The notes under the pieces are model-generated. The model was not told where the DNA came from and searched no databases. It worked only from the letters and a program-made list of their open reading frames with translations. A stretch of DNA of 64,000 nucleotides from the NCBI GenBank assembly GCA_963820825.1, contig CAWGBN010000006.1, forward strand, positions 640,001 through 704,000, in the 5' to 3' direction. Origin of the DNA: Vulcanimicrobiota bacterium. GTDB taxonomy: Bacteria; Vulcanimicrobiota; Vulcanimicrobiia; Vulcanimicrobiales; Vulcanimicrobiaceae. The first letter of the stretch is position 1. The number at the start of each line of letters is the position of its first letter. Below, one piece after another: positions 1 through 64,000 of this stretch. Both the position numbers and the translations under genes were made by a program.

Positions 1-51
1 CGGCATTCGTAACTGAAGGAACCGCGGCTCGGACCGTAGAGAGCCTCTGCA

Positions 52-1554
52 ATGGAGTCGCTCTTCGACGGGCCCGGTTCGCTACGCGAACCGTCCGAAC
101 GCCTGTACTTCTGGCTGACCGCGTTCTTCGCGCTCCCGGCGGCATTGGCGATCGGATACGTGCTGCACGAATCGATCGGCGCTTCACAAGTCGCGCTCTT
201 TATCGTCATCGCGATGGTCTACGTGACGCTGGCACGGGGCCGGCTCTTGGGCTCGAGCGTCCGCGTGCACCAGCGCCAGTATCCGCGCGTCTTCACCATC
301 GTGCGACAGACCTGCGCGGCGCTCGAGATCCCGATGCCGCTGATCTTCGTGCGCGAGGACAACTTCGTGCCGGTCGTGGCGCTGGGATTCGGCGAGCCAT
401 ACGCCCTCGTGCTATCGAGCCACTGGATCGAGCTCTTTGCCGACGACGAGCTCGCCTTCATGGTCGGGCGCGAACTCGGGCATATCGCCGCAGGGCACAC
501 GCGATTTCACTCGCTGCTCAGCGTGAACGGCAACGAGAACCCGATCGTCTCGATGATCTTCGGCGCGTGGCTGCGGCGCTGCGCGCTCACCTGCGACAAA
601 GTCGGACTTCTTTGCTGTGGCTCGCTCGATGCGGCGATCCGCGCGATGGGCATCGCCGCATTTCACGAGTTCGGGCGCAAAGTCGACTACGGTGCCTTCG
701 CCGAACAGCAGGTCGAGGTTGAGAACGATTCGATTTTGCGTTGGGGCGAATGGCTGAGCGCCGAGCCGTACGCGACGCAACGGATTGCGTCGTTGCAGCG
801 TTTCATGTCGACCCAGCAGTACGCGAACGCCGAGGCGTGGTTCTTGCGCGAGCGCAGCGAAGAACCGCCGGCGATCGCGGCACCGGGCGAGAAGCAGGTC
901 GTGTTGCGCGATTGCGCCGGGTGGTGGCGCCGCTGCGCTGCCTGGGGCATCGACGCGATCGTCGTCACCGCAATCATCACGTCGTTCGGCGGCCAAGTCA
1001 TCGGGCATAACGGCGAGCGCGAGAACGGCGTCTCGGTCACGCCGGGGCGCGTCCACGTCGCGGCACCGGGGTTAGGAAACATCTCAATCCAGGGTAAGAA
1101 GCAAGGGCCGCCGCCGAGCGCTCCGCCTTCGCCTCCACCGGCGCCGGCACCGGAGGTAACTTTTGGCCCACTCGCATTTACCAATCAGGGTCTCGCGCTG
1201 CGGGTCTACGACGAAGACGTTCCGCTCTCCGTCGATTCGATTGCCGCCGCGATCGGCGAGACCGTCAACAGACTCGGCTTCGCTTTTTGGTTTCCCGTCT
1301 ATCTCGCCGCGCTCGTCATCATTGCCGGGCAGACGTTCGGAATGATGATCGCCGGCCTGCGCGTCGTCACCACGGATTTCAGCAAGCCGAGCATCGCGCG
1401 CACGATCTTCCGCTACGTCATCGTCTTCGCGCTCTGGTGGTTGATCGTTCCGTTGAGCCTGATCTGGCGCCGCATTCTTCTGCACGACCGCTGGACCAAG
1501 ACGCGCCTGGTCAAGGTCGAGCGCGTCGTTGCCCGCATCACCGGAACCGCATAG
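52..1554 (+). CDS. M48 (HtpX/Ste24)-like peptidase domain fused to C-terminal RDD domain; zinc motif degenerate
   Basis: N-terminal TM helices, ELAFMVGRELGHIAAGH motif, WRRCAAWGIDAI and GQTFGMMIAGLRVV...LHDRWTKTRLV RDD motifs. Confidence 0.8.
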   Translation: MESLFDGPGSLREPSERLYFWLTAFFALPAALAIGYVLHESIGASQVALFIVIAMVYVTLARGRLLGSSVRVHQRQYPRVFTIVRQTCAALEIPMPLIFVREDNFVPVVALGFGEPYALVLSSHWIELFADDELAFMVGRELGHIAAGHTRFHSLLSVNGNENPIVSMIFGAWLRRCALTCDKVGLLCCGSLDAAIRAMGIAAFHEFGRKVDYGAFAEQQVEVENDSILRWGEWLSAEPYATQRIASLQRFMSTQQYANAEAWFLRERSEEPPAIAAPGEKQVVLRDCAGWWRRCAAWGIDAIVVTAIITSFGGQVIGHNGERENGVSVTPGRVHVAAPGLGNISIQGKKQGPPPSAPPSPPPAPAPEVTFGPLAFTNQGLALRVYDEDVPLSVDSIAAAIGETVNRLGFAFWFPVYLAALVIIAGQTFGMMIAGLRVVTTDFSKPSIARTIFRYVIVFALWWLIVPLSLIWRRILLHDRWTKTRLVKVERVVARITGTA

Positions 1555-1565
1555 GAGCTGCATAA

Positions 1566-2024
1566 ATGAAGGTAACCGTAACCGCGCTGCTTCTCGCTGC
1601 GTTCGTCGCCGCACCGGCGCGCGCGAGCGATCCGCTCGCCTCGCTGCACTTCCTCGTCGGAACGTGGAACTGCACGTACAACGCGGGCAAGGTGCACGCC
1701 AACTACAAAGCGATCTTCTCCTACGACATGAGCGGCAATTGGCTTAAGGAGAGCGATTCGTGGGCGGGAGGCGGCGGCGACCTGGGAATGTTTACGTACG
1801 AGAAGGGAGGCTGGACCGCCGTCGTGCTCGAGCGCGAGCGCACTACGGCCGTCTTTCACGCCTCGGGGAGCGATTCGAATCACGTCGTCTATCGCAGTAT
1901 CTACCCGCATGCCGGGATGACCGATATCTTCGATCGCGTCTCGGCGACGCGCTTTACCCTGCATTTCAAACAGACCGCGGGCGGAAAGACGACGTCGTCG
2001 AACGACACCTGCGTAAAGACCTAG
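1566..2024 (+). CDS. Secreted hypothetical protein
   Basis: Signal peptide MKVTVTALLLAAFVAAPARA; LHFLVGTWNC; operon spacing. Confidence 0.7.
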   Translation: MKVTVTALLLAAFVAAPARASDPLASLHFLVGTWNCTYNAGKVHANYKAIFSYDMSGNWLKESDSWAGGGGDLGMFTYEKGGWTAVVLERERTTAVFHASGSDSNHVVYRSIYPHAGMTDIFDRVSATRFTLHFKQTAGGKTTSSNDTCVKT

Positions 2025-2636
2025 GTGTGCGGTCGGTTTACGCTCACCCAGCCGGCGGCTCTCGCCGCAGCCTTTCCGCGATTTCGGTTTCCGGAGTTCA
2101 GCGAAACGCGGCTCCCGCGCTATAACATCGCGCCGGCACAAGCGGTCCTCGGCGTTCGCAACGACGGGCGCGATCTCATCGAAGAGCTGCGCTGGGGAAT
2201 CCACGGCCGAATCAACGTTCGGGCCGAGTCGATCGCGGCGCGGCACGCGCCGATCCGGCGGCGCTGCATCGAGTTCGCCGACGGCTTTTACGAGTGGTCG
2301 AATCGCCGGCCGTTCTATTACACGCTCAGATCGGGCCGGCCGTTTGCCTTTGCCGGCCTATGGGAACCGCTCGATGGGAGCGCCGCATGCGACGTCGCGA
2401 CCTGCGAGCCCAACGCAATCGTCGCACCGGTTCACGACCGTATGCCGGTAATTCTATCCGATTCCAATCTCGATTTGTGGCTCGATCCGCAGCCGCTACC
2501 GCCGGAAGTCGCGGCTTCGATCTTACGTCCGCTCGATGCGGCGTTGATGGACGTGCGCGAGGTCTCGATGCGGGTAAATAACGCGAACTACGATGCGGCC
2601 GACGCGCTCGCGCCGGCCGATCCGCGCTTGCTCTGA
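2025..2636 (+). CDS. SOS response-associated peptidase (SRAP/YedK/HMCES family)
   Basis: N-terminal MCGRF, PRYNIAP, GFYEW, FAGLW, VHDRMPVIL. Confidence 0.92.
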   Translation: MCGRFTLTQPAALAAAFPRFRFPEFSETRLPRYNIAPAQAVLGVRNDGRDLIEELRWGIHGRINVRAESIAARHAPIRRRCIEFADGFYEWSNRRPFYYTLRSGRPFAFAGLWEPLDGSAACDVATCEPNAIVAPVHDRMPVILSDSNLDLWLDPQPLPPEVAASILRPLDAALMDVREVSMRVNNANYDAADALAPADPRLL

Positions 2637-3289
2637 GCGATCAATACGACGCCCGTCGCCACGAGCCAAATCGCCGCCGGGATCGCTCCGAATAGTCCGG
2701 GGCCGGGTTGGCCGGGCGCCATGAAGAGATCGTTTGCAAAGATCGAGAGCGACGCAATCGCCGTTCCCAACGAGGCGAGGTAGCCGAGCCATGCGAGCCA
2801 GTTTGGCGCGCGGTTGTGCCGGCGCATGCTGTGAGCGGCCGCGAAGAGGAAGATCGAAACCGGTGCGTAGCCGAGGCCGCCTTGCGTAAAGATGAACGCG
2901 TCGTAGATGCTCATGAGCCCGCGCGCCTTGAAGATATCCGGCACCGCATAGAGTGCCGCCGTCAATAACGACGCCGCCCATAGCGACGTCGCAACCATGA
3001 CGACGCCGGCAACGAGCGCGAACGTCGGCAGCCCCTCCTGGCGTCCGGGCGCATTGCTCAGATAGGTACGCAACCCGACGAGGAACCAAAGGAAGAACGC
3101 CGCCGCGGGAAACGTGAGCCAGGCTCCCAAGAGCAGCCCGAACCGGTGCGAATCGATCGCGAGCGCGGCATCGATCGGGCGCGCTCCGACCGACGGCATC
3201 CCGTTGTCGAGAAATGTTGCGATCGCGAGGACCGCGACGTAACAGAGGGCCGACCAGCCGGCCGAGCGTTCTGCCGAGACGTTTTCCAT
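2588..3289 (-). CDS. Multi-pass membrane protein, unknown function
   Basis: About six hydrophobic segments; 49-bp convergent overlap with SRAP. Confidence 0.7.
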   Translation of the reverse strand: MENVSAERSAGWSALCYVAVLAIATFLDNGMPSVGARPIDAALAIDSHRFGLLLGAWLTFPAAAFFLWFLVGLRTYLSNAPGRQEGLPTFALVAGVVMVATSLWAASLLTAALYAVPDIFKARGLMSIYDAFIFTQGGLGYAPVSIFLFAAAHSMRRHNRAPNWLAWLGYLASLGTAIASLSIFANDLFMAPGQPGPGLFGAIPAAIWLVATGVVLIAQSKRGSAGASASAAS

Positions 3290-3334
3290 GGCGTTTACGT
3301 CATACTCGGCCGGAAGCGATTCCTTCCTTGGCCG

Positions 3335-4873
3335 CTAGAGTCCGTAGTATTTGAAGGCGGGCCACATCACGGCCAGCGGAACGCGCGGGCGCGTGCAGAG
3401 ATAGATCGGTAGCGGTCCCTCGAGCATCCATCGGTAATCGTTGCGGTAGACCGCGATCTGGCGGACGCTGCCGAACCATTGGAGCAAGAGGTGATAATCG
3501 GTTGCGCCGACGGCTAAGACCGAGGCGCCGCTGTAGCCTCGCGTGCCCCACAAATAGTACGAGTTATTCGGGCTAATCACGGTCGGTAAGCCGTAGCGCG
3601 GTCCGTAGTAATCGAGCGCTCCGGCGTAGGCGTAGCGATCGGCGAAGACCGCGGTGACTCTGCGTTGCGCCGGCGGCAGCGACCAATACGCGCCCGCTAC
3701 CATCGCGCTCATCGTCTTCCAACCGAGTTGATCGGCGAACATCGGATTGATGAGATGGTAGGCGCCGTCGGGTGGTGCGGGCCGGCTCAGGCCGATAGCG
3801 CGTTCGTAGGCCATGTATGCCGGAAGCGACAGCACCGGCAGCGAGAGCGGAAACATCGGCAGCCCGGCGATGGCGATTGCCGCCGTCAGCGCGATCTTCG
3901 GTGCGAGCCGCTTGGCCGACAAGGCGCGCTCGATTGCGACGGCGCCGGCCGCGAAGAGCGCGGGATAGCAGCCTTGGATGTAATACCCGCGACCGATCGT
4001 AAGAACGAGCACGCCGAGCAGTATGAGATAGGCGACGGTAATGAAGCGATACTCGCGCTCACGCCAGAACCACACCAAGCCCCAGATCCAGACCGGCGAG
4101 AAGACCGGATTCTGATAGGCGAACTGCAGGCCGAACATGTAGAGCGCGTTCTTCCAACGATTCGACGATTCGTCGGCCATGCCGTTGGCGAGCGCGTGCC
4201 GGTTGAGTTGATCGTTATGCAGCACTTCGAGCATCGGCAGACCGTGGGCGATCTGCCAGATGACGTTGGGAAGGACGAGCAAAACGGCGAGCGCAACGCC
4301 GTACGCGAGCCAAGAGGATCGCAAAAGCCTCGCGTGACCGGCTATCAGCAAGCCGATCGCCAGCGCGAGCGCACAGCCCGCGATCGAGTACTTTGCATAG
4401 AACGCGAGCGTTACGACCAAAGCGATCGAGATGTAGAGGCGCCGGTCTTGCGTCTTGACCAGGCGGATGGTCAAGTAGATCAATGCGGTCCAGGAGGCCG
4501 GAGAGAGGAACTCCGTCGAGAGGCCGTACGCGATTCCGATCAAACCCGGGTCGAGCACGATCAGCAAGCCGGTCAAGAACTGCGCGAAGGCGCGGCCGCC
4601 GAGCTCGCGTGCGATCGCGCAGCCGAAGAGCACGGTGACGCCGGCGAGCACCGCGGGGACGAAGCGCAGCCCCCAGACCGGATAGCCGAGTGGGCCAGTC
4701 AGCCAAGTGACGATCGGTGCGAGCGGCGGCTGATCGACGTATCCCCAAGCGAGATGCTTCGCGCAATCGATGAAGTAGAGCTCGTCGCGGTAGTATCCGA
4801 ACCGGTGAGCAAAGGCGAGGTGAAGAGCTACCGTCGCAAGCGCGAAGAGGTACGCGCTTGGATGGAGCTTCAT
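3335..4873 (-). CDS. GT39/PMT-like membrane glycosyltransferase
   Basis: GYYRDELYF, LAWGYVDQPPL, many TM helices. Confidence 0.88.
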   Translation of the reverse strand: MKLHPSAYLFALATVALHLAFAHRFGYYRDELYFIDCAKHLAWGYVDQPPLAPIVTWLTGPLGYPVWGLRFVPAVLAGVTVLFGCAIARELGGRAFAQFLTGLLIVLDPGLIGIAYGLSTEFLSPASWTALIYLTIRLVKTQDRRLYISIALVVTLAFYAKYSIAGCALALAIGLLIAGHARLLRSSWLAYGVALAVLLVLPNVIWQIAHGLPMLEVLHNDQLNRHALANGMADESSNRWKNALYMFGLQFAYQNPVFSPVWIWGLVWFWREREYRFITVAYLILLGVLVLTIGRGYYIQGCYPALFAAGAVAIERALSAKRLAPKIALTAAIAIAGLPMFPLSLPVLSLPAYMAYERAIGLSRPAPPDGAYHLINPMFADQLGWKTMSAMVAGAYWSLPPAQRRVTAVFADRYAYAGALDYYGPRYGLPTVISPNNSYYLWGTRGYSGASVLAVGATDYHLLLQWFGSVRQIAVYRNDYRWMLEGPLPIYLCTRPRVPLAVMWPAFKYYGL

Positions 4874-5985
4874 ACTGCGCTAGACTGCGACCCCGCGAGC
4901 AAGAGCTGGCTGACGCAGAGACCGACGATGCCTGCCACGGCAATCGATCCAAAGACGAAGCTGGCGTCCCACCACGTTCCTCCTAACAACGGAACCGCGA
5001 AGGCAAAATAGGCCGCGAAGTAGACCGCCGGCACGGCGAAGCCCAGAAGCCGGTAGGCGTTGGCGTTGCGCGCCGACGGATGCAGCTTTGCGACGATGAC
5101 GTCGCCGGCGAATCCAGCCGCGACCGAGGCGAGAACCACGAGCAGCAGCTCCACGAGATCGGTTGAGAGTTCGCCGCCGATCCAGAGCTTGACGGCGACG
5201 CTGATGACGATGAGTGCGCCGAAATGAAGGCGTTTGCGAAGGCAGAGATAGAGCGTGGCGGCGGCGAGCAGAAGGCTCTGCCAGACGACGATCGAGATCT
5301 CGAGGGCTTGCCGATAAAAGAGGAAGACGGAGAGCACGAACTGCTCGCGCGAGTAGGCCGTCTGGGAGAGCGGATGATCGCGCATCAGCGCTTCGGGATA
5401 GAAACCGTATTGGGTGACGAATTGAATGATCTCGAATGCGAGGCCGAGCGAGATCAGCATCGGAAGCTGTTCGACCAAACGCGAGGCGTTGGGCCGCTGC
5501 AGCGCGCTGCGTACCGGTCCGGTAATGAGGAAGAATAGGCCGGTCAACAAGAAGAGGTGCGGCGGACTCATCAGCAGATCGAGCTGATGCTCGAAACCGA
5601 AGACCGCGTGCCAGACCATATCGAGCGCGCCGCCGAGCAGCAATCCGGCGACGCCGAAGACGCTCTGTAGGTAACCGTCGGGAATCGCCTTCCGGAACGA
5701 GGAGGCACCGCTCTTATAGTTGCGCCAAATGGTGACTCCGAGGACCGCGGCCGCGAAGACGGCGCCGCTGTACATCGTCGCGTGCCACGGATTGAGAAAG
5801 GACTCGACCGCCAAGAAGAGATGCTGGTGGGCGTCGATAAATAGCCCCGTCATGATCCAGAGGCCCGATAGGGTTATTAACCAATCGAGGCGGCTCGGCG
5901 CGCCGGAGCGCCCCAATGCCAACTCGAGCCGGGGGAGCGGAGCCTGCGCTTCCGTCCGGGGCGACAGCAAATCCACGAGGTTCAT
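4870..5985 (-). CDS. Multi-pass membrane protein with two D-x3-H...PxH motifs
   Basis: Start reassigned to MNLVDLL (CAT 5983-5985); 4-bp overlap with the GT39 gene. Confidence 0.75.
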   Translation of the reverse strand: MNLVDLLSPRTEAQAPLPRLELALGRSGAPSRLDWLITLSGLWIMTGLFIDAHQHLFLAVESFLNPWHATMYSGAVFAAAVLGVTIWRNYKSGASSFRKAIPDGYLQSVFGVAGLLLGGALDMVWHAVFGFEHQLDLLMSPPHLFLLTGLFFLITGPVRSALQRPNASRLVEQLPMLISLGLAFEIIQFVTQYGFYPEALMRDHPLSQTAYSREQFVLSVFLFYRQALEISIVVWQSLLLAAATLYLCLRKRLHFGALIVISVAVKLWIGGELSTDLVELLLVVLASVAAGFAGDVIVAKLHPSARNANAYRLLGFAVPAVYFAAYFAFAVPLLGGTWWDASFVFGSIAVAGIVGLCVSQLLLAGSQSSAV

Positions 5986-6457
5986 GTATCGGCGCTCATC
6001 CTGCGACTCGCCTAGAAACCCTCTTCGCAGCTTCCTTTGGGCTCTGCCGGCGGGGGCGTGTGCCCTGTTGCTTGCTAGTTGTTCGCCCAAACCGGTAGCG
6101 GTTCCGCTGAATCTCACCGTATCGGAGAAGCAACCGCAAGTATGGCCATCGCCGCCGGTAGCGGCCCCAAACGCGCCGCCGCATATCGTGCGCATCTGGT
6201 TCTCGACGTTGAAGATCGAACCGGGCTCGTGGTTCGATGGAAAGATCCTCGTGAGCACCAACGTCGCGTCGGTTGAAGTGCGTACCGCCGCGTTCTCGAT
6301 CAACAGCGAGCACATCGCTCCGGGCGTCTACCGCTTTCACACGCACGTGCTCGAGCTGCCGCCGCTCTCGCGTCGCCATTGGTACGAGCTGTACATCATT
6401 GCGCGCAACACTCCCGGCGCGCAAGAGATCGAAGAGGCGCCGCTTCGAGTCGAATGA
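5984..6457 (+). CDS. Putative lipoprotein (start uncertain)
   Basis: Lipobox-like LLLASC; ATGA overlap with downstream deacetylase. Confidence 0.6.
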   Translation: MYRRSSCDSPRNPLRSFLWALPAGACALLLASCSPKPVAVPLNLTVSEKQPQVWPSPPVAAPNAPPHIVRIWFSTLKIEPGSWFDGKILVSTNVASVEVRTAAFSINSEHIAPGVYRFHTHVLELPPLSRRHWYELYIIARNTPGAQEIEEAPLRVE

Positions 6458-7185
6458 AGGCACTTCTCGGCGTCTTGCTCGCCCTTCCGGCCGTCGTGAT
6501 GTACCACCGGGTCGACGTCGCGGCGCCGGTCGACCGGGTCTCGCAGAAGCTGACGGTTTCGCCGGCGCAGTTTGCCGGCGAGCTGCGCGAGTTGCGGCGG
6601 ATGGGTCTGCACACGATCGGCATCGCCGATCTCGCGCGCGACATGGCATTGCACCGAACGCCCGATCATGCCGTCTTGCTGACCTTCGACGACGGGTACA
6701 GCGATCAGTTTCGTTATGCGTTCCCGATCCTGCGAGAGTTCGGCGATCGCGCGACCTTCTTCGTTAACGTCGGATCGATCGATACGCCGCGCCACTTGAG
6801 CTGGCACGACGTCGACGCGATGGCTCGAGCCGGAATGTCGATCGAGTGCCACGGCGTCAGCCACGCCGATCTCGCTTCGCTCAGCTATACCGCGCAGGAC
6901 TATCAGATCGATCGCTGCATCCGCACGCTGAGCAGCCGATTGGGGGCCGCGGTGCAGGCTTATGCCTATCCGAGCGGAGCCTTCGATGCGCGAACGATCG
7001 AGCTCGCGCGGCGCGCCGGTCTGCTCTTGGGTTTCACCACCGACCCGCGGCTTCAACGAGATCCGCTCTCGCCGTACGAGATTGCCCGTATCAGGGTCAT
7101 CAATGGGATGACCGATGAGTTCTTCGACCTGCTGCTCGAACGAGCGCGGGCGTACGTCGACGTCGAACCCGGTAAACTTCCGTAG
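6454..7185 (+). CDS. Polysaccharide deacetylase (CE4/NodB)
   Basis: MYHRV, LTFDDGY, HGVSH, AYPSG. Confidence 0.9.
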   Translation: MKALLGVLLALPAVVMYHRVDVAAPVDRVSQKLTVSPAQFAGELRELRRMGLHTIGIADLARDMALHRTPDHAVLLTFDDGYSDQFRYAFPILREFGDRATFFVNVGSIDTPRHLSWHDVDAMARAGMSIECHGVSHADLASLSYTAQDYQIDRCIRTLSSRLGAAVQAYAYPSGAFDARTIELARRAGLLLGFTTDPRLQRDPLSPYEIARIRVINGMTDEFFDLLLERARAYVDVEPGKLP

Positions 7186-7189
7186 CGCA

Positions 7190-7868
7190 ATGCGCATCTT
7201 GATTCTCGAGGACGACCCGCGTATCCATCAGCCGCTCGCTGAAGATCTCCGCCGGCAGCACCACGCGGTGGACGTCGTCGAAGACGGTTGGACCGGGCTC
7301 GACTTTGCGCTGACCGGCGTGCACGACGTCGTCTTGCTCGACATTCTGCTTCCGGGCCTCGACGGCTTGGAGATCTGCCGGCGCTTACGCTCGGCGAAGT
7401 CGACCGCCTTCGTTCTGATGATCACGTCGCGCGAAGACGTTCGCGACAAGGTCCGCGCGCTCGACTGGGGCGCCGACGACTATCTCGTCAAACCGTTCGA
7501 CCTGGCCGAACTCTCCGCTCGGAATTCGTGCGGTCTCGCGCCGGCAGCGCGAGGCGCCGGAGGCGGTGTTGCAACGCGGACCGCTTCGTCTCGATCCCAG
7601 CCGCCGCGCCGTAACCTGCGACGGTAGGCCGGTGCCGCTCACCGCGACCGAATTCATGATTCTCGCTACGCTCATGTACAATCCGCTCCAGGTTTTCAGC
7701 CGCGCAATGCTGCGCGAGAAGATCTCGACGTTCGACGAGAGCGAGCGCGATTCGGTCAAGACGCACATCACCAACCTGCGGCGCAAGCTCCGCAGTGCCG
7801 GCGGGATCGACGATCCGATCGAAAACGTCTACGGGATTGGATATCGGCTCGCAGACCTCGGTCAGTGA
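7190..7868 (+). pseudogene. OmpR-family response regulator with +1 frameshift near 7523 (possibly sequencing error)
   Basis: Receiver (LEDD, LLDILLPG, GADDYLVKPF) and wHTH (VKTHITNLRRKL, GIGYRL) lie in different frames; removing one A from CGGAATTCG restores ELSARIRAV. Confidence 0.85.
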
Positions 7869-9094
7869 TGAATCCGGCACCGAGGATCGAACGCCGCCTG
7901 CTCGTCTCGTATTTGCTGGCATTCGCGGCGCTCTTCGTGGCCGCCGCGGTTGCCGCGCACTTTGCTTTCGTCGCGATCATCGAGCATCAGCGGGCCGCGC
8001 GTCTGCAAGACGTCGCACGGGCGGGGATCCGCAGCGTGATCTTCGTTGGGAACGGTCTCGCGATCGACCAACGCGAGATCTCGAATGCGCAGCTGCTGAC
8101 GCCCGGCCAGGGCTTACAGTGGTTCGACCGGCACGGCCGCCTTCTGGCAGCGGAGGGCTTCACGCCGGCGCCAGGCGGCCGGCGCCGATTTCACAGCGTT
8201 ACGTTGCCGATCTTTAACCCGATCACGCAAGAGTACGTCGGCAGCGTAACGGCAGGGGAACTGAACGCGCAGGAGCGCGCGGCGGTCTGGTATCTCGACT
8301 TGGGGCTGCTCCTCAGCGCGATTCTCGCGTCGCTCGCGAGCGCGGCCGGGGCGCGCGCACTCGCGCGCCGCGCGGTCCAACCGGTCGAACGAAGCCTGCG
8401 GATTCTGCGCGAGTTCACCGACAATGCCGCGCACGAGCTGCGCGGGCCGCTGACCGTTATCGCGACGAGTGCGGATGCCGCGCTGCGCGACAAGCGAGAT
8501 CCCGCGCACGACCGGCAGCGCTTCGAGAGCATCGCCGACGGTGCGAGGCAGATGTCGCGATTGACCAGCGATCTGCTGATGCTCGCCGGTGCCGACCGAT
8601 CGCTCGAACGCGAGCTCTTCCGGGTCGACCTCGAAGCGATCCTCAAAAAGCTCGCGGAAGATTTTCGCGGCGCGTTCGAAGAGGCCGGCGTTGCGTTGGA
8701 GGTCAACCTGGCCGCTCCCGGAGCGCTCTACGGCAATCCGCACCAAATCGAGCGCGTGATTGCCAATCTGCTCGAGAACGCGCTGCGCTACACTCCGCGC
8801 GGAGGCAGCGTATCGATCGAGTTGCGCCGGCACGGGGCCGATCTGCAGGTGGTGGTGCGCGATTCCGGCGTCGGAATCGCCCCGGAGCATCTGAAACGGA
8901 TCTTCGAACGTTTCTGGCGGGCCGATCCCGTGCGTTCGCCGGAAGGCTCGGGGCTCGGGCTCCCCATCGCCCGTGCGCTGGCGCGCCGCCACGGCGGCGA
9001 GGTCACGGTCACGAGCCGGATGGGGCGCGGCAGCACCTTCGTCGCGTCGTTTCCGCTGCGTCCTCCGGCGACACGAATTCGCAGCCTGACTTGA
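7865..9094 (+). CDS. Sensor histidine kinase
   Basis: AAHELRGPL H-box, NLLENALRY, DSGVGI, GSGLGL. Confidence 0.93.
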   Translation: MMNPAPRIERRLLVSYLLAFAALFVAAAVAAHFAFVAIIEHQRAARLQDVARAGIRSVIFVGNGLAIDQREISNAQLLTPGQGLQWFDRHGRLLAAEGFTPAPGGRRRFHSVTLPIFNPITQEYVGSVTAGELNAQERAAVWYLDLGLLLSAILASLASAAGARALARRAVQPVERSLRILREFTDNAAHELRGPLTVIATSADAALRDKRDPAHDRQRFESIADGARQMSRLTSDLLMLAGADRSLERELFRVDLEAILKKLAEDFRGAFEEAGVALEVNLAAPGALYGNPHQIERVIANLLENALRYTPRGGSVSIELRRHGADLQVVVRDSGVGIAPEHLKRIFERFWRADPVRSPEGSGLGLPIARALARRHGGEVTVTSRMGRGSTFVASFPLRPPATRIRSLT

Positions 9095-9111
9095 CGATTT
9101 CTTGACGATTT
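9091..9111 (+). promoter_or_regulatory. Direct repeat TTGACGATTT-C-TTGACGATTT, candidate OmpR-type binding site
   Basis: Exact 10-mer repeat with 11-bp period, between the kinase stop and the DUF1059 start. Confidence 0.45.
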
Positions 9112-9131
9112 TCGATTACTATTGGGGCCTC

Positions 9132-9377
9132 GTGTCCTCGACATTTGGTTCGTACAAGTATTTTGATTGCCGCGAATTCGATCCTCATGGCGGATGCTCG
9201 TTTCGCACCGCCGGGACGGAGGCTGAGGTCCTCGAGGCGGCAGTCCGGCACGCCGTATCGGCGCACGGCTATCGGGGTTGGCAGGAGCTTCGCCTCGTCC
9301 TACGCGCTGCACTCCGAGACGATTCCGGTACACCGTCCTACGCCTCCGTGGCGAGCCGGTACGAGAGCCTGGTCTAA
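9132..9377 (+). CDS. DUF1059-like small metal-binding protein
   Basis: FDCRE...GCSF...EVLEAAVRHAVSAHG; GTG start assumed. Confidence 0.7.
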   Translation: MSSTFGSYKYFDCREFDPHGGCSFRTAGTEAEVLEAAVRHAVSAHGYRGWQELRLVLRAALRDDSGTPSYASVASRYESLV

Positions 9378-9409
9378 CTAAGCCCAGCCCTCTCGCAGTC
9401 TTCCAACGC

Positions 9410-9450
9410 GCGGGTGTGCCGTCCGGATACGGCGCACCCGCTTCGTTTCT
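9410..9450 (+). terminator. Intrinsic terminator-like hairpin
   Basis: 13-bp stem GCGGGTGTGCCGT/ACGGCGCACCCGC (one G-U pair), then TTCGTTTCT. Confidence 0.55.
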
Positions 9451-9676
9451 AAGCGAATGCGGCCGAGGTTGCCACGGCGCTCGAACAGTTTCCCCCAGAC
9501 ACTGCCACCTCGCCACGCTCGGCATCCCCGACCGCATATCCAACCTAGCGCCAACGCATGAAGAAATCATGAAAGGGCGGCCCCCCAGGGCGGCGGTCGC
9601 TTGCAGTTAAATTTGTGAGGTCCGGCGAACCGTGTAAGCTTCCTACGATCCAAATTTTCCAAGGGCAAGGGAAGTC

Positions 9677-10147
9677 ATGAAATCTTCGTTTTCCGGTTTC
9701 GGTGCGGCCGCGTTCGTAGCTGCGCTGACGCTCGGTATTTTGAGTCTTTTCAGCCCATCGGCCGCGCGCGCCGGTGGAACGGTGCTGATCCAGCAGGCCG
9801 ACGGCCGGCGGAACGTCTACGACGACGTCGCGATCAAGGTCATTCACAACGTGCTTTACGTAACGTCGGCGGACGGTCGCGGAACCATCGTGATCAATCG
9901 AGCGGCGTGCTCGTATCAGGGCGAGCTGATGGTCTGCTTACCGACGAGTGCGGCGCTCGTGCAGTCGGGTAAGACGAGCGCGCTCGATTTCAAGTCCGGC
10001 ACGCTCTATGTGAACAGCACCGACGATCCGCTGCCGCTCACGATGTCGACGGCGAAGGTTCAGCCGCACGGCATTATCCTCTCCTTTACGACCAAGCGCG
10101 GCACGTACGTCAACTTGAGCGGCCGTATCGACAAGGTGGTGAAATAA
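9677..10147 (+). CDS. Secreted beta-rich protein with Cys pair (module copy 1, gene A)
   Basis: Signal peptide; RAACSYQ...VCLPT; paralog of 34108-34584. Confidence 0.8.
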   Translation: MKSSFSGFGAAAFVAALTLGILSLFSPSAARAGGTVLIQQADGRRNVYDDVAIKVIHNVLYVTSADGRGTIVINRAACSYQGELMVCLPTSAALVQSGKTSALDFKSGTLYVNSTDDPLPLTMSTAKVQPHGIILSFTTKRGTYVNLSGRIDKVVK

Positions 10148-10148
10148 G

Positions 10149-11018
10149 ATGAAACCTCTCTGTTTGATCATGGCGGTTCTTTTTGCGCTCTCGCCGGCGA
10201 TCGCGTCGGCGGGGAGGGGCGGTGGCGGCGGCGGACGCGGCGGCGGCGGCGGCGCTCGCGCGGGTGGCGGTGCACGACCTTCGGGCGGCGGCGCTCGGCC
10301 ATCGGGCGGCTCGCGTCCGTCGGGCGGCTCGCGACCATCAAGTGGCGCCCGCCCATCGGGCGGCGGCGGTTTCAACCTGGGCGGAGACACGGGCCGGCCC
10401 TCGGGCGGGGGCAATCGCGGCAACGTAAGTTCCGGCGCGGGTAATCGCGGTAACGGCAACGCCGGCAACGGTAATCGCGGTAACGGCAACGCCGGCAACG
10501 GCAACCGCGGTAACGGCAACGCCGGCAACGGCAATCGCGGTAACGGCAACAAGAACAACGGCAACAAGAACAACGGCAACAAGAACAACGGCAATTTCAA
10601 CAATAACAACGTCAATCGCAACACCAACATCAATAACAATCGGACCGTCATCAACAACCCGGTCAACTACGGGGGCGGAGCCTATGGTTGGAACCACGGT
10701 GCGGCCTGGTATCCCGCGAGCGGGTACTGGGGCGGCGGATTCTGGGGCGCGATGGCAGTCGGCGTTACCTCAGCTGCCGTCTACGGGTCGATCGTCGGTG
10801 CAAACAACACCACCTACAACTCCTACCAAGTACAGCCGAGCAGTCCCGGTTCCACCTTCCTGTCTAACTATCAACTCGTGCAGGTGCAGTGCGGACCGCC
10901 GAACCTGGTCGTCGTCTATGGTCCCGAGAACAGCGTGATCTGTGCGAATCCGAACAATCTCGTCTCGGCGGGCAACTACACGTTGAATACCGAGACGCTC
11001 GGGCTGACGCCGCAGTAA
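10149..11018 (+). CDS. Secreted Gly/Asn-rich repeat protein with conserved C-terminal domain (module copy 1, gene B)
   Basis: Signal peptide, RPSGG and GNRGNGNAGN repeats; C-terminal domain shared with 33146-34111. Confidence 0.8.
   Translation: MKPLCLIMAVLFALSPAIASAGRGGGGGGRGGGGGARAGGGARPSGGGARPSGGSRPSGGSRPSSGARPSGGGGFNLGGDTGRPSGGGNRGNVSSGAGNRGNGNAGNGNRGNGNAGNGNRGNGNAGNGNRGNGNKNNGNKNNGNKNNGNFNNNNVNRNTNINNNRTVINNPVNYGGGAYGWNHGAAWYPASGYWGGGFWGAMAVGVTSAAVYGSIVGANNTTYNSYQVQPSSPGSTFLSNYQLVQVQCGPPNLVVVYGPENSVICANPNNLVSAGNYTLNTETLGLTPQ
10440..10590 (+). repeat. Coding tandem repeats: about 3.5 x 30 bp followed by 3 x 15 bp
   Basis: GGTAATCGCGGTAACGGCAACGCCGGCAAC units, then GGCAACAAGAACAAC units. 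Confidence 0.85.
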
Positions 11019-11087
11019 CGGTCCGAACTCTTCAGCGGCGCTTCGCTCTCGGTCGTACACCGCAGGGCGCGGCGCCGCTCCTCTTCG

Positions 11088-12653
11088 GTGATGGCGCGTA
11101 GTCCGGCGAGTTCGTTCGCGCAGCGCGTGCAGCGCAGTGAGTTTTTGGGCGGCCTCGTCTCTTCGTTGACGCTGGCGGGCTGTGCGCGCTCCGCCGTTCC
11201 AACCATCGTGCCCGCGGCGACCGTTGCGGGCAATCGCGCCGGCAAACCTCGGGTTGTTATCGTCGGCGCCGGAGCGGCCGGCGTCACCTGCGCCTACCGA
11301 CTGTATCAGGCGGGGATTGCCGCCCGCATCTTCGAGGCGAACACCCGGGCCGGCGGCCGTACCTGGACGCTGCGGGGATTCTTTCGCGACGGGCAGTACG
11401 GCGAGCACGGCGGTCAGCTCATCGCTACGTCGCAGCATCGCGTGCGGCGGCTCGCCGCCGAGCTCGAGCTGCGCCTCATCGACCTCAACGCGCTCTATCC
11501 ACGCAACGCGGTCGACACGTACTTCATCCACGGTCAGCGCTACACGCACGACGAAGCGGCGCACGACTACGACCGCTACGTTTACGAGCCGCTCAACCGC
11601 GCCGCAAAGGCGGCCGGCTATCCGACGACGTTTTACCGTCACACTCGGGCCGGAGTCGCCCTCGACCGGATGAACGTCGACGAGTGGATAGAACAAAACG
11701 TGGAAGGCGGCGCCGGCTCGAAGATCGGCAAGCTCTTGCTCTTGGCCTGCGTGAGCGAGTATGGCGGCGAATCGCACGCTCAAAGCGCGCTCAATCTCAT
11801 CTATTTGTTCTCCGGGATGCGCCATGGCCGGCTCGACCTCTCGGGTGCCGGCGAGGATGACAAGTATACGATCGATGGCGGCAACGACCGGCTCGTTGCG
11901 CGAATGGTTGCGAAACTTCCGCGCGGGTCGGTGACGCTCGGTGCCGCACTCGAAGCGCTCGCGCGTACCTCCGACGGCTCGTATCTCTGCACGTTCGCCT
12001 CCGGCACGACGACCAAGACCGTTCGCGCCGACGTCGTGGTCCTTGCGATTCCGTTCACCGTCTTGCGGCAGGTAGACTCACGCGCGGCCGGATTCTCGGA
12101 TCGTAAGCGCCGCGCGATCGCCGCGCTCGATCTCGGTTCGAATGCAAAGGTTCACCTGCAATTCACCTCACCGTATTGGTTCAAAGAGCATTTCAGCGCA
12201 ACGGCATACGCCGACGACCTCTACCAAGACTGTTGGGACGCGAGCATCGGGCAGCGCGGGCGGGCGGGAATGCTCGTCTGTTTTCCGGGCGGTGCGGAGG
12301 GCATGCGATATACCGGCGACGCGCACGGCGCCGCGCCCAGCCACACTGCGCAGCGCTATCTGCGATCCCTCGAGCCGTCGCTGCCGGGGGCGTTACGAGC
12401 CTTCAACGGTATCGCCTACCAAGATTTTTGGATCGGCGATCCGTTTACGCGCGGCGCGTACGCTTACTACAAAACCGGTCAATACTCGACGCTCTGCGGC
12501 GTGGAGCGCCTCGCCGAAGGAGGCGTCCACTTTTGCGGCGAGCAGACCTCGCTCGAGTGGCAGGGTTACATCAACGGCGCCGTCGAGAGCGGCGAGCGCG
12601 CCGCGCACGAGATCTTGCGCGACATCGGCCTGCCGGCGCGCCTCGAGATTTAG
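11088..12653 (+). CDS. Flavin monoamine oxidase family protein, probably an exported lipoprotein
   Basis: VVIVGAGAAG, RAGGR, HFCGEQTS, GYINGAVESG; LAGC lipobox. Confidence 0.88.
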   Translation: MMARSPASSFAQRVQRSEFLGGLVSSLTLAGCARSAVPTIVPAATVAGNRAGKPRVVIVGAGAAGVTCAYRLYQAGIAARIFEANTRAGGRTWTLRGFFRDGQYGEHGGQLIATSQHRVRRLAAELELRLIDLNALYPRNAVDTYFIHGQRYTHDEAAHDYDRYVYEPLNRAAKAAGYPTTFYRHTRAGVALDRMNVDEWIEQNVEGGAGSKIGKLLLLACVSEYGGESHAQSALNLIYLFSGMRHGRLDLSGAGEDDKYTIDGGNDRLVARMVAKLPRGSVTLGAALEALARTSDGSYLCTFASGTTTKTVRADVVVLAIPFTVLRQVDSRAAGFSDRKRRAIAALDLGSNAKVHLQFTSPYWFKEHFSATAYADDLYQDCWDASIGQRGRAGMLVCFPGGAEGMRYTGDAHGAAPSHTAQRYLRSLEPSLPGALRAFNGIAYQDFWIGDPFTRGAYAYYKTGQYSTLCGVERLAEGGVHFCGEQTSLEWQGYINGAVESGERAAHEILRDIGLPARLEI

Positions 12654-15600
12654 GCGGGAAGCTCCGAGCGGGTCTGGATCGTATGGGCGTGTTGCTCGAA
12701 CGAACAGAGCAGGTTCGCCAACGCCATCTCTTCTTTCGTGCGGCAGCGGATGTCGAGCAGGCGCGGGCTGCACACGAGCACGGTCGCGGCTCGTGCGCGC
12801 GAAATCGCAACGTTGAATCGATTGCGTTCGAAGAGGAATTCGACGTTACGAGGTACGTCCTCTCCGCTCGACGTCGCCATCGAGTAGAAGACGATCGCCG
12901 CCTCCTGCCCCTGGAATTTGTCGACCGTTCCGACCCGTACGCCCGTTTCCGAGTCGACCTCGATACCGGCGTCGACGAGCTTGGCCGCAATCAGTTTGCG
13001 CTGGGCGTTATACGGCGTGACGACCACGATATCGCGTGCGGTCAGCTTGCGGGAGATGCCGGCGAGGACCGGAGGCTGCGAATCGACGACACAGCCTTCG
13101 GCAATTAACGGCAGAATCAGCCGGACGACTTCATTCGCCTCCTCGAGCGAAGAGGCTCCGTTGCCGCTATGCTCGACTCCCACGAAATAGAGCCCGGCAA
13201 GCTCTCGTGCGCCGGCCGCTACGCAGTGGATTGCGGTGGCCGGTGCGGCGTGGAGCCGGTTCTCGTACGTCGCATCGGAGACAAACGCGCAGATCTCGGG
13301 CTGCATGCGGTAGGAGACGTCGAGAAAGATCCCACGGCTGGGCCGAACCGTGCGATCCTCGCCGAGCAGATGTTCGAGAATGGAACTCTCGGCGCGCGGC
13401 GGATGCGTGCCCTGACTGACCTGTGCGAGTTGCGAGGGGTCGCCGAGCAGCACGACGTTCTTCGCGCATAACGAGTTCGCCAACGCGTCGGCAAGCGCGA
13501 CCTGTCCGGCTTCATCGATGAAGAGATAGTCGAAAGCCCCCTCGAGCTCTTCACGCGCGCAGAGCCATCCAGTTCCCCCCGCGAGTTGGTAATCGGGAGC
13601 GGCGAAGGGGTTATTTGAGTCGACCGACGTTATGAACGGTCTCTCGAGCGGCGACAGATACTTCGATCCTGGATTGCTCGACGTGTGCTTGTACAGACCG
13701 CGGAACGTTCCGCCGCGTTCGAGCATGCAGCGCTCCACGCACTGTAACAAATTGTGGATGGCTTTGTGACTGGTGCTCGTAACGGCGACACGCTTGCCGG
13801 CCAAGAGCAGGTCGCAAATTACTTGAGAGCCGATCGTCGTCTTGCCGGTCCCCGGCGGCCCTTGAATGAACGCGTAACTGTTATTTAGCGCGCCGACCAC
13901 GGCCGAGACCGATGCGGCGCTCACGGTGGCAGGCTGACATCCCTCCGTCGCCGGCGGTGTCGAGGTAAGGCGAGGGTCGCGACCGGTGAGCAGATCGTCG
14001 GTCGCCGGATGATCCTGCGCGAGTCTGCCGGCAACGAACGAGGCGGCGATTCGCTCGAGGGCGTCGCGCTGCACGTGGGAGAGAAACGGCTTGTCCGGAA
14101 TGAGTTCGTGAACGTCTTGCGCGGCGTCGAGCGCGAGCGACGTCTTGAGCCCCAACAGATTGGCATCCGTATCGAGCGAAACGATCGTTCCCGCTCTGGA
14201 TTTCGTACGCGGGTTGACGACGGCATCGCCCACCCCGAGCGCATAGCGCTGTTCGGGAAACTCGAACGTGTAGACCGTGCTGCGGGGTCCAGGGTGCGGC
14301 GCGACGTCCTCGCGTAAGCGCAGCCCTCCGATGGCGCCGCGATCGAACTCGGCGAGCCGGTCGACGTTTTCGCAGCGGTCGAAAAAGGCCCACCACGCAG
14401 GTTTATCTTCGCGTCGATGGTAGCCCATGAGTCCGCCGAGCAGGTGATGGACGGGCTGGCTGGGATCGGCGAGCAGCCGCCGCTCGAGGTCGCTGCGCTT
14501 GGCTTCCTCGCGCTCGTCTTTGCGGCGCTTTTCGCAATCGGCGCAGCCTTCCATAAACTCGGGATGGCAGCGCGCTTCGGGAAGCTTGACGGGCCGCAGC
14601 GGAAGCGCTCGATCGAACTCGCGCTCGGCTTCAACCCGGCGCGCGAGCAGCCACTCGCGTAGCAGAAACGTCGAGCGGCAGTCGTCGGAGTTATAGCGCT
14701 CGATATCGTCGAGTATCCGCTGGTCGCGTTCGACGAGCCAGCGTTCGAACATAACGATCGATTGATCGCCCTTCTTGACCTCGGTTTCACGAGTGAGATC
14801 GTAGAAGCACTCGAGATTTTTAAGACCGTAGCGCTCCTCCGAAATCGCAAGCGTCTGCCGGACCACCGCGAAGAGATCGACGAGCACCTCGCCGCGAAGG
14901 AGATCGTCGACTTCGTTCTCGCGCGTGCAGTGCCGTTGTGCCAGGCGGCGCAGTGCCTCCTTTTCATAGGCGGCATAGTGGAAGACGTGAAGATCGGGAT
15001 AGCGACGGCGCCGATCGACGATGAAGTCGATGAACGCTTCAAACGCACGCTTCTCTTCCTCGCGATCCAATGCCCAGAACGAACGAAAGGGCGGATCCTC
15101 GTCCGGCATCCAACAGCCGAAGAGGTACTCCAACGCCCGCCCCGGTTCGTACAGCGGATCGCCCTCCATGTCGAAGAAGATATCGCCCTTCGCAGGCTCC
15201 GGAAGCAGCGTAAAGCCGAGCGGTGGCACGTGCTCGAGTAATTGATAGACCGGCCGCCCGCTTTTGCGCCCTTGTACTTGAAGTGAGGCTTGCCGCCGAA
15301 GCGTCTCGTAGGTCTGCGGATTCATGCCGGCAGGTCGTTGCGTCTCCGAAGCCGAGGCGAGCTCCGCAACGCGGGCGATGCCGCTCGACTCCAGCTTGGC
15401 GATCTGATCGCGTCGTATCCGAGCGACGATGCTCAAGTGGTCGTCGCGGCGCCGTCGTCCCTCGCAGTCGGCGTCCCACGGGCAGATCGCGCAGTGCTTG
15501 ACTTTGAAGGGATACTCGCGCGGTTCCGCGCCTTCGGCCGAGACGGCTTCGTCGGAAAACTCTACGAACCGGCGTTTGAGCCGAAGGTAATAGGCCATGT

Positions 15601-16162
15601 AATCGTGCAGCCGGAACGCCTCTTCCTCACCGTCGCCGAAGACGACGTGGCCGAATTTCGGCGGCGTTTGCTGTAGGCGTTCGAGGTGTTCGCTATAACT
15701 GCAGAGCTGAACGAGGTAGTATGGACGGGCCGAGAGCCCAAGCTTCGTGTCGATGACCTCATAGCTATAGTTGCCGAGGTTTGACGGCTCGTCGACCCGC
15801 CGCAGAAAATCGGCGTGGCCGAGGAAACTGCCGTCAAAAAGCGTCGCCTGATAAATGATCTGCGCCCCGCCGCGCATCGCTTCGAGCGTGGCGTTTTCAG
15901 CTCGCCGGTACGACTCGACGCCGGTTTTGGGACGGGTGAACTCGACGACCGCGCCGGGATAGAGCGATCGCATCCGCTCCAAGTAGGCGCGTTCGTGTTC
16001 CTCACCTTTTCGCCGTAAGAGATCGGCTTGCGGATCGTCGATGCTCGGGCGCTCGAGCCGCCCTTGCGCGACGAGCGTCTCGAGGTCGGTCAGGCGTTTG
16101 CACTCGAGATAGTCGTTGAGGTCGCTCGCGGAGTAAATGAGCTGCCCGTCAAGCCGCTGCAT
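12650..16162 (-). CDS. TM0106-family RecB-like nuclease / RNase H-like / SF1 (DNA2/NAM7) helicase
   Basis: YSASDL, GHADFL, DTKL, FFDMEGDP, QGPPGTGKT, IDEAGQ, GTVDKFQGQEA, RFNVAISRA. Confidence 0.92.
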   Translation of the reverse strand: MQRLDGQLIYSASDLNDYLECKRLTDLETLVAQGRLERPSIDDPQADLLRRKGEEHERAYLERMRSLYPGAVVEFTRPKTGVESYRRAENATLEAMRGGAQIIYQATLFDGSFLGHADFLRRVDEPSNLGNYSYEVIDTKLGLSARPYYLVQLCSYSEHLERLQQTPPKFGHVVFGDGEEEAFRLHDYMAYYLRLKRRFVEFSDEAVSAEGAEPREYPFKVKHCAICPWDADCEGRRRRDDHLSIVARIRRDQIAKLESSGIARVAELASASETQRPAGMNPQTYETLRRQASLQVQGRKSGRPVYQLLEHVPPLGFTLLPEPAKGDIFFDMEGDPLYEPGRALEYLFGCWMPDEDPPFRSFWALDREEEKRAFEAFIDFIVDRRRRYPDLHVFHYAAYEKEALRRLAQRHCTRENEVDDLLRGEVLVDLFAVVRQTLAISEERYGLKNLECFYDLTRETEVKKGDQSIVMFERWLVERDQRILDDIERYNSDDCRSTFLLREWLLARRVEAEREFDRALPLRPVKLPEARCHPEFMEGCADCEKRRKDEREEAKRSDLERRLLADPSQPVHHLLGGLMGYHRREDKPAWWAFFDRCENVDRLAEFDRGAIGGLRLREDVAPHPGPRSTVYTFEFPEQRYALGVGDAVVNPRTKSRAGTIVSLDTDANLLGLKTSLALDAAQDVHELIPDKPFLSHVQRDALERIAASFVAGRLAQDHPATDDLLTGRDPRLTSTPPATEGCQPATVSAASVSAVVGALNNSYAFIQGPPGTGKTTIGSQVICDLLLAGKRVAVTSTSHKAIHNLLQCVERCMLERGGTFRGLYKHTSSNPGSKYLSPLERPFITSVDSNNPFAAPDYQLAGGTGWLCAREELEGAFDYLFIDEAGQVALADALANSLCAKNVVLLGDPSQLAQVSQGTHPPRAESSILEHLLGEDRTVRPSRGIFLDVSYRMQPEICAFVSDATYENRLHAAPATAIHCVAAGARELAGLYFVGVEHSGNGASSLEEANEVVRLILPLIAEGCVVDSQPPVLAGISRKLTARDIVVVTPYNAQRKLIAAKLVDAGIEVDSETGVRVGTVDKFQGQEAAIVFYSMATSSGEDVPRNVEFLFERNRFNVAISRARAATVLVCSPRLLDIRCRTKEEMALANLLCSFEQHAHTIQTRSELPA

Positions 16163-16248
16163 CGGTCACCATGGACCTATCATGCTCGTCCACAGTGCCA
16201 TACGCCTGGCAGTCTGCCGGCGCTACTCCGGCCTTTTGGTCGAGGTTC

Positions 16249-17256
16249 TTACGTTCCGGCGGACCGGCGCACTCCGCTCGACGACGGCGTGGCCATGAAG
16301 CCGTGCGTGGTGCCGTAGGCGTCGATATAGTAGCCGACGAGAGCCTTGTGAATGTTCACGCTGGTGACGACCGTCGTGCCGGCAGCGTTGGGATCGTCGA
16401 TCTCTTCCCACGTGGTGCCGCGCTTCCAGAGGGGCGACACCAGCAAGAACCCGTGCGTATTGTCGCTCTGATCCTTGAAGGAGCCGACGATGTAATCGTG
16501 GGCGGTTACGCCGAGGAACTGCGTGCTGACGCTGCCCGGGTACGAGAAGTTGGTATAGGTGCCGTTCTTGCGCAAGAAACCGACGGTCGTCCCCGAGACG
16601 TCCATATACCCGACGACGTCGCCCGTGCCGTTGATGCCGGTCGCGACGATCTTGTCGCCTTGCGGCGGGACGATCGGATCGTACTTATCGAGCGCGACGT
16701 TGAGCTCGAAGGAGCCGCTTCCCGACGGAGACTTGTAATAGCCGACGGCCGTTCCGTCGTCGTTGATGCCCAGGATTTGGGTGATCGTTCCCTTGCCGCG
16801 CGCGTGCGGCTCCTGGTAGGTCCACCAAATGCCGTTGACCAGCAAGAATCCATACGTCTTGCCGCCCGAGGAGACGTAGTAACCGGCGATCATCTTCGTA
16901 TTATTCAGACACGTGGGAATCGTATCGTGCGCCTTGGGATAGACGACGGACTGATAGTTTACGCCGTTGTAGGGCGGGATCGCGTTGTAGCCTTCGCTCG
17001 GGTCGCTCGCCACGCCGCTGCCATAGTAGCCGACGATGTGGCCTTCGTTGTTAATTCCGAGCAAGCGGTTGACGGTTGAATAGGCGCTGGGATCGTCCAG
17101 CGTCGTAAAGTTATAAGAGACCGTCGAATCGGGGACGGCACCGGCTCCTCGCTCCGCTTGGGGAAGGACCGATCCTGTGGAAGAGGCCGTGCCGCTGCAG
17201 GCGGTCAGGGCGGCCAAAGCGCAAAGCGCAAGCGACTGACGATAGAAAGCCCTCAT
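16249..17256 (-). CDS. Secreted lipoprotein with HAF-like (GIN..G..VG) repeats
   Basis: LTAC lipobox; repeated GINxxGxxVGYY...THGFL. Confidence 0.8.
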   Translation of the reverse strand: MRAFYRQSLALCALAALTACSGTASSTGSVLPQAERGAGAVPDSTVSYNFTTLDDPSAYSTVNRLLGINNEGHIVGYYGSGVASDPSEGYNAIPPYNGVNYQSVVYPKAHDTIPTCLNNTKMIAGYYVSSGGKTYGFLLVNGIWWTYQEPHARGKGTITQILGINDDGTAVGYYKSPSGSGSFELNVALDKYDPIVPPQGDKIVATGINGTGDVVGYMDVSGTTVGFLRKNGTYTNFSYPGSVSTQFLGVTAHDYIVGSFKDQSDNTHGFLLVSPLWKRGTTWEEIDDPNAAGTTVVTSVNIHKALVGYYIDAYGTTHGFMATPSSSGVRRSAGT

Positions 17257-17349
17257 CGCGAACGATTATGCCATGAAAAGCGTGCGTTAACGCGTGAACG
17301 AAAGCGCCACGCTCGATTAAAAAAAAGCGCGTTAACGACGACGCAACGC

Positions 17350-17401
17350 TTGCAATCCTACCGCCTTTGTGGTACAAAGTCTTTGGCTTTGCACTGCAAA
17401 G
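17350..17401 (+). promoter_or_regulatory. Sigma70-like promoter overlapped by two CTTTG-N5-CAAAG palindromes
   Basis: TTGCAA(17350)-17 bp-TACAAA(17373); palindromes at 17365-17379 and 17387-17401. Confidence 0.6.
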
Positions 17402-17415
17402 TAAAAGGGAGGGAG

Positions 17416-18015
17416 ATGGAGCTGCAGCGTGCGCTCTCCGATCTCGCGGAGGTCCGGGATCGGCTGGTCCGGGTTCAGCGATTTGAGGGTTATTCGGCGG
17501 CTGCCGCGATTGCCAGCGGCGCCGGCGCACTCATCGCCGGCTACGTTCAGCGCCAGATGGTTCCCTTGCCCGTGCTGCCCGAGGCGTTGCACCGCTACGT
17601 CGTCATCTGGATGACCTGTCTCGCGTTCGCGCTTGCGCTTAACTACGGCGCCGTCACGGTCTGGGTTTGGAGGCATCGCGGTCCGGGTGCGGCGAGCGGC
17701 TTTCGCTCGGCGGCGCGTTCGATTGCGCCGAGCGTCGTGCTCGGCGGCCTTTTGACCGTTGCGTTGATCGACCGCGGGGCGTATAGCCTTTTGCCCGGAA
17801 CCTGGTTTGCGCTCTACTCGCTCGGGCTCTTCGCATCACGCGACGTCATCCCCGAGTCGACCTTTCCGATCACGCTCGGCTTTGCCGCGCTCGCCGCGCT
17901 CTTTCTCGTCTCGCCGCTGCAGAGCGTGGCGCTCGCGTGGTGGGTGATGCCGCTCGGATTCGGCACCGGTCAAATCGCGGTCGGCGGATTGATCTGGCGG
18001 GAGCGCGCGCCGTGA
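17416..18015 (+). CDS. Membrane protein
   Basis: GGGAGGGAG RBS; MELQRALSDLAEVRDRL; about six TM segments. Confidence 0.75.
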   Translation: MELQRALSDLAEVRDRLVRVQRFEGYSAAAAIASGAGALIAGYVQRQMVPLPVLPEALHRYVVIWMTCLAFALALNYGAVTVWVWRHRGPGAASGFRSAARSIAPSVVLGGLLTVALIDRGAYSLLPGTWFALYSLGLFASRDVIPESTFPITLGFAALAALFLVSPLQSVALAWWVMPLGFGTGQIAVGGLIWRERAP

Positions 18016-18377
18016 GCGATCCGCGCGAAGCACCCTTCTCGTACCCCGGGCTGGAACGGATCTTCCACGAGCGCGGCCGGCTGGCGATCTGCACCTGTCT
18101 GATCGCCCATTCCGATGGACTCAGCTTTACCGAACTGGCGGCGGCATGCGATCTCTCCGACGGCAACTTGAACCGGCACGTGCACGCGCTCGCCGATCTC
18201 GGAATCGTCGCAGTCGAGAAGCAGCGTGCGACGGGACGGCCGCAGACGATCTATCGCATCACCAAACGCGGGCGGCAGCGCTTTCTCGCCTACGTCGACG
18301 AACTCGAAGCGGTCGTGCGCGACGTTCACGAGCGATCGCAGCGCGCGCTCGTGAATCCGAAGCTGGCGACGACGTGA
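18012..18377 (+). CDS. Winged-helix (MarR/ArsR-like) transcriptional regulator
   Basis: IFHERGRLAI, SFTEL, LSDGNLNRH, YRITKRGRQRF. Confidence 0.85.
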   Translation: MSDPREAPFSYPGLERIFHERGRLAICTCLIAHSDGLSFTELAAACDLSDGNLNRHVHALADLGIVAVEKQRATGRPQTIYRITKRGRQRFLAYVDELEAVVRDVHERSQRALVNPKLATT

Positions 18378-19066
18378 CGCCGCAGCACGTCGCGATCGTC
18401 ATGGACGGCAACCGGCGCTGGGCCGCCGAGCGCGGGCTGCCGATATCCTGCGGCTATCGTCGCGGAATCGCCGCCCTGCGGCGCACGCTGCGCGCGGCGA
18501 GTCTTGCCGGCGTGCGCGTCGTAACCGCGTATGCCTTCTCGGAGGAGAACTGGGAACGCCCGGCCGGCGAAGTCGGGTTGCTGATGCGCCTTTGCGCGCG
18601 CGCTGCGCGCGGCGAACTGCGTCGCCTCGCACGGGAGAACGTTCGCGTGCGCCTCTGCGGCCGCACCGAACGTTTGCCCGCGAGCACGCGCGTCGCGCTC
18701 GAGGGTCTGGTGGCGGAGACGGCGCAGAATCGCGGGATTCTGCTCAATCTCGCGATCGACTACGGCGGCCGGCGAGAGATCGGAGACGCGGTGCGTGCGT
18801 TGGTCGAAGAGGTGCGTACCGGCGTACGCGAAGCGTCGTCGATCGACGAGCGCGCGCTGGCGAGCCGCCTCTACACGGCGGGTCTTCCCGATCCCGACTT
18901 GATCGTCAGAACGGGGGGCGAGTTGCGCCTCTCGAACTTCTTGCTCTTCCAATCGGCATACGCGGAGTTTTGGGCGACGCCGACCTATTGGCCCGACTTC
19001 GGCGAAGCCGAGCTCAAAGCCGCGCTCGACGACTTCGCCGCGAGACAGCGCCGCTACGGAACCTAG
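18374..19066 (+). CDS. uppS: Polyprenyl (undecaprenyl) diphosphate synthase
   Basis: PQHVAIVMDGNRRWA, FSEENWERP, RTGGELRLSNFLLFQSAYAE. Confidence 0.93.
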   Translation: MTPQHVAIVMDGNRRWAAERGLPISCGYRRGIAALRRTLRAASLAGVRVVTAYAFSEENWERPAGEVGLLMRLCARAARGELRRLARENVRVRLCGRTERLPASTRVALEGLVAETAQNRGILLNLAIDYGGRREIGDAVRALVEEVRTGVREASSIDERALASRLYTAGLPDPDLIVRTGGELRLSNFLLFQSAYAEFWATPTYWPDFGEAELKAALDDFAARQRRYGT

Positions 19067-19070
19067 ACGG

Positions 19071-19814
19071 CTACACGCCGATCTGGGCCAAGATCGAAAA
19101 GTAGCGCTGGGTCTTGGGATTCTCCCACCAGTTTGCAACGATCGCTTCGAGCTCGGGTAGCGCGCGCAGCGCACCGACGTGCTCGTTGATCGCACGCGGA
19201 TTCGGTAAGGGCGCTTCAACCGCTGCGTGCAGCTTCTCGATCATCGCGTGCGCAGCGTGATCCTGAGGAAGCGCGGCGTGAAGCTCGTCGCGGGGAACGG
19301 CCGCCTGCGCACGCAGCAGCGGAAGCAGCGTCTCAGCCTGCGTGATCAGTTCCTCACCGGCGACCATTCCGGTATCGTCGGCGTCTTCGATCTCCTTGCG
19401 CAGGTCGTCGGTCGAGCTCGATGTTGCGGCCGCAACGCTTTCGAGCACGCGGCCTAACCGAGCGTTGACGTCGTCGGCGACCGGCATGAGCGCGTCGTTT
19501 CCGACCACGCCGAGCAGCGCGCGCGCATCGATTGCCGAGACGACCGTCGCTCCATCGAGCCGCTGAATCACGACGTTGCAGGGAAGCAAGAGCCCAAGCT
19601 GCGGTTCGGCCTGCAGCGCGCGGTGGGCTAACTCGGGATTACACGCGCCGAGAATTCGGTACGGCCGGAGCTCCGCACCGATCTTTTCCTGCAGCGTTCT
19701 GCCGACGTCGATCTCGCAAAGCACGCCGAAGCCTTCGTTGCGCAGAGCGGAGCGCGCGGCTTCGATGGCACCGTCGTAATCCAGCGGCGTCGTCACCGAT
19801 TTCCCGTACTTCAT
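19071..19814 (-). CDS. DUF302 domain protein with C-terminal helical extension
   Basis: GFGVLCEID, YRILGACNP, GLLLPCNVV. Confidence 0.85.
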   Translation of the reverse strand: MKYGKSVTTPLDYDGAIEAARSALRNEGFGVLCEIDVGRTLQEKIGAELRPYRILGACNPELAHRALQAEPQLGLLLPCNVVIQRLDGATVVSAIDARALLGVVGNDALMPVADDVNARLGRVLESVAAATSSSTDDLRKEIEDADDTGMVAGEELITQAETLLPLLRAQAAVPRDELHAALPQDHAAHAMIEKLHAAVEAPLPNPRAINEHVGALRALPELEAIVANWWENPKTQRYFSILAQIGV

Positions 19815-19914
19815 GGCTCCTATGCTGCGGCCTTGCCCCGGCAAATGCCTCCGTCGGAAGATTTTTGAGCGGCGGTTGATGGCTTCGCTCCGGTCCGAGC
19901 CGTACCATGAGGGC

Positions 19915-21336
19915 ATGCTTGCGGCGGTCTTGAGCGCGGGACTCCACACCTGGGCGTGCACGGTCGGGAAGATCAAGGCGCCCTCCACCTGCGGCACCTA
20001 CACCGTCTACGAGGACCGGGCAGCGGGAACCGGCCGCACGATCGATCTCAAGTTCATCGTGATCCACGCGATGCATCGCTCGAATCGCGCGATCGCTTGG
20101 AATCCCGGCGGTCCCGGCGCCTCGTCGACGGCGGCCGCCGAAACGATCGTCGACGGCAGCTTTGCACGCGAATTGATGATGCTGCGCGACCGGTACGACA
20201 TCTTGCTCGTCGATAATCGCGGGGCGGGCGGCTCGGCGCTGCAGCAATGCGATTTTGCACCGGCCGATCGCCCGCAGCTCTACTTCGCCCAGCTCTGGCC
20301 CGACGAGCTCGTCAGCCGTTGTCGCGCGCGTCTTGCCGAGCGTGCTAACTTGAGTCTCTATACGACCTCGATCGCGGCAGACGACTTGAACCAGCTGCGA
20401 GCCGCGCTCGGCTATCCCAAGCTCGTGCTCGACGGAGCCTCGTATGGAACGCGCTTCTATCTCGTTTACGCGCGCAGGCACCCCGAGAGCGTCGAGAGCA
20501 TCGTGCTCGACGGCGTCGCACCGCCACACTTCCTCATCATTCCGCTCGAAGACGCGCGCGGCGCGCAAGATGCGATGACGAAACTGATCGCCGAATGTAA
20601 GGCCGACGCCGGCTGCAACGGGCATTTTCCCCAGTTGGACCATCATTTCGATGCGCTCGTGCGCCGTTTCGATCGAGCCAGCGTCGTCGTGCCGCTCGAG
20701 AAGGCGAAGACGGGGCGCGTGGCGCGCGTCCGGCTTTCCAAGGAAGTCTTTGCCGATCGCCTTCGGCAGCTGCTCTACTATCCCGAATCGGCGAAGTATG
20801 CGCCGTTCGTGATCGACCGGGCCTATCGGGGCGATTACGGACCGCTGGCGATGATGGTGAACGTGCTCACGCTTGGCTTCGGCCAGATCCTCGCCGAGGG
20901 CCAGAATCTCTCGGTGACGTGCGCCGAGGACATACCGTTCATTACCGAGAGCGCGGTTGCGACCACGAGCGCAGACTCGTTCGAAGGCGACGAGCGCGTT
21001 CGCGCGCAGCAACGCGCCTGCCGCATGTGGAGCGTCGAGGCGGTGCCGGCGAGCTTCAACGAACCGGTGCGCAGCGATGCGCCGATCCTGATGATCTCCG
21101 GCAGCGACGACCCGACGAGTCCGCCGCAATACGCGCAGCGGGCGCTTCCCTATCTTCCAAATGCTCGAATCTTGTTGATGAAGAACGCCGGGCATGCGAC
21201 GGAGACGACCTGTTCCGACGCGCTGATCGTCGCATTCGTCCACGCCCAAAGCGCGCAGGGGCTCGACCTCAGCCGCTGCGGCGGCGCGTATCGCCGGCCT
21301 GCGTTCGCGACCTCGATGGCCGGCTTCGGGGATTAG
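19915..21336 (+). CDS. Alpha/beta hydrolase with TAP-like C-terminus
   Basis: NPGGPG, DNRGAG, GASYG, VLDG, SDDP, AGH. Confidence 0.88.
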   Translation: MLAAVLSAGLHTWACTVGKIKAPSTCGTYTVYEDRAAGTGRTIDLKFIVIHAMHRSNRAIAWNPGGPGASSTAAAETIVDGSFARELMMLRDRYDILLVDNRGAGGSALQQCDFAPADRPQLYFAQLWPDELVSRCRARLAERANLSLYTTSIAADDLNQLRAALGYPKLVLDGASYGTRFYLVYARRHPESVESIVLDGVAPPHFLIIPLEDARGAQDAMTKLIAECKADAGCNGHFPQLDHHFDALVRRFDRASVVVPLEKAKTGRVARVRLSKEVFADRLRQLLYYPESAKYAPFVIDRAYRGDYGPLAMMVNVLTLGFGQILAEGQNLSVTCAEDIPFITESAVATTSADSFEGDERVRAQQRACRMWSVEAVPASFNEPVRSDAPILMISGSDDPTSPPQYAQRALPYLPNARILLMKNAGHATETTCSDALIVAFVHAQSAQGLDLSRCGGAYRRPAFATSMAGFGD

Positions 21337-21378
21337 GATCGAAGGACCAACGGAGACGCCGATAAAATGGAGACGGGC

Positions 21379-21954
21379 ATGTCGAACATTGCGTGGGAGT
21401 CCGATTACCAGGGCGCGCTCGAACGCGCGCGTGCCGAGCGAAAGTTCGTCTTTCTGGACGTCTTCAACCCTGGTTGAGGGGGATGCCAAGCGCTGGATAC
21501 CGTGACGTATCCGCAGACCGAGGTCGCCGAAGCGATTCTCGCCCATAGCATTCCCGTTCAATTCGACAACTCAAAGAAAGAGAACAACGTTTTCCTGCAC
21601 GGCATCCACCACATCTGGACGCCGGACGTTCGCATTCTCTACCACGACGGGTTCGAGCTCTACCGCTGGGATGGTTTCCTGCCGCCTGCGGAGTTCGCGG
21701 CGCGAACGCTCTGCGGGTTCGGTCTTGCCTATCTTCGACTGAAGCGCTTCGAGCAGGCCGAGGAAGTCTACGTCGACGTCCTCAAGCGCTTCTCGACGAC
21801 CTACGCGGCGCCCGAGGCGCAGTATTATCTCGGCGTCACGCGTTACCGGCGAGATCCGGACAGCGACGAGCTATTGACCCAGTGGGCAAATCTCCGCTCG
21901 CGCTATCCCGAGAGCGAGTATCGCGTCAAGCAGTCGTTCAAAGATTTTCCGTAG
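21379..21954 (+). CDS. Thioredoxin-fold protein with TPR-like tail; predicted selenoprotein (UGGC, Sec at codon 33)
   Basis: GGAG RBS and ATG at 21379, in frame through TGA 21475-21477 into ORF 21502-21954: ...FVFLDVFNPG-U-GGCQALDTVTY...WTP. Confidence 0.82.
21493..21516 (+). promoter_or_regulatory. Candidate bacterial SECIS hairpin
   Basis: GGATAC/GTATCC stem with CGTGAC loop beginning 23 nt after the TGA. Confidence 0.55.
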
Positions 21955-22498
21955 GCCTGCGAAGCGACGACTCGATCGACGCGCGCAGCTCGGACGACGG
22001 GGCGTTCCAAAGATCGGTAAACGACTTGAGGATGCGGGCCGTCAGTCCCCAGATATGGTGCCCGCCGTAATCGAAGGCATAAAGCGTTCGTCCGAGCGTC
22101 TTGCTTCGCGTGGTATCCTCGCGCACGGCACCCGGTTCGACGATCGCTGCCAGCGGAACGGTAAAGACGCCAACGGTCTCGGTGTGATCGATCGTCAACG
22201 GCGCGCCGGGATCGAGAATGCCGACCATCGGGGTAACGAGAAAGCGGTTGGCGACCTGCCGTACGCCGGGGAGTTGCCCGACGATGCGAACCCGATCCGA
22301 AGCAACTCCGACCTCCTCGTGCAGCTCGCGCAGCGCCGTGACCGCCGGATTGCCGCCGTCGCCCGGATCGGCGATCCCGCCGGGAAGCGCGACCTGGTTT
22401 GCATGGCGGCGAAGATGCCCGGCGCGCTCGATAAAGACGACGCCGTGCGGAGCGTCGGCGAAGACCGCAAAGATAACCGCCGCGTCTCTCCACTCCAT
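21938..22498 (-). CDS. NUDIX hydrolase, CoA pyrophosphatase type
   Basis: RAGHLRRHANQVALPGG, ALRELHEEVG, IWGLTA. Confidence 0.9.
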   Translation of the reverse strand: MEWRDAAVIFAVFADAPHGVVFIERAGHLRRHANQVALPGGIADPGDGGNPAVTALRELHEEVGVASDRVRIVGQLPGVRQVANRFLVTPMVGILDPGAPLTIDHTETVGVFTVPLAAIVEPGAVREDTTRSKTLGRTLYAFDYGGHHIWGLTARILKSFTDLWNAPSSELRASIESSLRRPTENL

Positions 22499-22527
22499 CG
22501 TGTGCCTTTGCGGCGGATTGCCGGCCC

Positions 22528-22959
22528 TTAGGGAGTGGCGGTCGAGGTGCTTGCGCGGATTCGCGCGACCTGAGCCGGGCTTACCGTAGAAGCTTGATTG
22601 CCCCACGCGGTGCGAATGTAGGTGACGACGGCGGCGACGTCGGCGTCCGAAAGCCAATTTCTCCAGCCGGGCATCCCGCCGGTGTAGCGATGACCTCGTA
22701 CCGTGATGTCAACGAGCATCCCGTTGAGGGTCGCAGCGATTGCGGCGCTCGGATCTTTCGCCGTGACGTGCGGATTCTTGGCCAGTGGAGGAAACGTTCC
22801 GATAACGCCTTCGCCCGTTGCCTCGTGGCAGATGGCGCAACGGTCTTGGTAGATTGCGGCACCGTTCGGTGCGGCATCGGCCGGTCCGTCGCGGAGCAAT
22901 GCGAACGCGCATGCGACAGCGATGGAAACGGCGGCGAGCATGCTCTTCGTACTCATCAT
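22528..22959 (-). CDS. Monoheme cytochrome c
   Basis: Signal peptide, CAICH, FPPLA, MP axial Met. Confidence 0.9.
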   Translation of the reverse strand: MMSTKSMLAAVSIAVACAFALLRDGPADAAPNGAAIYQDRCAICHEATGEGVIGTFPPLAKNPHVTAKDPSAAIAATLNGMLVDITVRGHRYTGGMPGWRNWLSDADVAAVVTYIRTAWGNQASTVSPAQVARIRASTSTATP

Positions 22960-22977
22960 GAGCGACTCTCTACGCCG

Positions 22978-24330
22978 CTAGAGAGCGACGGTCATGCCGC
23001 GTTCGGCCGCGCTCGCCGCGACGCCGCGCTCTTTGAGAAGGGCGGCGAGCGCCGCAGCGCTCCCCGGCTCGGCGTGGACGAGATAGACGTTCACGTTGGT
23101 CGAGCCGATGGTTCCGAGCCAGCGCAGCAGTTCGGATTGGTCTGCGTGAGCGCTGAAGCCCGCGAGATGAACGATCGTTGCCCGAACGATCAAGCGGTCT
23201 CCGAAGATGCGAACCGGGCTCGTTCCGTCGATGATGAGACGCCCCAGCGTTCCGTGGACTTGGTAACCGGGAAAGACGATCGTCGCGCGCGGGTTGCAGA
23301 GATGGCGATGCAGATGGTGCAGGATGCGCCCGCCCGTGGCCATGCCGCTCGAGGCGAGAACGATGACCGGACCGCTGACCGCGTCGATCGCCTTCGACTG
23401 CTCGGCGGTGACGTCGAGCGTAACGTTTCGGCAGCCGAACGGCGCGCCGTCGCGATGTGGTAACGGCTTACACGCCTGGGGGTAACGCGCAAAGACCGCA
23501 TCGACTTCGATCGCCATCGGGCTGTCGAGGTGAACCGGAATCTTCGCAAGCGCCAGCTCGGTCTCTTGAAGCCGGCCGATTGCGACGAGCAAGTCTTGTG
23601 CCCGCTCGACTGCGAACGTCGGTATCACGATCGGGCCCCCGCGCTCGATTCCATCGAGCAAGGTCGCGCGCAGTATCTCGAGCGAGTCGGACGGGTGAAT
23701 GCGGTTGCCGTAGGTCGCCTCGCAGACCACCGTATCGGCCGCTTCGAGCGGCGTCGGATCGTCGAGCAGCGCCGAATCGTAGCGTCCGACGTCGCCGGAG
23801 AAGATCGTTCGTCTTCCTGCGCATTGCATCGACACGTAGGCAGCGCCGATGATGTGTCCGACGCCGTGATACCTCAAGCGCGCGCCGCAGACGTCGAAAT
23901 CCGTCTCCAATGGAACGGCCTCGAGCTGTCGAAGCGCCGTCCGCACGTCGGCATCGGTGAAGAACGGCGACAAGCCGTGCGAGCGCTCGTGAGAGAATCC
24001 ACGCTCGTGCATATGCCGCTGCAGATGGGCCGCATCCTCGAGCACGATTGCGATAACGTCGGCGGTCGGTGGCGTGCAGTAGATCGGGCCGCGGTATCCG
24101 TCGCGCACGATCTTCGGCAGATAGCCGACGTGGTCGAGATGGCCGTGCGTGATCACGATCGCCTGGAGTTCCGCAGGAGCGATAGGAAGCGGCGCGTGAT
24201 TGAGCGCTTCGATCTCGCGCGGCCCTTGGAAGAGGCCGCAATCGACGAAGAGACTCTTACCGGTGACGGTGACGAGGTGCTTGCTCCCCGTGACGGTGCC
24301 GGCCGCGCCGACGAACGTGAGCTCAGCCAC
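22978..24330 (-). CDS. MBL-fold beta-CASP ribonuclease
   Basis: GAAGTVTGS, THGHLDH, FSAHAD, VHAE. Confidence 0.92.
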   Translation of the reverse strand: MAELTFVGAAGTVTGSKHLVTVTGKSLFVDCGLFQGPREIEALNHAPLPIAPAELQAIVITHGHLDHVGYLPKIVRDGYRGPIYCTPPTADVIAIVLEDAAHLQRHMHERGFSHERSHGLSPFFTDADVRTALRQLEAVPLETDFDVCGARLRYHGVGHIIGAAYVSMQCAGRRTIFSGDVGRYDSALLDDPTPLEAADTVVCEATYGNRIHPSDSLEILRATLLDGIERGGPIVIPTFAVERAQDLLVAIGRLQETELALAKIPVHLDSPMAIEVDAVFARYPQACKPLPHRDGAPFGCRNVTLDVTAEQSKAIDAVSGPVIVLASSGMATGGRILHHLHRHLCNPRATIVFPGYQVHGTLGRLIIDGTSPVRIFGDRLIVRATIVHLAGFSAHADQSELLRWLGTIGSTNVNVYLVHAEPGSAAALAALLKERGVAASAAERGMTVAL

Positions 24331-24898
24331 GCGGCGCTTGAAAGGCGATCGATGTCGAACGGCCGCCGCCGGTAAACTGCTGCGTGCAGCGGTCGATCAA
24401 GCGTTCAGGGCTCTCTTCCTCGACGAGCACGGCGCCCGTCTCCTTATTGAAGAGCGCGGCGATCTCGGCGAAGTGATTCGATATGCCGCCCGACTTCAAT
24501 AAGACGCCGACCAGCTTGCCCTCGTCGTACGCGATGCAAAACTCGCCGAGCGTCCCGCTACGGCCGCCGATGAAGATGACGAAATCGGAGCTGTGAATGT
24601 TAGCGATCTCGCGTCCCATGAGCCCCGATCCGGTGAAGACCATCGTCGTGTACGGATCGGTCGGCGATTCGTATACCTGGACGTGCTCTTCGGGTGAATG
24701 CGCGGGCGAAATTCCGAGGCTCTCGCCACCGGCGTCGTGCGCGCCGAGCACCGCAGCGTGAGGAAGTCCGGGGCACGCTCCGGTGACGATCACCGCTCCG
24801 CTGCGGGCGATGCTCGCGCCGACGCGTCGTGCCAACGCGACGTCGTGGTCGCTCAGCGCTCCGCCGGACGACCCCATCACGCCGATCTGCATTCTCAC
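24323..24898 (-). CDS. LOG/Rossmann-fold nucleotide-binding protein
   Basis: IGVMGS, TGACPG, GGRSGTLGE. Confidence 0.85.
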   Translation of the reverse strand: MRMQIGVMGSSGGALSDHDVALARRVGASIARSGAVIVTGACPGLPHAAVLGAHDAGGESLGISPAHSPEEHVQVYESPTDPYTTMVFTGSGLMGREIANIHSSDFVIFIGGRSGTLGEFCIAYDEGKLVGVLLKSGGISNHFAEIAALFNKETGAVLVEEESPERLIDRCTQQFTGGGRSTSIAFQAPRG

Positions 24899-25959
24899 GG
24901 GCTCAAGCTACCTCGGCCCGCGTTCTCCCACCCGAGAACGCGAGCTACCAGTTCGGTGCGGTTCCGGCTCCGCGTCTTGTCGACCATGCTCCTGACATGA
25001 TGCTGAACGGTTGAGTGGGCGATGTTCAGCTTGCGGCCGATCTCCTCGAGCTGCTCTCCATCGAGCAGCATCGCCAGTACCTGCAGCTCACGAGGCGAGA
25101 TATGATAGCGTGCGGCCGGCCCTCTGAGCGATTTCGGCGGCCTAAGCCGGTCGATGCGTACGCCGATGAAGAGTCCTGCGGGGCCTGACATTGGCTGCGT
25201 TCGCACGACTAAAAACGGAACGGGACGAGCGATGCCGGCCGCCTGCGTGCCGGACTCCTTACGCCAGCCGGCGATCAGCCCTCGCACGGCTTCTTCGAGC
25301 ACTCCGGGTAGACGATCGGCAATCCGCGTGCGTAGCCCGGTAAGTGCGACGCGGCGTTGCTGTTCGGACGTCCATGCCAGCACGATCTGAAAGTCGCGGT
25401 TTAGAACGTAGAACGATTCGCCCGAATCTTCCAGCGACTCGGCGTGTCGCGCTTCGTCGTCGAGTCGCTCGTCTACGTCGCGCGCAGTGGAGCGTTCGGT
25501 CTTGGGATCATCGAGACGCAGCGCCGAGAGGCGCTCCGACGTCGCATCGAGTGAGAGCGCCAAGACGCTGATTTCGCTCGAGGTGAAAGGTCCCAACTCG
25601 CCCGTGCGCAGGAGCGTGAGAATTCCAAAGCTGGCCTGGGAGTCGGCGAACAGCAGGGTGATTCCGCTTTCGAAATCGCCGAGCGGACCGAGCGTCGCAG
25701 CGATGCGCGGGCCTTTCTTCACCTTCCCGCGCTGGCGGGCGAACTCGTCCCTGAGCCCCACCAGGTCGCCGCCGTTTCCCCGGGAGTCGAGCAAGAGACC
25801 AGCTAGCTCTCCGTCGGCCATGAAGCGCGCAAAGGCCCAGCGCGAGGCCGGCACCACGCGCAGGATCGCTTTAATGATCGGATACGCCGGATCCGACTCC
25901 GGCACGAAGTCGGCCCGGGCCGTCAGGTCAGGCGATTTCGCAGGATCGGAGCTTTTCAC
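24895..25959 (-). CDS. LuxR-family regulator with uncharacterised N-terminal sensor region
   Basis: C-terminal ISPRELQVL...IGRKLNIAHSTVQHH...RNRTEL. Confidence 0.85.
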   Translation of the reverse strand: MKSSDPAKSPDLTARADFVPESDPAYPIIKAILRVVPASRWAFARFMADGELAGLLLDSRGNGGDLVGLRDEFARQRGKVKKGPRIAATLGPLGDFESGITLLFADSQASFGILTLLRTGELGPFTSSEISVLALSLDATSERLSALRLDDPKTERSTARDVDERLDDEARHAESLEDSGESFYVLNRDFQIVLAWTSEQQRRVALTGLRTRIADRLPGVLEEAVRGLIAGWRKESGTQAAGIARPVPFLVVRTQPMSGPAGLFIGVRIDRLRPPKSLRGPAARYHISPRELQVLAMLLDGEQLEEIGRKLNIAHSTVQHHVRSMVDKTRSRNRTELVARVLGWENAGRGSLSP

Positions 25960-26075
25960 GATGGTCAGTCTCTCGCGCCAATGGTATGCTAAACAGGCTT
26001 GTTCCTCTAAGCGGCGACGTACTGCCTCCCCGCGACGGCGACAAATTGCATCGTCCGCCTGAAAGCGTGATTAAT

Positions 26076-26468
26076 ATGGCTCGCGTATGTTTGGCCGTGG
26101 ATCGGAAGGATATCCCGTTGCTCGCGGCCGCGCTCAAAGGTGCCGGCGAGCCGGGCCGCGCGGTTCTCACCCATCTCGACGTGGCCACATTGGGAAAGCT
26201 GGCGCCCGACATTCTCATCGCCGACATCGATCAACAGAAGGTCGATTCGCTCGAAATGTTGCGCCAACTGCGCTTCGTTTTACCGGAGTGCGTCATCGTA
26301 GTTTATACCGGAGCCGGAAGGCGGGCGTGGGCTCGCGCATGCCATCTCGCAGGCGCCAGTTGCGTACTCTCCAAAGAATCGCGCGAACCGCTACTGGTAT
26401 CCGGCTTGCAGTACGCAATACAGTCTGGCTGCTTTACCGATCCGCGCCTTCTTCGTAGCGTGGCCTAA
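26076..26468 (+). CDS. Atypical stand-alone receiver-like protein
   Basis: PDILIADID, IVVYT, AGASCVLSK. Confidence 0.65.
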   Translation: MARVCLAVDRKDIPLLAAALKGAGEPGRAVLTHLDVATLGKLAPDILIADIDQQKVDSLEMLRQLRFVLPECVIVVYTGAGRRAWARACHLAGASCVLSKESREPLLVSGLQYAIQSGCFTDPRLLRSVA

Positions 26469-26470
26469 CG

Positions 26471-26680
26471 ATGAACCCGATGGAGCGTGTCTGGATGCGC
26501 ATGAAGACGAGCGCGGCGAAATCTGCGGGTCAAAAGATCGTAGCTAGCATCCAAGACTCGAGAAATACGGTGCTCAAGCTCTGCCGCCAAGAAAAAGCCC
26601 AGACGCCGCCGCGAGAGGCGCTGCAGTTCCTTGTCAAGGAACTACAGCGCCTTACGCTGGAGGCACAGAATCTGGAGTAA
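26471..26680 (+). CDS. Small hypothetical protein
   Basis: ATG ORF tightly packed between neighbours. Confidence 0.45.
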   Translation: MNPMERVWMRMKTSAAKSAGQKIVASIQDSRNTVLKLCRQEKAQTPPREALQFLVKELQRLTLEAQNLE

Positions 26681-26706
26681 AAAGGGGAAGCGCCGATCAT
26701 TTGCCG

Positions 26707-27291
26707 ATGCGCCTATACCTAATCCGTCATGGTGAGACCGAATGGACGCTCTCGGGGCGCCACACGGGGCTCACGGATATTCCGCTGACCGCTCGTGGAG
26801 AAGGCGAGGCGCGCGAACTCAAGCCACTGCTTGCGCATATCAATTTCTCCGCGGTGTTCACGAGCCCGAGGCAGCGCGCGCGGCGGACGTGTGAGTTGGC
26901 GGGGCTCGGCCCGATCGCCACCATTGAGCCCGAGCTAGGGGAATGGAACTACGGCGACTACGAGGGACGGCGATCCATAGATATCGACGAGGAACGACCC
27001 GGCTGGAACCTCTTTCGCGACGGTTGCCCCCACGGAGAGATGCCGGGAGACGTCTCGGCTCGCGCCGACCGGCTCATTGCGCACCTTTGCGAGTCCAACG
27101 GCAACATCGCGCTCTTTTCGCACGGTCACTTCGGATGCGTCTTAGCCGTTCGCTGGATCGGATTGCCGGTGGTCGACGGGCAGCATTTCTCGCTGGCTCC
27201 GGCGTCGCTCAGCGCTCTCGGTTACGACCCGGGCCATCCTGACGTGCGCGCGATCGCACTCTGGAACGCGACGCTTCGTTTACAGACTTAG
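26707..27291 (+). CDS. Histidine phosphatase family protein
   Basis: LIRHGETEW, SPRQRA, EWNYGDYEG, FSHG. Confidence 0.92.
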   Translation: MRLYLIRHGETEWTLSGRHTGLTDIPLTARGEGEARELKPLLAHINFSAVFTSPRQRARRTCELAGLGPIATIEPELGEWNYGDYEGRRSIDIDEERPGWNLFRDGCPHGEMPGDVSARADRLIAHLCESNGNIALFSHGHFGCVLAVRWIGLPVVDGQHFSLAPASLSALGYDPGHPDVRAIALWNATLRLQT

Positions 27292-27950
27292 AAGGGAAAG
27301 TCGCCTTGCGTCAAGCCGACGTTCGTTTTGAAATCGCTGATCGATTCGTCGAGCACGATCTGCGATCCCGAATACATGATCTGCCGGATCGGCCAGTGCG
27401 TCTCTTTTGAGAGATAGAGGATTTGGTCGCTGACGTCGTGATTCGATGCCGGATCGGCAACCTTGAGCTCCACGCGATCCGTTGCTATGCCGCCAAGTTC
27501 GCCGCCGTCGATCTGCGTGAGTCTCCCGGGAATGGTCGCATAGTCGTCGATGACGCTCGGCAATAGCCCCTCGGGAATCGTAACGCCGCGCAGCGAGACC
27601 GCTCGCGGATCGCGCACGCCAATCTTCAGATGGATTCCGGAAAGAATGCCGCCCAGATGGCCGCTTACCTGATCCCCGCCGACCCATACGCCGCCCGCGC
27701 CTTTGCCGTCACCATCGAGGATCAGCGTCTTGACGTAGTGCGGCTTCATGACGACGTACTGATAGACGCGGTCCTGCGTTTGCGTTCCCTTCACCTCGCG
27801 AACGTGCAGAATACACGTGTAGTCGCTGACGCCGGCAAACGCTCGGTCGAACGCCGCGATCGCCGGCACCTCGTTTGCCGCCCTCGCGGCGACGCAACTC
27901 GCCCCGGCGAGCGCAACGAAGAGCGGTAACGCATATCCATACCTGCGCAT
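27288..27950 (-). CDS. Secreted LolA-like fold protein
   Basis: Signal peptide; VSDYTC...MKP...KETHWP...FKTNVGLTQGDF. Confidence 0.65.
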   Translation of the reverse strand: MRRYGYALPLFVALAGASCVAARAANEVPAIAAFDRAFAGVSDYTCILHVREVKGTQTQDRVYQYVVMKPHYVKTLILDGDGKGAGGVWVGGDQVSGHLGGILSGIHLKIGVRDPRAVSLRGVTIPEGLLPSVIDDYATIPGRLTQIDGGELGGIATDRVELKVADPASNHDVSDQILYLSKETHWPIRQIMYSGSQIVLDESISDFKTNVGLTQGDFPF

Positions 27951-28060
27951 CGAGCTATTTCGGCTTAGGAGAGTGAGGCATTCTGTTTCCTCCGTTCCTT
28001 CAGGGACTGAAATAATCCCCGAAAAAAGTGAAGGAAGTCTAAACGTACGGTTTCAAAGCC

Positions 28061-29083
28061 TCACTGCCGCACGACGAGGTCGGTGGGGACGTCCAGCGCG
28101 GTCTTCTTTCCCGTAATCACGGATCGCGGCTTTACGTTGCCTTTCGCGCCCGCCGCAAAGACCAGCACGCTATCGATTCCCGAACCATGGCTGCAGTAGT
28201 GACAGACGGTCACGTAGAGATTGTCTTTGCTATCGAGCGCGAGACCGCTCGGCGCCCCGAGATGCGTCTGCGACCCGGAAATGGTGCGAATCGGCTTTGC
28301 CGGCCCCGACGCAGTCGGTGCAAAGACTTGAATGTCTTTCGCTAGGAGGTTCCCGGCGTACACGTTTAGGTGCGAATCGACCGCGATCGACCGTATGCTA
28401 TCGCCGTGCTTATGCTCGGGTTCCTGAATCTCTCTGATGAGATTGTTTCCTTGCGACTCAGGAGAGAATTCGGAGATCAAATTGTCGCCCGACGTCACGT
28501 AAAGGTCGTCGTTGGAATCGACGGCCTCCGAAATCGTACAGCCGCTGGTCAGCCCGATTACGCGAACCGGGGCGACGTTGCCGTTGGCTTTCGGAGCGAA
28601 GACCTTCACGTTGCCGTAGCCGCAATCGGCGACGTAGAGATACCCTTTTGAGTCGACCGCCACGCCAATCGGAAACAAAAGGCCGGTATTACTCCCGGAA
28701 ATCTTACGTATTCTGCGCGCGTTGCCGTGCGCGCTCGCCGCAAAGACGCCGATCGTCTTGCCGTCGATGGAGGTGTAGATGTTATCGGATGAATCGAGAG
28801 CGATGTTATCCGGGTTACCTAGGCCGGTATGCTTGCCGCTGATGACGAGAGACGGGGCTGGACTGCCGTGCGCGGTCAGCGGATAACCCGTGATGCGGTG
28901 CCCGCTGAAATTCGCTACGAGGATCGAGGACGGCAGCGCGTTTCCCCGGCTCTCCTGCGCAAGCCCGGCGAGCCCCGGAGAGATTACCGGCGGTGCAACC
29001 TTGCCTCCGCCACAACCAGAAAGCAGAACGATGCTTGAAAGGATTAGGCTTCCCGACAAGGCGCGTCTCTCGCAAATTTTCAT
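28061..29083 (-). CDS. NHL-repeat beta-propeller lipoprotein
   Basis: LSGC lipobox; repeated P.G.A.DS...LYV...VFAP.A.GN..P.R.I.G. Confidence 0.85.
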   Translation of the reverse strand: MKICERRALSGSLILSSIVLLSGCGGGKVAPPVISPGLAGLAQESRGNALPSSILVANFSGHRITGYPLTAHGSPAPSLVISGKHTGLGNPDNIALDSSDNIYTSIDGKTIGVFAASAHGNARRIRKISGSNTGLLFPIGVAVDSKGYLYVADCGYGNVKVFAPKANGNVAPVRVIGLTSGCTISEAVDSNDDLYVTSGDNLISEFSPESQGNNLIREIQEPEHKHGDSIRSIAVDSHLNVYAGNLLAKDIQVFAPTASGPAKPIRTISGSQTHLGAPSGLALDSKDNLYVTVCHYCSHGSGIDSVLVFAAGAKGNVKPRSVITGKKTALDVPTDLVVRQ

Positions 29084-29136
29084 ATTTCGCCCCTCCAAAA
29101 AGAGCAACGCAGCGGTCTATTCCTTCGAGGCTCAGC

Positions 29137-29610
29137 TCACGGTCCCTTACTTGCAAGGCGAAACCGGCCGGCCTTCGGGCACATTTCATCGCACCAGGCA
29201 GTTATACGGTCGCGTATCTGATCGCGAATGATTCGCGCCTGCGCAAGTTGCTGGTCGCGCGAGCCTCGAAGGGCGGCTGGATCGGCGAAGCTCCAGTGGA
29301 GACGCTGGGTTACGCCGGGAAAGATCGGGCAACGCTCGGCGCTGGCTTCGTCACAGACCGTCACGACATACGCGAAGAGCTTGCCTTTCTTAAACAAGTC
29401 GAACACGCTCTTCGTTTGGTTGTGCGAGATATCGATGCCGACCTCACGCATTACCTCGACGGCGAGCGGGTTTAGTTCGCCGGGTTCGAGCCCCGCGCTT
29501 ACGGCTTCAAAGTCGTCGGGGCAGATGCTGTTGAGAAACGCCTCCGCCATTTGGCTGCGCGCTGCATTGTGAACGCAGACGAACAGGACGTTAAGCTTAC
29601 GCGACTGCAT
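29137..29610 (-). CDS. arsC: Arsenate reductase (LMW-PTP type)
   Basis: FVCVHNAARSQMAE, VTVCD, CP, HWSFADP. Confidence 0.88.
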   Translation of the reverse strand: MQSRKLNVLFVCVHNAARSQMAEAFLNSICPDDFEAVSAGLEPGELNPLAVEVMREVGIDISHNQTKSVFDLFKKGKLFAYVVTVCDEASAERCPIFPGVTQRLHWSFADPAALRGSRDQQLAQARIIRDQIRDRITAWCDEMCPKAGRFRLASKGP

Positions 29611-30310
29611 CCGACCCTCCGCCATGGCGAAGAAGAACTCCATCGGCGTCGCGCCGCTCGAGCGGCGCAATCCATTGGAATGACACCGTCGCGCAGACGG
29701 CTCCGAGCAGCTGGGCGAAGATAAATTGGGGCGTGTCCTGCGGGCGAATTCCCGCGAAGGTATCGGAGAGCGAACGCGCGATCGTTACTGCCGGGTTGGC
29801 AAACGACGTCGACGACGTGAACCAGTACGCGGCGACGATATAACTAGCGACTGCAAATGGAGTAAAGGCCGAGCGGAAGCGAACGCATCCCCAAATCACG
29901 AGGAGCAAGCCGAACGTCGCAACGAACTCGGCAAACCATTGAGTGGGACCGGCGCGAGCACGATGGGACGCAAAGAAGACCGGAAGCCCGAACATCGTAT
30001 TCGCCGCCGCGACTCCGGCAACCGCGCCGCATATCTGCGCCCCGACGTACACCGGAACTTCGCTCCAAGGCAAGCCGCCGCGCAGGGCATCGGCAAGCGA
30101 CACGGCCGGATTGAAATGCGCGCCGGAGATCGGTCCAAGTGCGGCGATCAGACACATGAGGACGCCGCCGGTTGCCAGCGTATTGGCGAGTAATGCGATG
30201 GCGAGGTTACCGCCGGCGAGCCGCTGGGCCATGATACCGGAGCCGACAACGCCGGCGAGCAGGAAGGCGGAGCCCAGTGCCTCGGCGGCGCTTCGCCTAA
30301 GAAGCGTCAT
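29597..30310 (-). CDS. aqpS: MIP/aquaglyceroporin, putative arsenite channel
   Basis: SGAHFNPAV and SFANPAV motifs; lies within the ars operon. Confidence 0.85.
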   Translation of the reverse strand: MTLLRRSAAEALGSAFLLAGVVGSGIMAQRLAGGNLAIALLANTLATGGVLMCLIAALGPISGAHFNPAVSLADALRGGLPWSEVPVYVGAQICGAVAGVAAANTMFGLPVFFASHRARAGPTQWFAEFVATFGLLLVIWGCVRFRSAFTPFAVASYIVAAYWFTSSTSFANPAVTIARSLSDTFAGIRPQDTPQFIFAQLLGAVCATVSFQWIAPLERRDADGVLLRHGGGSDAVA

Positions 30311-30744
30311 TAGACGACGCAGCAGGAGCGCGTTTCGTCGCCCACCGAGCAGCACGTCGTATTGGCATCGTCCCGATGGTCCGTCTCGTCGTGGACGGTG
30401 TAGATCTCCCAACGGCGGCCTTCAGGATCGACAGCCCAGACTTTTGTTTGAATGGCGTAGCAGCACGTCTCTTCGCGCTCAACGGATGATGCGAGACCAG
30501 TGCGCTCCAGCCGCGCGATCGCGCGTTCCACGTCGTCCGCGCTCTCGACGTACACGCCGTAATGCGCATCTCGGGTTGGTGAAACCTCATCGGTTAGGTC
30601 GAGGGCGAGCTCGAGTCCCGGCTGATCCGTGATGAACAACGCGTAGTCGCCGAGCAGCTTCGTTGGTTTCGCGTCGAGCAAGGTTGAGTAGAACTCCACA
30701 CTCTTGGCGAGATTTACGGTGGCGAGGTTTAGGTGCGTTCTCAT
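30310..30744 (-). CDS. arsI: ArsI/CadI glyoxalase-family protein (putative C-As lyase)
   Basis: RTHLNL, HYGV, ETCCYAIQTKVW..DPEG..WE. Confidence 0.82.
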   Translation of the reverse strand: MRTHLNLATVNLAKSVEFYSTLLDAKPTKLLGDYALFITDQPGLELALDLTDEVSPTRDAHYGVYVESADDVERAIARLERTGLASSVEREETCCYAIQTKVWAVDPEGRRWEIYTVHDETDHRDDANTTCCSVGDETRSCCVV

Positions 30745-31073
30745 GCAGGCACTTTCTGGCGGAAGACGGAGGTCAACGCATCGCCGAGTCGCTCGTACGC
30801 CCCTGGCGCAAGGCGGTAATAGACCCAGGTGCCGCGGCGTTCGCACGTGACCAGCTCGGCTTCGCGCAAGACGCGAAGGTGATGCGATACGGTCGGCTGA
30901 TTGAGCGGAAGAGCATCGGTGAAATCGCAGACACACACCTCGTGCTCGGCGCGATCGAGCGCAGCAAGAATGGTCAGACGGTGAGGATCGGCCAGCGCCT
31001 TGAAAAGCTCGGCTTCCGTCCCCCGGTCCACGTGCGGAATATGAGCGGGCGGGCAGCACCGTTGCATCGACAT
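30741..31073 (-). CDS. arsR: ArsR/SmtB repressor
   Basis: FKALADPHRL, CVCD, QPTVSHHL, RRGTWVYY. Confidence 0.92.
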   Translation of the reverse strand: MSMQRCCPPAHIPHVDRGTEAELFKALADPHRLTILAALDRAEHEVCVCDFTDALPLNQPTVSHHLRVLREAELVTCERRGTWVYYRLAPGAYERLGDALTSVFRQKVPA

Positions 31074-31109
31074 CTTTCGATATTAGTGGTTGAATCGAAG
31101 ATTGTCAAT
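31066..31109 (-). promoter_or_regulatory. ars promoter with two ATCGA-N6-TC(G/A)AT operator-like boxes; likely leaderless arsR
   Basis: Minus-strand TTGACA(31108-31103)-17 bp-TAATAT(31085-31080); ATG follows 6 nt later. Confidence 0.65.
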
Positions 31110-31225
31110 ACAAATGCGGCGAGCGTGGCGGCGGATGTCGTGGAGAAGAACCGGCGAAGGGCTCTTCCTGAGGTTTTCCTCCATCGGCGCTACGATGCGC
31201 TTATCCAAAAATGCGAGGAGAAACC

Positions 31226-32326
31226 ATGATTCAGATGCAGCCAAGCGAGCTAAGGCCGAAGCCGGTCGCGATGATGAAAGCCTTTGTTATGCTAGGTCTT
31301 GAGCGTACGGCCTTTGCTGAAAAGCCGGTGCCGACCGCCGGCCCGAACGACGCAATCGTCAAGACGCAGTTCGCTTTGATTTGCACCTCCGACTCCCACA
31401 CCGTGCGCGGTGCGATCGGTCCGCGCGAAGGCCTGACGCTCGGGCACGAAGCTGTCGGGATCGTCGATTCGGTCGGCGCCGAGGTGCGGCATTTTAAACC
31501 GGGCGATCGCGTCGTCGTTGGTGCCATCACTCCCGATTGGGGATCGGACGAGGCTCAGAACGGCTATCCGTCACAATCGGGTGGAGCGCTCGGCGGCTGG
31601 AAGTACGCCAACATCAAGGACGGCGTCTTCGCCGAGTACTTTCATGTGAATGAAGCCGATGCGAACATGGCGCTGATCCCTGAAGCGGTGAAATCGGATC
31701 GAGCGGTTTATTGTGCGGATATGATGTCGACCGGATTCATGGCCGCCGAGCACGGCGACATTCCGATCGGCGGTACCGTCGCGGTTTTCGCGCAGGGACC
31801 GGTGGGTTTGATGGCTACCGCCGGTGCGCGCCTGCGCGGCGCCGGTTTGATCATCGCCGTTGAATCCGACCAACGCCGGGCCCAACTCGCTCGCGAGTAC
31901 GGCGCTCATCTCGTCGTCGATTTTCAGAAAGAGGATCCGGTGCAGCGCATCCTCGCGGAGACGGGTGGCATCGGCGTCGACACGACGATCGAAGCGCTGG
32001 GAGCCGAAAAAAGCTTCGAGCAATGCGTCGCCGCCACGAAGCCGGGTGGAACCATCTCAAATGTCGGCTACCACGGCTCGGGCGAGTTCGTTTCGATACC
32101 ACGCATCGCGTGGGGCGTCGGCATGGCCGACAAAACAATACGCACCGGTCTCTGCCCGGGAGGCAGGCTTCGCATGGAGCGGCTATTGCGCGTTTTGGAG
32201 CAGGGGTTGGTCGACCCCACCAAGCTCACGACGCACACCTTCGACTTCAACGAGATGCCTCGCGCATTCGAAATAATGGACCATAAGCTCGACGGCGTGC
32301 TCAAGCCCCTGATTCGCTTCGCATAA
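31226..32326 (+). CDS. Zinc-dependent NAD(P) alcohol dehydrogenase
   Basis: ICTSDSH, GHEAVG, DMMSTG, QGPVGL, CPGGRLRM. Confidence 0.92.
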   Translation: MIQMQPSELRPKPVAMMKAFVMLGLERTAFAEKPVPTAGPNDAIVKTQFALICTSDSHTVRGAIGPREGLTLGHEAVGIVDSVGAEVRHFKPGDRVVVGAITPDWGSDEAQNGYPSQSGGALGGWKYANIKDGVFAEYFHVNEADANMALIPEAVKSDRAVYCADMMSTGFMAAEHGDIPIGGTVAVFAQGPVGLMATAGARLRGAGLIIAVESDQRRAQLAREYGAHLVVDFQKEDPVQRILAETGGIGVDTTIEALGAEKSFEQCVAATKPGGTISNVGYHGSGEFVSIPRIAWGVGMADKTIRTGLCPGGRLRMERLLRVLEQGLVDPTKLTTHTFDFNEMPRAFEIMDHKLDGVLKPLIRFA

Positions 32327-32457
32327 CGTTTTTCGTTATTCTTGAGTGAAGAAACCTGGGGTTGCGTGGCGCCCGGCGCTTCTCGCGATTTGCAAGATTG
32401 CGGCGCTCGCCCAGGTGGCGGGTGACGGACCGCCGGCCAGATCCCGCGATCGCTGCG

Positions 32458-32493
32458 AAAGCAGCTGCTCTCGTTGTGAGAAGCAGCTGCTTT
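32458..32493. terminator. Bidirectional terminator-like hairpin between convergent genes
   Basis: AAAGCAGCTGCT...AGCAGCTGCTTT 12-bp inverted repeat. Confidence 0.55.
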
Positions 32494-32571
32494 AATCGTT
32501 GGAACCTAGCCGAGCAAGGCATCCGTGAGGCTTGGCGCTCGCGGATGCCTGCATCGCTATTTGGTGGAGGC

Positions 32572-33054
32572 CTAGCCTCCGAGGTGCTTTGTGTGCGCCC
32601 AGGACGTTATGCGCCAGCCGTTCGCCGTCTTCTTGAGCGTCACGGTAAGGGCTGATCCGGTCTCCCTCACCGTCTGACCCTTCTGATTGTAGTGGTAGTC
32701 GAATGGAGCACTGATGTATGCGTTGTCTCCGGTCACGAACACATGCCACGGCATGCCGATGCCGCCATTTGCGTCGGTGATTTGAGCGGTCTTGTCGTAG
32801 GCCGCTCGCGCGTTCCACCAATCGGTGCAACCCGCCGCTCCACCGGTAAGGTACGGATCGAAGGTATCGATGACGAAGGCCGGAGAATCGCACAACGCCA
32901 CAAACGCGCTCATTTTGTCTTTGTTCATCGCGTCTATGGCAAGCTTGACGGTGTTAATCGCATCGCTCGAGGGCGACGCCGAGCAGATTGCGGGGGTTGC
33001 CAAGAACGCTAAAGCGGCGGTCAGGGCCCAACTTGCAAATCGATGGATTCTCAT
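32572..33054 (-). CDS. Secreted NTF2/SnoaL-like protein
   Basis: Signal peptide; VTGDNAY...LKKTANGWRITSWAH. Confidence 0.75.
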   Translation of the reverse strand: MRIHRFASWALTAALAFLATPAICSASPSSDAINTVKLAIDAMNKDKMSAFVALCDSPAFVIDTFDPYLTGGAAGCTDWWNARAAYDKTAQITDANGGIGMPWHVFVTGDNAYISAPFDYHYNQKGQTVRETGSALTVTLKKTANGWRITSWAHTKHLGG

Positions 33055-33145
33055 GATCTCTCCTTCCATAGGGATCTGGACCGGCAAGTCGGCCCGGAAT
33101 TTTCAACCATCTTCTGAGGGTTCACGATTGAGGGTTCACGATGTA

Positions 33146-34111
33146 TTACGTCGGCGGTGCTGCTGACGATGGCGCGGGTGGACCGTTGACCGGTAAGAGA
33201 TCCATAGTCACGGTGTCGAGCCGATACTCGCCCGCGCCGACATAGCTGTTGGGTTGCGCACATACGACGCTATTTTGCGGACCGTAGACGACCACGAGGC
33301 CGGAAGGCCCACACTGCGTCTGCGTCAACTGGTACGTTGAGAAAAACGTAGCGCCGGGCGTGCCCGCTTGTACTTCGTAGGAGTTATACGTGACGTCGGT
33401 GTCTTCGTCAACGATCGCTCCGTAAACCGCGGCAGAGGTCACGCCGATTGCCATGGCTCCCCAGAATCCGCCGCCCCAATAATACGGCGCTGGCGCCCAC
33501 GCCATTCCGCCGTTCCAGCCGTAGTAACCGCCACCGCCGTAAACGGGATTGTTGACGATCGTATTTCCGTTGCCGCTGCCGATGTTGTTGTTGCCGCCGC
33601 CGGGGCGATTTCCGGTGCCGGGACTGCCGGGACGACCCGCTCCGCCGGGTCCGCCGACTCCGCCGGGTCCGCCAACGCTGCCAGGTCCGCCTGGGCCTCC
33701 CGGACCACCGGGGCGACCAGCTCCGCCGACGCCGCCGGGGCCGCCAGGACCACCGGGCCGACCGGGACCGCCAACGCCACCGACACCGCCAACGCCACCG
33801 ACGCCGCCGGGCCGCTGCGCGACACCCGGGCGCTGCATGCTGCCGCCGCCCATTCCGCCGCGCGAGAAGTCTGAGCCGCCGAGGTTGTATCCTCCGCCGC
33901 GACCGCCACTCGGGCGCGACGACATACCGCCGCCGCCGCGAGACGCTCCGCCGCCGCCGCCGCGGGACATACCGCCGCCGCCGCCGCGCGAACCGCCGCC
34001 GCCGCGCGCACCGCCGCCGCCGCGTCCGCCGCCCCCACCGCGACCGGCATCGGCCGCAGTGCAAAGCTGCATCACGAAAACTACTGAGAGAATCAGCGCG
34101 AGATACTTCAT
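33146..34111 (-). CDS. Secreted Gly/Pro-rich repeat protein with conserved C-terminal domain (module copy 2, gene B)
   Basis: Signal peptide; GGVGGV and GGPGRPGGPG repeats; C-terminal domain matches 10149-11018. Confidence 0.8.
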   Translation of the reverse strand: MKYLALILSVVFVMQLCTAADAGRGGGGGRGGGGARGGGGSRGGGGGMSRGGGGGASRGGGGMSSRPSGGRGGGYNLGGSDFSRGGMGGGSMQRPGVAQRPGGVGGVGGVGGVGGPGRPGGPGGPGGVGGAGRPGGPGGPGGPGSVGGPGGVGGPGGAGRPGSPGTGNRPGGGNNNIGSGNGNTIVNNPVYGGGGYYGWNGGMAWAPAPYYWGGGFWGAMAIGVTSAAVYGAIVDEDTDVTYNSYEVQAGTPGATFFSTYQLTQTQCGPSGLVVVYGPQNSVVCAQPNSYVGAGEYRLDTVTMDLLPVNGPPAPSSAAPPT

Positions 34112-34584
34112 TCTTGCTTTATCAGTTGATCGATGCGCCCGCGGACGTTGATGAACGTCCCGTTTCTCGTCGAAATCGTGAGCATTATGCTCTTCGCAGG
34201 CAGCTTAGCCGAGGAATGCGACAACGGTTGTTCGGCATCGGTGTAATTGAGATAAATCGTCCCGGTTTTGAGGTTGAGCGCATTGCTTTCACCCTCTTGC
34301 ACCAGCGCGGCATTCGTGGGTAAGCAAACGATGATCTTCTCCTGATACGAGCACGCAGCTCGCGTGATGACGATCGTCCCGTCACCGTCGTCGGTCGTCA
34401 AGAAGAGCGAGCCGGAGAATACCTTGATTTCAACGTCGCGGTACGTGTTCACCGATCCGTCTTTATGCTGAATGTTGATGGTGCCGGTGGAGCTCGCGAC
34501 CGCCGGTATCAGAGCGCAACAGACCGCGATGCCCGCAGCGGCGATTCGTGATGGGATGTTCAGGACTTTGCTCAAATCCAGCAT
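34108..34584 (-). CDS. Secreted beta-rich protein with Cys pair (module copy 2, gene A)
   Basis: GTIVITRAACSYQ...VCLPT...GTIYLN...GRID; paralog of 9677-10147. Confidence 0.8.
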   Translation of the reverse strand: MLDLSKVLNIPSRIAAAGIAVCCALIPAVASSTGTINIQHKDGSVNTYRDVEIKVFSGSLFLTTDDGDGTIVITRAACSYQEKIIVCLPTNAALVQEGESNALNLKTGTIYLNYTDAEQPLSHSSAKLPAKSIMLTISTRNGTFINVRGRIDQLIKQE

Positions 34585-34596
34585 GGGAATGTCTGG

Positions 34597-35547
34597 CTAG
34601 CGTAACCGGGCGAGCGAACCGCCGCAACCCCGCACCAGGGGCCCCTTGGCAAAGGGAGGCAAGGCGGCGCCATCACCGGCATTCGCCAAACGGTTGAACT
34701 TGCGCGCCGTCTCGTCGTCCGCCGGAACGAGCGCGCGCAGGAAAATATCCGGCTGCATCGTCGAGCCAAGGTCGATTGCGTAAACTGCGAGGTTGCCCAC
34801 CGTCGCGTGGTTTCGCGTCTCGATTTCCGTATTCGACAGCTCGCCGGCGACGATCCGCGTGTCCCAAACCTGTTGAAAGAGCGGATGCTGCTTCACCCTG
34901 TCAAAGACTGCGTCTGCGTATTGGCTCGGCCGCGAAGAGGCATAGTTGAGCCGAAACATTCCGACGGCGCGGAAGACGAGCTTTTCGCGCTCTGCGCCAA
35001 GAAATGCAATGAAGTCGTGGTCGTAAAGGCTGCGGACCAGCCCGTTTCTCTCTACCGGGTCCTCGTATCGGGAATGGCCGTAAATCGCGTCGGCGAGAGC
35101 GTTCCACCGGAGCGGCGTCAGAATCTTGTCACCGATCGTGCCCGCGACGCCTCGGAGACTGTTCAGCAACGCGATAGCAGGTTCGGACACGGCGTGGCAC
35201 ATTTCCGCACCGGCTCGTAAAGGTCGGCGCAGGCCGGCCAGGTCGAGCATGTACTCGAATTCGGCGGTCGAGAGGCGCAATGCGACGGCGACCGCCGTCA
35301 AGGTGGATTCGGAGGGGTGTATCTCGTCGCCGGCCTCCAGCCGCGCGTACCATTTTACGCCGATGTCGGCGAGAAAGGCGACCTCTTCGCGGCGCAGCCC
35401 GGGGGTGCGGCGTCCGCGCCGTGACGCGATTTCCACCTGTTCGGGGGCGATCGATTCGCGCCGTTTTCGCAGAAACCGCCCCAAGGCCTCGCGGGGCGAT
35501 TCAACAAGGCCGGCGACCTTGTCCCGGTTGGCGTAGTGAACTGGCAT
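34597..35547 (-). CDS. MmyB-family XRE regulator
   Basis: LGRFLRKRRE, RRTPGLRREEVA, WYARLE, PADDET. Confidence 0.9.
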   Translation of the reverse strand: MPVHYANRDKVAGLVESPREALGRFLRKRRESIAPEQVEIASRRGRRTPGLRREEVAFLADIGVKWYARLEAGDEIHPSESTLTAVAVALRLSTAEFEYMLDLAGLRRPLRAGAEMCHAVSEPAIALLNSLRGVAGTIGDKILTPLRWNALADAIYGHSRYEDPVERNGLVRSLYDHDFIAFLGAEREKLVFRAVGMFRLNYASSRPSQYADAVFDRVKQHPLFQQVWDTRIVAGELSNTEIETRNHATVGNLAVYAIDLGSTMQPDIFLRALVPADDETARKFNRLANAGDGAALPPFAKGPLVRGCGGSLARLR

Positions 35548-35739
35548 CCATTACCTCCAGCCTATCCGTAGCCGTCTTTTTAACGTTTTTATAATAAGTC
35601 TCCGTTGTGAAGACGATAAGAAGGCGCCGTTCTTTTCGGCTTCCGCGGATTTTCATAATAGCTGTTTCAGACACCACTTCGTGGGTGGACCCTACTCGGG
35701 GGTTAACAAACTCGGTACTGCGGCGCATGTAAAGAGCAG

Positions 35740-36336
35740 ATGAGCGTCACGCATCTGCACGAGTGGGATGTTACGGCCATCGAGGTCGCGCTGGATTTGG
35801 AGGCGCCATGCCTACTCGATCCCTCGCGCGCGCTCTTTTCGGGTTCGGCCGAGCCGCGGATTTGCCTCGTATCGGGCTTCGCCGTCACCAGGCAGCTGAA
35901 ACGCATCATCGCCGCCGTCGATCGAGCCGTGCCGGAGCGCCCCCCTTCAGGACTACGCGTCGTGCCCGTAGCGACGCGCTCGCCGGCCGCGCCGTTCACC
36001 CGCGGGATCTCCGTTCAGCCAATGCTCTCTCTTTTGCGTCTCCAATCGAAGCTGATTCGCGCCATCGAGCCGGGATTGGCACACGACGTGCCGTCGCCGC
36101 GTACGACGCGCGACATGGACGAAGCCGCCGCAGCGTTTGTCGACGATTTCATCTCGCACAAGATGCTCCCAACCTTCGAGCCCGCGTGCACGGCCGCAGA
36201 TTTAGACGGCACGCAGCTGAGAGCGATCGGTATCACGATCTATCGATTGGGGCGCCGCGGCGCTCCCGAGTCGATCCTCGCTCATTGGGCCTTCGCGCCG
36301 GACCCCGGCAGCATCCACCTGCGAGGTGGACGTTAA
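35740..36336 (+). CDS. Hypothetical protein, possibly a degenerate 2H-phosphoesterase
   Basis: VTAIEVAL...LLRLQSKLIRAIEP...IYRLG pattern recalled from a 2H-like family; no HxT motifs. Confidence 0.45.
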   Translation: MSVTHLHEWDVTAIEVALDLEAPCLLDPSRALFSGSAEPRICLVSGFAVTRQLKRIIAAVDRAVPERPPSGLRVVPVATRSPAAPFTRGISVQPMLSLLRLQSKLIRAIEPGLAHDVPSPRTTRDMDEAAAAFVDDFISHKMLPTFEPACTAADLDGTQLRAIGITIYRLGRRGAPESILAHWAFAPDPGSIHLRGGR

Positions 36337-36445
36337 TGCACGCGGCGCGATCTGTGGGGTCTCACGATGCGGTTCGCATTAATCTGACGCCGTCGCAAAA
36401 CGCGCAGCGTCTCATGGAAACCGCTTCGCGACAATCCTATCCGCA

Positions 36446-37636
36446 ATGACGGTCGCAAAAAGCGTGATTCCGAACAGCTTCCTGCCGTTCGCCGGGGGAC
36501 TAGTTTCCCGGGGACTTCAGAATATCGGCGTGCAGGACAGCACGCTGCTGCGCCTGCGCGTAACAGGGATCCTCATCCTGCCGTTGCTGGCGTGGCTTCC
36601 GCTCCTCGTACTCTCGACGATCGACGGAAAACTGGTCCCCGGAGGCGTAGGAACTCCCTTTTTACTGGACCTCTCGGTTCATATACGTTTGCTCGTCGCG
36701 CTTCCGCTCTTCATTCTAGCAGCGAGGATGGGCGAAGCGCGCCTTCTCCCCACCTTGCGTCAGTTTCTGGCACGTCGGCTCGTCCCCGAGCGGTCGGTGC
36801 CCAGGTTCGAGGCTGCAGTTGCATCGGCGTTCTCACTCGGCGATTCCATCCTTGCCGATTTGGCGATCATTTGCATCATTTACGTGGTCGACACGCTTGC
36901 CGTTAACAGCACGTACGTTGCAACCGGCGCGACGTGGTACGTAGCTTCGGTCGCGCAGGGATCGCATCTCACTCCGGCCGGCATTTGCTATGCGTATTTC
37001 AGTCTGCCCATCTTTCAGTTCGTGTTACTGCGGTGGTACTTCAGGCTCTTCATTTGGGCTCGCTTCTTGGCCAAGGCTTCACACCTGCATCTCAATCTCG
37101 TCCCGACGCACCCCGATCGTGTCGGGGGGCTTGGCTTTCTGATCATGGGCACACAAGCATTTGTAGCTTTCGCAATGGCGCATGGAGCGCTGCTCGCCGG
37201 ATGGCTTTCGACGCGGGTCGTGGTTGGGAAAGCGAGCCTTGCGGAGTTCAAAGGCGAGATCGCCGCGGTTGTGGTGTTCGTGCTTTGCTTGACCCTCGCC
37301 CCGCTCACCGTATTCGCGAGATCGCTCACCCGTGCCAAGCGTCGCGGCATCATCGAATACGGCGAGCTCGCGGCTCGTTACTCAAACGAATTTAACGACA
37401 AGTGGATCGTCCCCAAAGCGGGCTATAAGGAGCCGCTGGTCGGAAGCGCCGACATCCAATCGCTCGCCGACATGGCGGGGAGTTACGACATCGTGCAGAC
37501 GATGCGCAGCGTACCGATAAGCCTGCAGATGTGCGTGATCTTTGCCGCGGCGACACTCCTCCCCGTCGCTCCGCTGCTGCTCACGTTGATGTCGCTCTCC
37601 GAGATATTAAAAAAGCTGGCTGGAATCTTGTTCTAG
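36446..37636 (+). CDS. Conserved multi-pass membrane protein
   Basis: HPDRVGGLGFL, DIQSLAD; many TM segments. Confidence 0.8.
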   Translation: MTVAKSVIPNSFLPFAGGLVSRGLQNIGVQDSTLLRLRVTGILILPLLAWLPLLVLSTIDGKLVPGGVGTPFLLDLSVHIRLLVALPLFILAARMGEARLLPTLRQFLARRLVPERSVPRFEAAVASAFSLGDSILADLAIICIIYVVDTLAVNSTYVATGATWYVASVAQGSHLTPAGICYAYFSLPIFQFVLLRWYFRLFIWARFLAKASHLHLNLVPTHPDRVGGLGFLIMGTQAFVAFAMAHGALLAGWLSTRVVVGKASLAEFKGEIAAVVVFVLCLTLAPLTVFARSLTRAKRRGIIEYGELAARYSNEFNDKWIVPKAGYKEPLVGSADIQSLADMAGSYDIVQTMRSVPISLQMCVIFAAATLLPVAPLLLTLMSLSEILKKLAGILF

Positions 37637-37711
37637 CAGCGAAGGGACCGCGACGTCCGGCGTTGCGGGCCTCGAGTGGCGCAGCGAGAATCCTTAGCAG
37701 TGGAGGAATCG

Positions 37712-39040
37712 ATGAGTAAGACCGAGACCGGCAAGGCCCTTCGGGTCCGCGTTCCGCGCGCCTCGCATGCCAAGCTGAAACCGCCGTCGGACCGCGATCC
37801 GCTTGCGATCTTACGCAAGACCGATGAAGACCGGCTTCCCGAACTGGTGCCGATTCGCTACGGCCGAATGCTCCAATCACCGTTCGCGTTCTTTCGCGGC
37901 GCTGCAGCGATCATGGCAGCAGACTTGTCGATGAGCCCCATTATCGGCGTGACGGTTCAAGCCTGTGGCGACTGTCATCTCAAGAACTTCGGCGGCTTCG
38001 CTACGCCCGAGCGGAACATTGTGTTCGACATAAACGACTTCGACGAGACGCTTCCGGCTCCGTGGGAATGGGACGTCAAGAGGCTTGCGGCGTCGTTCTA
38101 TCTGGCCGTCGGCGAAAACGGGCTCTCGGACGATGTCGCTCGCGCTGCTGCCCTGACCTGCGTGCGCTCGTATCGAAAAGGAGTCCGGGAGTTCTCCGAG
38201 TTCGATCCGCTCGCGCTATGGTATTCGAAGTTCGACGCCGACGAGTTCGTGAAGGCGCTGCCGCGCGGCGACCGCACGCGCGTCGAGCGACGAATCGCAA
38301 AAGTCGCCTCAACGCGGGGAGCGGATATCGACTATCCCAAGCTCGCCGAAGTCGTCCGCGGCGCCATCCACATTAAGGACACTCCGCCGCTGATCTTCCA
38401 TCCCGAATCGGCACGAACGCCCGACTTCTTACCGATCGTCGAAAAAGTGCTGAGCGAATATCGCGAGACGCTTGCCGACGATCGCCGCCTTTTGTTCGAT
38501 CGCTACCGCTTCGTCGACGCGGCGATCAAAGTAGTCGGCGTCGGCAGCGTCGGAACGCGCTGTTGGATTGCGCTGCTGATGTCCTCGACGAACGAGCCCC
38601 TCTTTCTCCAGTTCAAGCAGGCAAAATCGTCCGTGCTCGAGCCGTATGCCGGCAAGAGCCTCTATCCTCATTGCGGCCAGCGCATCGTGATGGGCCAGCG
38701 GCTCATGCAGGCGGCTTCCGATATCTTTCTTGGATGGACGACCGGGCCCGGCGGAGATTTCTACGTTCGGCAGCTACGCGACGCAAAGCTCAGCCCTAAT
38801 CTAGAAACCTTTGACGAACCGCTCTTTCAAATGTACGCCAAAGCGTGCGGCTGGAATCTCTCTCGCGCCCATTCAAAATCCGGAAACGCTCCGGCAATCA
38901 AGGCGTATCTTGGAAAAAGCGATGAGTTCGACGAGGCGATGGCAACCTTCGCGCGCAAATATGCCGAGCAGACCGAACGCGACCACGCTACGCTGAGAGC
39001 CGCGGTCAGGGCCGGAAAGGTCGAGATCTATACCGAGTAG
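37712..39040 (+). CDS. DUF2252 family protein (kinase-like)
   Basis: RYGRMLQSPFAFFRG, CGDCHLKNFG, FDINDFDE, KVVGVGSVG. Confidence 0.92.
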   Translation: MSKTETGKALRVRVPRASHAKLKPPSDRDPLAILRKTDEDRLPELVPIRYGRMLQSPFAFFRGAAAIMAADLSMSPIIGVTVQACGDCHLKNFGGFATPERNIVFDINDFDETLPAPWEWDVKRLAASFYLAVGENGLSDDVARAAALTCVRSYRKGVREFSEFDPLALWYSKFDADEFVKALPRGDRTRVERRIAKVASTRGADIDYPKLAEVVRGAIHIKDTPPLIFHPESARTPDFLPIVEKVLSEYRETLADDRRLLFDRYRFVDAAIKVVGVGSVGTRCWIALLMSSTNEPLFLQFKQAKSSVLEPYAGKSLYPHCGQRIVMGQRLMQAASDIFLGWTTGPGGDFYVRQLRDAKLSPNLETFDEPLFQMYAKACGWNLSRAHSKSGNAPAIKAYLGKSDEFDEAMATFARKYAEQTERDHATLRAAVRAGKVEIYTE

Positions 39041-39058
39041 GCAGGTCCGATCTATACG

Positions 39059-39436
39059 ATGACCGACGACTCAAGCGATCTGCTTTCGGAGCGATTCGCA
39101 ACGATCGTTATTTATTGGCTTCCGATCGCCGTTCTGATCGCGAGCGGATTCTTCAAGCTCGGCGGTGCGTGGCGGACCGCAATATGGGCGGTCGCATTGA
39201 TAACGATGGGCGTCGGGTGCGTCGTCAATGCCGTGCGATGCGGGCGCGTACACTGCTACGCGACCGGGCCTTTCTTTTTACTAATGGCTGCCGTTGCGGT
39301 TGTATGCGGGCTTGGGATTGCGCCGTTCGGCCCGTGGGGCTGGAACACGATTGCGCTCGTCACTTTGATCGGCGGAATCGCGCTCTATTTCTTGCCTGAA
39401 CGCTTTTTCGGTAGATATCGCCAAAGGGCGAAATAG
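39059..39436 (+). CDS. Small membrane protein with C-x5-RCGRVHC motif
   Basis: Four TM segments; CVVNAVRCGRVHCYATGP. Confidence 0.7.
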   Translation: MTDDSSDLLSERFATIVIYWLPIAVLIASGFFKLGGAWRTAIWAVALITMGVGCVVNAVRCGRVHCYATGPFFLLMAAVAVVCGLGIAPFGPWGWNTIALVTLIGGIALYFLPERFFGRYRQRAK

Positions 39437-39465
39437 CGGCGTGTCAACCCAAATGTACGCCGAAA

Positions 39466-40857
39466 TTACGGTGCCGCGGCGGCGCACACGGGGTCGCCCA
39501 TCCGAGGCGGAACTTCGAACAATCGCGCGAGGCCGGGGAAACCCTCTGCATATGTCGGATGAATGTGCACCGAGTCGTCCAGCGTCCGCCACGTTGAGCC
39601 TGATTGCATGTGGGCGATGAAGACGTGCACGAGTTCCGCGGCCTCGTAACTCACCAGCGTCGCACCGACGATTTTATCAGTTTCGGTGTCGATCACCATC
39701 CGGTATAAACCGCGTTCCTGACCCCATTCGATCGCGCGCGCCACGTCGCTGAGTTGCACCGTTTCGGCCCGCGCCTTGATGCCGCGCGCGCAGGCCTGGT
39801 CGAAGGTGAGCCCGACGCGTCCGACTTGCGGTTCGGTGTACGTGGCATACCCGAGCACCCGATCGTCGCGCGTGCGAGTACCGCCGTCGAGAATCGACAT
39901 CATCCGGCGGTAATCTTCCCACGCGACGTGCGTGAACGCGGGTTGTCCGCTTGCGTCGCCGATCGCATAGACGCCTTCACACGAGGTGCGGAACTGCGCG
40001 TCGACGTTGACAAAACCGCGCTTATCCAGCGCAATTCCCGATGCTTCCGCATGCAATGCGGCGGTGTTCGGCGTGCGGCCGGCTGCAAGGAGCAGCGCTT
40101 CCGCCTGCAGCTGCGTGCCATCCGCTAACTCCAGCGTGAACACGCCGTTCGCATAGGACGCGCGCGATACGCGTGCGTCGAGATGTATGCCGATGCCGTC
40201 TTCCGTGAGCGATTCTTGCAGCAGCGCGCTAACGTCGGGCTCTTCGGTGTGGAGAAGGCGATCGGAGTTCTCGATGATTTGCACCTTGCTGCCAACGCGG
40301 GCCATGCCTTGTCCCAGCTCCAAGCCAATGTAGCCGCCGCCGAGTACGAGAAAGCGTGGCGGGAGCGCGGTTTGCGAGAAGAACGTGAGATTCGTCAAAC
40401 ATGGCGTGTCCGCGAGTCCCGGCACGCTGGGAATCCCCGGCGACGTACCGGTGTTGATGACGATCAGCGGCGCAGTGAGCTCCTCTCCGCCGCCGGTGAC
40501 GATGCGCTTTCCCGTAAAGGACGCCTCGCCGCGAATGACCTCTACGCCGGCCTGTTCGAGCCGTCGCCGGGCGCCATCGCGAAACGATTTGACGATGCTG
40601 CGCGCCCGCTCCATGGCGAACGGAAAGTCAACCTCGACGGTTGCGTGCACGCCGACGTTGGCTGCGCGTCGCGTGCGGCCGGCACTATGCGCCGCCGCGA
40701 GAAACGACTTCGAAGGCGTGCACCCATAGTTAATGCAGCTTCCGCCGATTTCGTCGCGCTCGAACATAACCACGCGCTTCCCGCGTTTGGCGAGGTCGAC
40801 GGCGAGGGGCACTCCGCCTTGTCCGCTACCGATGACGATGACGTCCACTTGTCTCAT
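39466..40857 (-). CDS. Class I pyridine nucleotide-disulfide oxidoreductase (MerA/RclA-like, lacking C-terminal CC)
   Basis: GSGQGG, GGSCINYGCTPSK, GGGYIG, HIHPT. Confidence 0.88.
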   Translation of the reverse strand: MRQVDVIVIGSGQGGVPLAVDLAKRGKRVVMFERDEIGGSCINYGCTPSKSFLAAAHSAGRTRRAANVGVHATVEVDFPFAMERARSIVKSFRDGARRRLEQAGVEVIRGEASFTGKRIVTGGGEELTAPLIVINTGTSPGIPSVPGLADTPCLTNLTFFSQTALPPRFLVLGGGYIGLELGQGMARVGSKVQIIENSDRLLHTEEPDVSALLQESLTEDGIGIHLDARVSRASYANGVFTLELADGTQLQAEALLLAAGRTPNTAALHAEASGIALDKRGFVNVDAQFRTSCEGVYAIGDASGQPAFTHVAWEDYRRMMSILDGGTRTRDDRVLGYATYTEPQVGRVGLTFDQACARGIKARAETVQLSDVARAIEWGQERGLYRMVIDTETDKIVGATLVSYEAAELVHVFIAHMQSGSTWRTLDDSVHIHPTYAEGFPGLARLFEVPPRMGDPVCAAAAP

Positions 40858-41007
40858 ACGGCCCCATTCGCCCAGAACGCCGTTAGCGCCCGGGCTCAAG
40901 ATCCGGCTGGTTGCGAATCGGCGGGCAGTCGCCCGATTGGTACGGTCGATCAGGACGGCCAAGCATGAGGGCGTGAACGGCTTTTACTAACCGTAATTGG
41001 GGGATCA

Positions 41008-41463
41008 ATGGACGAAGCGCAAGTCGAGCAGTCGAGCTATGAGATGCCACCGCAGGAGGGGTTTACCGTCGCGCACTTTCTTACAGTGGCCGACATCGAG
41101 CGATCTGTCGAATTCTACAAAAAGGTCTTCGGAGGAAAAATTGTGAGCAGAGGCGACGAGAACGGCGCGCCGCCGTACATTAAAATCGCAAATACTTGGC
41201 TCATTCTCAACGTTGGGGGCGGTCCAACACCGGACAAACCGACCGTAACGCTCCGGCCTCCTCCCGACCCCGATGAGATCAGCAGCTTCATGAACATCCG
41301 CGTTGCGGATATTCAAGCGTGCTACGAGCTCTGGCGAAGCCGAGGAGCGACGTTTCTCACCGAACCCATAGATAAGTACGGAGAGATCCGATGCTACATC
41401 CGCGACCCCGACGGTTACATCATCGAAGTCGGGCAGAGCAAACCTGGGATCAAGTATGGCTAA
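41008..41463 (+). CDS. VOC/glyoxalase family protein
   Basis: HFLTVADIERSVEFY, YIRDPDGYIIE. Confidence 0.88.
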   Translation: MDEAQVEQSSYEMPPQEGFTVAHFLTVADIERSVEFYKKVFGGKIVSRGDENGAPPYIKIANTWLILNVGGGPTPDKPTVTLRPPPDPDEISSFMNIRVADIQACYELWRSRGATFLTEPIDKYGEIRCYIRDPDGYIIEVGQSKPGIKYG

Positions 41464-41472
41464 GAAGGCGCA

Positions 41473-41988
41473 GTGATAACGAGCGACCTGCACGGGATCG
41501 GCTGGGACGCTTTAGCGGCCATCGGTTCTATCGTCTCCGCCGCCGTCGTGCTGGTCGGCGGAGCGGTCGCTGTTTATCAGTTGCGCGAGACGCGCCGCGC
41601 CGCGCAATTCGATGCTACGCAGCGAATGGTCGATCGATTCTTCGAGCTTGACTTCAACCGCGCGCTGCGCTTCGTGATCAATGATTTACCGAACCGGATG
41701 CGGGATCCGGAATATGCAGCCGAGCTCGAACGTTCGCGTGGATGGGACGTCGACCCCGAACGCCATCCAGAGTTGATCGTCTTAGGCCGGCTTGAGGAAA
41801 CTGGAATCTACCTACGCCACCGATTACTATTGGGAGACGCACTGCTTGACTTCGACGCGATCTTGATATTGCAGAGTTGGGAGCACCTAAGAGACGTCGT
41901 CGATCTGATGCGGAAATCGCACCGTAACCCGCGCGTCTGGAGTAATGCCGAGTTTCTCTACGAGCGTGCGAAGGCGGTGCGGCAGTAG
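41473..41988 (+). CDS. Membrane-anchored hypothetical protein (DUF4760-like)
   Basis: N-terminal TM then YQLRE...; W..AEFL tail. Confidence 0.6.
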   Translation: MITSDLHGIGWDALAAIGSIVSAAVVLVGGAVAVYQLRETRRAAQFDATQRMVDRFFELDFNRALRFVINDLPNRMRDPEYAAELERSRGWDVDPERHPELIVLGRLEETGIYLRHRLLLGDALLDFDAILILQSWEHLRDVVDLMRKSHRNPRVWSNAEFLYERAKAVRQ

Positions 41989-42010
41989 AAGGCCGGGCCC
42001 CACGATACAC

Positions 42011-43042
42011 TCACATCCCCCGCTCCGGCGTCCGACGAAGAACACCAACCTTTTTGTGCGCGATGAGCTCGAAGCGGAAAATTAAATATCCGGGCAGCAT
42101 GGGGAGCAAGCAGGTGAACACGCGCAACAGAACTACTCCAGCAGCGGCGGCCGCGAACGGCACACCGAAGACGTGCAGCACAGCGAGCGCGGCGGCTTCG
42201 AAGGAGCCTAATCCGCCGGGGATCACGGAGACCATGGCAAGGGCTGAGGCCAGCATGTAAGCGACGAGCGCGTGAATAGGGGAAATCGGGTCGCCGAGCG
42301 CTTGGAAAATCGCCCATAGCGTTGCTATGTCTAGCACGAAGACGGTCAACTCGAGGAGCACTACCCACAGGCTAGCTTTTGCTCCGACGCGGAGGTTCTG
42401 TGGCGATTCGGTTGTCGCAGCCGCGAGTTCTCGAATCACGCGAAAGCGTAGGAGCCAAGCCGGCCATCGCGCGAGTTCCGCACGCGCAACGAGTAGCCAG
42501 GCTGCTGCGACGACGACAATGAGTGCGATCGTGAAGAAAAGGACGAAGCTGCGAACGGTGGGGCCGAATCCCGGCTCGAACCAAAGTACGGCCGCGGCCA
42601 GCGCAACCATGAGCAGGAACGCGGCCAAGTAACCCACGGCATCGATGGTCATAGCGGCAATCGCCTCGCCGCGCTTCACGCCACGATCTATGAGGCCTCT
42701 CATGATCATCAGGCTGCCCCCGAGGCCGAGCGTTGGGACGAGCTGATCCACGAACACCTTCTCGATCCCGAGCGCCGCTATGCCGACTAGGTTGGTGTGC
42801 ACAGAAAAGCGTCTCAAGACCATATGCCATGCGCCGCCGGTGAAGAAATAGGTTCCGACCTGAAGGAGTACGATGAGCGCGATCCATTGTAGTCGCAAGT
42901 GAAACAGCAGGTCGGCCGCGGTACTCTCTTCTCTGAACGCAAAGCTGGCACCGAGAATGAGCACGATTAGCACGGCATTGGCGATCACGACCGACCATTT
43001 GATCTTGGGCCGTCCCCGATCGTTGAATAGATCCGTGGTCAC
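42011..43042 (-). CDS. Lysylphosphatidylglycerol synthase TM/flippase-like protein (UPF0104)
   Basis: VDQLVPTLGLGG, PGGLGSFEA, LLRVFT. Confidence 0.85.
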   Translation of the reverse strand: MTTDLFNDRGRPKIKWSVVIANAVLIVLILGASFAFREESTAADLLFHLRLQWIALIVLLQVGTYFFTGGAWHMVLRRFSVHTNLVGIAALGIEKVFVDQLVPTLGLGGSLMIMRGLIDRGVKRGEAIAAMTIDAVGYLAAFLLMVALAAAVLWFEPGFGPTVRSFVLFFTIALIVVVAAAWLLVARAELARWPAWLLRFRVIRELAAATTESPQNLRVGAKASLWVVLLELTVFVLDIATLWAIFQALGDPISPIHALVAYMLASALAMVSVIPGGLGSFEAAALAVLHVFGVPFAAAAAGVVLLRVFTCLLPMLPGYLIFRFELIAHKKVGVLRRTPERGM

Positions 43043-43313
43043 GGTCTAAATGGGGTTCCGTAGGTTCGCGGCGCCTCCCGCCGCGTCTGCGCCCTGGCAG
43101 CGCCTTTCCCAGGAAGCGGTATCTTGTTGCCCGTAGAGCGTGTGAACCATGCATGCTCTACCCACGGCATTCGCCTCAGCCGGTGTCAAGATCGTCGTCG
43201 AGATGACCGGCGGTCGAAACGGCGCTAAACTGAACCCGGTACCCAAGTATACTCCGACCAACTAAAAAGATATGTGGCCAGTGTTGCCATTGCGCCCGGA
43301 GTGAAAGACTGAA

Positions 43314-43989
43314 ATGTGGCAAGACCTGCGACGCACGGCAGTGAGTGCGGTAATCGTAGGATGTGCAGCGCTCTCGTTTCTGGGAACGACGCCGAGCGCG
43401 TCGCCCTCCGCCCCGCCTCCGGCGTGGGGCGCATTCGAGTACGCTTGGTCGAGCATCGCTGGATATAGCACAACGATCGTGGCCTTCGAGCAGATGGGTG
43501 CTCAGGTGCAGAACGTCGTGTTCGACTACACTTTTCATAAGCCGTCGAGCGCGACGGTACACGTCATCGCAGGCCCGAACGCCGGAGGGACCCTCGAATG
43601 GAGCGGTGGCGACACGGTTGTCGCCCATCGCGGCTCAGGTTTCCTTGCAATGTTTAAGAAGTCGTTCTCGTTGCACGATCCGGTCGTAACCACGATTCGC
43701 GGCTCGTCAATCGATCAGTTGAGCTTTGCCGCAGTTCTTTCCCATGGTGAAAATACGCAGGGAACGACGTCTCAGGCGCCCGGTCCGGTGATTTGGAGGC
43801 GTCCCGACCCAAGCCGTAGCGATGGTCCCCACCTCCGCACTCGCCAACGCCGGGTTGACGCTCGAAATCGTCGACCTCTCGTCCACGACGTACATGCCGG
43901 TGCGCGTACTCGGATACGCCGGCTCTACACTCGTGCGCCGGGTCGATTTCTCCAACACCAAGCTCAATATCTCAGGAGGCGCGCCGTAG
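43314..43989 (+). pseudogene. Secreted LolA-like protein, paralog of 27288-27950, with +1 frameshift near 43793
   Basis: Removing one T from ATTT gives ...GPVIGGVPTQAV...TYMPVRVLGY...DFSNTKLNISGGAP*. Confidence 0.65.
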
Positions 43990-44040
43990 AGTCTGTCAGC
44001 TCGTCTCCTCCGACGAACTGTAAGACATTGGAAGTTTTGC

Positions 44041-44949
44041 GTGACGCCGATGAACTTTGATTACCATCTGGTACGAGTCGATGAAGTGACCTTTGAGTGC
44101 TCGGGTGAGCTCGCCGGCATGTACAAGTTGAGCCCGTGCGTTTGGCTAGAGAATGGTCGATTCGAGTTGCTTCTACGCGTAGTGAACCATTCGGACAATC
44201 CCGCTGAGAAAGTAGCGAGAATCCATCACGGTTGGTCTGCGGACGGGTTGCGCTTTGTGCTCGACGGCACGCCGGCGATAGCTCCGGGCCCCGATGTGCC
44301 GGGTGCCTACGATAGCGGTGGTTGCGAAGACCCCACCGTCGCTCGGGTTGCCGGCAACTACTACGTCTACTATTCCGGCTGGAACGAACACCTAAAGCGA
44401 GGCGAACTTCTGCTGGCGACCGGCCCCGACGTCCACCATTTGCAGAAGAAGGGCATCGCGCTCGAATCGTCCCAGCGGGTCATCAACCCCAAGGAGGCTA
44501 CGATCGTGCAGGCTTCCGACGGCACGTGGCGCCTGTTCTTTGAGTACGCCAATGAAGGCAAGTCGAAGATTGGGCTTGGCCAATCCGCGAACGTCGCAGG
44601 ACCTTGGCACGTATTGCCGCCCCTGTTCGAACGTCGTCCGCAGAGCTGGGACTCGTGGCACCTCAGCACCGGCCCGATCCTCGAATGGGAAACTGGTAAT
44701 CCCGTCATGTTTTACAACGGCGCAACGGCGAGCGCGCAATGGCGCATCGGTTGGATTGTGTTCGACGCCGATTACACTCAAGTCTTAGGTAGGTCGGACC
44801 TGCCATTAATTCTACCGCAGGTCAGACGTAGCGTAGAGGATTCAGACATCGCCTTTGCCGCTTCTAATGTCCGGCTAGCAGATGTAATTTATCTCTACTA
44901 TTCTGTGGCCGACCGATACGTAATCAGGGCGATCATTTCTTCCGATTAA
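44041..44949 (+). CDS. GH130-like five-bladed propeller glycosidase/phosphorylase
   Basis: GGCEDPTV, YVYYSGW, MFYNGA, LYYSVAD. Confidence 0.78.
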   Translation: MTPMNFDYHLVRVDEVTFECSGELAGMYKLSPCVWLENGRFELLLRVVNHSDNPAEKVARIHHGWSADGLRFVLDGTPAIAPGPDVPGAYDSGGCEDPTVARVAGNYYVYYSGWNEHLKRGELLLATGPDVHHLQKKGIALESSQRVINPKEATIVQASDGTWRLFFEYANEGKSKIGLGQSANVAGPWHVLPPLFERRPQSWDSWHLSTGPILEWETGNPVMFYNGATASAQWRIGWIVFDADYTQVLGRSDLPLILPQVRRSVEDSDIAFAASNVRLADVIYLYYSVADRYVIRAIISSD

Positions 44950-45223
44950 GGAGGGGCAATTCGCGAGTAGGGCAACGTTCCCGAGGGTTCCCAAAAGATT
45001 CGACCTTTGATTCGATCCTTGGGCGGCGAACTTGCGCGAGGCTTGAGAGCGTAGCGAGCACGCGGCGTTCCTTGTGGACACGCTTGAAGAACCACGCTTC
45101 CGCCGAGGGGTATCGCATCGGCATTAAAACGTTGCGCGATCGTTTGGACCGAGCGCTGCTAGATCTATCGTTGGGCTGACTCTGGGGCGGCTCGCTTAAA
45201 AAGAGTCATCGCGCGCCGGGAGC

Positions 45224-46548
45224 CTATTCGCGCGGATCAGCGAGCCACCGCAACGCGCTCAGACTCGGAAGAAAGCAATACTCGCCCCCTCGCGTGATCA
45301 CGAATCGCGACAAGCCCTTCAGCTGTCGCCGAATCGGCCGGCGCGGGATGGTGTACGTTCCCTCTCCGTCGGCGGCGCCGGAAACCGGATCGCGCTCTTT
45401 GCCGTCACCGAAAAACGCGCCGTCGTTCATCCACTCCGATTGAACGAATTCAAACTGCCGCCCGATGTTCGCGCCGACGAACGCAAACATCAAACCGCGA
45501 TCGGCACCGTCGTCCTCGAGGACTCCCTCGGGAAGCGGCGGACCGTAGCCGCTTCCGCGCCGGATCATGCGATGGATCCGCATCACGCCGGCGATGTCCG
45601 CATCGCGCGGATTCATGCGGCGGATGTGCGCAGCCGAGCGGCGTCTTATAACCGATTGCATCGTCGGCCTTGAAGAGAAAGTTATTGTTGCGCTTGGGGT
45701 CGGTGCCGATCTCCGGATCGATCACCATCGGGCGATAAGGCTAAGGGCGCGCCGCTGCGCCATCGCCCCATCATCTTTGCCGCGACCAGCTCTTCGTCCG
45801 CGGCATCGGTCGCATTGGCTCGCAGGTACTGACGAAACGCCGCCACCCGCTGATGGAGCTTGCGGAAGACGATGAAGCTGCCGTTACGGCCGAGAACCTC
45901 GGGCTGCGGGATGATGGGCGTGTCGCTCATCTCGTCGGGATAGCCCAGCACGAACTCGCCGGGACGCAGTGGTACTTCATTGGGATTGGTTCCAGGAATA
46001 CCGCTGCCCTCAATCGCTGGATGGCTGATGCCGTCTTTGAAGCCGAACGGCTCCTTTTCATCTTTGAGCACGCCAGAATCCTGACGCCATATCGCTTCGA
46101 CGCCGGGTAACTTCTGAAGCGTGCCTTTCGCACGTTCCACTGCCGGATGAAGCTGCGCTTCGCTGGTCGATACGGCCGTGATGACGACGTGAACGTCGGG
46201 CGTTCCGAACGGCTTCTCCCAATGCTCGGGGCCGCGCTCACCTATGTCGCCCAAAAGGTGGGCGCGCGCTGCCATGCCTTGCGCGAACTGTGGCGGAAAG
46301 CTCGAGAGTGACGCCTCCGGAACCCCCAGCGCGCGGAGCCCGGCAAACGTGAGCGCCGCGCTGACCCAGGTGTCGCGCGTCGGACTCTTCGGATGAGCCG
46401 CCGACGGGATGGCGCCGCTCAGGCGACGCATTAATTCGCATCCCGCGGCTCGGTCGTCGATGCGTAAGATGATGTACGTCGCGGCAAAGGGAGTCGGGCG
46501 AGGCCGCAAGACGCCGCTTTGAATATCGTCGAGTTCTAGAGCCGGCAT
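45224..46548 (-). pseudogene. Dyp-type peroxidase with two +1 frameshifts (near 45720 and 45632)
   Basis: FGFKDGISHP, GSFIVFRKLHQ, MMGRWRSGAPL | RNNNFLF | AHIRRMNPRD, IRRG..YG spread over three frames. Confidence 0.85.
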
Positions 46549-46554
46549 GCGTTG

Positions 46555-47562
46555 CTACTTCGTGGCGAGGTTTTTCCAGAAATTGGTGAGGCTTTCGTCG
46601 CCGCCAAACAGCGTCGTAAAGATGGTCGAGTCCGCAAAAAGAACGTCGCCGGCGCGGTTGCCGGACGGCGGCATCCACAGGAACATGTTGATCTCGCGGT
46701 TACCAGCCTCGGTAAACGGATGCGGTTTGGACATATCGATCGGCTGCCGCGCCAGCACGTGGATGGCATTCGAATCGTCGGTCGTCACGGCGTAATGCGG
46801 CAAATGCATGTGAAAGACGAAGGTGCTCACGCCGCTCAGCCAGCCGCGACGATCCAAATCACCCGCGACCGAGAGTGGAACGGTTTTTGTCGTGCCGGAA
46901 TGCGTTGCGGGCCGCAGACCCCACTGGTTTACGACGGGAGTCCCGAGCCCTTTCATCAAGGACCGCACGTACTTGGTAAATCGTTGTTGACGCGGAACTA
47001 ACGGGTCGCCGTGATGATGGTACTCCATGTTGCGCAAATTTGGATCGTCGGACGCGCCGACGTCGTGATGCGGTCCGAGAATCAGACACGTTCCTTCACG
47101 AGCGAGGAAGGCGCGCAGGGCCTCGACCTCCTCGGGCGCGGCCTCCTGTTCGGTGGCCATGTGGTCGAGCCCGAAGACCATTAGCGTATCGGTGTCGGCG
47201 AGGATCCGCTCGTCGATCGGCAATCTTTGACCGGCCTGATCGACGCGTTGATAGACGGCTACGGGATGGCCCGTTACTTCGCCCACGACGCGCTGAAAGT
47301 TCAGCAGCGAGAGGTGGAACAGTTCTAAAGTTCCCTCGATGCCCTGCAGGAACATCTTGTCCGAATATGCTTCCGTTTCGTACGCGGGCCACGCCACCCG
47401 GCGCACTTCGGTCATCGTCGAGAAGCGGTTATCCAAAACTCGGACGTCGCGGTTGGATTCCCCGGGATAGCTCCAGGTCCAATAGACGCTGAACCGGCGC
47501 TTCCCCTTATCGTATTTGCGCGGTAGATGGAGTTGGTTATAGGTTCGACCGGTCGTCGTCAC
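46555..47562 (-). CDS. Conserved hypothetical protein in Dyp operon
   Basis: Long well-formed ORF; LGPHHDVG, YHHHGD, FHMHLPHY; tight operon. Confidence 0.78.
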   Translation of the reverse strand: MTTTGRTYNQLHLPRKYDKGKRRFSVYWTWSYPGESNRDVRVLDNRFSTMTEVRRVAWPAYETEAYSDKMFLQGIEGTLELFHLSLLNFQRVVGEVTGHPVAVYQRVDQAGQRLPIDERILADTDTLMVFGLDHMATEQEAAPEEVEALRAFLAREGTCLILGPHHDVGASDDPNLRNMEYHHHGDPLVPRQQRFTKYVRSLMKGLGTPVVNQWGLRPATHSGTTKTVPLSVAGDLDRRGWLSGVSTFVFHMHLPHYAVTTDDSNAIHVLARQPIDMSKPHPFTEAGNREINMFLWMPPSGNRAGDVLFADSTIFTTLFGGDESLTNFWKNLATK

Positions 47563-48119
47563 TGCATTTGGTCGAGCATGTCGCTCAGCGATTGCTTCAC
47601 GTGCAAGGCTTTCTTGATCTCGTCGGCGGAGACGTACGGGTACTCGCCATACTCCATGAAGCTTGGCCGATGATGCTCTCGCACGAACTTAATGAACGCC
47701 GGTACGTTGCTCTTCCAGTCCTCGGGGAAGCCTTCCAGATTTTCGAAAGCCGTGTTCAACCCGGCCTGGGCGAAGAGCGCCACCGCGTCGTCGGTGTACT
47801 TGTCGAAGTCGGTATCGAAGATGCCTTGATACATGAAATACGTCTCGTTATTGATGTCGAAGAGCACCCACTTTAGATAGTGCAGCTTCAGTGCTGCCAA
47901 GTAGTCGGGATCATCTTTTAACGCTTTTTCGATGGTGTCGGCATACGCACGCATCGCGGCCTCGCGGCCCGGCCTAAGCTTCGCGATGATCGTGAATCCG
48001 TAGCATGCCGGGGTCTTAGGGAAAACCGGGCCGTAGTTGCCTTCCTTATACTCGAAGTACCCGCCCTTCGGGATCGCCATCGCTTGTGGCTTGCTCCAGT
48101 CGCCGTCTTCCGTCGCCAT
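47559..48119 (-). CDS. Conserved hypothetical protein, first gene of Dyp operon
   Basis: AGGAG RBS; LHYLKWVLF...FDTDFDKYTDD. Confidence 0.78.
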   Translation of the reverse strand: MATEDGDWSKPQAMAIPKGGYFEYKEGNYGPVFPKTPACYGFTIIAKLRPGREAAMRAYADTIEKALKDDPDYLAALKLHYLKWVLFDINNETYFMYQGIFDTDFDKYTDDAVALFAQAGLNTAFENLEGFPEDWKSNVPAFIKFVREHHRPSFMEYGEYPYVSADEIKKALHVKQSLSDMLDQMQ

Positions 48120-48198
48120 AGCCTTCTCCTTGTGATCGTGAGGCGTGCGGCTTCGTCCCCGCAGGCGAGGGCCCCTCGTGTGGTGATATACTGGCTAA

Positions 48199-49077
48199 AT
48201 GTTGCCTGCTGCACCAACGCCTGCGCCGGTGGCTACGCGGGCCCCCGCGCGCACGGATCCATGCGGCGGCTATCAGGAGCTTCTTAAGAAGTACTTATCT
48301 GCGTCACCGTGCGTCTTCGTCGCTGGTCAGGCAAGCGTGCAGATGACGTACTCCGGCACCAACGTTCCCGAGGTTCTCACCCACAGCGCCAACGGCAAGA
48401 CGACGACGTTTACGATCTCGAGCCATGCCTTCGGCTATCCCGGCACGCTGCTGCACGTGGGCGTTTCGCCGACCTCGCAGATCACGATCGTGCTGCCGTC
48501 GTTTTCGCAGATCAACTCGACGCAAAACGGAATCGCCGCCGGGACGGACGATATGGAATTCCGCTACAAACAGCTTGTCTATTCGAATCCAAAGGCTGGC
48601 ATCTTGGCCGGCGTGCTGGCGACCTATCAAGCTCCGACGGGTTCCCCCGCGCTCACGGCGGCAGCACCGTCGTACGAGATCAACCCGTTGCTCAATATCG
48701 CATTAAACAAGCAACGGTCAATTGGCGAGAACCTCTCATTTCCGGTGACCAACGCACCCCCGGCGCAGCCGGGCGGTTCGCGTAGTTGGAGCTTTGCGCC
48801 GCAGGCGGTGACTTTCTGGCGCTCTCCGGGCGGGACGCTGCTCGCGATCGTCGCGCAGTACGGATTTCCGTCCAACGGGCTTTACTTAACGCTGAATACC
48901 GCGCAGCTCATCTCGCGGAACTTTCAAATCCAGGGAACGTACGGCGGCAACAATGCGCCGGTCGATTACGTGAATCCCGTACAGGATGTCCCGCACGCCG
49001 TGGGCACGGCTTATAGCCGGTCGTTTACCATCGGTTTCAGTTATCTCATGGGTTACAGTGAGGCTCCGACGCGGTGA
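48199..49077 (+). CDS. Putative outer-membrane beta-barrel/transporter
   Basis: Alternating beta strands, APTGS, terminal GFSYL; start uncertain. Confidence 0.55.
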   Translation: MLPAAPTPAPVATRAPARTDPCGGYQELLKKYLSASPCVFVAGQASVQMTYSGTNVPEVLTHSANGKTTTFTISSHAFGYPGTLLHVGVSPTSQITIVLPSFSQINSTQNGIAAGTDDMEFRYKQLVYSNPKAGILAGVLATYQAPTGSPALTAAAPSYEINPLLNIALNKQRSIGENLSFPVTNAPPAQPGGSRSWSFAPQAVTFWRSPGGTLLAIVAQYGFPSNGLYLTLNTAQLISRNFQIQGTYGGNNAPVDYVNPVQDVPHAVGTAYSRSFTIGFSYLMGYSEAPTR

Positions 49078-50471
49078 CAGCCCTGCGCGAGTTCGACGTC
49101 GTGGTGATCGGGGCGGGGCCGGCCGGAACCGCCGCAGCCTTGCGCGCCGGCGATCTCGGCGCCAAAACCGCGTTGATCACGCGCGGCGCCTTCGGCGGGA
49201 TGGCCGCGAACGAAGGACCGATTCCGGTTCGCGTTTTGGCTCATGCGGCGCGGTTGGCGCGCGAAGCACGTCAGTTGGCGCGGTATGGCATCAGCGTGGA
49301 ACAGCCGTCGCTTGACTACGCGCGATTGGTCGAACGAGCGCGGGATGTTGTCGGCGAGGCGCGCCGTCACTCCACGCTCTTCGAACAAATAACGAACGCG
49401 GGCGTGGAGCTTTTCGAACATGCCGGAACGGCGGAATTCACCGATGCTCACACGATCCGCAGTGCGTCCGCGCCTACGTTACGCGCCGGGCGAGTCGTCA
49501 TCTGTTCCGGCGGCGTGAGCCGTGCGCTCGGCGTTCCCGGCGCGGAGTTGATGGTTACTCCGGCCGATGCGTTCTCGCTGACGGCTGTTCCAAGATCAAT
49601 GATCGTCATCGGTGCGGGCGCAACCGGCGCACAGGTTGCGTCGATCTTCGGTGCGCTCGGCTCGTCCGTGACGATTTGTCAGGCTGGCCCCCGCATCATC
49701 GCCAGCGAAGATTCCGAAGTTTCTGACGCAGTCGCCGCGGCGTTTCGCGAAGACGGCATCGAGATCTATCAAGGATTCGGCGCGATCGAGCGAATCGATC
49801 CGGGCGCGAAAGGCGTCAGCGTAACCCTGGCGGGCGCCGAGCACACATCCCTTGAAGCCGAGCTCGTCGTCTGCGCGATCGGCTGGCGAGCCGATACCGA
49901 TGCAATGGAACTGCATCGCGCGGGTGTCCAAGTTAATGCGCGCGGGTTCATCGAGGTAGACGACTCGCTTCGGAGCAGCGCAACTCACGTTTATGCGGCG
50001 GGTGATGTCCTCGGTCGCTCGATGCTCGTTCCTCCCGCCGTCCGCGACGGATTTATCGCCGGAAACAATGCGGCAGGGGCAGAGCCCCTCTCGGTGACGG
50101 CGAGCGTTGAACCCGTTGGAAGCTTCACCGACCCGGAGTATGCAAAAGTCGGATTGACCCAGGAGCAGACTCGCGGAAAATACGATACCGTCGTGTCGCA
50201 CGCATCGTACGCCGAAACGACGCGGCCGATCATCGACGGACGCACTCGAGGATTCTGCAAACTCGTCATCGATCGCCGTACGCGTCAAATCTTGGGTTGC
50301 CACATCGTTGGCGAGCGTGCCGTCGAAGTGGCTCAAATGGCAGCCATCGCCATGACTGCGGAAATGACTGTCGATGCGGTGGCGCGCATTCCACTCTCGT
50401 TTCCGACCTACGCCAACGTCTTCGGTCGTGCGGCGTTGCGCGCGGTCCGAAAACTCGGCATCAACGCCTAG
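49074..50471 (+). CDS. Flavoprotein disulfide reductase homolog lacking redox cysteines
   Basis: GAGPAG, GGMAANEGPIP in place of CxxxxC, GAGATG, YAAGD, SFPTY. Confidence 0.88.
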   Translation: MTALREFDVVVIGAGPAGTAAALRAGDLGAKTALITRGAFGGMAANEGPIPVRVLAHAARLAREARQLARYGISVEQPSLDYARLVERARDVVGEARRHSTLFEQITNAGVELFEHAGTAEFTDAHTIRSASAPTLRAGRVVICSGGVSRALGVPGAELMVTPADAFSLTAVPRSMIVIGAGATGAQVASIFGALGSSVTICQAGPRIIASEDSEVSDAVAAAFREDGIEIYQGFGAIERIDPGAKGVSVTLAGAEHTSLEAELVVCAIGWRADTDAMELHRAGVQVNARGFIEVDDSLRSSATHVYAAGDVLGRSMLVPPAVRDGFIAGNNAAGAEPLSVTASVEPVGSFTDPEYAKVGLTQEQTRGKYDTVVSHASYAETTRPIIDGRTRGFCKLVIDRRTRQILGCHIVGERAVEVAQMAAIAMTAEMTVDAVARIPLSFPTYANVFGRAALRAVRKLGINA

Positions 50472-51204
50472 AACGTTCGTGCAAGCCGCTTGGCGCATAG
50501 GGGCGCGCAATGGTCAGAGAGTATCTTGATTGGGGCAGGGCCACGTTCGAATATTTGGGCCGGGCGCGAAATGCCGGAGGCCTTGTTAAGCGACCTACCA
50601 CGTCGGCGCAAAGAAGCGTCCGATTTCAACTTTGGCGGGGACCGTAAACCCGTTCGGCCTCAACCTCCCGGGCGGTCAAGAGGCGCACCCGGGGCAGTTG
50701 ATGGTCCTCCCGAGATCGTCCGCAAATGGCACACGCTCGAGGTTCCTTATTTGATGACGTGAGAACCGCGAATGTTAGGCAATCTCGGGCGGCGTCTCCA
50801 CCATTCGTAATCTACGCTTGATAGTGGAGCCTATCCATTTACGCTATATGCTAACTTGGCTAGGCCGTGCGGATTACGGGGTTTCGATTCTTTCGCTTGA
50901 CGCCGGTTCTGCACGTCCGCGCGCGGAATATTCCGTAGCAATAGCCCACTCATTCTGGGGTCCGCATATGTCGCGCGGAGGAGTCGCACCCAGCGTGACG
51001 AGTGTCGCGCCCACTTTAGTTTTCGTATCCTTGTCGTAATCGCGGATTGCGACGAACGAGAAACCTCCGGAAATCCTAAGAAAATCCCCATTTCCGAGAC
51101 CGATCTAGCGCCGACTCCTTCCGCGGATTGTACGTGGTCACCGTTTCAGGCTCTCGTCGCCGAAGTAAAAACGCAAAACGCTTTGTAAAATCAGGCGATT
51201 CCGA

Positions 51205-51249
51205 TGGTGGAGATGGGGGGACTCGAACCCCCGACCCCTTACATGCGAA
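51205..51249 (-). repeat. tRNA-Ala 3' fragment, att core 1
   Basis: 45 bp identical to 60541-60585. Confidence 0.92.
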
Positions 51250-51403
51250 ATAAACGCTCCTCGAAACCTAGAGTGCGCACGATACCCAAGAAATAGCCGA
51301 TTTTCCTTGATGCGTCAGTTTTTCAAGGCCGAAATTTTTCGTCCGCTAGCGTTCGCGCTTTCCGCTAGTTTCCGCACGAATTGTCGTAAGATTGTCGTAA
51401 GCC

Positions 51404-51490
51404 TACCGCCGAACTCGGGTGCGCTCGGCCGCTTTTCAGGGCGCCCACCTGTGGCACCATTGATGCGTGCGGCCCTCTTAGCCTCCGACG
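51404..51490 (-). pseudogene. 3' remnant of DUF2442 antitoxin gene
   Basis: SEAKRAARINGATGGRP vs SEAKARAARINGAKGGRP in 57965-58411. Confidence 0.75.
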
Positions 51491-51493
51491 GTT

Positions 51494-53935
51494 TTAGACC
51501 GTAGACGCCTCCTCGATCGCGCGATCTTGTGACCATGCGGCACCTTCAGCCATCAGTTCTGCCAACGTACTCACGCCGAAGTGCTCACGCAGAGGCTGGA
51601 GAAACCACTCGGGATCGATGTCAGGGTGAAGCGCGTTGGCCGACCGTCGTGGTTCTGCAAAGCCGAGCAGGCGGGCAGATAGATCGTACCGTTTGCGATG
51701 CGTTGCAACACCTGCGAGAAGTTGCAGCGCGCTATAGACCCCAAGTGGGAGGAGTTCTTCGCGACCGACCGTTAAGACCGAGCGCCCGTGCATTCGCGCC
51801 TCGTCTACCGCACCCGACCTTAGCAGCACGACACCGAGATAGTACTCAGCCTGGACGCCGCCCGTAACGTCCCTAGTCACCTGCGTCCCTCCATATGCCT
51901 CTCTGCACATTTCGATGGCACGTTCGAGACGGCCGTCCGCTTCCTCCGAACACGCCCGTTCTAACAGGATGGCCCATCGATTGCGGTCCTCGGGAAGCTG
52001 ATAGCGTTCGTGTGCCTCGGCCATTCGCATCGAAAACGCTCGGGCAACGTCGATTTTGCCCCGTTTTCTGTTGAGTCGGGCCAGACCCCACAGATAAAAC
52101 TGGATGCGATAGTGGTCATCGCTGCGCTCCGCCACTTCGAGGGCTTCCTGAAAGATAGCCTCGGCCTGGTTAAGCCGATTGGCTGCCATGAGGCTAAAAC
52201 CATAGAATAGAGCAAATCGGGCAAGAGGCACCCCTCGTCCTAGGGCGCGCACCGGACGCTCTGCTTCTTCGCCTATCCGAAGCGCTTCGTTCAAGTCCGT
52301 TTGTATATAGGCGCGCATGCGATGAACCGCAATACCAGCGCTCAGCGCCGGGTGTTCTTGGTATGTCACGGCGGCTTGCGCGCGATCCAGCCAGCGTAGG
52401 CCCTCGTGATAGTGTTGGGTGAACCAAAAACCGCCAAGGCTTGACGCGATCTCGGCGCCGAGCACGCTATCGTTACCCAGGACGAGCGCCCATTCCAGTG
52501 CCGCACGAATATTGTCGACCTCCTCTTCAACCGTCGCGACGAAGAGTAGGTCGGAGATTTGCTGATACTTGCCACCTTCTCGCCGCGCCCACTCCGCAAA
52601 GTACCGAGCGTGGCTGCGTGCCGTCGCCTCCAACTCACCCTGCTCCTTGAGCAGCTCTAGCGCGTACTGGCGCAGCGGCTCCATAAGCCGGTAACGCTGA
52701 GAAGGCCCGCGATACTCAACCGCAACCAACGACTTGTCGACGAGCGAAGCCATGGTGTCGAATAACGTGAATTCATCCAACAGCCCATCGGCGACAACTG
52801 AAGCCGCTTGCAGCGCCCAGCCCCGCCGGAAAACGGCGAGGCGACGAAACAGACGCCGTTCGTTCTCGGTTAGAAGGTCGTAGCTCCAGTCGAGCGCCGC
52901 GCGCATCGTTCGGTGACGCGCGGGCGCAGTGTGGTCGTCGTCTTTGAGCAGCCGAAGCTCTTTGCTCAGCATATCCAACAGTTGATGCACGTTCAGCGCC
53001 GCTACCCTGGCTGCAGCCAGCTCGATAGCGAGCGGAATCCCGTCGAGGTGGCGGCAAATCTCGACGACCGCGCCGACATTGTCATCGGTGATGGCAAAGC
53101 GCGCGTCGCTTGTCGAGGCACGCGCGAGAAAGAGAGCAATTGCGCCAAACCTTAAAGCGAGTGCAGCGTCAAGCTTTTCGCCGCCTGGAGGGAGCGCTAG
53201 TGACGGCAGACGATAGATTTGTTCGCCGGTTTGTCGCAGCCCCTGGCGCGCGGTCGCGAGCACCGTAACTCCCGGACACGTCTTTACGACCGCATCGATG
53301 AGCCCGGACGCCTGAGCGCGGACATGTTCGCAGTTGTCGATGATGAGCAAGACGCGCTTGCGTTTGAGATGGGCAAGCACTTGATCGAGAACCGGGCTGA
53401 AAGCGTGCGGTCTGACGCCGAGCGCGAACGCGATCTCCGAAACTACCGAATCAGGAGCGGAGATCTTTGCCAAATCCGCGAGCCAGATGCCATCGGGGTA
53501 AGCATCGAGCGACTCAGCACCGACCTGCACCGCTAGGCGAGTCTTCCCAACGCCGCCCGCCCCTACGATCGTGACGAATCGCGTATTTGCCAAAAGCGAC
53601 TTTATCGTGGACAATTCGGTGTTTCGGCCTACAAAACTCGTTACTTGGACCGGGAGGTTGTGCGAACGCTCGGATGCGCCTGCCGGGGCACCGTGCAACA
53701 GCTGAGCACGGCCGGCTTCGAGAATGGCTTGCGTCCGGTTCGTCGCGCCAAGCTTTCCAAGTACGTGTTCGACGTGCCACTCCACGGTGCGGCGACTTAA
53801 GGATAGCTGTCGCGCGATCGCGCTATTCGTGAGCCCCAACGCAACGAGCTCCAGCACCTCTCGCTCGCGTCTGGTGAGCGAGGATCCGGGCTGGCCCTCG
53901 ATCGGCTGCATTGCCGAGTCACTTATGCGGCGCAC
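51494..53935 (-). CDS. LuxR-HTH / STAND-type ATPase / TPR regulator
   Basis: LTRREREVL, HNLP...SFVGR, GAGGVGKTRL, DNCEH, LDGIPLAIELAAAR. Confidence 0.92.
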   Translation of the reverse strand: MRRISDSAMQPIEGQPGSSLTRREREVLELVALGLTNSAIARQLSLSRRTVEWHVEHVLGKLGATNRTQAILEAGRAQLLHGAPAGASERSHNLPVQVTSFVGRNTELSTIKSLLANTRFVTIVGAGGVGKTRLAVQVGAESLDAYPDGIWLADLAKISAPDSVVSEIAFALGVRPHAFSPVLDQVLAHLKRKRVLLIIDNCEHVRAQASGLIDAVVKTCPGVTVLATARQGLRQTGEQIYRLPSLALPPGGEKLDAALALRFGAIALFLARASTSDARFAITDDNVGAVVEICRHLDGIPLAIELAAARVAALNVHQLLDMLSKELRLLKDDDHTAPARHRTMRAALDWSYDLLTENERRLFRRLAVFRRGWALQAASVVADGLLDEFTLFDTMASLVDKSLVAVEYRGPSQRYRLMEPLRQYALELLKEQGELEATARSHARYFAEWARREGGKYQQISDLLFVATVEEEVDNIRAALEWALVLGNDSVLGAEIASSLGGFWFTQHYHEGLRWLDRAQAAVTYQEHPALSAGIAVHRMRAYIQTDLNEALRIGEEAERPVRALGRGVPLARFALFYGFSLMAANRLNQAEAIFQEALEVAERSDDHYRIQFYLWGLARLNRKRGKIDVARAFSMRMAEAHERYQLPEDRNRWAILLERACSEEADGRLERAIEMCREAYGGTQVTRDVTGGVQAEYYLGVVLLRSGAVDEARMHGRSVLTVGREELLPLGVYSALQLLAGVATHRKRYDLSARLLGFAEPRRSANALHPDIDPEWFLQPLREHFGVSTLAELMAEGAAWSQDRAIEEASTV

Positions 53936-54185
53936 AGGGGTATCCTGGGCGCAGAGTCCCTTCCGGCAAAGGTTCTCGGGGGTGAACCCGGCACCGTGCT
54001 TCGACAGGTGCTAAAACCCGTATAGTTACGGGCGACGTCGATCGCCTGCTCGCGTTACCGTAACTCCATGATGTGTTTTCCGGCTCGCGCTGCGACCGGC
54101 TCCCGGCTCGGGCCTCGTCCGTCCCGAACGGCCCGATCACTCGGGGTGGTGGACGGCACTTAGGCGTTACGGGGAGAGCCATACT

Positions 54186-54608
54186 ATGAAAATCTCCGGT
54201 TCGGTACTGTTGAGTCTGACAGCCGCGCTGGGCGCGACTTTCATCCTGACGGCCTGTCATTCAGGGGCGATGATTCCGCCAAGCCAAACCGCTTCACTTG
54301 GGAACGGCGCAACGGCTGCGGCGCGGCCAAAGAATGCCCCTTGCGACTCCGGTCTTCATGTCGACCCTGCGTACGCACAAATCGACGCCCGCCAGACCGT
54401 GCAAATCAGTTTGATTTATACCGAGGATTATTATCGCTGTCCCACCCACGGTGTACGCGCGAACTGGACGAAGAGCGGCCCAGGTCACGGACACCTGCAA
54501 TGCAGGCGCTCCTGCGTAACTACGACATTTTGGGCCAACCGCCCCGGCACGTACTCGGTCATCCCGAAGGGCACCGGTCTTTCTGCGACCGTGGTCGTGA
54601 CACGTTGA
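54186..54608 (+). CDS. Small Cys-containing lipoprotein
   Basis: LTAC lipobox; beta-rich body. Confidence 0.65.
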   Translation: MKISGSVLLSLTAALGATFILTACHSGAMIPPSQTASLGNGATAAARPKNAPCDSGLHVDPAYAQIDARQTVQISLIYTEDYYRCPTHGVRANWTKSGPGHGHLQCRRSCVTTTFWANRPGTYSVIPKGTGLSATVVVTR

Positions 54609-54666
54609 ATTAAGAAAGACTTTCGCCAGCAGAAAGCACGACGGACGACCTTGTGGGGGCAATGAG

Positions 54667-56034
54667 ATGAGTGCTGTATGGAAGTTTACGATCGACGGCG
54701 CAAAGGCGGCGGCGTGGCCGCTCGTAGCATTCTCCGCATCGTGCGTTTTGAGCGCCGGCTGCGGTGGGTCGCAGGCATCGCTCGGGCAGCCGGCGCCCGT
54801 CCAGACGCCGTTTTACGTCGTACAGAACCTCGGCTCTCTTGGGGGGACGTCGTGCTGCCTCGTCGTCACGAACAACAATCAAGGCTGGGTAGACGGCACT
54901 TCAAACCTTGCGGGTGACAAGAGCTTCCACCCCTTCCTCTGGCGGAATGGAGTGATGAAAGACCTCGGCACGCTCGGCGGGCCGAATGCCAGCGTCGGCG
55001 GCATGAACGACCGGGGAGACGTCACCGTTGGCGGATCTGACACCGGCAAGCCGGATCCGCTCGGTGAGGATTTTTGTGGGTTCGGTACACATCAAACGTG
55101 CCTCTCGTTCATTTGGCGTCACGGGAGGAGGACGCTGATTCCCACCCTGGGAGGTAACAACAACGATGTCAACGGTATCAAAAACAGTGGCCTCGTGCTT
55201 GCGTTTGCGGAGACCACCGTTCATGACCCGACCTGCGTCGCACCTCAGGTGCTCGGATATGAAGCATTTACCTGGGAACCGGACACCGGGAAGATTCGCC
55301 GGCTTCCTCCGCTGCACGGCGATTCGGTTTCCGTCGCCTTTGACATGAACGATCGCGGCGAAGCTGTCGGTTACTCCGGCGCGTGCGGAACCTCAGGTAT
55401 CGACCTACTTCTAGAGTATCACGCGCTTATGTGGCGGCATGGCAAGCCGATCGACCTCGGCAGCCTGGGCGGCACCATCTTCATCTCGGCTGGCGGGATC
55501 AACAATCACGGTCAAGTAGCCGGCACTTCGGCTTTGCGTGGTAACAAGACTGCGCATGCCTTCCTGTGGCAAAACGGCACGATGACCGACCTCGGTACGC
55601 TCCCGGGAGATCTTTTGAGCTTTGGCGGCTCCATCAACGATGCGGGGCAGATGGCGATTCAATCGTGCAAGAACCTTGCTGCCTGGCTTAATAATACTGA
55701 CAAGTGCCATGCGGTCATCTGGCAAAACGGCGTGATGACCGATCTCAACACGCTGGTCCGCCCCGGCTCGTCGCTGTATCTCATCGCCGCGAACACGATC
55801 AATAATCGCGGCGAAATTGTCGGCACCGCCATCGATCGCACAACCGGATCGCTCGTCCCGTTCTTGGCGACTCCGTGCGGCCCGACCAGCGGTGCGCTAC
55901 AAATCTGCACGCAAAAGGCTCAGGGCAGAGCTTTCGTTTATCCATCGGCTGGCCCGACGTTATCCCAACAGGCTCGCGTGCAGCCCTGGAGGCGCCGAGG
56001 ACTCGGCCGCCTATCCTGGCCGAATTCCGACTAA
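54667..56034 (+). CDS. HAF-repeat extracellular lipoprotein
   Basis: Repeated HAFLW.NG.MTDLGTL.G and GINN.GQV.G. Confidence 0.88.
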   Translation: MSAVWKFTIDGAKAAAWPLVAFSASCVLSAGCGGSQASLGQPAPVQTPFYVVQNLGSLGGTSCCLVVTNNNQGWVDGTSNLAGDKSFHPFLWRNGVMKDLGTLGGPNASVGGMNDRGDVTVGGSDTGKPDPLGEDFCGFGTHQTCLSFIWRHGRRTLIPTLGGNNNDVNGIKNSGLVLAFAETTVHDPTCVAPQVLGYEAFTWEPDTGKIRRLPPLHGDSVSVAFDMNDRGEAVGYSGACGTSGIDLLLEYHALMWRHGKPIDLGSLGGTIFISAGGINNHGQVAGTSALRGNKTAHAFLWQNGTMTDLGTLPGDLLSFGGSINDAGQMAIQSCKNLAAWLNNTDKCHAVIWQNGVMTDLNTLVRPGSSLYLIAANTINNRGEIVGTAIDRTTGSLVPFLATPCGPTSGALQICTQKAQGRAFVYPSAGPTLSQQARVQPWRRRGLGRLSWPNSD

Positions 56035-56076
56035 CGAAAACATGTGGCCGAAGATCCACAAAGGAGGCCTCAGTTG

Positions 56077-57165
56077 ATGAAACCATCGAACGCACGGGCA
56101 CTCATCGCGATCTTAGCGTGCGCCATCGCCGCCGGTTGCGGCGGTTCAGGGGGGTTGCCCCCGTCACCCGCGTACTCGTCAACTGGGGCATCCGTCGCGA
56201 GGGAGCTAGGGTTCCGTAACGCCGCGAAAGACCCAAGACACCTCTATGTCGCCGATAGCAATGGGGTCGAGCGATTTCCAATCTCCAACGGGGTCCCAAA
56301 ATCGCCTCCCGACCTAACGTACTTGGGAGTCGGAGCTCCCATCGCCGTCGGTCCTTCGGGTGATCTTTATGCGACGTCGTACCCGCAGACGTACCCCGCG
56401 AGGATCGCCGTTTTCCGCAAGGATTCCACGAGGCGGACACGTACGCTCAACGTGTCGATCAAAGGCTGTAATAAGCCTTTTAAGTGCGGGCAAGGGCCTG
56501 TTTCAGCGCTGCTCGTCGACTCTCAGGGGCATTTGTTTGTCGGATATCAATCTACATACTGTCAAAGAGTTCAAAGCGGTGGGGTCGTTTGCACTACCAG
56601 CTTCGTGGTCTTTATCTATGCCCCCAATGCTCGCGGACATGCAACACGGCATAAAACGATAGTCGTCCAAAACTGCGGCGGTTTCGATGCGGGCTGCGGC
56701 GGACAGGACGCCGGGTTGGCGCTGGACAGCCAGGGCGACCTTCTCGTCTCGCTGTTCCACCAAGAACACGGCTTCTATTACCGCTACGTCTATGCCTACA
56801 CGTTGCAAGGCACGAAGGTGCGTACGCTGACAGGCTCCGGAGTCGTTTTTCCAAACGGACTCGCGACCGACGCGTCCGACGAGTTGTACGTCGATAACCC
56901 GGTGTCCAGCTATAATCAATATGGCGTGGCCTTTGTAGCGGCCTACCCAGCGACGGCGAATGGTAGCCCGCCACCGGACCGCGAGATCATGGTTAAGAAT
57001 GCGCAGTTCGGCACCGGCATCGCGGTTTCAGCGTTGAATCTGCTTTACGTACCAGATCCAACCAACAACGTGGTATACGAGCTTCACTCAGACCGCAACG
57101 GCTCGCAAAAGCCGATCTCGACCTTGTCGGTGTCAGCGCCCGAGGACGTGAAACTTGGCCCGTAA
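56077..57165 (+). CDS. Beta-propeller (NHL-like) lipoprotein
   Basis: AAGGAGG RBS; AAGC lipobox; LYVAD, GLATDASDELYV. Confidence 0.8.
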   Translation: MKPSNARALIAILACAIAAGCGGSGGLPPSPAYSSTGASVARELGFRNAAKDPRHLYVADSNGVERFPISNGVPKSPPDLTYLGVGAPIAVGPSGDLYATSYPQTYPARIAVFRKDSTRRTRTLNVSIKGCNKPFKCGQGPVSALLVDSQGHLFVGYQSTYCQRVQSGGVVCTTSFVVFIYAPNARGHATRHKTIVVQNCGGFDAGCGGQDAGLALDSQGDLLVSLFHQEHGFYYRYVYAYTLQGTKVRTLTGSGVVFPNGLATDASDELYVDNPVSSYNQYGVAFVAAYPATANGSPPPDREIMVKNAQFGTGIAVSALNLLYVPDPTNNVVYELHSDRNGSQKPISTLSVSAPEDVKLGP

Positions 57166-57769
57166 AACACCCTAGCCCCCGCATCGCGTTAGGGATTAGC
57201 AGCTTACCTGAAGGCCTCGCGGCTGTGCAAAAGGGCGCCGATCGCGAAGCGCTCGGCGCCTCGCAGTCACAGAATGGCCGGCCTTGCAGATGCCTCGCAC
57301 CGCGGCAGCTTAACTCGCAGTAGCCTCGCAGTTTTAGAGGCTTAGAACACATGGCTTAGATCGGCTTGACCAGCCTGGCTGCTGGAGGCGTCGTTTCAAA
57401 GGCTCCTTAATTCTTTTTCCTCAAGGCAGATATACTGTCGCATATCTTGTACTTGCGCATGCGCCGTCGACGGGCAGCCGAGACGATGGATCGCGTTCTC
57501 GAGACCGTGGAGATTGGTCGTCAAAACGGAGCCGGCGGTTTCAGAAAATCAAACGCCGATCCGAAAAAGCTTGTGAAAACGGCGCGTTTTCCGGTGGTTG
57601 GGGCTCGAACCCCTATCTCTTACATATCGTGCAAGGAGTCAGACTGATCCGTAGCTTCTGCCGCTGGTAGCGCGGCCACCGCAAGACCAACTCCCACAAA
57701 GCGCGTCCTGCTTGGTCTTGCCGCAAAACAAAAACGTCGAAATCCCTTAAGGAATCGGACGTTTTGCGT

Positions 57770-57812
57770 TGGTGGAGATAGGGGACTCGAACCCCCGACC
57801 CCTTACATCGAA
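57770..57812 (-). repeat. Degenerate tRNA-Ala 3' fragment, att core 2
   Basis: TGGTGGAGATAGGGGACTCGAACCCCCGACCCCTTACAT-CGAA. Confidence 0.88.
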
Positions 57813-57964
57813 GTAAACGCCGCTCAAAGCCTTAGAGTGCGTACAAAACGCAAGAAATAGCCTATTTTGTTGCCGTGTCAGGCTTTTAGAAATCGGATTT
57901 TAGTCCGCGAGCGTTCGCGCCTTCCGCTAGCTTCCGCGCAAATTGTCCTAAGATCGTCGTAAGC

Positions 57965-58411
57965 CTACCGGTGAGCTCGGGTGGCCCCGGCCGCCTTGCG
58001 CGGGCGCCCTCCTTTGGCACCGTTGATGCGTGCGGCTCTCGCCTTAGCCTCCGACGTGGCCGTGCCGGCGTGGCGGCCGAGTTCGGACATCCACTTTCTG
58101 CCACCATAGACGCCGTGAAGTAGCGACATGATCGTGAAGTCTGCGTCGAGATCGGGCCAGGTCAAAGACGTCCCACGACCCGAGACACAGGCATTTCGGA
58201 GCTGCGACGGCGAGGCGTCGCCTAGGCCTTGCAGGAGCTGCCTTGGGATGACGAGGGAAGCCCCATTGTTCATCTCCACAACTACGCTGCTGCGCGTTGG
58301 AATGTAACGAACAGAGACCGCAAGTGGCTCCGTCGCGAGGCGCCGATCACGGCGCCGAAAGGCGGTCTCGATCTCCACGTTCGTAATGCGGCGACGTTTT
58401 GTAGTGCTCAT
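57965..58411 (-). CDS. DUF2442 antitoxin-like protein with basic KGGRPRK tail
   Basis: LQGLGDASPSQL, LTWPDLDADF; TGATG coupling with upstream gene. Confidence 0.82.
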   Translation of the reverse strand: MSTTKRRRITNVEIETAFRRRDRRLATEPLAVSVRYIPTRSSVVVEMNNGASLVIPRQLLQGLGDASPSQLRNACVSGRGTSLTWPDLDADFTIMSLLHGVYGGRKWMSELGRHAGTATSEAKARAARINGAKGGRPRKAAGATRAHR

Positions 58412-58656
58412 CAGCAATATGTTTCCCAGAGTTCCTCTAGTTCTCTAAAGTGTTCGGTTACCAGTTTCGCGGCTTCGCGAACTTGAGCCCTCGTAAGTTG
58501 CCGATCCGCCTCGCGAAGCGCTATTGTCCCATCCAAGTTGAGCCGGAACACAACTTCCGGCGCAATCATGGACCCGTGCCGCGCATGAACGTGCCTCGGC
58601 TCATGGTCACCTGGAATCACGACAAGGCGCCAGCCCCGCGCAATTATCGACGGCAT
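58411..58656 (-). CDS. DUF4160 toxin-like protein
   Basis: MPSI..GWR....DHEPRHVH...W. Confidence 0.82.
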   Translation of the reverse strand: MPSIIARGWRLVVIPGDHEPRHVHARHGSMIAPEVVFRLNLDGTIALREADRQLTRAQVREAAKLVTEHFRELEELWETYC

Positions 58657-58739
58657 GCGATACTATAACCTAACCGTTGGGTTTTGTCCAGAGCGGGGAC
58701 GCCGCTGTGTCTACCCGACGGACAAGGTACACGAAGCGC

Positions 58740-58835
58740 GTTCGCGTCTTCAAGCCGTTGTTCAAGCAGGCGGAATTGCCCGAAGTCACGTTGCACAGAC
58801 TTCCCCAGACCGCCGACTCCCTGATCATCGACTCC
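58740..58835 (+). pseudogene. Tyrosine integrase relic
   Basis: RVFKPLFKQAELPEVTLHRLPQTADSLII resembles FKPLLKRAGLPDIRFHDLRHTxASLL. Confidence 0.55.
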
Positions 58836-58935
58836 GACGCCCGTCGGGGGTACAGCGCCTGAGCCGAAGAACGTAACCTTCGTCTTCGGCCTTGCGCTTG
58901 AGGGCGCAATTTGCCGAGCCAGCACGAGGTGTACC

Positions 58936-60192
58936 ATGAAATTGGCTCGAGTTACAGTCTTCGCATTCCTGTTCGTCGCGTCGGGCTGTTCAGGGCAAGG
59001 AGCACCACCGACCGGTCACGCGGCCGCGCCCGCCCAAATCGCCGGCCCTTCCGAAGCCAAGCATCGCGCGCCGTACTCGGCGCGCAGGGCCAGTTCCGAT
59101 CCAACACACGTCTGGCTGCATTACGACTACATGGTCTTCCCGAACGGACTAGACTTGCGAGGCATTGAGCCGTATTGTTCCAATCCCAGCTATACATGCG
59201 TTTTCCCACCTGGTTTCAGCACCGCCCCCGACAAGCAGCAAATCGATAAGGTCATGATGGCGTTCCGCCACCAGCACTTGACGTTGCATATCGACCCGCA
59301 CCATACGGAAATCCCCGGCCTTTACGCCATTCTCGATGACCTCGATGGAAATAATTGGGATTCAAGTCCCCCTTGCATGGGGCCGAGTTCCGCGAAGTTC
59401 AGCGATCTGAAGGCGCAGTACTTTCATCCAAAGGGGAACCGTCCTTGGCACTACACGATCGTGGGATTCGTTCTCGATTCCCTTGAGGGAGAGTTTGATA
59501 ACGCCAGCTGCAACGGTGTAGAAGGGGTCGCCGAGCTGCCGGGGTTCGACTTCGAGCTGGGCTTTGGGACGCGATACATCATCGGCCTCGGGTTTGGCCC
59601 TCCGCAAAACGTTTTTGGCGGCATCCTAATGCACGAACTCGGCCATAACCTCGGCTTGCAACACGGCGGAGACGAAGACCTGAACTGGAAACCGAACTAC
59701 CTCAGTGTTATGAACTACCGGTTTCAATTCGGCATTCCGCAAGCTAAGCGTCGCGGCTCGAAGGATCCACACGGAGACGACCGAGTCGACTACTCGCCTA
59801 CCGCGCTCGCCACGCTGGACGAGAATCATTTAAACGAAAATCTTGGGATTGGAGCGGGAACAAAAGACATATCATACTATTGGGACTTTTTTGGTTCTCA
59901 GGACTGCATCGACTTATATCCATCGCCGGCCGTCCCCGCGGCCACGACGGGCCCGGTTGACTGGAATTGTGACGGGACTCTGGAGTCGGATATTGCTGAC
60001 GATCTCATAAGCACGACGGATCAGTACGTTCCCCTCACGACGCTTCACGGATTTAACGACTGGGCCGAGGTCAAAACCATCTTGAGCCAATCGCCGTCAA
60101 GGCTGAGGCCCAAAAGACACGTCGATCCCGGGCCTCAGCTGTCAAGTCGCCAAGTCGGAGTACGCTATCACCCTGAGCCTGTCGAAGAGTGA
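58936..60192 (+). CDS. Lipoprotein with metzincin zinc-protease motif
   Basis: ASGC lipobox; MHELGHNLGLQHGG, SVMNY Met-turn. Confidence 0.85.
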   Translation: MKLARVTVFAFLFVASGCSGQGAPPTGHAAAPAQIAGPSEAKHRAPYSARRASSDPTHVWLHYDYMVFPNGLDLRGIEPYCSNPSYTCVFPPGFSTAPDKQQIDKVMMAFRHQHLTLHIDPHHTEIPGLYAILDDLDGNNWDSSPPCMGPSSAKFSDLKAQYFHPKGNRPWHYTIVGFVLDSLEGEFDNASCNGVEGVAELPGFDFELGFGTRYIIGLGFGPPQNVFGGILMHELGHNLGLQHGGDEDLNWKPNYLSVMNYRFQFGIPQAKRRGSKDPHGDDRVDYSPTALATLDENHLNENLGIGAGTKDISYYWDFFGSQDCIDLYPSPAVPAATTGPVDWNCDGTLESDIADDLISTTDQYVPLTTLHGFNDWAEVKTILSQSPSRLRPKRHVDPGPQLSSRQVGVRYHPEPVEE

Positions 60193-60540
60193 CCCGTCCG
60201 CAGCACGACGATCTTAGCGAGTCGGCAAGGTCGCACTTCTATTCGGATGGCTTCTGGGTGCAAGATGCGACGTGGCGGATGCGCGGCGTACACAATACTG
60301 CACCAAGCAATGGGAACGCTAATCGGGAGATCGTTAGCTATTGTCCTAAGATTGTCGTAAATAGGAGCCGGCCGGCTATGAAGTTCCTTTGCCAAGAGCC
60401 TATCTGATAAGAGATCTTCCCGGCACTGCCTAAGGCGACTCGAACGCCTGACCCCTTACATCAATTGTAAGTGGTCTCCATTTCCTCCCCGGGACGGCGA
60501 AGGCAAACGCAAAAAGTCCCGTAAAATAGGGCCCTTTTGT

Positions 60541-60616
60541 TGGTGGAGATGGGGGGACTCGAACCCCCGACCCCTTACATGCGAAGCAAGTGCTCTACCA
60601 GCTGAGCTACATCCCC
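60541..60616 (-). tRNA. tRNA-Ala(CGC)
   Basis: GGGGATGTAGCTCAGCTGGTAGAGCACTTGCTT-CGC-ATGTAAGGGGTCGGGGGTTCGAGTCCCCCCATCTCCACCA; G3-U70; encoded CCA. Confidence 0.96.
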
Positions 60617-60642
60617 ACGGGGCCGCGTCGGCGACCTGGAGG

Positions 60643-60672
60643 ATTGTACGTGCCGCGCTGGGCACCTGTCAA
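60643..60672 (-). promoter_or_regulatory. Sigma70 promoter of tRNA-Ala
   Basis: Minus-strand TTGACA(60672-60667)-18 bp-TACAAT(60648-60643). Confidence 0.7.
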
Positions 60673-60677
60673 AGCAG

Positions 60678-61331
60678 ATGAGCAAGCTTCCGTATGTTGC
60701 GTTCGCCGTCGTCTGCGTCGCGATTCCGTTCTCGCGACCCGCCGCCGCACTCTCCGCGGCGCCGGTGGAAGTCGCCGCGACCCGATGCAACGGTCAAACG
60801 ATCGACGACGCCTCGGGGCGAGTGCGCGACTACGATCGTCACGCGCCGGGCAATAGCTCCGCTGCGCTCGTGGTGCGATACGGCGCGCTCGCTGAGGTCA
60901 TCTCGGTGCTCAACGAAGAGCACGAGATCCTTAACAACATCTGCTCGTCCGACGCGCAAAAAGCGCCGTTTTTCGCGCAAATCGCGGCGACCTCGGCGTG
61001 GGCGCTGGTCTTGCAGGCCGACCTGGCGGCGCGGCTCAACGCATCGTGTCCGGCCGGTGCGAAAGCACTGCCGACGATGATGATCGCCGACGCATGGCTC
61101 GCGCTTGCCAACGTCGTCAACGACGAGGACGGCAACGTCCCGCCGGCCTTCGCGAACGTGATCCCCAAGGTTCAGACGCGCGCGCAGACCCTCGGCCTTG
61201 CGCTGCCGGCGTGGCCGGAGACGTCGGCATACTGGCGCGACCAAGTTCACGCCGCCGCGAAGACCCAGGTCGCCGCCTGTCCCTCACCGAGCCCTTCGCC
61301 GAGCCCGTCCGCGGCGGTGTCGCCGCCGTAG
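60678..61331 (+). CDS. Secreted helical protein with SP-repeat tail
   Basis: Signal peptide; several Cys; PSPSPSPS. Confidence 0.7.
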   Translation: MSKLPYVAFAVVCVAIPFSRPAAALSAAPVEVAATRCNGQTIDDASGRVRDYDRHAPGNSSAALVVRYGALAEVISVLNEEHEILNNICSSDAQKAPFFAQIAATSAWALVLQADLAARLNASCPAGAKALPTMMIADAWLALANVVNDEDGNVPPAFANVIPKVQTRAQTLGLALPAWPETSAYWRDQVHAAAKTQVAACPSPSPSPSPSAAVSPP

Positions 61332-61334
61332 GAT

Positions 61335-61353
61335 TTTGCGAATAGTTCGCAAA
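61335..61353. promoter_or_regulatory. Candidate Zur/Fur box
   Basis: Perfect inverted repeat TTTGCGAA-TAG-TTCGCAAA just upstream of the Fur-family gene. Confidence 0.65.
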
Positions 61354-61364
61354 TAATCTCGCCC

Positions 61365-61757
61365 ATGGGTACCCGGGCGGATTACGTCACACGTCCGCGC
61401 GAGATGATCGCGACGATCCTCAAGCGCGAGCCGCGCTTTCTTTCTGCTGCGACGATTCATCAGCGGCTTAAGCGCGCCGGCGCGCGCGTCTCACTCTCGA
61501 CGGTCTATCGCACGCTCGATCGACTGCGCGCCAAGAACGAAGTGACCGAGCGCGCCGATGCCGACGGCGAGGCGACCTTCATGCTTTGCGAGCCGGCGCA
61601 TCACCACCATCATGCGATCTGCGGCGAATGCGGGCGCGTCGAAGACGTCGATTGCACCGCGATCGAGCAGTTCGCCGAATCGCTGCGCGCGCTCCACGCC
61701 TTCGAGCTCGACGGGCACGCAATGGAGTTTTTCGGCCGGTGCCGAGCGTGCCAATGA
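61365..61757 (+). CDS. zur: Fur-family regulator, likely Zur
   Basis: SLSTVYRTL, HHHHHAICGECG, CRAC; leads the znu operon. Confidence 0.85.
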   Translation: MGTRADYVTRPREMIATILKREPRFLSAATIHQRLKRAGARVSLSTVYRTLDRLRAKNEVTERADADGEATFMLCEPAHHHHHAICGECGRVEDVDCTAIEQFAESLRALHAFELDGHAMEFFGRCRACQ

Positions 61758-62638
61758 GAGGTATCCTCGCCTTCGCGTTGCTTTGCTCTGCAGTCGCGTG
61801 CTCGCACACCGTTCGACAGGCTCAGGGTGAGAACATAGCGACGAGCCATAAAGTCGTAGTCGCTACGACGATCTCGACGCTCAACTCGTTCGTGCAGGGC
61901 GTCGGCGGCGAACACGTGACGGTAAAGAACATCGTCCCGATCGGCGCGTCACCCGAAACCTTCGCGCCGACGCCGCAAGACGTCGCAACGGTCGCCGATG
62001 CAAACCTGCTCGTCGAGAACGGCGCCGGGCTCGAATCCTGGCTCGACCGGCTGCTGCGCGATGCCGGCGCGAACGGGCTGCGCGTCGTTGTCTGTACCGA
62101 CGGATTGCCGGTAAAGAATCTCAACCCGCATCTCTGGATGGATCCGGTCCTCGCGAAGCGTTACGTGGCCAAGATCCGCGACGCACTTGTCGTAATCGAC
62201 CCCATGCATGCCGCCGACTACCGGAGCAACGCGGCGGCATACGACGCGCGGCTCGACGACCTGACGAAGCGGATTCGGGCGAAGATCGCCACGATACCGC
62301 CGTCGCGCCGCTATATGATCGTCTTTCACAATGCCTGGCTCTACTACAACGCGCGCTTCGGTATCACGACGTTGGGCTTCGTGGAGCGCAACCCCGGACA
62401 AGAGCCGAACCCCCAGCAGATCGCCCAGCTCATCGATCTCGCCAAGGCACACAACGTCAGCGCGGTCTTCAGCGAACCGGAGTATAGCTCGAAGCTCCTC
62501 TACTCGATCGCGCAGGGCGCCGGCGTCAAGGTCGTCGAGAATCTCTACGACGACTCCGTGGGCACCGATCCGCGCGTCGCCAACTACGTCGCCATGCTCA
62601 CGTACGACACCAACGCGATCGTGGATGCGCTGAAGTGA
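61754..62638 (+). CDS. znuA: Zn/Mn ABC transporter substrate-binding lipoprotein
   Basis: NPHLWMDP, VFHNAWLY, VFSE. Confidence 0.85.
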   Translation: MRGILAFALLCSAVACSHTVRQAQGENIATSHKVVVATTISTLNSFVQGVGGEHVTVKNIVPIGASPETFAPTPQDVATVADANLLVENGAGLESWLDRLLRDAGANGLRVVVCTDGLPVKNLNPHLWMDPVLAKRYVAKIRDALVVIDPMHAADYRSNAAAYDARLDDLTKRIRAKIATIPPSRRYMIVFHNAWLYYNARFGITTLGFVERNPGQEPNPQQIAQLIDLAKAHNVSAVFSEPEYSSKLLYSIAQGAGVKVVENLYDDSVGTDPRVANYVAMLTYDTNAIVDALK

Positions 62639-63426
62639 TGCAAGAAGCGGTTGTGGCGCGCGATCTCGTGGTGCGCTACGAGGATTTTACCGCGCTCATC
62701 GGCGCGACGTTCACCGCGAATTACGGCGAAGCGCTCGGCATCGTCGGACCGAACGGCTCCGGAAAGTCGACGCTGCTCAAGACCATTGCCGGGCTCTTGC
62801 AGCCGGCGACCGGTGAGCTGCGGGTGCTCGGCTCGCAGCCGCGCAAGCTCGTCCCCGGAACGATCGCCTACGTTCCGCAAGTCGAGGCCGTCGACTGGTC
62901 CTTTCCGGCCACGGTTTGGGACGTCGTGGCGATGGGCCGATTTGCGCGCCTGCGCTTTTGGCAGCATTTCGGAACGCACGATCGCGTTGCGGTGCGTCGG
63001 GCGCTCGAGCAAGTCCACATGACGGCACTGGCCGGCCGGCATATCGCAAACCTCTCCGGCGGGCAGCAGCAGCGTGCCTTCGTCGCGCGGGCAATCGCGC
63101 AGGAACCGCAGCTCTTGCTGCTCGACGAGCCGACGACCGGAGTCGATGCAGCGACGGAAGAGGCGCTCCGTCGCATCGTCCGCGAGCTCGTTGCCGGCGG
63201 ATTGCCGGTGCTGATGGCCACCCACGATCTCGACCGCGTCGACGAGTGGTTCGACCGGCTGCTCGTCGTCGATCGCCGCGTGCTCGCGCTTGGCTCGCCG
63301 GACGAGGTCGTGGAGTCGGGCGCCTATAGTGCGATTCGCGAGCATACCCACACCCACGGCCATCTGCGCCTCGATCACGAGCCGCACGATGCCCATGCCG
63401 CGCACCCGGAATTGCATCCACACTAG
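62635..63426 (+). CDS. znuC: Zn/Mn ABC transporter ATPase with His-rich tail
   Basis: GPNGSGKST, LSGGQQQR, LLDEP. Confidence 0.9.
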   Translation: MMQEAVVARDLVVRYEDFTALIGATFTANYGEALGIVGPNGSGKSTLLKTIAGLLQPATGELRVLGSQPRKLVPGTIAYVPQVEAVDWSFPATVWDVVAMGRFARLRFWQHFGTHDRVAVRRALEQVHMTALAGRHIANLSGGQQQRAFVARAIAQEPQLLLLDEPTTGVDAATEEALRRIVRELVAGGLPVLMATHDLDRVDEWFDRLLVVDRRVLALGSPDEVVESGAYSAIREHTHTHGHLRLDHEPHDAHAAHPELHPH

Positions 63427-63428
63427 CC

Positions 63429-64000
63429 GTGGAAGTATTAACGGCCCCCTTTCATTACGCGTTCATGCAGCGCGCCTTCGTCGCGGCGCTGACGGTTGGT
63501 CTGCTCTGCTCGACGATGGGCACCTATGTGATCCTGCGGCGGCTCTCGTTTATCGGCGACGGCATCGCGCACGCCTCGTTTGCGGGAATCGTGATCGCGT
63601 ATCTGCGCGGCGCGAACTTCTACATCGGAGCCGGAATCGTTGCCGTGCTCACCGCGATCGGCATCGGATTCGTCCATCGCCGCGGACGCATCTCGCTCGA
63701 TACGACGATCGGCGTGCTCTTCACCGGTATGTTCGCACTCGGCGTTTACCTCATGAGCCAGCAGCGCAGCTACGCGGTCGACTTGCAGAGCTTTCTTTTC
63801 GGCGACATTCTCGCCGTGCAGCCGCAGGATCTCTGGCTGATCGTCGCGCTGAGCGTCATCGTCGCCGCGGGAGTCGTCGTGCTCTTTCGCGGGTTGCTCT
63901 ATACCACGTTCGATCCCGTCGTCGCCGAAGCGAGCGGCATCGCGGCGCCGGCCTACGAGTACGCCTTGCTCGTCATGCTCGCGTTGACCATCGTCGTCGC
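63429..64000 (+). CDS. znuB: Zn/Mn ABC transporter permease (truncated by window end)
   Basis: FMQRAF...LRRLSFIGDGIAHASF...FLFGDIL. Confidence 0.9.
   Translation, partial: MEVLTAPFHYAFMQRAFVAALTVGLLCSTMGTYVILRRLSFIGDGIAHASFAGIVIAYLRGANFYIGAGIVAVLTAIGIGFVHRRGRISLDTTIGVLFTGMFALGVYLMSQQRSYAVDLQSFLFGDILAVQPQDLWLIVALSVIVAAGVVVLFRGLLYTTFDPVVAEASGIAAPAYEYALLVMLALTIVV

Follow-up and report, generated by a model that had tools for sequence, protein, structure and literature searches.

A two-gene module, made up of a small gene A followed by a larger gene B, occurs in two copies in the 64,000-nucleotide stretch of Eremiobacterota DNA analyzed here (the window). This A-B pair is a real, strongly conserved, and lineage-restricted module without known relatives. 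Chance is excluded because the pair is kept in about 160 genomes and the C-terminal part of B is 65 to 94% identical among relatives; the possibility that the open reading frames (ORFs) were artefacts of GC-rich repeats was ruled out by the conservation and the linkage of the two genes. The explanation that we prefer, and put forward tentatively, is that A and B form a self-contained operon, restricted to this lineage, for a polymer protein of the envelope or matrix and a barrel that serves as its accessory.

Table 1. Positions and parts of the A-B pairs. Positions are those of the window, except for the third pair, whose positions are those of contig C9.
Feature	Position	Strand	Description
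Terminator-like hairpin	9410..9441	+	13-bp stem with 10 G-C pairs, T-rich tail; from a pattern scan alone
Gene A, copy 1 (A1)	9677..10147	+	156 aa; signal peptide at about residues 1-32, then a predicted 10-strand all-beta barrel (model and invariant columns)
Gene B, copy 1 (B1)	10149..11018	+	289 aa
B1 signal peptide, residues 1-21	10149..10211	+	AIASA end before GRGG; putative cleavage from the A-x-A pattern
B1 disordered cationic region (predicted), residues 22-165	10212..10643	+	From composition and repeats; order of parts: Gly/Arg and RPSGG stretch, GGGFNLGGD motif, Gly/Asn core
B1 tandem DNA repeat, 30-bp unit	10443-10550		3.6 copies, 96% matches
B1 tandem DNA repeat, 15-bp unit	10542-10594		3.5 copies, 100% matches
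B1 aromatic/Gly motif and Gly/Ala-rich hydrophobic stretch, residues 166-210	10644..10778	+	Many invariant columns; pLDDT <50
B1 C-terminal alpha/beta domain (predicted), residues 211-289	10779..11018	+	pLDDT 75-90; two invariant Cys, 16 residues apart
Gene B, copy 2 (B2)	33146..34111	-	321 aa; B1-type layout with a Gly/Pro-rich core
Gene A, copy 2 (A2)	34108..34584	-	158 aa
Gene A, copy 3 (A3)	1489..1938		Contig C9 (locus L004)
Gene B, copy 3 (B3)	1935..2837		Contig C9 (locus L004)

A first-pass annotation of the same DNA had described a duplicated pair with an inverted second copy at 33146-34584, and this was confirmed by the ORF translations and by alignments of the A and B proteins. A1 shares 48% identity with A2 over 143 aa (E 6e-51). 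B1 and B2 are 66% identical, with the identity confined to the C-terminal 124 aa (E 1e-48), and their cores are unalignable. All of the motifs quoted in that annotation (RAACSYQ, VCLPT, GRGGGG, RPSGG, NNPV...YWGGGFWGAMA.GVTSAAVYG, and QCGP...C) are present in the translations, and the core that it read as (GNRGNGNAGN)x3 followed by GNKNN repeats proved to consist of real tandem DNA repeats with 30-bp and 15-bp units. Its view that the module is undescribed also held, neither protein belonging to a Pfam or NCBIfam family.

The A1 stop codon lies 1 nt ahead of the B1 ATG, with AAGGTGG found 8 to 14 nt upstream of that ATG, and the two genes overlap by 4 nt in both A2/B2 and A3/B3. The terminator-like hairpin listed in Table 1, found by a pattern scan that gave 5 sites against 2.3 expected, is located between an upstream histidine-kinase gene and gene A. 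The hairpin suggests that A and B may form their own transcription unit. A sigma-70 promoter scan gave 0 sites within 9000-11300, and an Rfam scan of 8800-11300 gave no match at an E value of ≤0.1.

The genome assembly (3.0 Mb, 9 contigs, 85% complete) contains four A matches and three B genes. In the third pair, the core of B3 is rich in Ser, Gly, Thr, Asn, and Tyr. A fourth copy has decayed; it is on another contig, and its A, which shares 69% identity with A2, has no signal peptide and abuts just the last 35 residues of a B2-like gene. The neighboring genes differ among the three paralogous pairs, a two-component system preceding copy 1 and an MmyB-type regulator preceding copy 2. No sequencing runs with this locus were listed, RNA runs included.

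The distribution of the module was determined in a phylum sample of 401 genomes, including our own. A was found in 163 genomes and the conserved end of B in 164; among the 247 high-quality genomes, the corresponding numbers were 114 and 115. With our own genome left out, A was present in 75 and the conserved end of B in 76 of 79 congeneric genomes, and in 152 and 153, respectively, of the 296 genomes of family f1. In family f3, each was present in 10 of 30 genomes, and neither was found in the other 19 families of the sample. The copy number ranged from 1 to 7 per genome. When the tables were compared by eye, both genes were present in 162 of the 165 genomes having either; A occurred without B in G331, and B without A in G220 and G377, all three being fragmented assemblies of 220 to 360 contigs. 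The named relatives are all from Eremiobacterota (Vulcanimicrobiota), including "Candidatus Cybelea," Baltobacteraceae, Vulcanimicrobiaceae, and others, and all are annotated as "hypothetical protein." Labels of other phyla (Binatus, Babeliales, and Acidoferrum) are attached to a few contigs, and we take these to be binning or labelling errors. A profile of the conserved end of B, run against 1.84 billion representative proteins, matched 177 clusters only (E ≤0.001), and the match was C-terminal in nearly all of them.

The linkage between the two genes was analyzed at 64 loci with A. The conserved end of B was found downstream on the same strand in 52 of these loci, two of which contained two pairs in tandem. 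The other 12 stop 1 to 515 nt after A, with the contig ending inside or just before the repeat region of B. Since these 12 loci run out of DNA, every one of the 52 testable loci has B behind A. A and B are thus tightly linked among loci as well as among genomes, where the first-pass annotation had proposed co-occurrence as a check. The breaking of contigs at or in the repeat region suggests that the B repeats defeat assembly. Clustering of the ORFs over the 64 loci revealed no third family regularly adjacent to the pair; the commonest neighbor, a gene for a 370-aa membrane protein, was present at 31 loci, 1.8 to 5.8 kb upstream and on the other strand. Across these loci and the three pairs of our own genome, the module is self-contained, with no channel gene or third gene travelling along.

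A is not found next to every B-like gene. In four genomes of genus g20, A lies upstream of 16 of the 24 distinct B genes, and the remaining eight B genes gave weaker matches and had no A within 1.5 kb on either side. The A-less B genes form a separate clade in a quick tree (SH-aLRT 96), and A is therefore tied to one large B subfamily rather than to every B-like protein. The earlier claim that A is a dedicated partner of B thus stands in part: linkage is the evidence for it, and the absence of A from the diverged B subfamily counts against it.

No family in Pfam or NCBIfam matched A; the best row was NusG_II, with an E value of 0.0099, below its cut-off, and the weak Pfam rows for NusG_II and DUF5766 were judged noise. 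A structural model of A, based on 56 sequences, had a mean pLDDT of 84.3, with values of >90 over residues 31-156, and showed an N-terminal signal helix followed by ten strands. In a wide VIA fold search, the Cap15 barrel (7n34) came first with a Z score of 8.7, followed by BF2706, NspA, OmpW, YceI, and LpqH, with LolA at a Z score of 5.5. These alignments, with Z scores from 8.7 to 5.5, covered 91 to 106 residues at an rmsd of 2.6 to 3.7, and many unrelated 8-strand barrels were tied at Z scores of 7 to 8, which, according to the VIA tool, are typical of models without a true relative. Foldseek placed LolA first (E 2e-3, TM of about 0.3). A thus aligns with small 8-strand barrels of several kinds, and because the Z scores are at the level of models without a true relative, we claim for A a predicted small up-and-down beta-barrel fold and nothing more specific. 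A protein-atlas search with A gave no usable match. Fused, longer forms of A were absent from a set of 2426 candidates, though this is weak evidence.

C78 and C87 are invariant in A and, according to the strand register, are opposite each other in the hairpin formed by residues 69-81 and 84-96. This Cys pair, the basic pI of 9.2, and the non-aromatic C terminus (KVVK) suggest that A may be a soluble periplasmic protein rather than a membrane barrel. In an outer-membrane barrel, one would expect a C-terminal aromatic residue, a hydrophobic belt facing the lipid, and no disulfide, yet OmpW/NspA-type barrels were among the best structural rows. A complex prediction with A residues 31-156 and B residues 166-289, using our own alignments, gave a score of 0.01 against a mark of 0.32 and provides no evidence either way on a contact between the two proteins.

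The conserved part of B lies at its C terminus. B1 has the motif NPV..YGWNHG.AW.PA..YWGGGFWG, and its relatives have a nearly invariant W-G-W-N-x-G, then Y-W-G-G-G-F-W-G, and then a Gly/Ala-rich hydrophobic stretch. The last 124 residues of B1 contain no Lys or Arg and two acidic residues. Residues 160-210 were poorly modelled (pLDDT <50), with no confident structure. The end domain that follows, of about 78 residues, is predicted to be alpha/beta (pLDDT 75-90) and has two invariant Cys; it is common to all members of the family, the distant ones included. Fold searches with the end-domain model found no match, with a best E value of 1.7 in Foldseek and no row at a Z score of ≥2 in the wide VIA search, and both may have suffered from the low-confidence half of the model. 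B matched no family in Pfam or NCBIfam; weak Pfam rows for distant members (IL8, E 0.11-0.17; XkdW; TrbL_3) were judged noise. Glycine-zipper membrane protein and lipoprotein families, which we presume to be candidates for the Gly/Ala-rich stretch, had no Pfam match to B at an E value of ≤10. A protein-atlas search with B returned unnamed clusters only, plus a weak lead to DUF6515 (see below).

Distant members keep the end domain and have very different low-complexity regions (Tyr/Gly/Pro, Ala/Pro, Arg/Asn/Asp, or SYQQPAR repeats), and the aromatic motif and the hydrophobic stretch are often missing from them. Among the A-linked B genes (68 parsed), the hydrophobic stretch was 31 aa long (median), with a hydropathy of 1.75 (median) for the best 15 residues; in the A-less genes (5 parsed, 5 rows not), its length was 16 to 21 aa and its hydropathy -0.04 to 0.96. 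The shorter and less hydrophobic stretch in the A-less genes would fit with a role of A in handling the hydrophobic segment of B. However, this argument is weakened by one A-linked clade (L071, L083, and L089), in which the stretch is Gly/Tyr-rich and lacks hydrophobicity; shielding of a hydrophobic segment therefore cannot be all that A does.

The layout of a signal peptide followed by a GRGG-type Gly/Arg stretch recurs in the relatives of B, with RPSGG-type units and a GGGFN..D motif present, and the core behind it is highly variable. In the B1 core, the protein repeats are GNRGNGNAGN x3 and GNKNN x3, and the repeats are young. The B2 core has repeats of period 9, 18, and 45 and GGV/GGP triplets, with 53% Gly and 10% Pro. 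Residues 22-165 of B1 contain 19 Lys and Arg residues versus 1 Asp or Glu residue (pI 12.0, GRAVY -1.52). For the composition of the core in general, 120 proteins were listed, 14 without a motif match were left out, and the 77 apparently full-length ones were used; their cores contain 24.1% Asn, 20.5% Gly, 8.8% Arg, 1.2% Asp, and 0.2% Glu. Taken over the core types, the Gly content is 20 to 50%. Orthologues whose A proteins are 66 to 82% identical have different repeat units (GNRGNGNAGN, GNKGNGNRGN, GNANK, and GNKNN) in different numbers. The core thus turns over by tandem repeats of 15 to 60 bp, with a composition specific to each paralogue.

The cores fall into composition classes (G/N, G/P, G/S/T, P-rich, and Q-rich), and these classes follow the tree of the C-terminal part: 18 label changes were counted versus a mean of 34.4 after shuffling, and 0 of 200 shuffles gave a number as low, in a test made on a quick tree of 124 columns and of a kind that kinship inflates. 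The Gly/Pro clade with B2 and the Gly/Ser/Thr clade with B3 had supports of 95 and 93, respectively, in the quick tree. Arg and Lys outnumber Asp and Glu in every class (medians of 8 to 13% versus 0.6 to 4.7%), save the Gly/Ser/Thr class, which is nearly uncharged (medians of 3.4% Lys and Arg and 1.9% Asp and Glu). Positive charge is therefore not universal.

To judge from their sequences, both A and B are probably exported through Sec. The signal peptides, the invariant Cys pairs in A and in B, and the Omp85 and VKOR homologues encoded in the genome together point to an exported location in an oxidising compartment, where the Cys pairs may form disulfides. An outer membrane is present in the only member of the phylum in culture (PMC9758169), so a signal peptide alone would bring these proteins to the periplasm only. 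No route beyond the periplasm was found for A or B.

A CsgG-family channel was considered in this respect. Our own genome has one CsgG-family gene, on another contig (C2), with none in the window, and nothing related to A-B is among its neighbors. CsgG-family genes were found in 145 of the 401 genomes of the phylum, a count that includes an unpublished genome (G275). Their distribution is not that of the pair: in genus g18, a single genome out of 12 has the CsgG family and all 12 have A/B; in genus g20, the numbers are 2 of 18 and all 18, respectively; and in family f6, 11 of 19 and none. Within our own genus, three genomes have CsgG without A, and two of them are also without B. In at least 25 genomes of this genus, a CsgG-like gene on the opposite strand is 5 to 10 kb away from the copy-1 pair, and 13 of the 64 loci have such a gene at their edge. 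Because unrelated genes lie between the CsgG-like gene and the pair, we read this proximity as inherited gene order.

Several described protein families share features with the module. DUF6515 (PF20125), an uncharacterised bacterial family, was suggested by one source that so labelled a relative (P0176) and by a protein-language-model search, which gave a cluster with 14% DUF6515 members at a score of 0.86. The layout of DUF6515 proteins presumably resembles that of B, with a signal peptide, a low-complexity stretch, and a conserved C-terminal part. However, the Pfam model (cut-off, 24.9 bits) had no match at an E value of ≤10 in the 26 family members scanned or in the whole genome. Collagen-like proteins of the BclA type are another case. 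We assume that BclA, of the Bacillus exosporium, combines length-variable low-complexity repeats with a conserved C-terminal globular domain as B does, and copy 2 has Gly-X-Y-like GGV/GGP triplets. Nevertheless, no homology was detected, and the module differs in having a diderm host, repeat types that vary by paralogue, and an obligate partner gene. Limited searches of the literature on Eremiobacterota, DUF6515, and disordered periplasmic Gly-rich proteins gave no description of the A-B family.

According to the explanation that we tentatively prefer, B would be a modular polymer protein. Its conserved C-terminal third would serve as a docking or self-assembly end, and its N-terminal two thirds would form a hydrophilic chain that is disordered and, in most types of paralogue, positively charged. 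Selection would act on the composition and the length of the chain, not on its sequence, which would change by slippage of short DNA repeats. The chain could serve the envelope or the cell surface as a physical material, such as a spacer, a gel, or an adhesive layer, and it may bind anionic polymers, for example, lipopolysaccharide or exopolysaccharide. A would be a soluble, disulfide-stapled periplasmic barrel, made together with B, that holds or delivers the sticky conserved segment of B. We also considered, as an unlikely possibility, a new envelope material in which paralogues carry different low-complexity chains on a common assembly domain, each with its own barrel chaperone, and build a layer of gel, condensate, or fibre in the periplasm or at the surface. 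By analogy, the chains could then be prion-like (Asn/Gly), collagen- or polyglycine-like (GGX), or of a Ser/Thr/Tyr/Gly type resembling eukaryotic condensate-forming domains.

Among the rival explanations, we rank a functional amyloid or fibre first, a role of B in protecting the periplasm second, anchoring of B in the membrane third, and an antimicrobial A-B pair last. As an amyloid, B would polymerise extracellularly through its Asn/Gly core or its aromatic/Gly segment, and A would be a nucleator or chaperone (compare CsgB/CsgC). The module resembles curli and Fap in that an exported, Asn/Gly-rich, low-charge protein is encoded beside a small, exported, beta-rich accessory with a Cys pair, with more than one paralogue per genome. 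An amyloid would agree with the Asn/Gly-rich core, the almost uncharged C-terminal 124 aa, and the dedicated small exported partner; the invariant aromatic/Gly motif and the Gly/Ala-rich stretch would make a plausible aggregation core. The CsgG-family gene of this genome, and the presence of such a gene near the copy-1 pair in other genomes of the genus, also speak for it. However, neither the curlin family nor any other was matched when B1, B2, and 22 relatives were run against Pfam-A with hmmscan (E ≤1 or 10). Instead of a conserved imperfect repeat, B has a core whose repeats differ from one close orthologue to the next and which contains about 11% Arg and Lys, and the end domain of B is predicted to be globular. 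The pair has no linked outer-membrane channel, and the CsgG family does not track it across genera, as seen in g18, g20, and the three genomes of our own genus. In the comparison with Fap, the pair was without a Pfam or NCBIfam match and without a third conserved gene at the 64 loci. We consider an amyloid improbable, and the curli/Fap-like extracellular fibre of the first-pass annotation is not supported as stated, given the outer membrane of the cultured phylum member, the lack of a channel gene, the independent distribution of CsgG, and a core turnover unlike the conserved repeats of curli.

A hydrophilin- or LEA-type periplasmic chain that protects the envelope against drying, freezing, or acid in the oligotrophic soils and peat that these bacteria inhabit, with paralogues for different conditions, has a similarly low probability in our view. 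Hydrophilins are associated with Gly-rich, very hydrophilic chains, and the GRAVY value and Gly content of the core are of this kind; the presence of one to seven copies with differing compositions and the location of copies 1 and 2 behind different regulatory genes would also agree with a protectant. Such a role, however, leaves the strongly conserved C-terminal module and the obligate partner A unexplained. It is less probable still that B is a single-pass membrane protein, with the Gly/Ala stretch as a transmembrane helix, the chain outside, and the two-Cys domain in the cytoplasm. The stretch has a length of about 20 residues and a 15-residue hydropathy of about 1.75, and a 4-residue insert (AAVG) in some relatives corresponds to one helical turn. 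Yet there are no flanking positive charges, no helix was modelled there (at low confidence), and the invariant Cys pair would fall in the reducing cytoplasm; in addition, the stretch is Gly/Tyr/Pro-rich or missing in diverged members that keep the end domain, and it is shorter in the A-less clade. For these reasons, we think that the hydrophobic stretch is not a membrane anchor. The least probable explanation, and a very improbable one, is by analogy with Gly-rich bacteriocins, in which a hydrophobic Gly/Ala segment is combined with a disulfide-bonded C-terminal end: B would be a secreted antimicrobial and A its periplasmic immunity protein. The Gly-rich N-terminal part of B, its Gly/Ala hydrophobic segment, and its C-terminal Cys pair are compatible with this, as are the tight linkage and the multiple copies of the module. 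However, the pattern of variation is the reverse of that of polymorphic toxins, the presumed active end of B being its most conserved part (65 to 94%) and A being conserved as well, and no export or lysis gene is linked to the pair.

Eremiobacterota, of which hardly any have been brought into culture, abound in acidic, nutrient-poor soils and in peat. Because it is present in 75 to 76 of the 79 other genomes of the genus, in up to 7 copies per genome, the A-B module is likely a major envelope component missed by current annotation. Gene B is probably under-represented in metagenome assemblies, since contigs often break inside it. In this module, nature provides a clean example of a disordered bacterial region whose composition is under selection and whose repeats turn over fast, and with it a tractable model for the roles of disordered low-complexity proteins outside the bacterial cytoplasm.

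Twelve of the 64 contigs carrying gene A ended between 1 and 515 nt past this gene, at or inside the repeat region of gene B (the contigs broken after A were those of loci L012, L015, L019, L020, L026, L039, L049, L051, L059, L065, L066, and L072). Metagenome assemblies seem to be broken by the B repeats. As a consequence, gene B is probably under-counted in gene catalogues. Interrupted reading frames of A or B were also found in relatives (L029, G073, and L069; see the table), and these are pseudogenes or sequencing errors within repeat-rich DNA.

Features located around the A-B module and its relatives
Feature	Location	Strand
B with in-frame stop	L029 7061-7435	
B with in-frame stop (one TAG)	G073:C1:138449-138823	
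A and B frames split	L069 6001-7173	
Small two-Cys protein, exported and beta-rich, adjoining an A-less B gene	L090 562-1002	minus
Decayed fourth A-B copy	L003 (G000 contig C9:180372-183737), about 1397-1925	minus
PMT_2-family glycosyltransferase and large membrane protein, divergent, upstream of copy 1	window 3335-6315	minus
264-aa lipoprotein-like gene with very Gly-rich body	L099 7600-8394 (G000 contig C2)	minus

The genome bearing the window (G000) has a decayed fourth copy of the pair. Its A gene has 69% identity to A2, lacks the signal peptide, and directly abuts a B2-like gene of which only the last 35 residues are present; most of B has been lost through an internal deletion.

The B-like proteins encoded at L087, L088, L090, and L092 to L096 (genomes G115, G136, G169, and G202) belong to a diverged subfamily in which gene A is absent. 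The cores of these proteins are rich in Gln/Arg/Tyr or in Pro/Ser/Ala, for example with SYQQPAR repeats, and the hydrophobic stretch is shorter. The small two-Cys protein at L090 may be an alternative partner. The B-like protein P0271 has a C-terminal fusion (residues about 150 to 261) similar to this small protein.

Module-bearing contigs L020, L024, L070, and L071 were filed in MAGs labelled Acidiferrales, Babeliales, Binatus, and Acidoferrum. They look mis-binned because the A-B module is otherwise strictly restricted to Eremiobacterota.

The divergent glycosyltransferase and large membrane protein upstream of copy 1 are likewise found in relatives (L033 319-5538). In many genomes of the same genus, they are followed after another few kilobases by a CsgG-family gene. 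The Gly-rich lipoprotein-like gene of G000 has no sequence relationship to B; about 1 kb separates it from the CsgG-family gene of this genome. Since a protein-glycosylating enzyme of the PMT_2 family adjoins a Ser/Thr/Asn-rich exported protein, the question is raised of whether B is glycosylated.

Follow-up and report, generated by a model that had tools for sequence, protein, structure and literature searches.

Does the TGA triplet at codon 33 of a 191-codon frame in a Vulcanimicrobiota genome end translation, or does it specify the selenocysteine (Sec, U) of a thioredoxin-fold protein? The locus lies on the forward strand at 21379..21954 of the window, i.e., the whole stretch of 64,000 nucleotides that was analysed (positions 640,001 to 704,000 of contig CAWGBN010000006.1, assembly GCA_963820825.1). 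The genome studied is 2.98 Mb in size and 85% complete. A preliminary description, made from the letters of the window, had proposed the second answer. Sequence comparison indicates that the mid-gene stop almost certainly codes for Sec and that the gene encodes a real, routinely mis-annotated protein with a predicted redox function.

Reading frame and the overlooked N-terminus

The features relevant to decoding are given below with their coordinates in the window, strand and basis.

21379..21954 (+): selenoprotein gene, 191 aa, thioredoxin-like domain followed by C-terminal TPR-like helices (reading frame, Pfam, model)
21369..21372 (+): Shine-Dalgarno-like GGAG, 6 nt before ATG 21379 (sequence)
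21379..21474 (+): codons 1–32, missed by gene callers; first helix and central thioredoxin-fold strand (conservation, model, coding score)
21475..21477 (+): UGA, predicted Sec codon (U33) that opens the U-G-G-C motif (TGA in 76/76 near and 72/72 readable distant loci)
21484..21486 (+): Cys36, putative resolving cysteine (76/76 near loci; Cys in 56/60 alignment rows)
21495..21512 (+): predicted bacterial SECIS hairpin with a 6-bp stem and a 6-nt loop, G at loop position 2 then U (conservation, geometry)
21502..21504 (+): GTG in the hairpin loop, a probable false start for a 150-aa “TPR protein” (ORF list, database homologs)

With TGA translated as U, the frame runs from ATG 21379 to the TAG at 21952-21954 and comprises 191 codons; its sole in-frame TGA is codon 33 (21475-21477), which is followed by G-G-C. 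The elements named in the preliminary description are all present in the sequence: the ATG at 21379 with its ribosome-binding site, the in-frame TGA and the continuation to 21954, the WTP (residues 80-82), and the APEAQYYLGV (residues 144-153). Its placement of the TGA at the first Cys position of a CxxC motif also stands, as Cys-containing homologs align at the column of U33. An alternative in-frame ATG at 21367, which would add four residues, has no spaced Shine-Dalgarno sequence; the start at 21379 is favoured because it has the spaced GGAG and agrees with the N-termini of homologs. The coding score of codons 1-32 is 0.65 vs 0.67 downstream of the TGA.

Standard ORF calling yields 21502-21954 alone, a 150-aa product starting at GTG 21502. 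This product forms the basis of a different reading, in which the TGA is a true stop that separates a 32-aa peptide from an independent 150-aa TPR protein, and in which the frozen bases around the GTG are a ribosome-binding site or start signal. Database entries lend this reading some support, in that the 120 listed of 354 close homologs are all 142-160 aa long and cover 74-79% of the query; where named, they are called TPR, TolA-binding or hypothetical proteins. On the other hand, Cys-containing homologs are single ORFs, and the 150-aa product would, according to the structural model, miss the central strand of the fold.

The surroundings of the gene were considered as a clue to its function and rejected, there being no conserved neighbours and no operon or pathway that could be deduced from them. 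No neighbour seen in the window is shared by more than 4 of 75 near loci; the most frequent cluster of neighbours is found in 16/75 near and 11/74 distant loci, leaving antisense shadows aside. An alpha/beta hydrolase gene (19813-21336, +) precedes the selenoprotein gene in the same orientation, with 42 nt between the two. From the other side, a NUDIX gene (21938-22657, -; CoA pyrophosphatase-like, below cut-off) runs towards it and shares the final 17 bases of the selenoprotein gene; each of these neighbours is linked to it in only 3-4 of 75 near loci. A promoter scan at the locus found none, and no terminator-like site was seen after the gene. Elsewhere in the window, positions 29137-31073 hold what by eye we take to be an arsenic-resistance-like cluster (ArsC-like, aquaporin-like, glyoxalase-like and ArsR-like ORFs), and 12650-16162 (-) holds a 1170-aa ORF that, by its appearance, is presumably a RecB-type nuclease-superfamily I helicase fusion.

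Conservation of the TGA codon and of the hairpin

The first line of evidence for Sec is the conservation of the TGA codon. The near set comprises 90 loci (L020-L109), 88 of which cover the TGA column; 87 of these have TGA, and the lone TGC is a misaligned piece of a frameshifted copy. After exclusion of two partial loci (L090 and L109), the frameshifted one (L108) and apparent duplicates (L092-L102), 76 loci remain, all of which have TGA (76/76). Thus, relatives keep TGA rather than TGC or TGT at this position, as the preliminary description would lead one to expect. Named relatives are mostly Vulcanimicrobiota/Eremiobacterota, the nearest being Ca. Cybelea (identity up to 91%). Within the 76 loci, codons 3-32 are conserved as protein while synonymous change is free, the 28 codons upstream of the TGA are open in 74 and not open in two, and codons 34-39 likewise keep their amino acids with synonymous change. 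The latter would be intergenic if the TGA were a true stop, and their conservation as amino acids argues against that reading. Across the phylum, a full-length match was found in 45 of 201 genomes, with one internal TGA in each; the position of the TGA was confirmed directly in four previously unexamined genomes among these. As to the frameshifted copy, it is an ortholog (L108, G032:C2:301278-301839) split by the frameshift, which reflects either decay or an assembly error.

A distant clade, approximately 35-38% identical to the UGGC protein, leads to the same result. Of 435 confirmed metagenome loci, 80 were kept; 72 were readable by pattern and eight were not, and all 72 readable loci have TGA, in U-I-G-C with a single U-M-G-C. 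It should be noted that the pattern used for fetching these loci fixes the amino acids under the hairpin; the independent evidence there consists of the synonymous sites and the TGA. A broad alignment of 115 sequences proved too divergent to serve for scanning DNA by pattern. More broadly, 1,460 representatives of a 50%-clustered library match at E up to 0.001. Among the best 150 of them, 59 are 180-225 aa long; CxxC stands at the motif in 48 of these 59 and is absent from the other 11, which indicates that not every member of the family is redox-active. Such pairing of Sec and Cys at one alignment column is the usual hallmark by which selenoproteins are recognised computationally. The same best 150 matches also hold an observation that speaks for a true stop, namely that 54 of the 62 matches of 140-170 aa begin, as judged by eye, just past the motif.

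The second line of evidence is the hairpin. The one reported in the preliminary description, with its loop 23 nt after the TGA, is indeed present at 21495-21512. The published bacterial SECIS model comprises a stem of 4-16 bp, a loop of 3-9 nt with G in its first two positions, a distance of 16-37 nt from the UGA, and a minimum free energy of at most -7.5 kcal/mol (PMC13188914). Compared with these published criteria, which are loose, the hairpin has suitable geometry, with -12.8 kcal/mol for 21478-21524. Hairpin stability alone was rejected as evidence: folding z-scores for four windows at the hairpin are not significant (0.66, 0.33, -1.94 and -1.31), and 26,060 of the 60,315 TGA triplets in six frames of the whole genome have a hairpin of the loose bacterial SECIS geometry. 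The significance of the putative SECIS lies in its conservation, not in its stability.

This conservation is pronounced. All six stem pairs are standard in 148/148 TGA loci (76 near and 72 distant), these loci being related, so that they represent few independent pair-change events, and all being of the TGA form. In the 76 near loci, synonymous entropy is 0 at codons 40-44, three of which are four-fold degenerate, and the very next codon, Pro45, takes all four codons. Where stem pairs do change, pairing is kept: pair 23-36 changes from A-U to G-C or G-U between the clades, pair 25-34 from A-U to G-U, and pairs 21-38 and 22-37 from G-C to G-U, once each. G-U pairing occurs in 11 loci, and the changes at the three pairs other than 23-36 are G-U-compatible; the double-sided change at pair 23-36 amounts to one event separating the two clades, at a site where Asp and Gly are also exchanged. 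Loops of the near clade have the core GUGA, those of the distant clade GUUA or GUCA. A search with the hairpin consensus across the genome returned this locus only.

The pattern of conservation bears directly on the proposal that the frozen bases serve initiation at the GTG. The frozen sites run past the GTG to codons 43-44, matching the 3′ strand of the stem, and the distant clade has GTT or GTC at the position of the GTG while its hairpin is unchanged. A true stop followed by a separate TPR protein is, in our opinion, very improbable.

A further alternative treats the TGA as uninformative, the gene being a pseudogene, the codon a sequencing error, or UGA reassigned genome-wide to Trp or Gly. 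The frameshifted copy in one relative (G032) and the two near loci that are not open upstream may be cited in favour of decay or error, and one database homolog (P0128), translated with W at the column, in favour of reassignment. Against decay and error, the TGA recurs in 148 loci, which stem from many assemblies and from two clades far apart; moreover, relatives' contigs from the RNA runs X5, X6 and X17 cover this codon, and no difference is listed for it. These contigs derive mostly from relatives, no run holding more than 0.22 of the words, and are silent on expression level and strand. Reassignment is at odds with the use of TGA as an ordinary stop in this genome (the selB ORF ends normally, and so do the listed ORFs) and with the presence of a tRNA-Sec with a TCA anticodon. 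The alternative appears essentially refuted by conservation. Sec is, with high confidence, predicted to be incorporated at codon 33.

Selenocysteine machinery and selenoproteome

The preliminary description had suggested that the organism uses Sec and had named selA, selB, selC and selD as the genes to look for. All four are in the genome, each above its curated cut-off: selA at C6:420060 (434.6 bits), selB at C6:432088 (295.6 bits), selC, the tRNA-Sec with a TCA anticodon, at C6:467130 (67.8 bits), and selD at C6:57397 (391.2 bits). The machinery is thus complete, and a second selenoprotein, FdhA, with a TGA followed by HAP, signifies independent use of Sec. SelD itself is the Cys form. The four genes are dispersed rather than arranged in one operon, with selA and selB 12 kb apart; in relatives from families f2 and f3, the latter two lie side by side. 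ARAGORN also reported, at C8:455475-455550 on the minus strand, a tRNA-like gene whose anticodon has four bases (ctga) and to which no amino acid is assigned.

FdhA, a formate-dehydrogenase-type molybdopterin subunit, is encoded outside the window at C6:350419 on the minus strand (L151); its in-frame TGA is followed by HAP, with a stem-loop about 18 nt downstream. A genome-wide scan for TGA codons that have a Sec-type motif and are flanked on either side by coding-like hexamers passed 116 candidates, among which the thioredoxin-TPR gene ranks first and FdhA fourth, while the others among the 45 best of the 116 look like ordinary gene ends or antisense frames. Thus, the selenoproteome appears to consist of two proteins, the thioredoxin-TPR protein and FdhA, as far as a crude scan of a genome 85% complete can tell.

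Among 41 relatives, selA is present in 40 and selB in 39, whether or not they carry the gene; ortholog-level matches occur in 19 of the 41, all of which have selA and selB. These tallies include one unpublished genome (G036), which adds one selA, one selB and no orthologs. Co-occurrence with the sel genes was rejected as evidence: it does not discriminate, given that nearly all relatives have selA and selB anyway.

Fold and predicted function

Two further features concern the protein.

21616..21624 (+): W80-T81-P82, predicted position of the thioredoxin cis-proline loop (conservation, model)
21685..21945 (+): helical TPR-like region, residues ~103-189, five helices (sub-cut-off Pfam, profile matches, model)

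Pfam Thioredoxin_7 (PF13899) matches residues 5-71 with 34.8 bits (cut-off 27), and Thioredoxin_2 (PF13098) falls just under its cut-off of 27 (25.6 bits, E 1.6e-5). TPR_16 and TPR_6 match residues 106-179 below their cut-offs, and profile searches add YbgF/CpoB-like TPR matches to the C-terminal part. The AlphaFold model, built from 115 sequences (pLDDT 97.2, pTM 0.92), bears out the earlier proposal of a thioredoxin fold with a TPR-like tail, as it contains a cDsbD-like thioredoxin domain and five C-terminal helices. Helix H10-20 and strand E23-29 precede the motif, which lies at the start of helix H34-43; W80 and P82 are at least 90% conserved in the 115 sequences, and P82 precedes strand E83-87. 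The model thus resembles a thioredoxin fold in having UxxC at the N-terminal end of the helix that follows the central strand, and a conserved proline loop. The best solved folds found by Foldseek are C-terminal DsbD domains; a profile search found no solved structure that matches both the thioredoxin and the TPR parts. Neither a signal peptide nor a membrane segment was seen in the 191-aa protein by hydrophobicity with a 19-residue window: the N-terminus is not hydrophobic, and the maximum KD value is 0.87. The protein is therefore probably cytoplasmic.

Our main reading, to which we assign a probability of roughly 0.8, is that of a 191-aa cytoplasmic selenoprotein with Sec at codon 33, which would reduce disulfides while its TPR helices bind a client. 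Decoding by SelB and SECIS and the dithiol chemistry of thioredoxins are both well established. By analogy, SelB loaded with Sec-tRNA would bind the hairpin that closely follows the UGA, and Sec would be inserted at codon 33. Located where the active-site helix begins, U33 would attack a client disulfide, the chemistry being deduced from thioredoxins; C36 would resolve the mixed bond to yield a U33-C36 selenenylsulfide, and the cell would re-reduce it, probably through an NADPH-linked thioredoxin reductase. The TPR helices may bind a protein client or partner and thereby give specificity. The main role is probably that of a disulfide reductase or isomerase, a cytoplasmic disulfide reductase with a client-binding TPR tail being the most likely form.

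The main functional rival is a selenoprotein that works chiefly as a chaperedoxin similar to CnoX/YbbN, whose TPR part would retain unfolded clients or attach to a chaperone, while its Sec would protect client thiols under oxidative stress. The chaperedoxin CnoX has the same layout, with TPR helices after a thioredoxin domain; E. coli YbbN (3qou) ranks ninth in the Foldseek search (E 7.5e-6), and some homologs retain the fold without the first Cys. Yet the match to YbbN is poor overall (TMq 0.37, rmsd 11.8, 282 aa vs 191), the thioredoxin domain resembles cDsbD (TMt up to 0.77), and CnoX/YbbN is absent from the NCBIfam matches of 115 members. A predominantly chaperone-like role is accordingly judged unlikely.

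A more speculative and rather improbable proposal is that the strictly Sec-only UGGC subclade, which would supply one of just two selenoproteins in these genomes, constitutes a selenium-dependent chaperedoxin or client-specific reductase of soil Vulcanimicrobiota. Vulcanimicrobiota are generally regarded as aerobic. If true, the proposal would give a large family hidden as “TPR proteins” an uncharacterised function, and would counter the view that redox selenoproteins are kept mostly by anaerobes.

Irrespective of function, the analysis puts right a systematic mistake in annotation: database entries of the Sec forms, filed under TPR or hypothetical proteins, nearly all lack the catalytic N-terminus, and NCBIfam release 20.0 yielded no model able to recover them. 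It also adds a distinct UGGC subclade in Vulcanimicrobiota (45/201 sampled genomes), with Sec machinery across the sampled relatives, and supplies a well-sampled SECIS alignment with natural Sec/Cys pairs for testing. A literature search for selenoproteins of Vulcanimicrobiota or selenocysteine in Eremiobacterota found no paper, and for WPS-2 none of the 20 listed out of 67 records was relevant; subscription papers may cover the clade, as may Haft & Tolstoy 2025 and the MAG survey of Deng et al. 2026.

Comparison with known systems

The closest solved fold for residues ~1-110 is cDsbD (PDB 1vrs, 2fwf; E 1.8e-6, TMt 0.77), which is also matched by profiles. cDsbD is the periplasmic domain of a membrane electron carrier, whereas the 191-aa protein stands alone, has no hydrophobic segment and carries TPR helices. 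Membership in DsbD was rejected, with 21.7 bits against an NCBIfam cut-off of 330 and neither a membrane segment nor an export signal. CnoX/YbbN (PDB 3qou) shares the order of a thioredoxin domain and TPR helices; the protein is, however, about 90 residues shorter, and membership was rejected on the poor superposition, 15% identity and the absence of an NCBIfam match. The NCBIfam models Trx_VPGUxxT_one/two, seleno_TsoB and trx7_PDZ_seleno give weak matches to the thioredoxin part, but scores are far from the cut-offs (23.2 vs 275, 20.5 vs 805) and motifs and architectures differ.

The appropriate comparison is the “thiol:disulfide interchange protein” family, a selenoprotein family catalogued for about twenty years. 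It is listed with pfam13098, UxxC and the representative WP_011366075.1, and attributed to Kryukov & Gladyshev 2004 (PMC13188914); a deep-Sep supplement gives the sequence of the representative, with FNPG-U-IGC, WTP, APEA and a helical tail (PMC12013277). Zhang et al. 2006 report three members, whose hosts, Syntrophus aciditrophicus and two species of Geobacter, are anaerobes (PMC1794560). The UGGC protein has UxxC in a Thioredoxin_2-type domain, as the family does (with PF13899 above and PF13098 just under cut-off). It shares with the representative a length of ~190 aa, FNPG-U-x-G-C, VxYP after the motif, WTP, G-x-x-PP, APEAxYxxGV and YPxS, as well as an architecture in which the same helical tail comes after the thioredoxin domain, the motifs being matched by eye. 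The UIGC clade, too, has this hairpin at this distance. P0181, a stand-in for WP_011366075.1 that matches it along its length by eye, is 33% identical to the 191-aa protein (P0001) over 155 columns (E 1e-29); the Cys form of Geomonas (WP_135869447.1) is 34% identical over 178, and identities to stand-ins of the WP_011366075.1 clade amount to 33-38%. No full-length model for the family is among the NCBIfam release 20.0 matches of 115 members.

The differences are the motif, UGGC here vs UIGC, and the hosts: the survey members occur in anaerobes, and the UGGC clade in soil Vulcanimicrobiota. In a quick tree built from 48 selected rows, in which 20 of the 45 inner branches are open, the UGGC subclade is separate and well supported (SH-aLRT 97), and Cys forms lie between it and the Geobacter-type UIGC clade. 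Two loci of the same phylum (L121 in G041, L122 in G044) have the Geobacter-type UIGC form instead of UGGC, and the phylum thus holds both Sec subclades. Copies in MAGs labelled Acidobacteriota or Alphaproteobacteria (L072, L078 and L087, also L069) are nested in the Vulcanimicrobiota UGGC clade and reflect either horizontal transfer or misbinned contigs. The locus represents neither a new kind of recoding nor a new selenoprotein family; on sequence comparison, the gene is a member of the catalogued family, in a distinct UGGC subclade.
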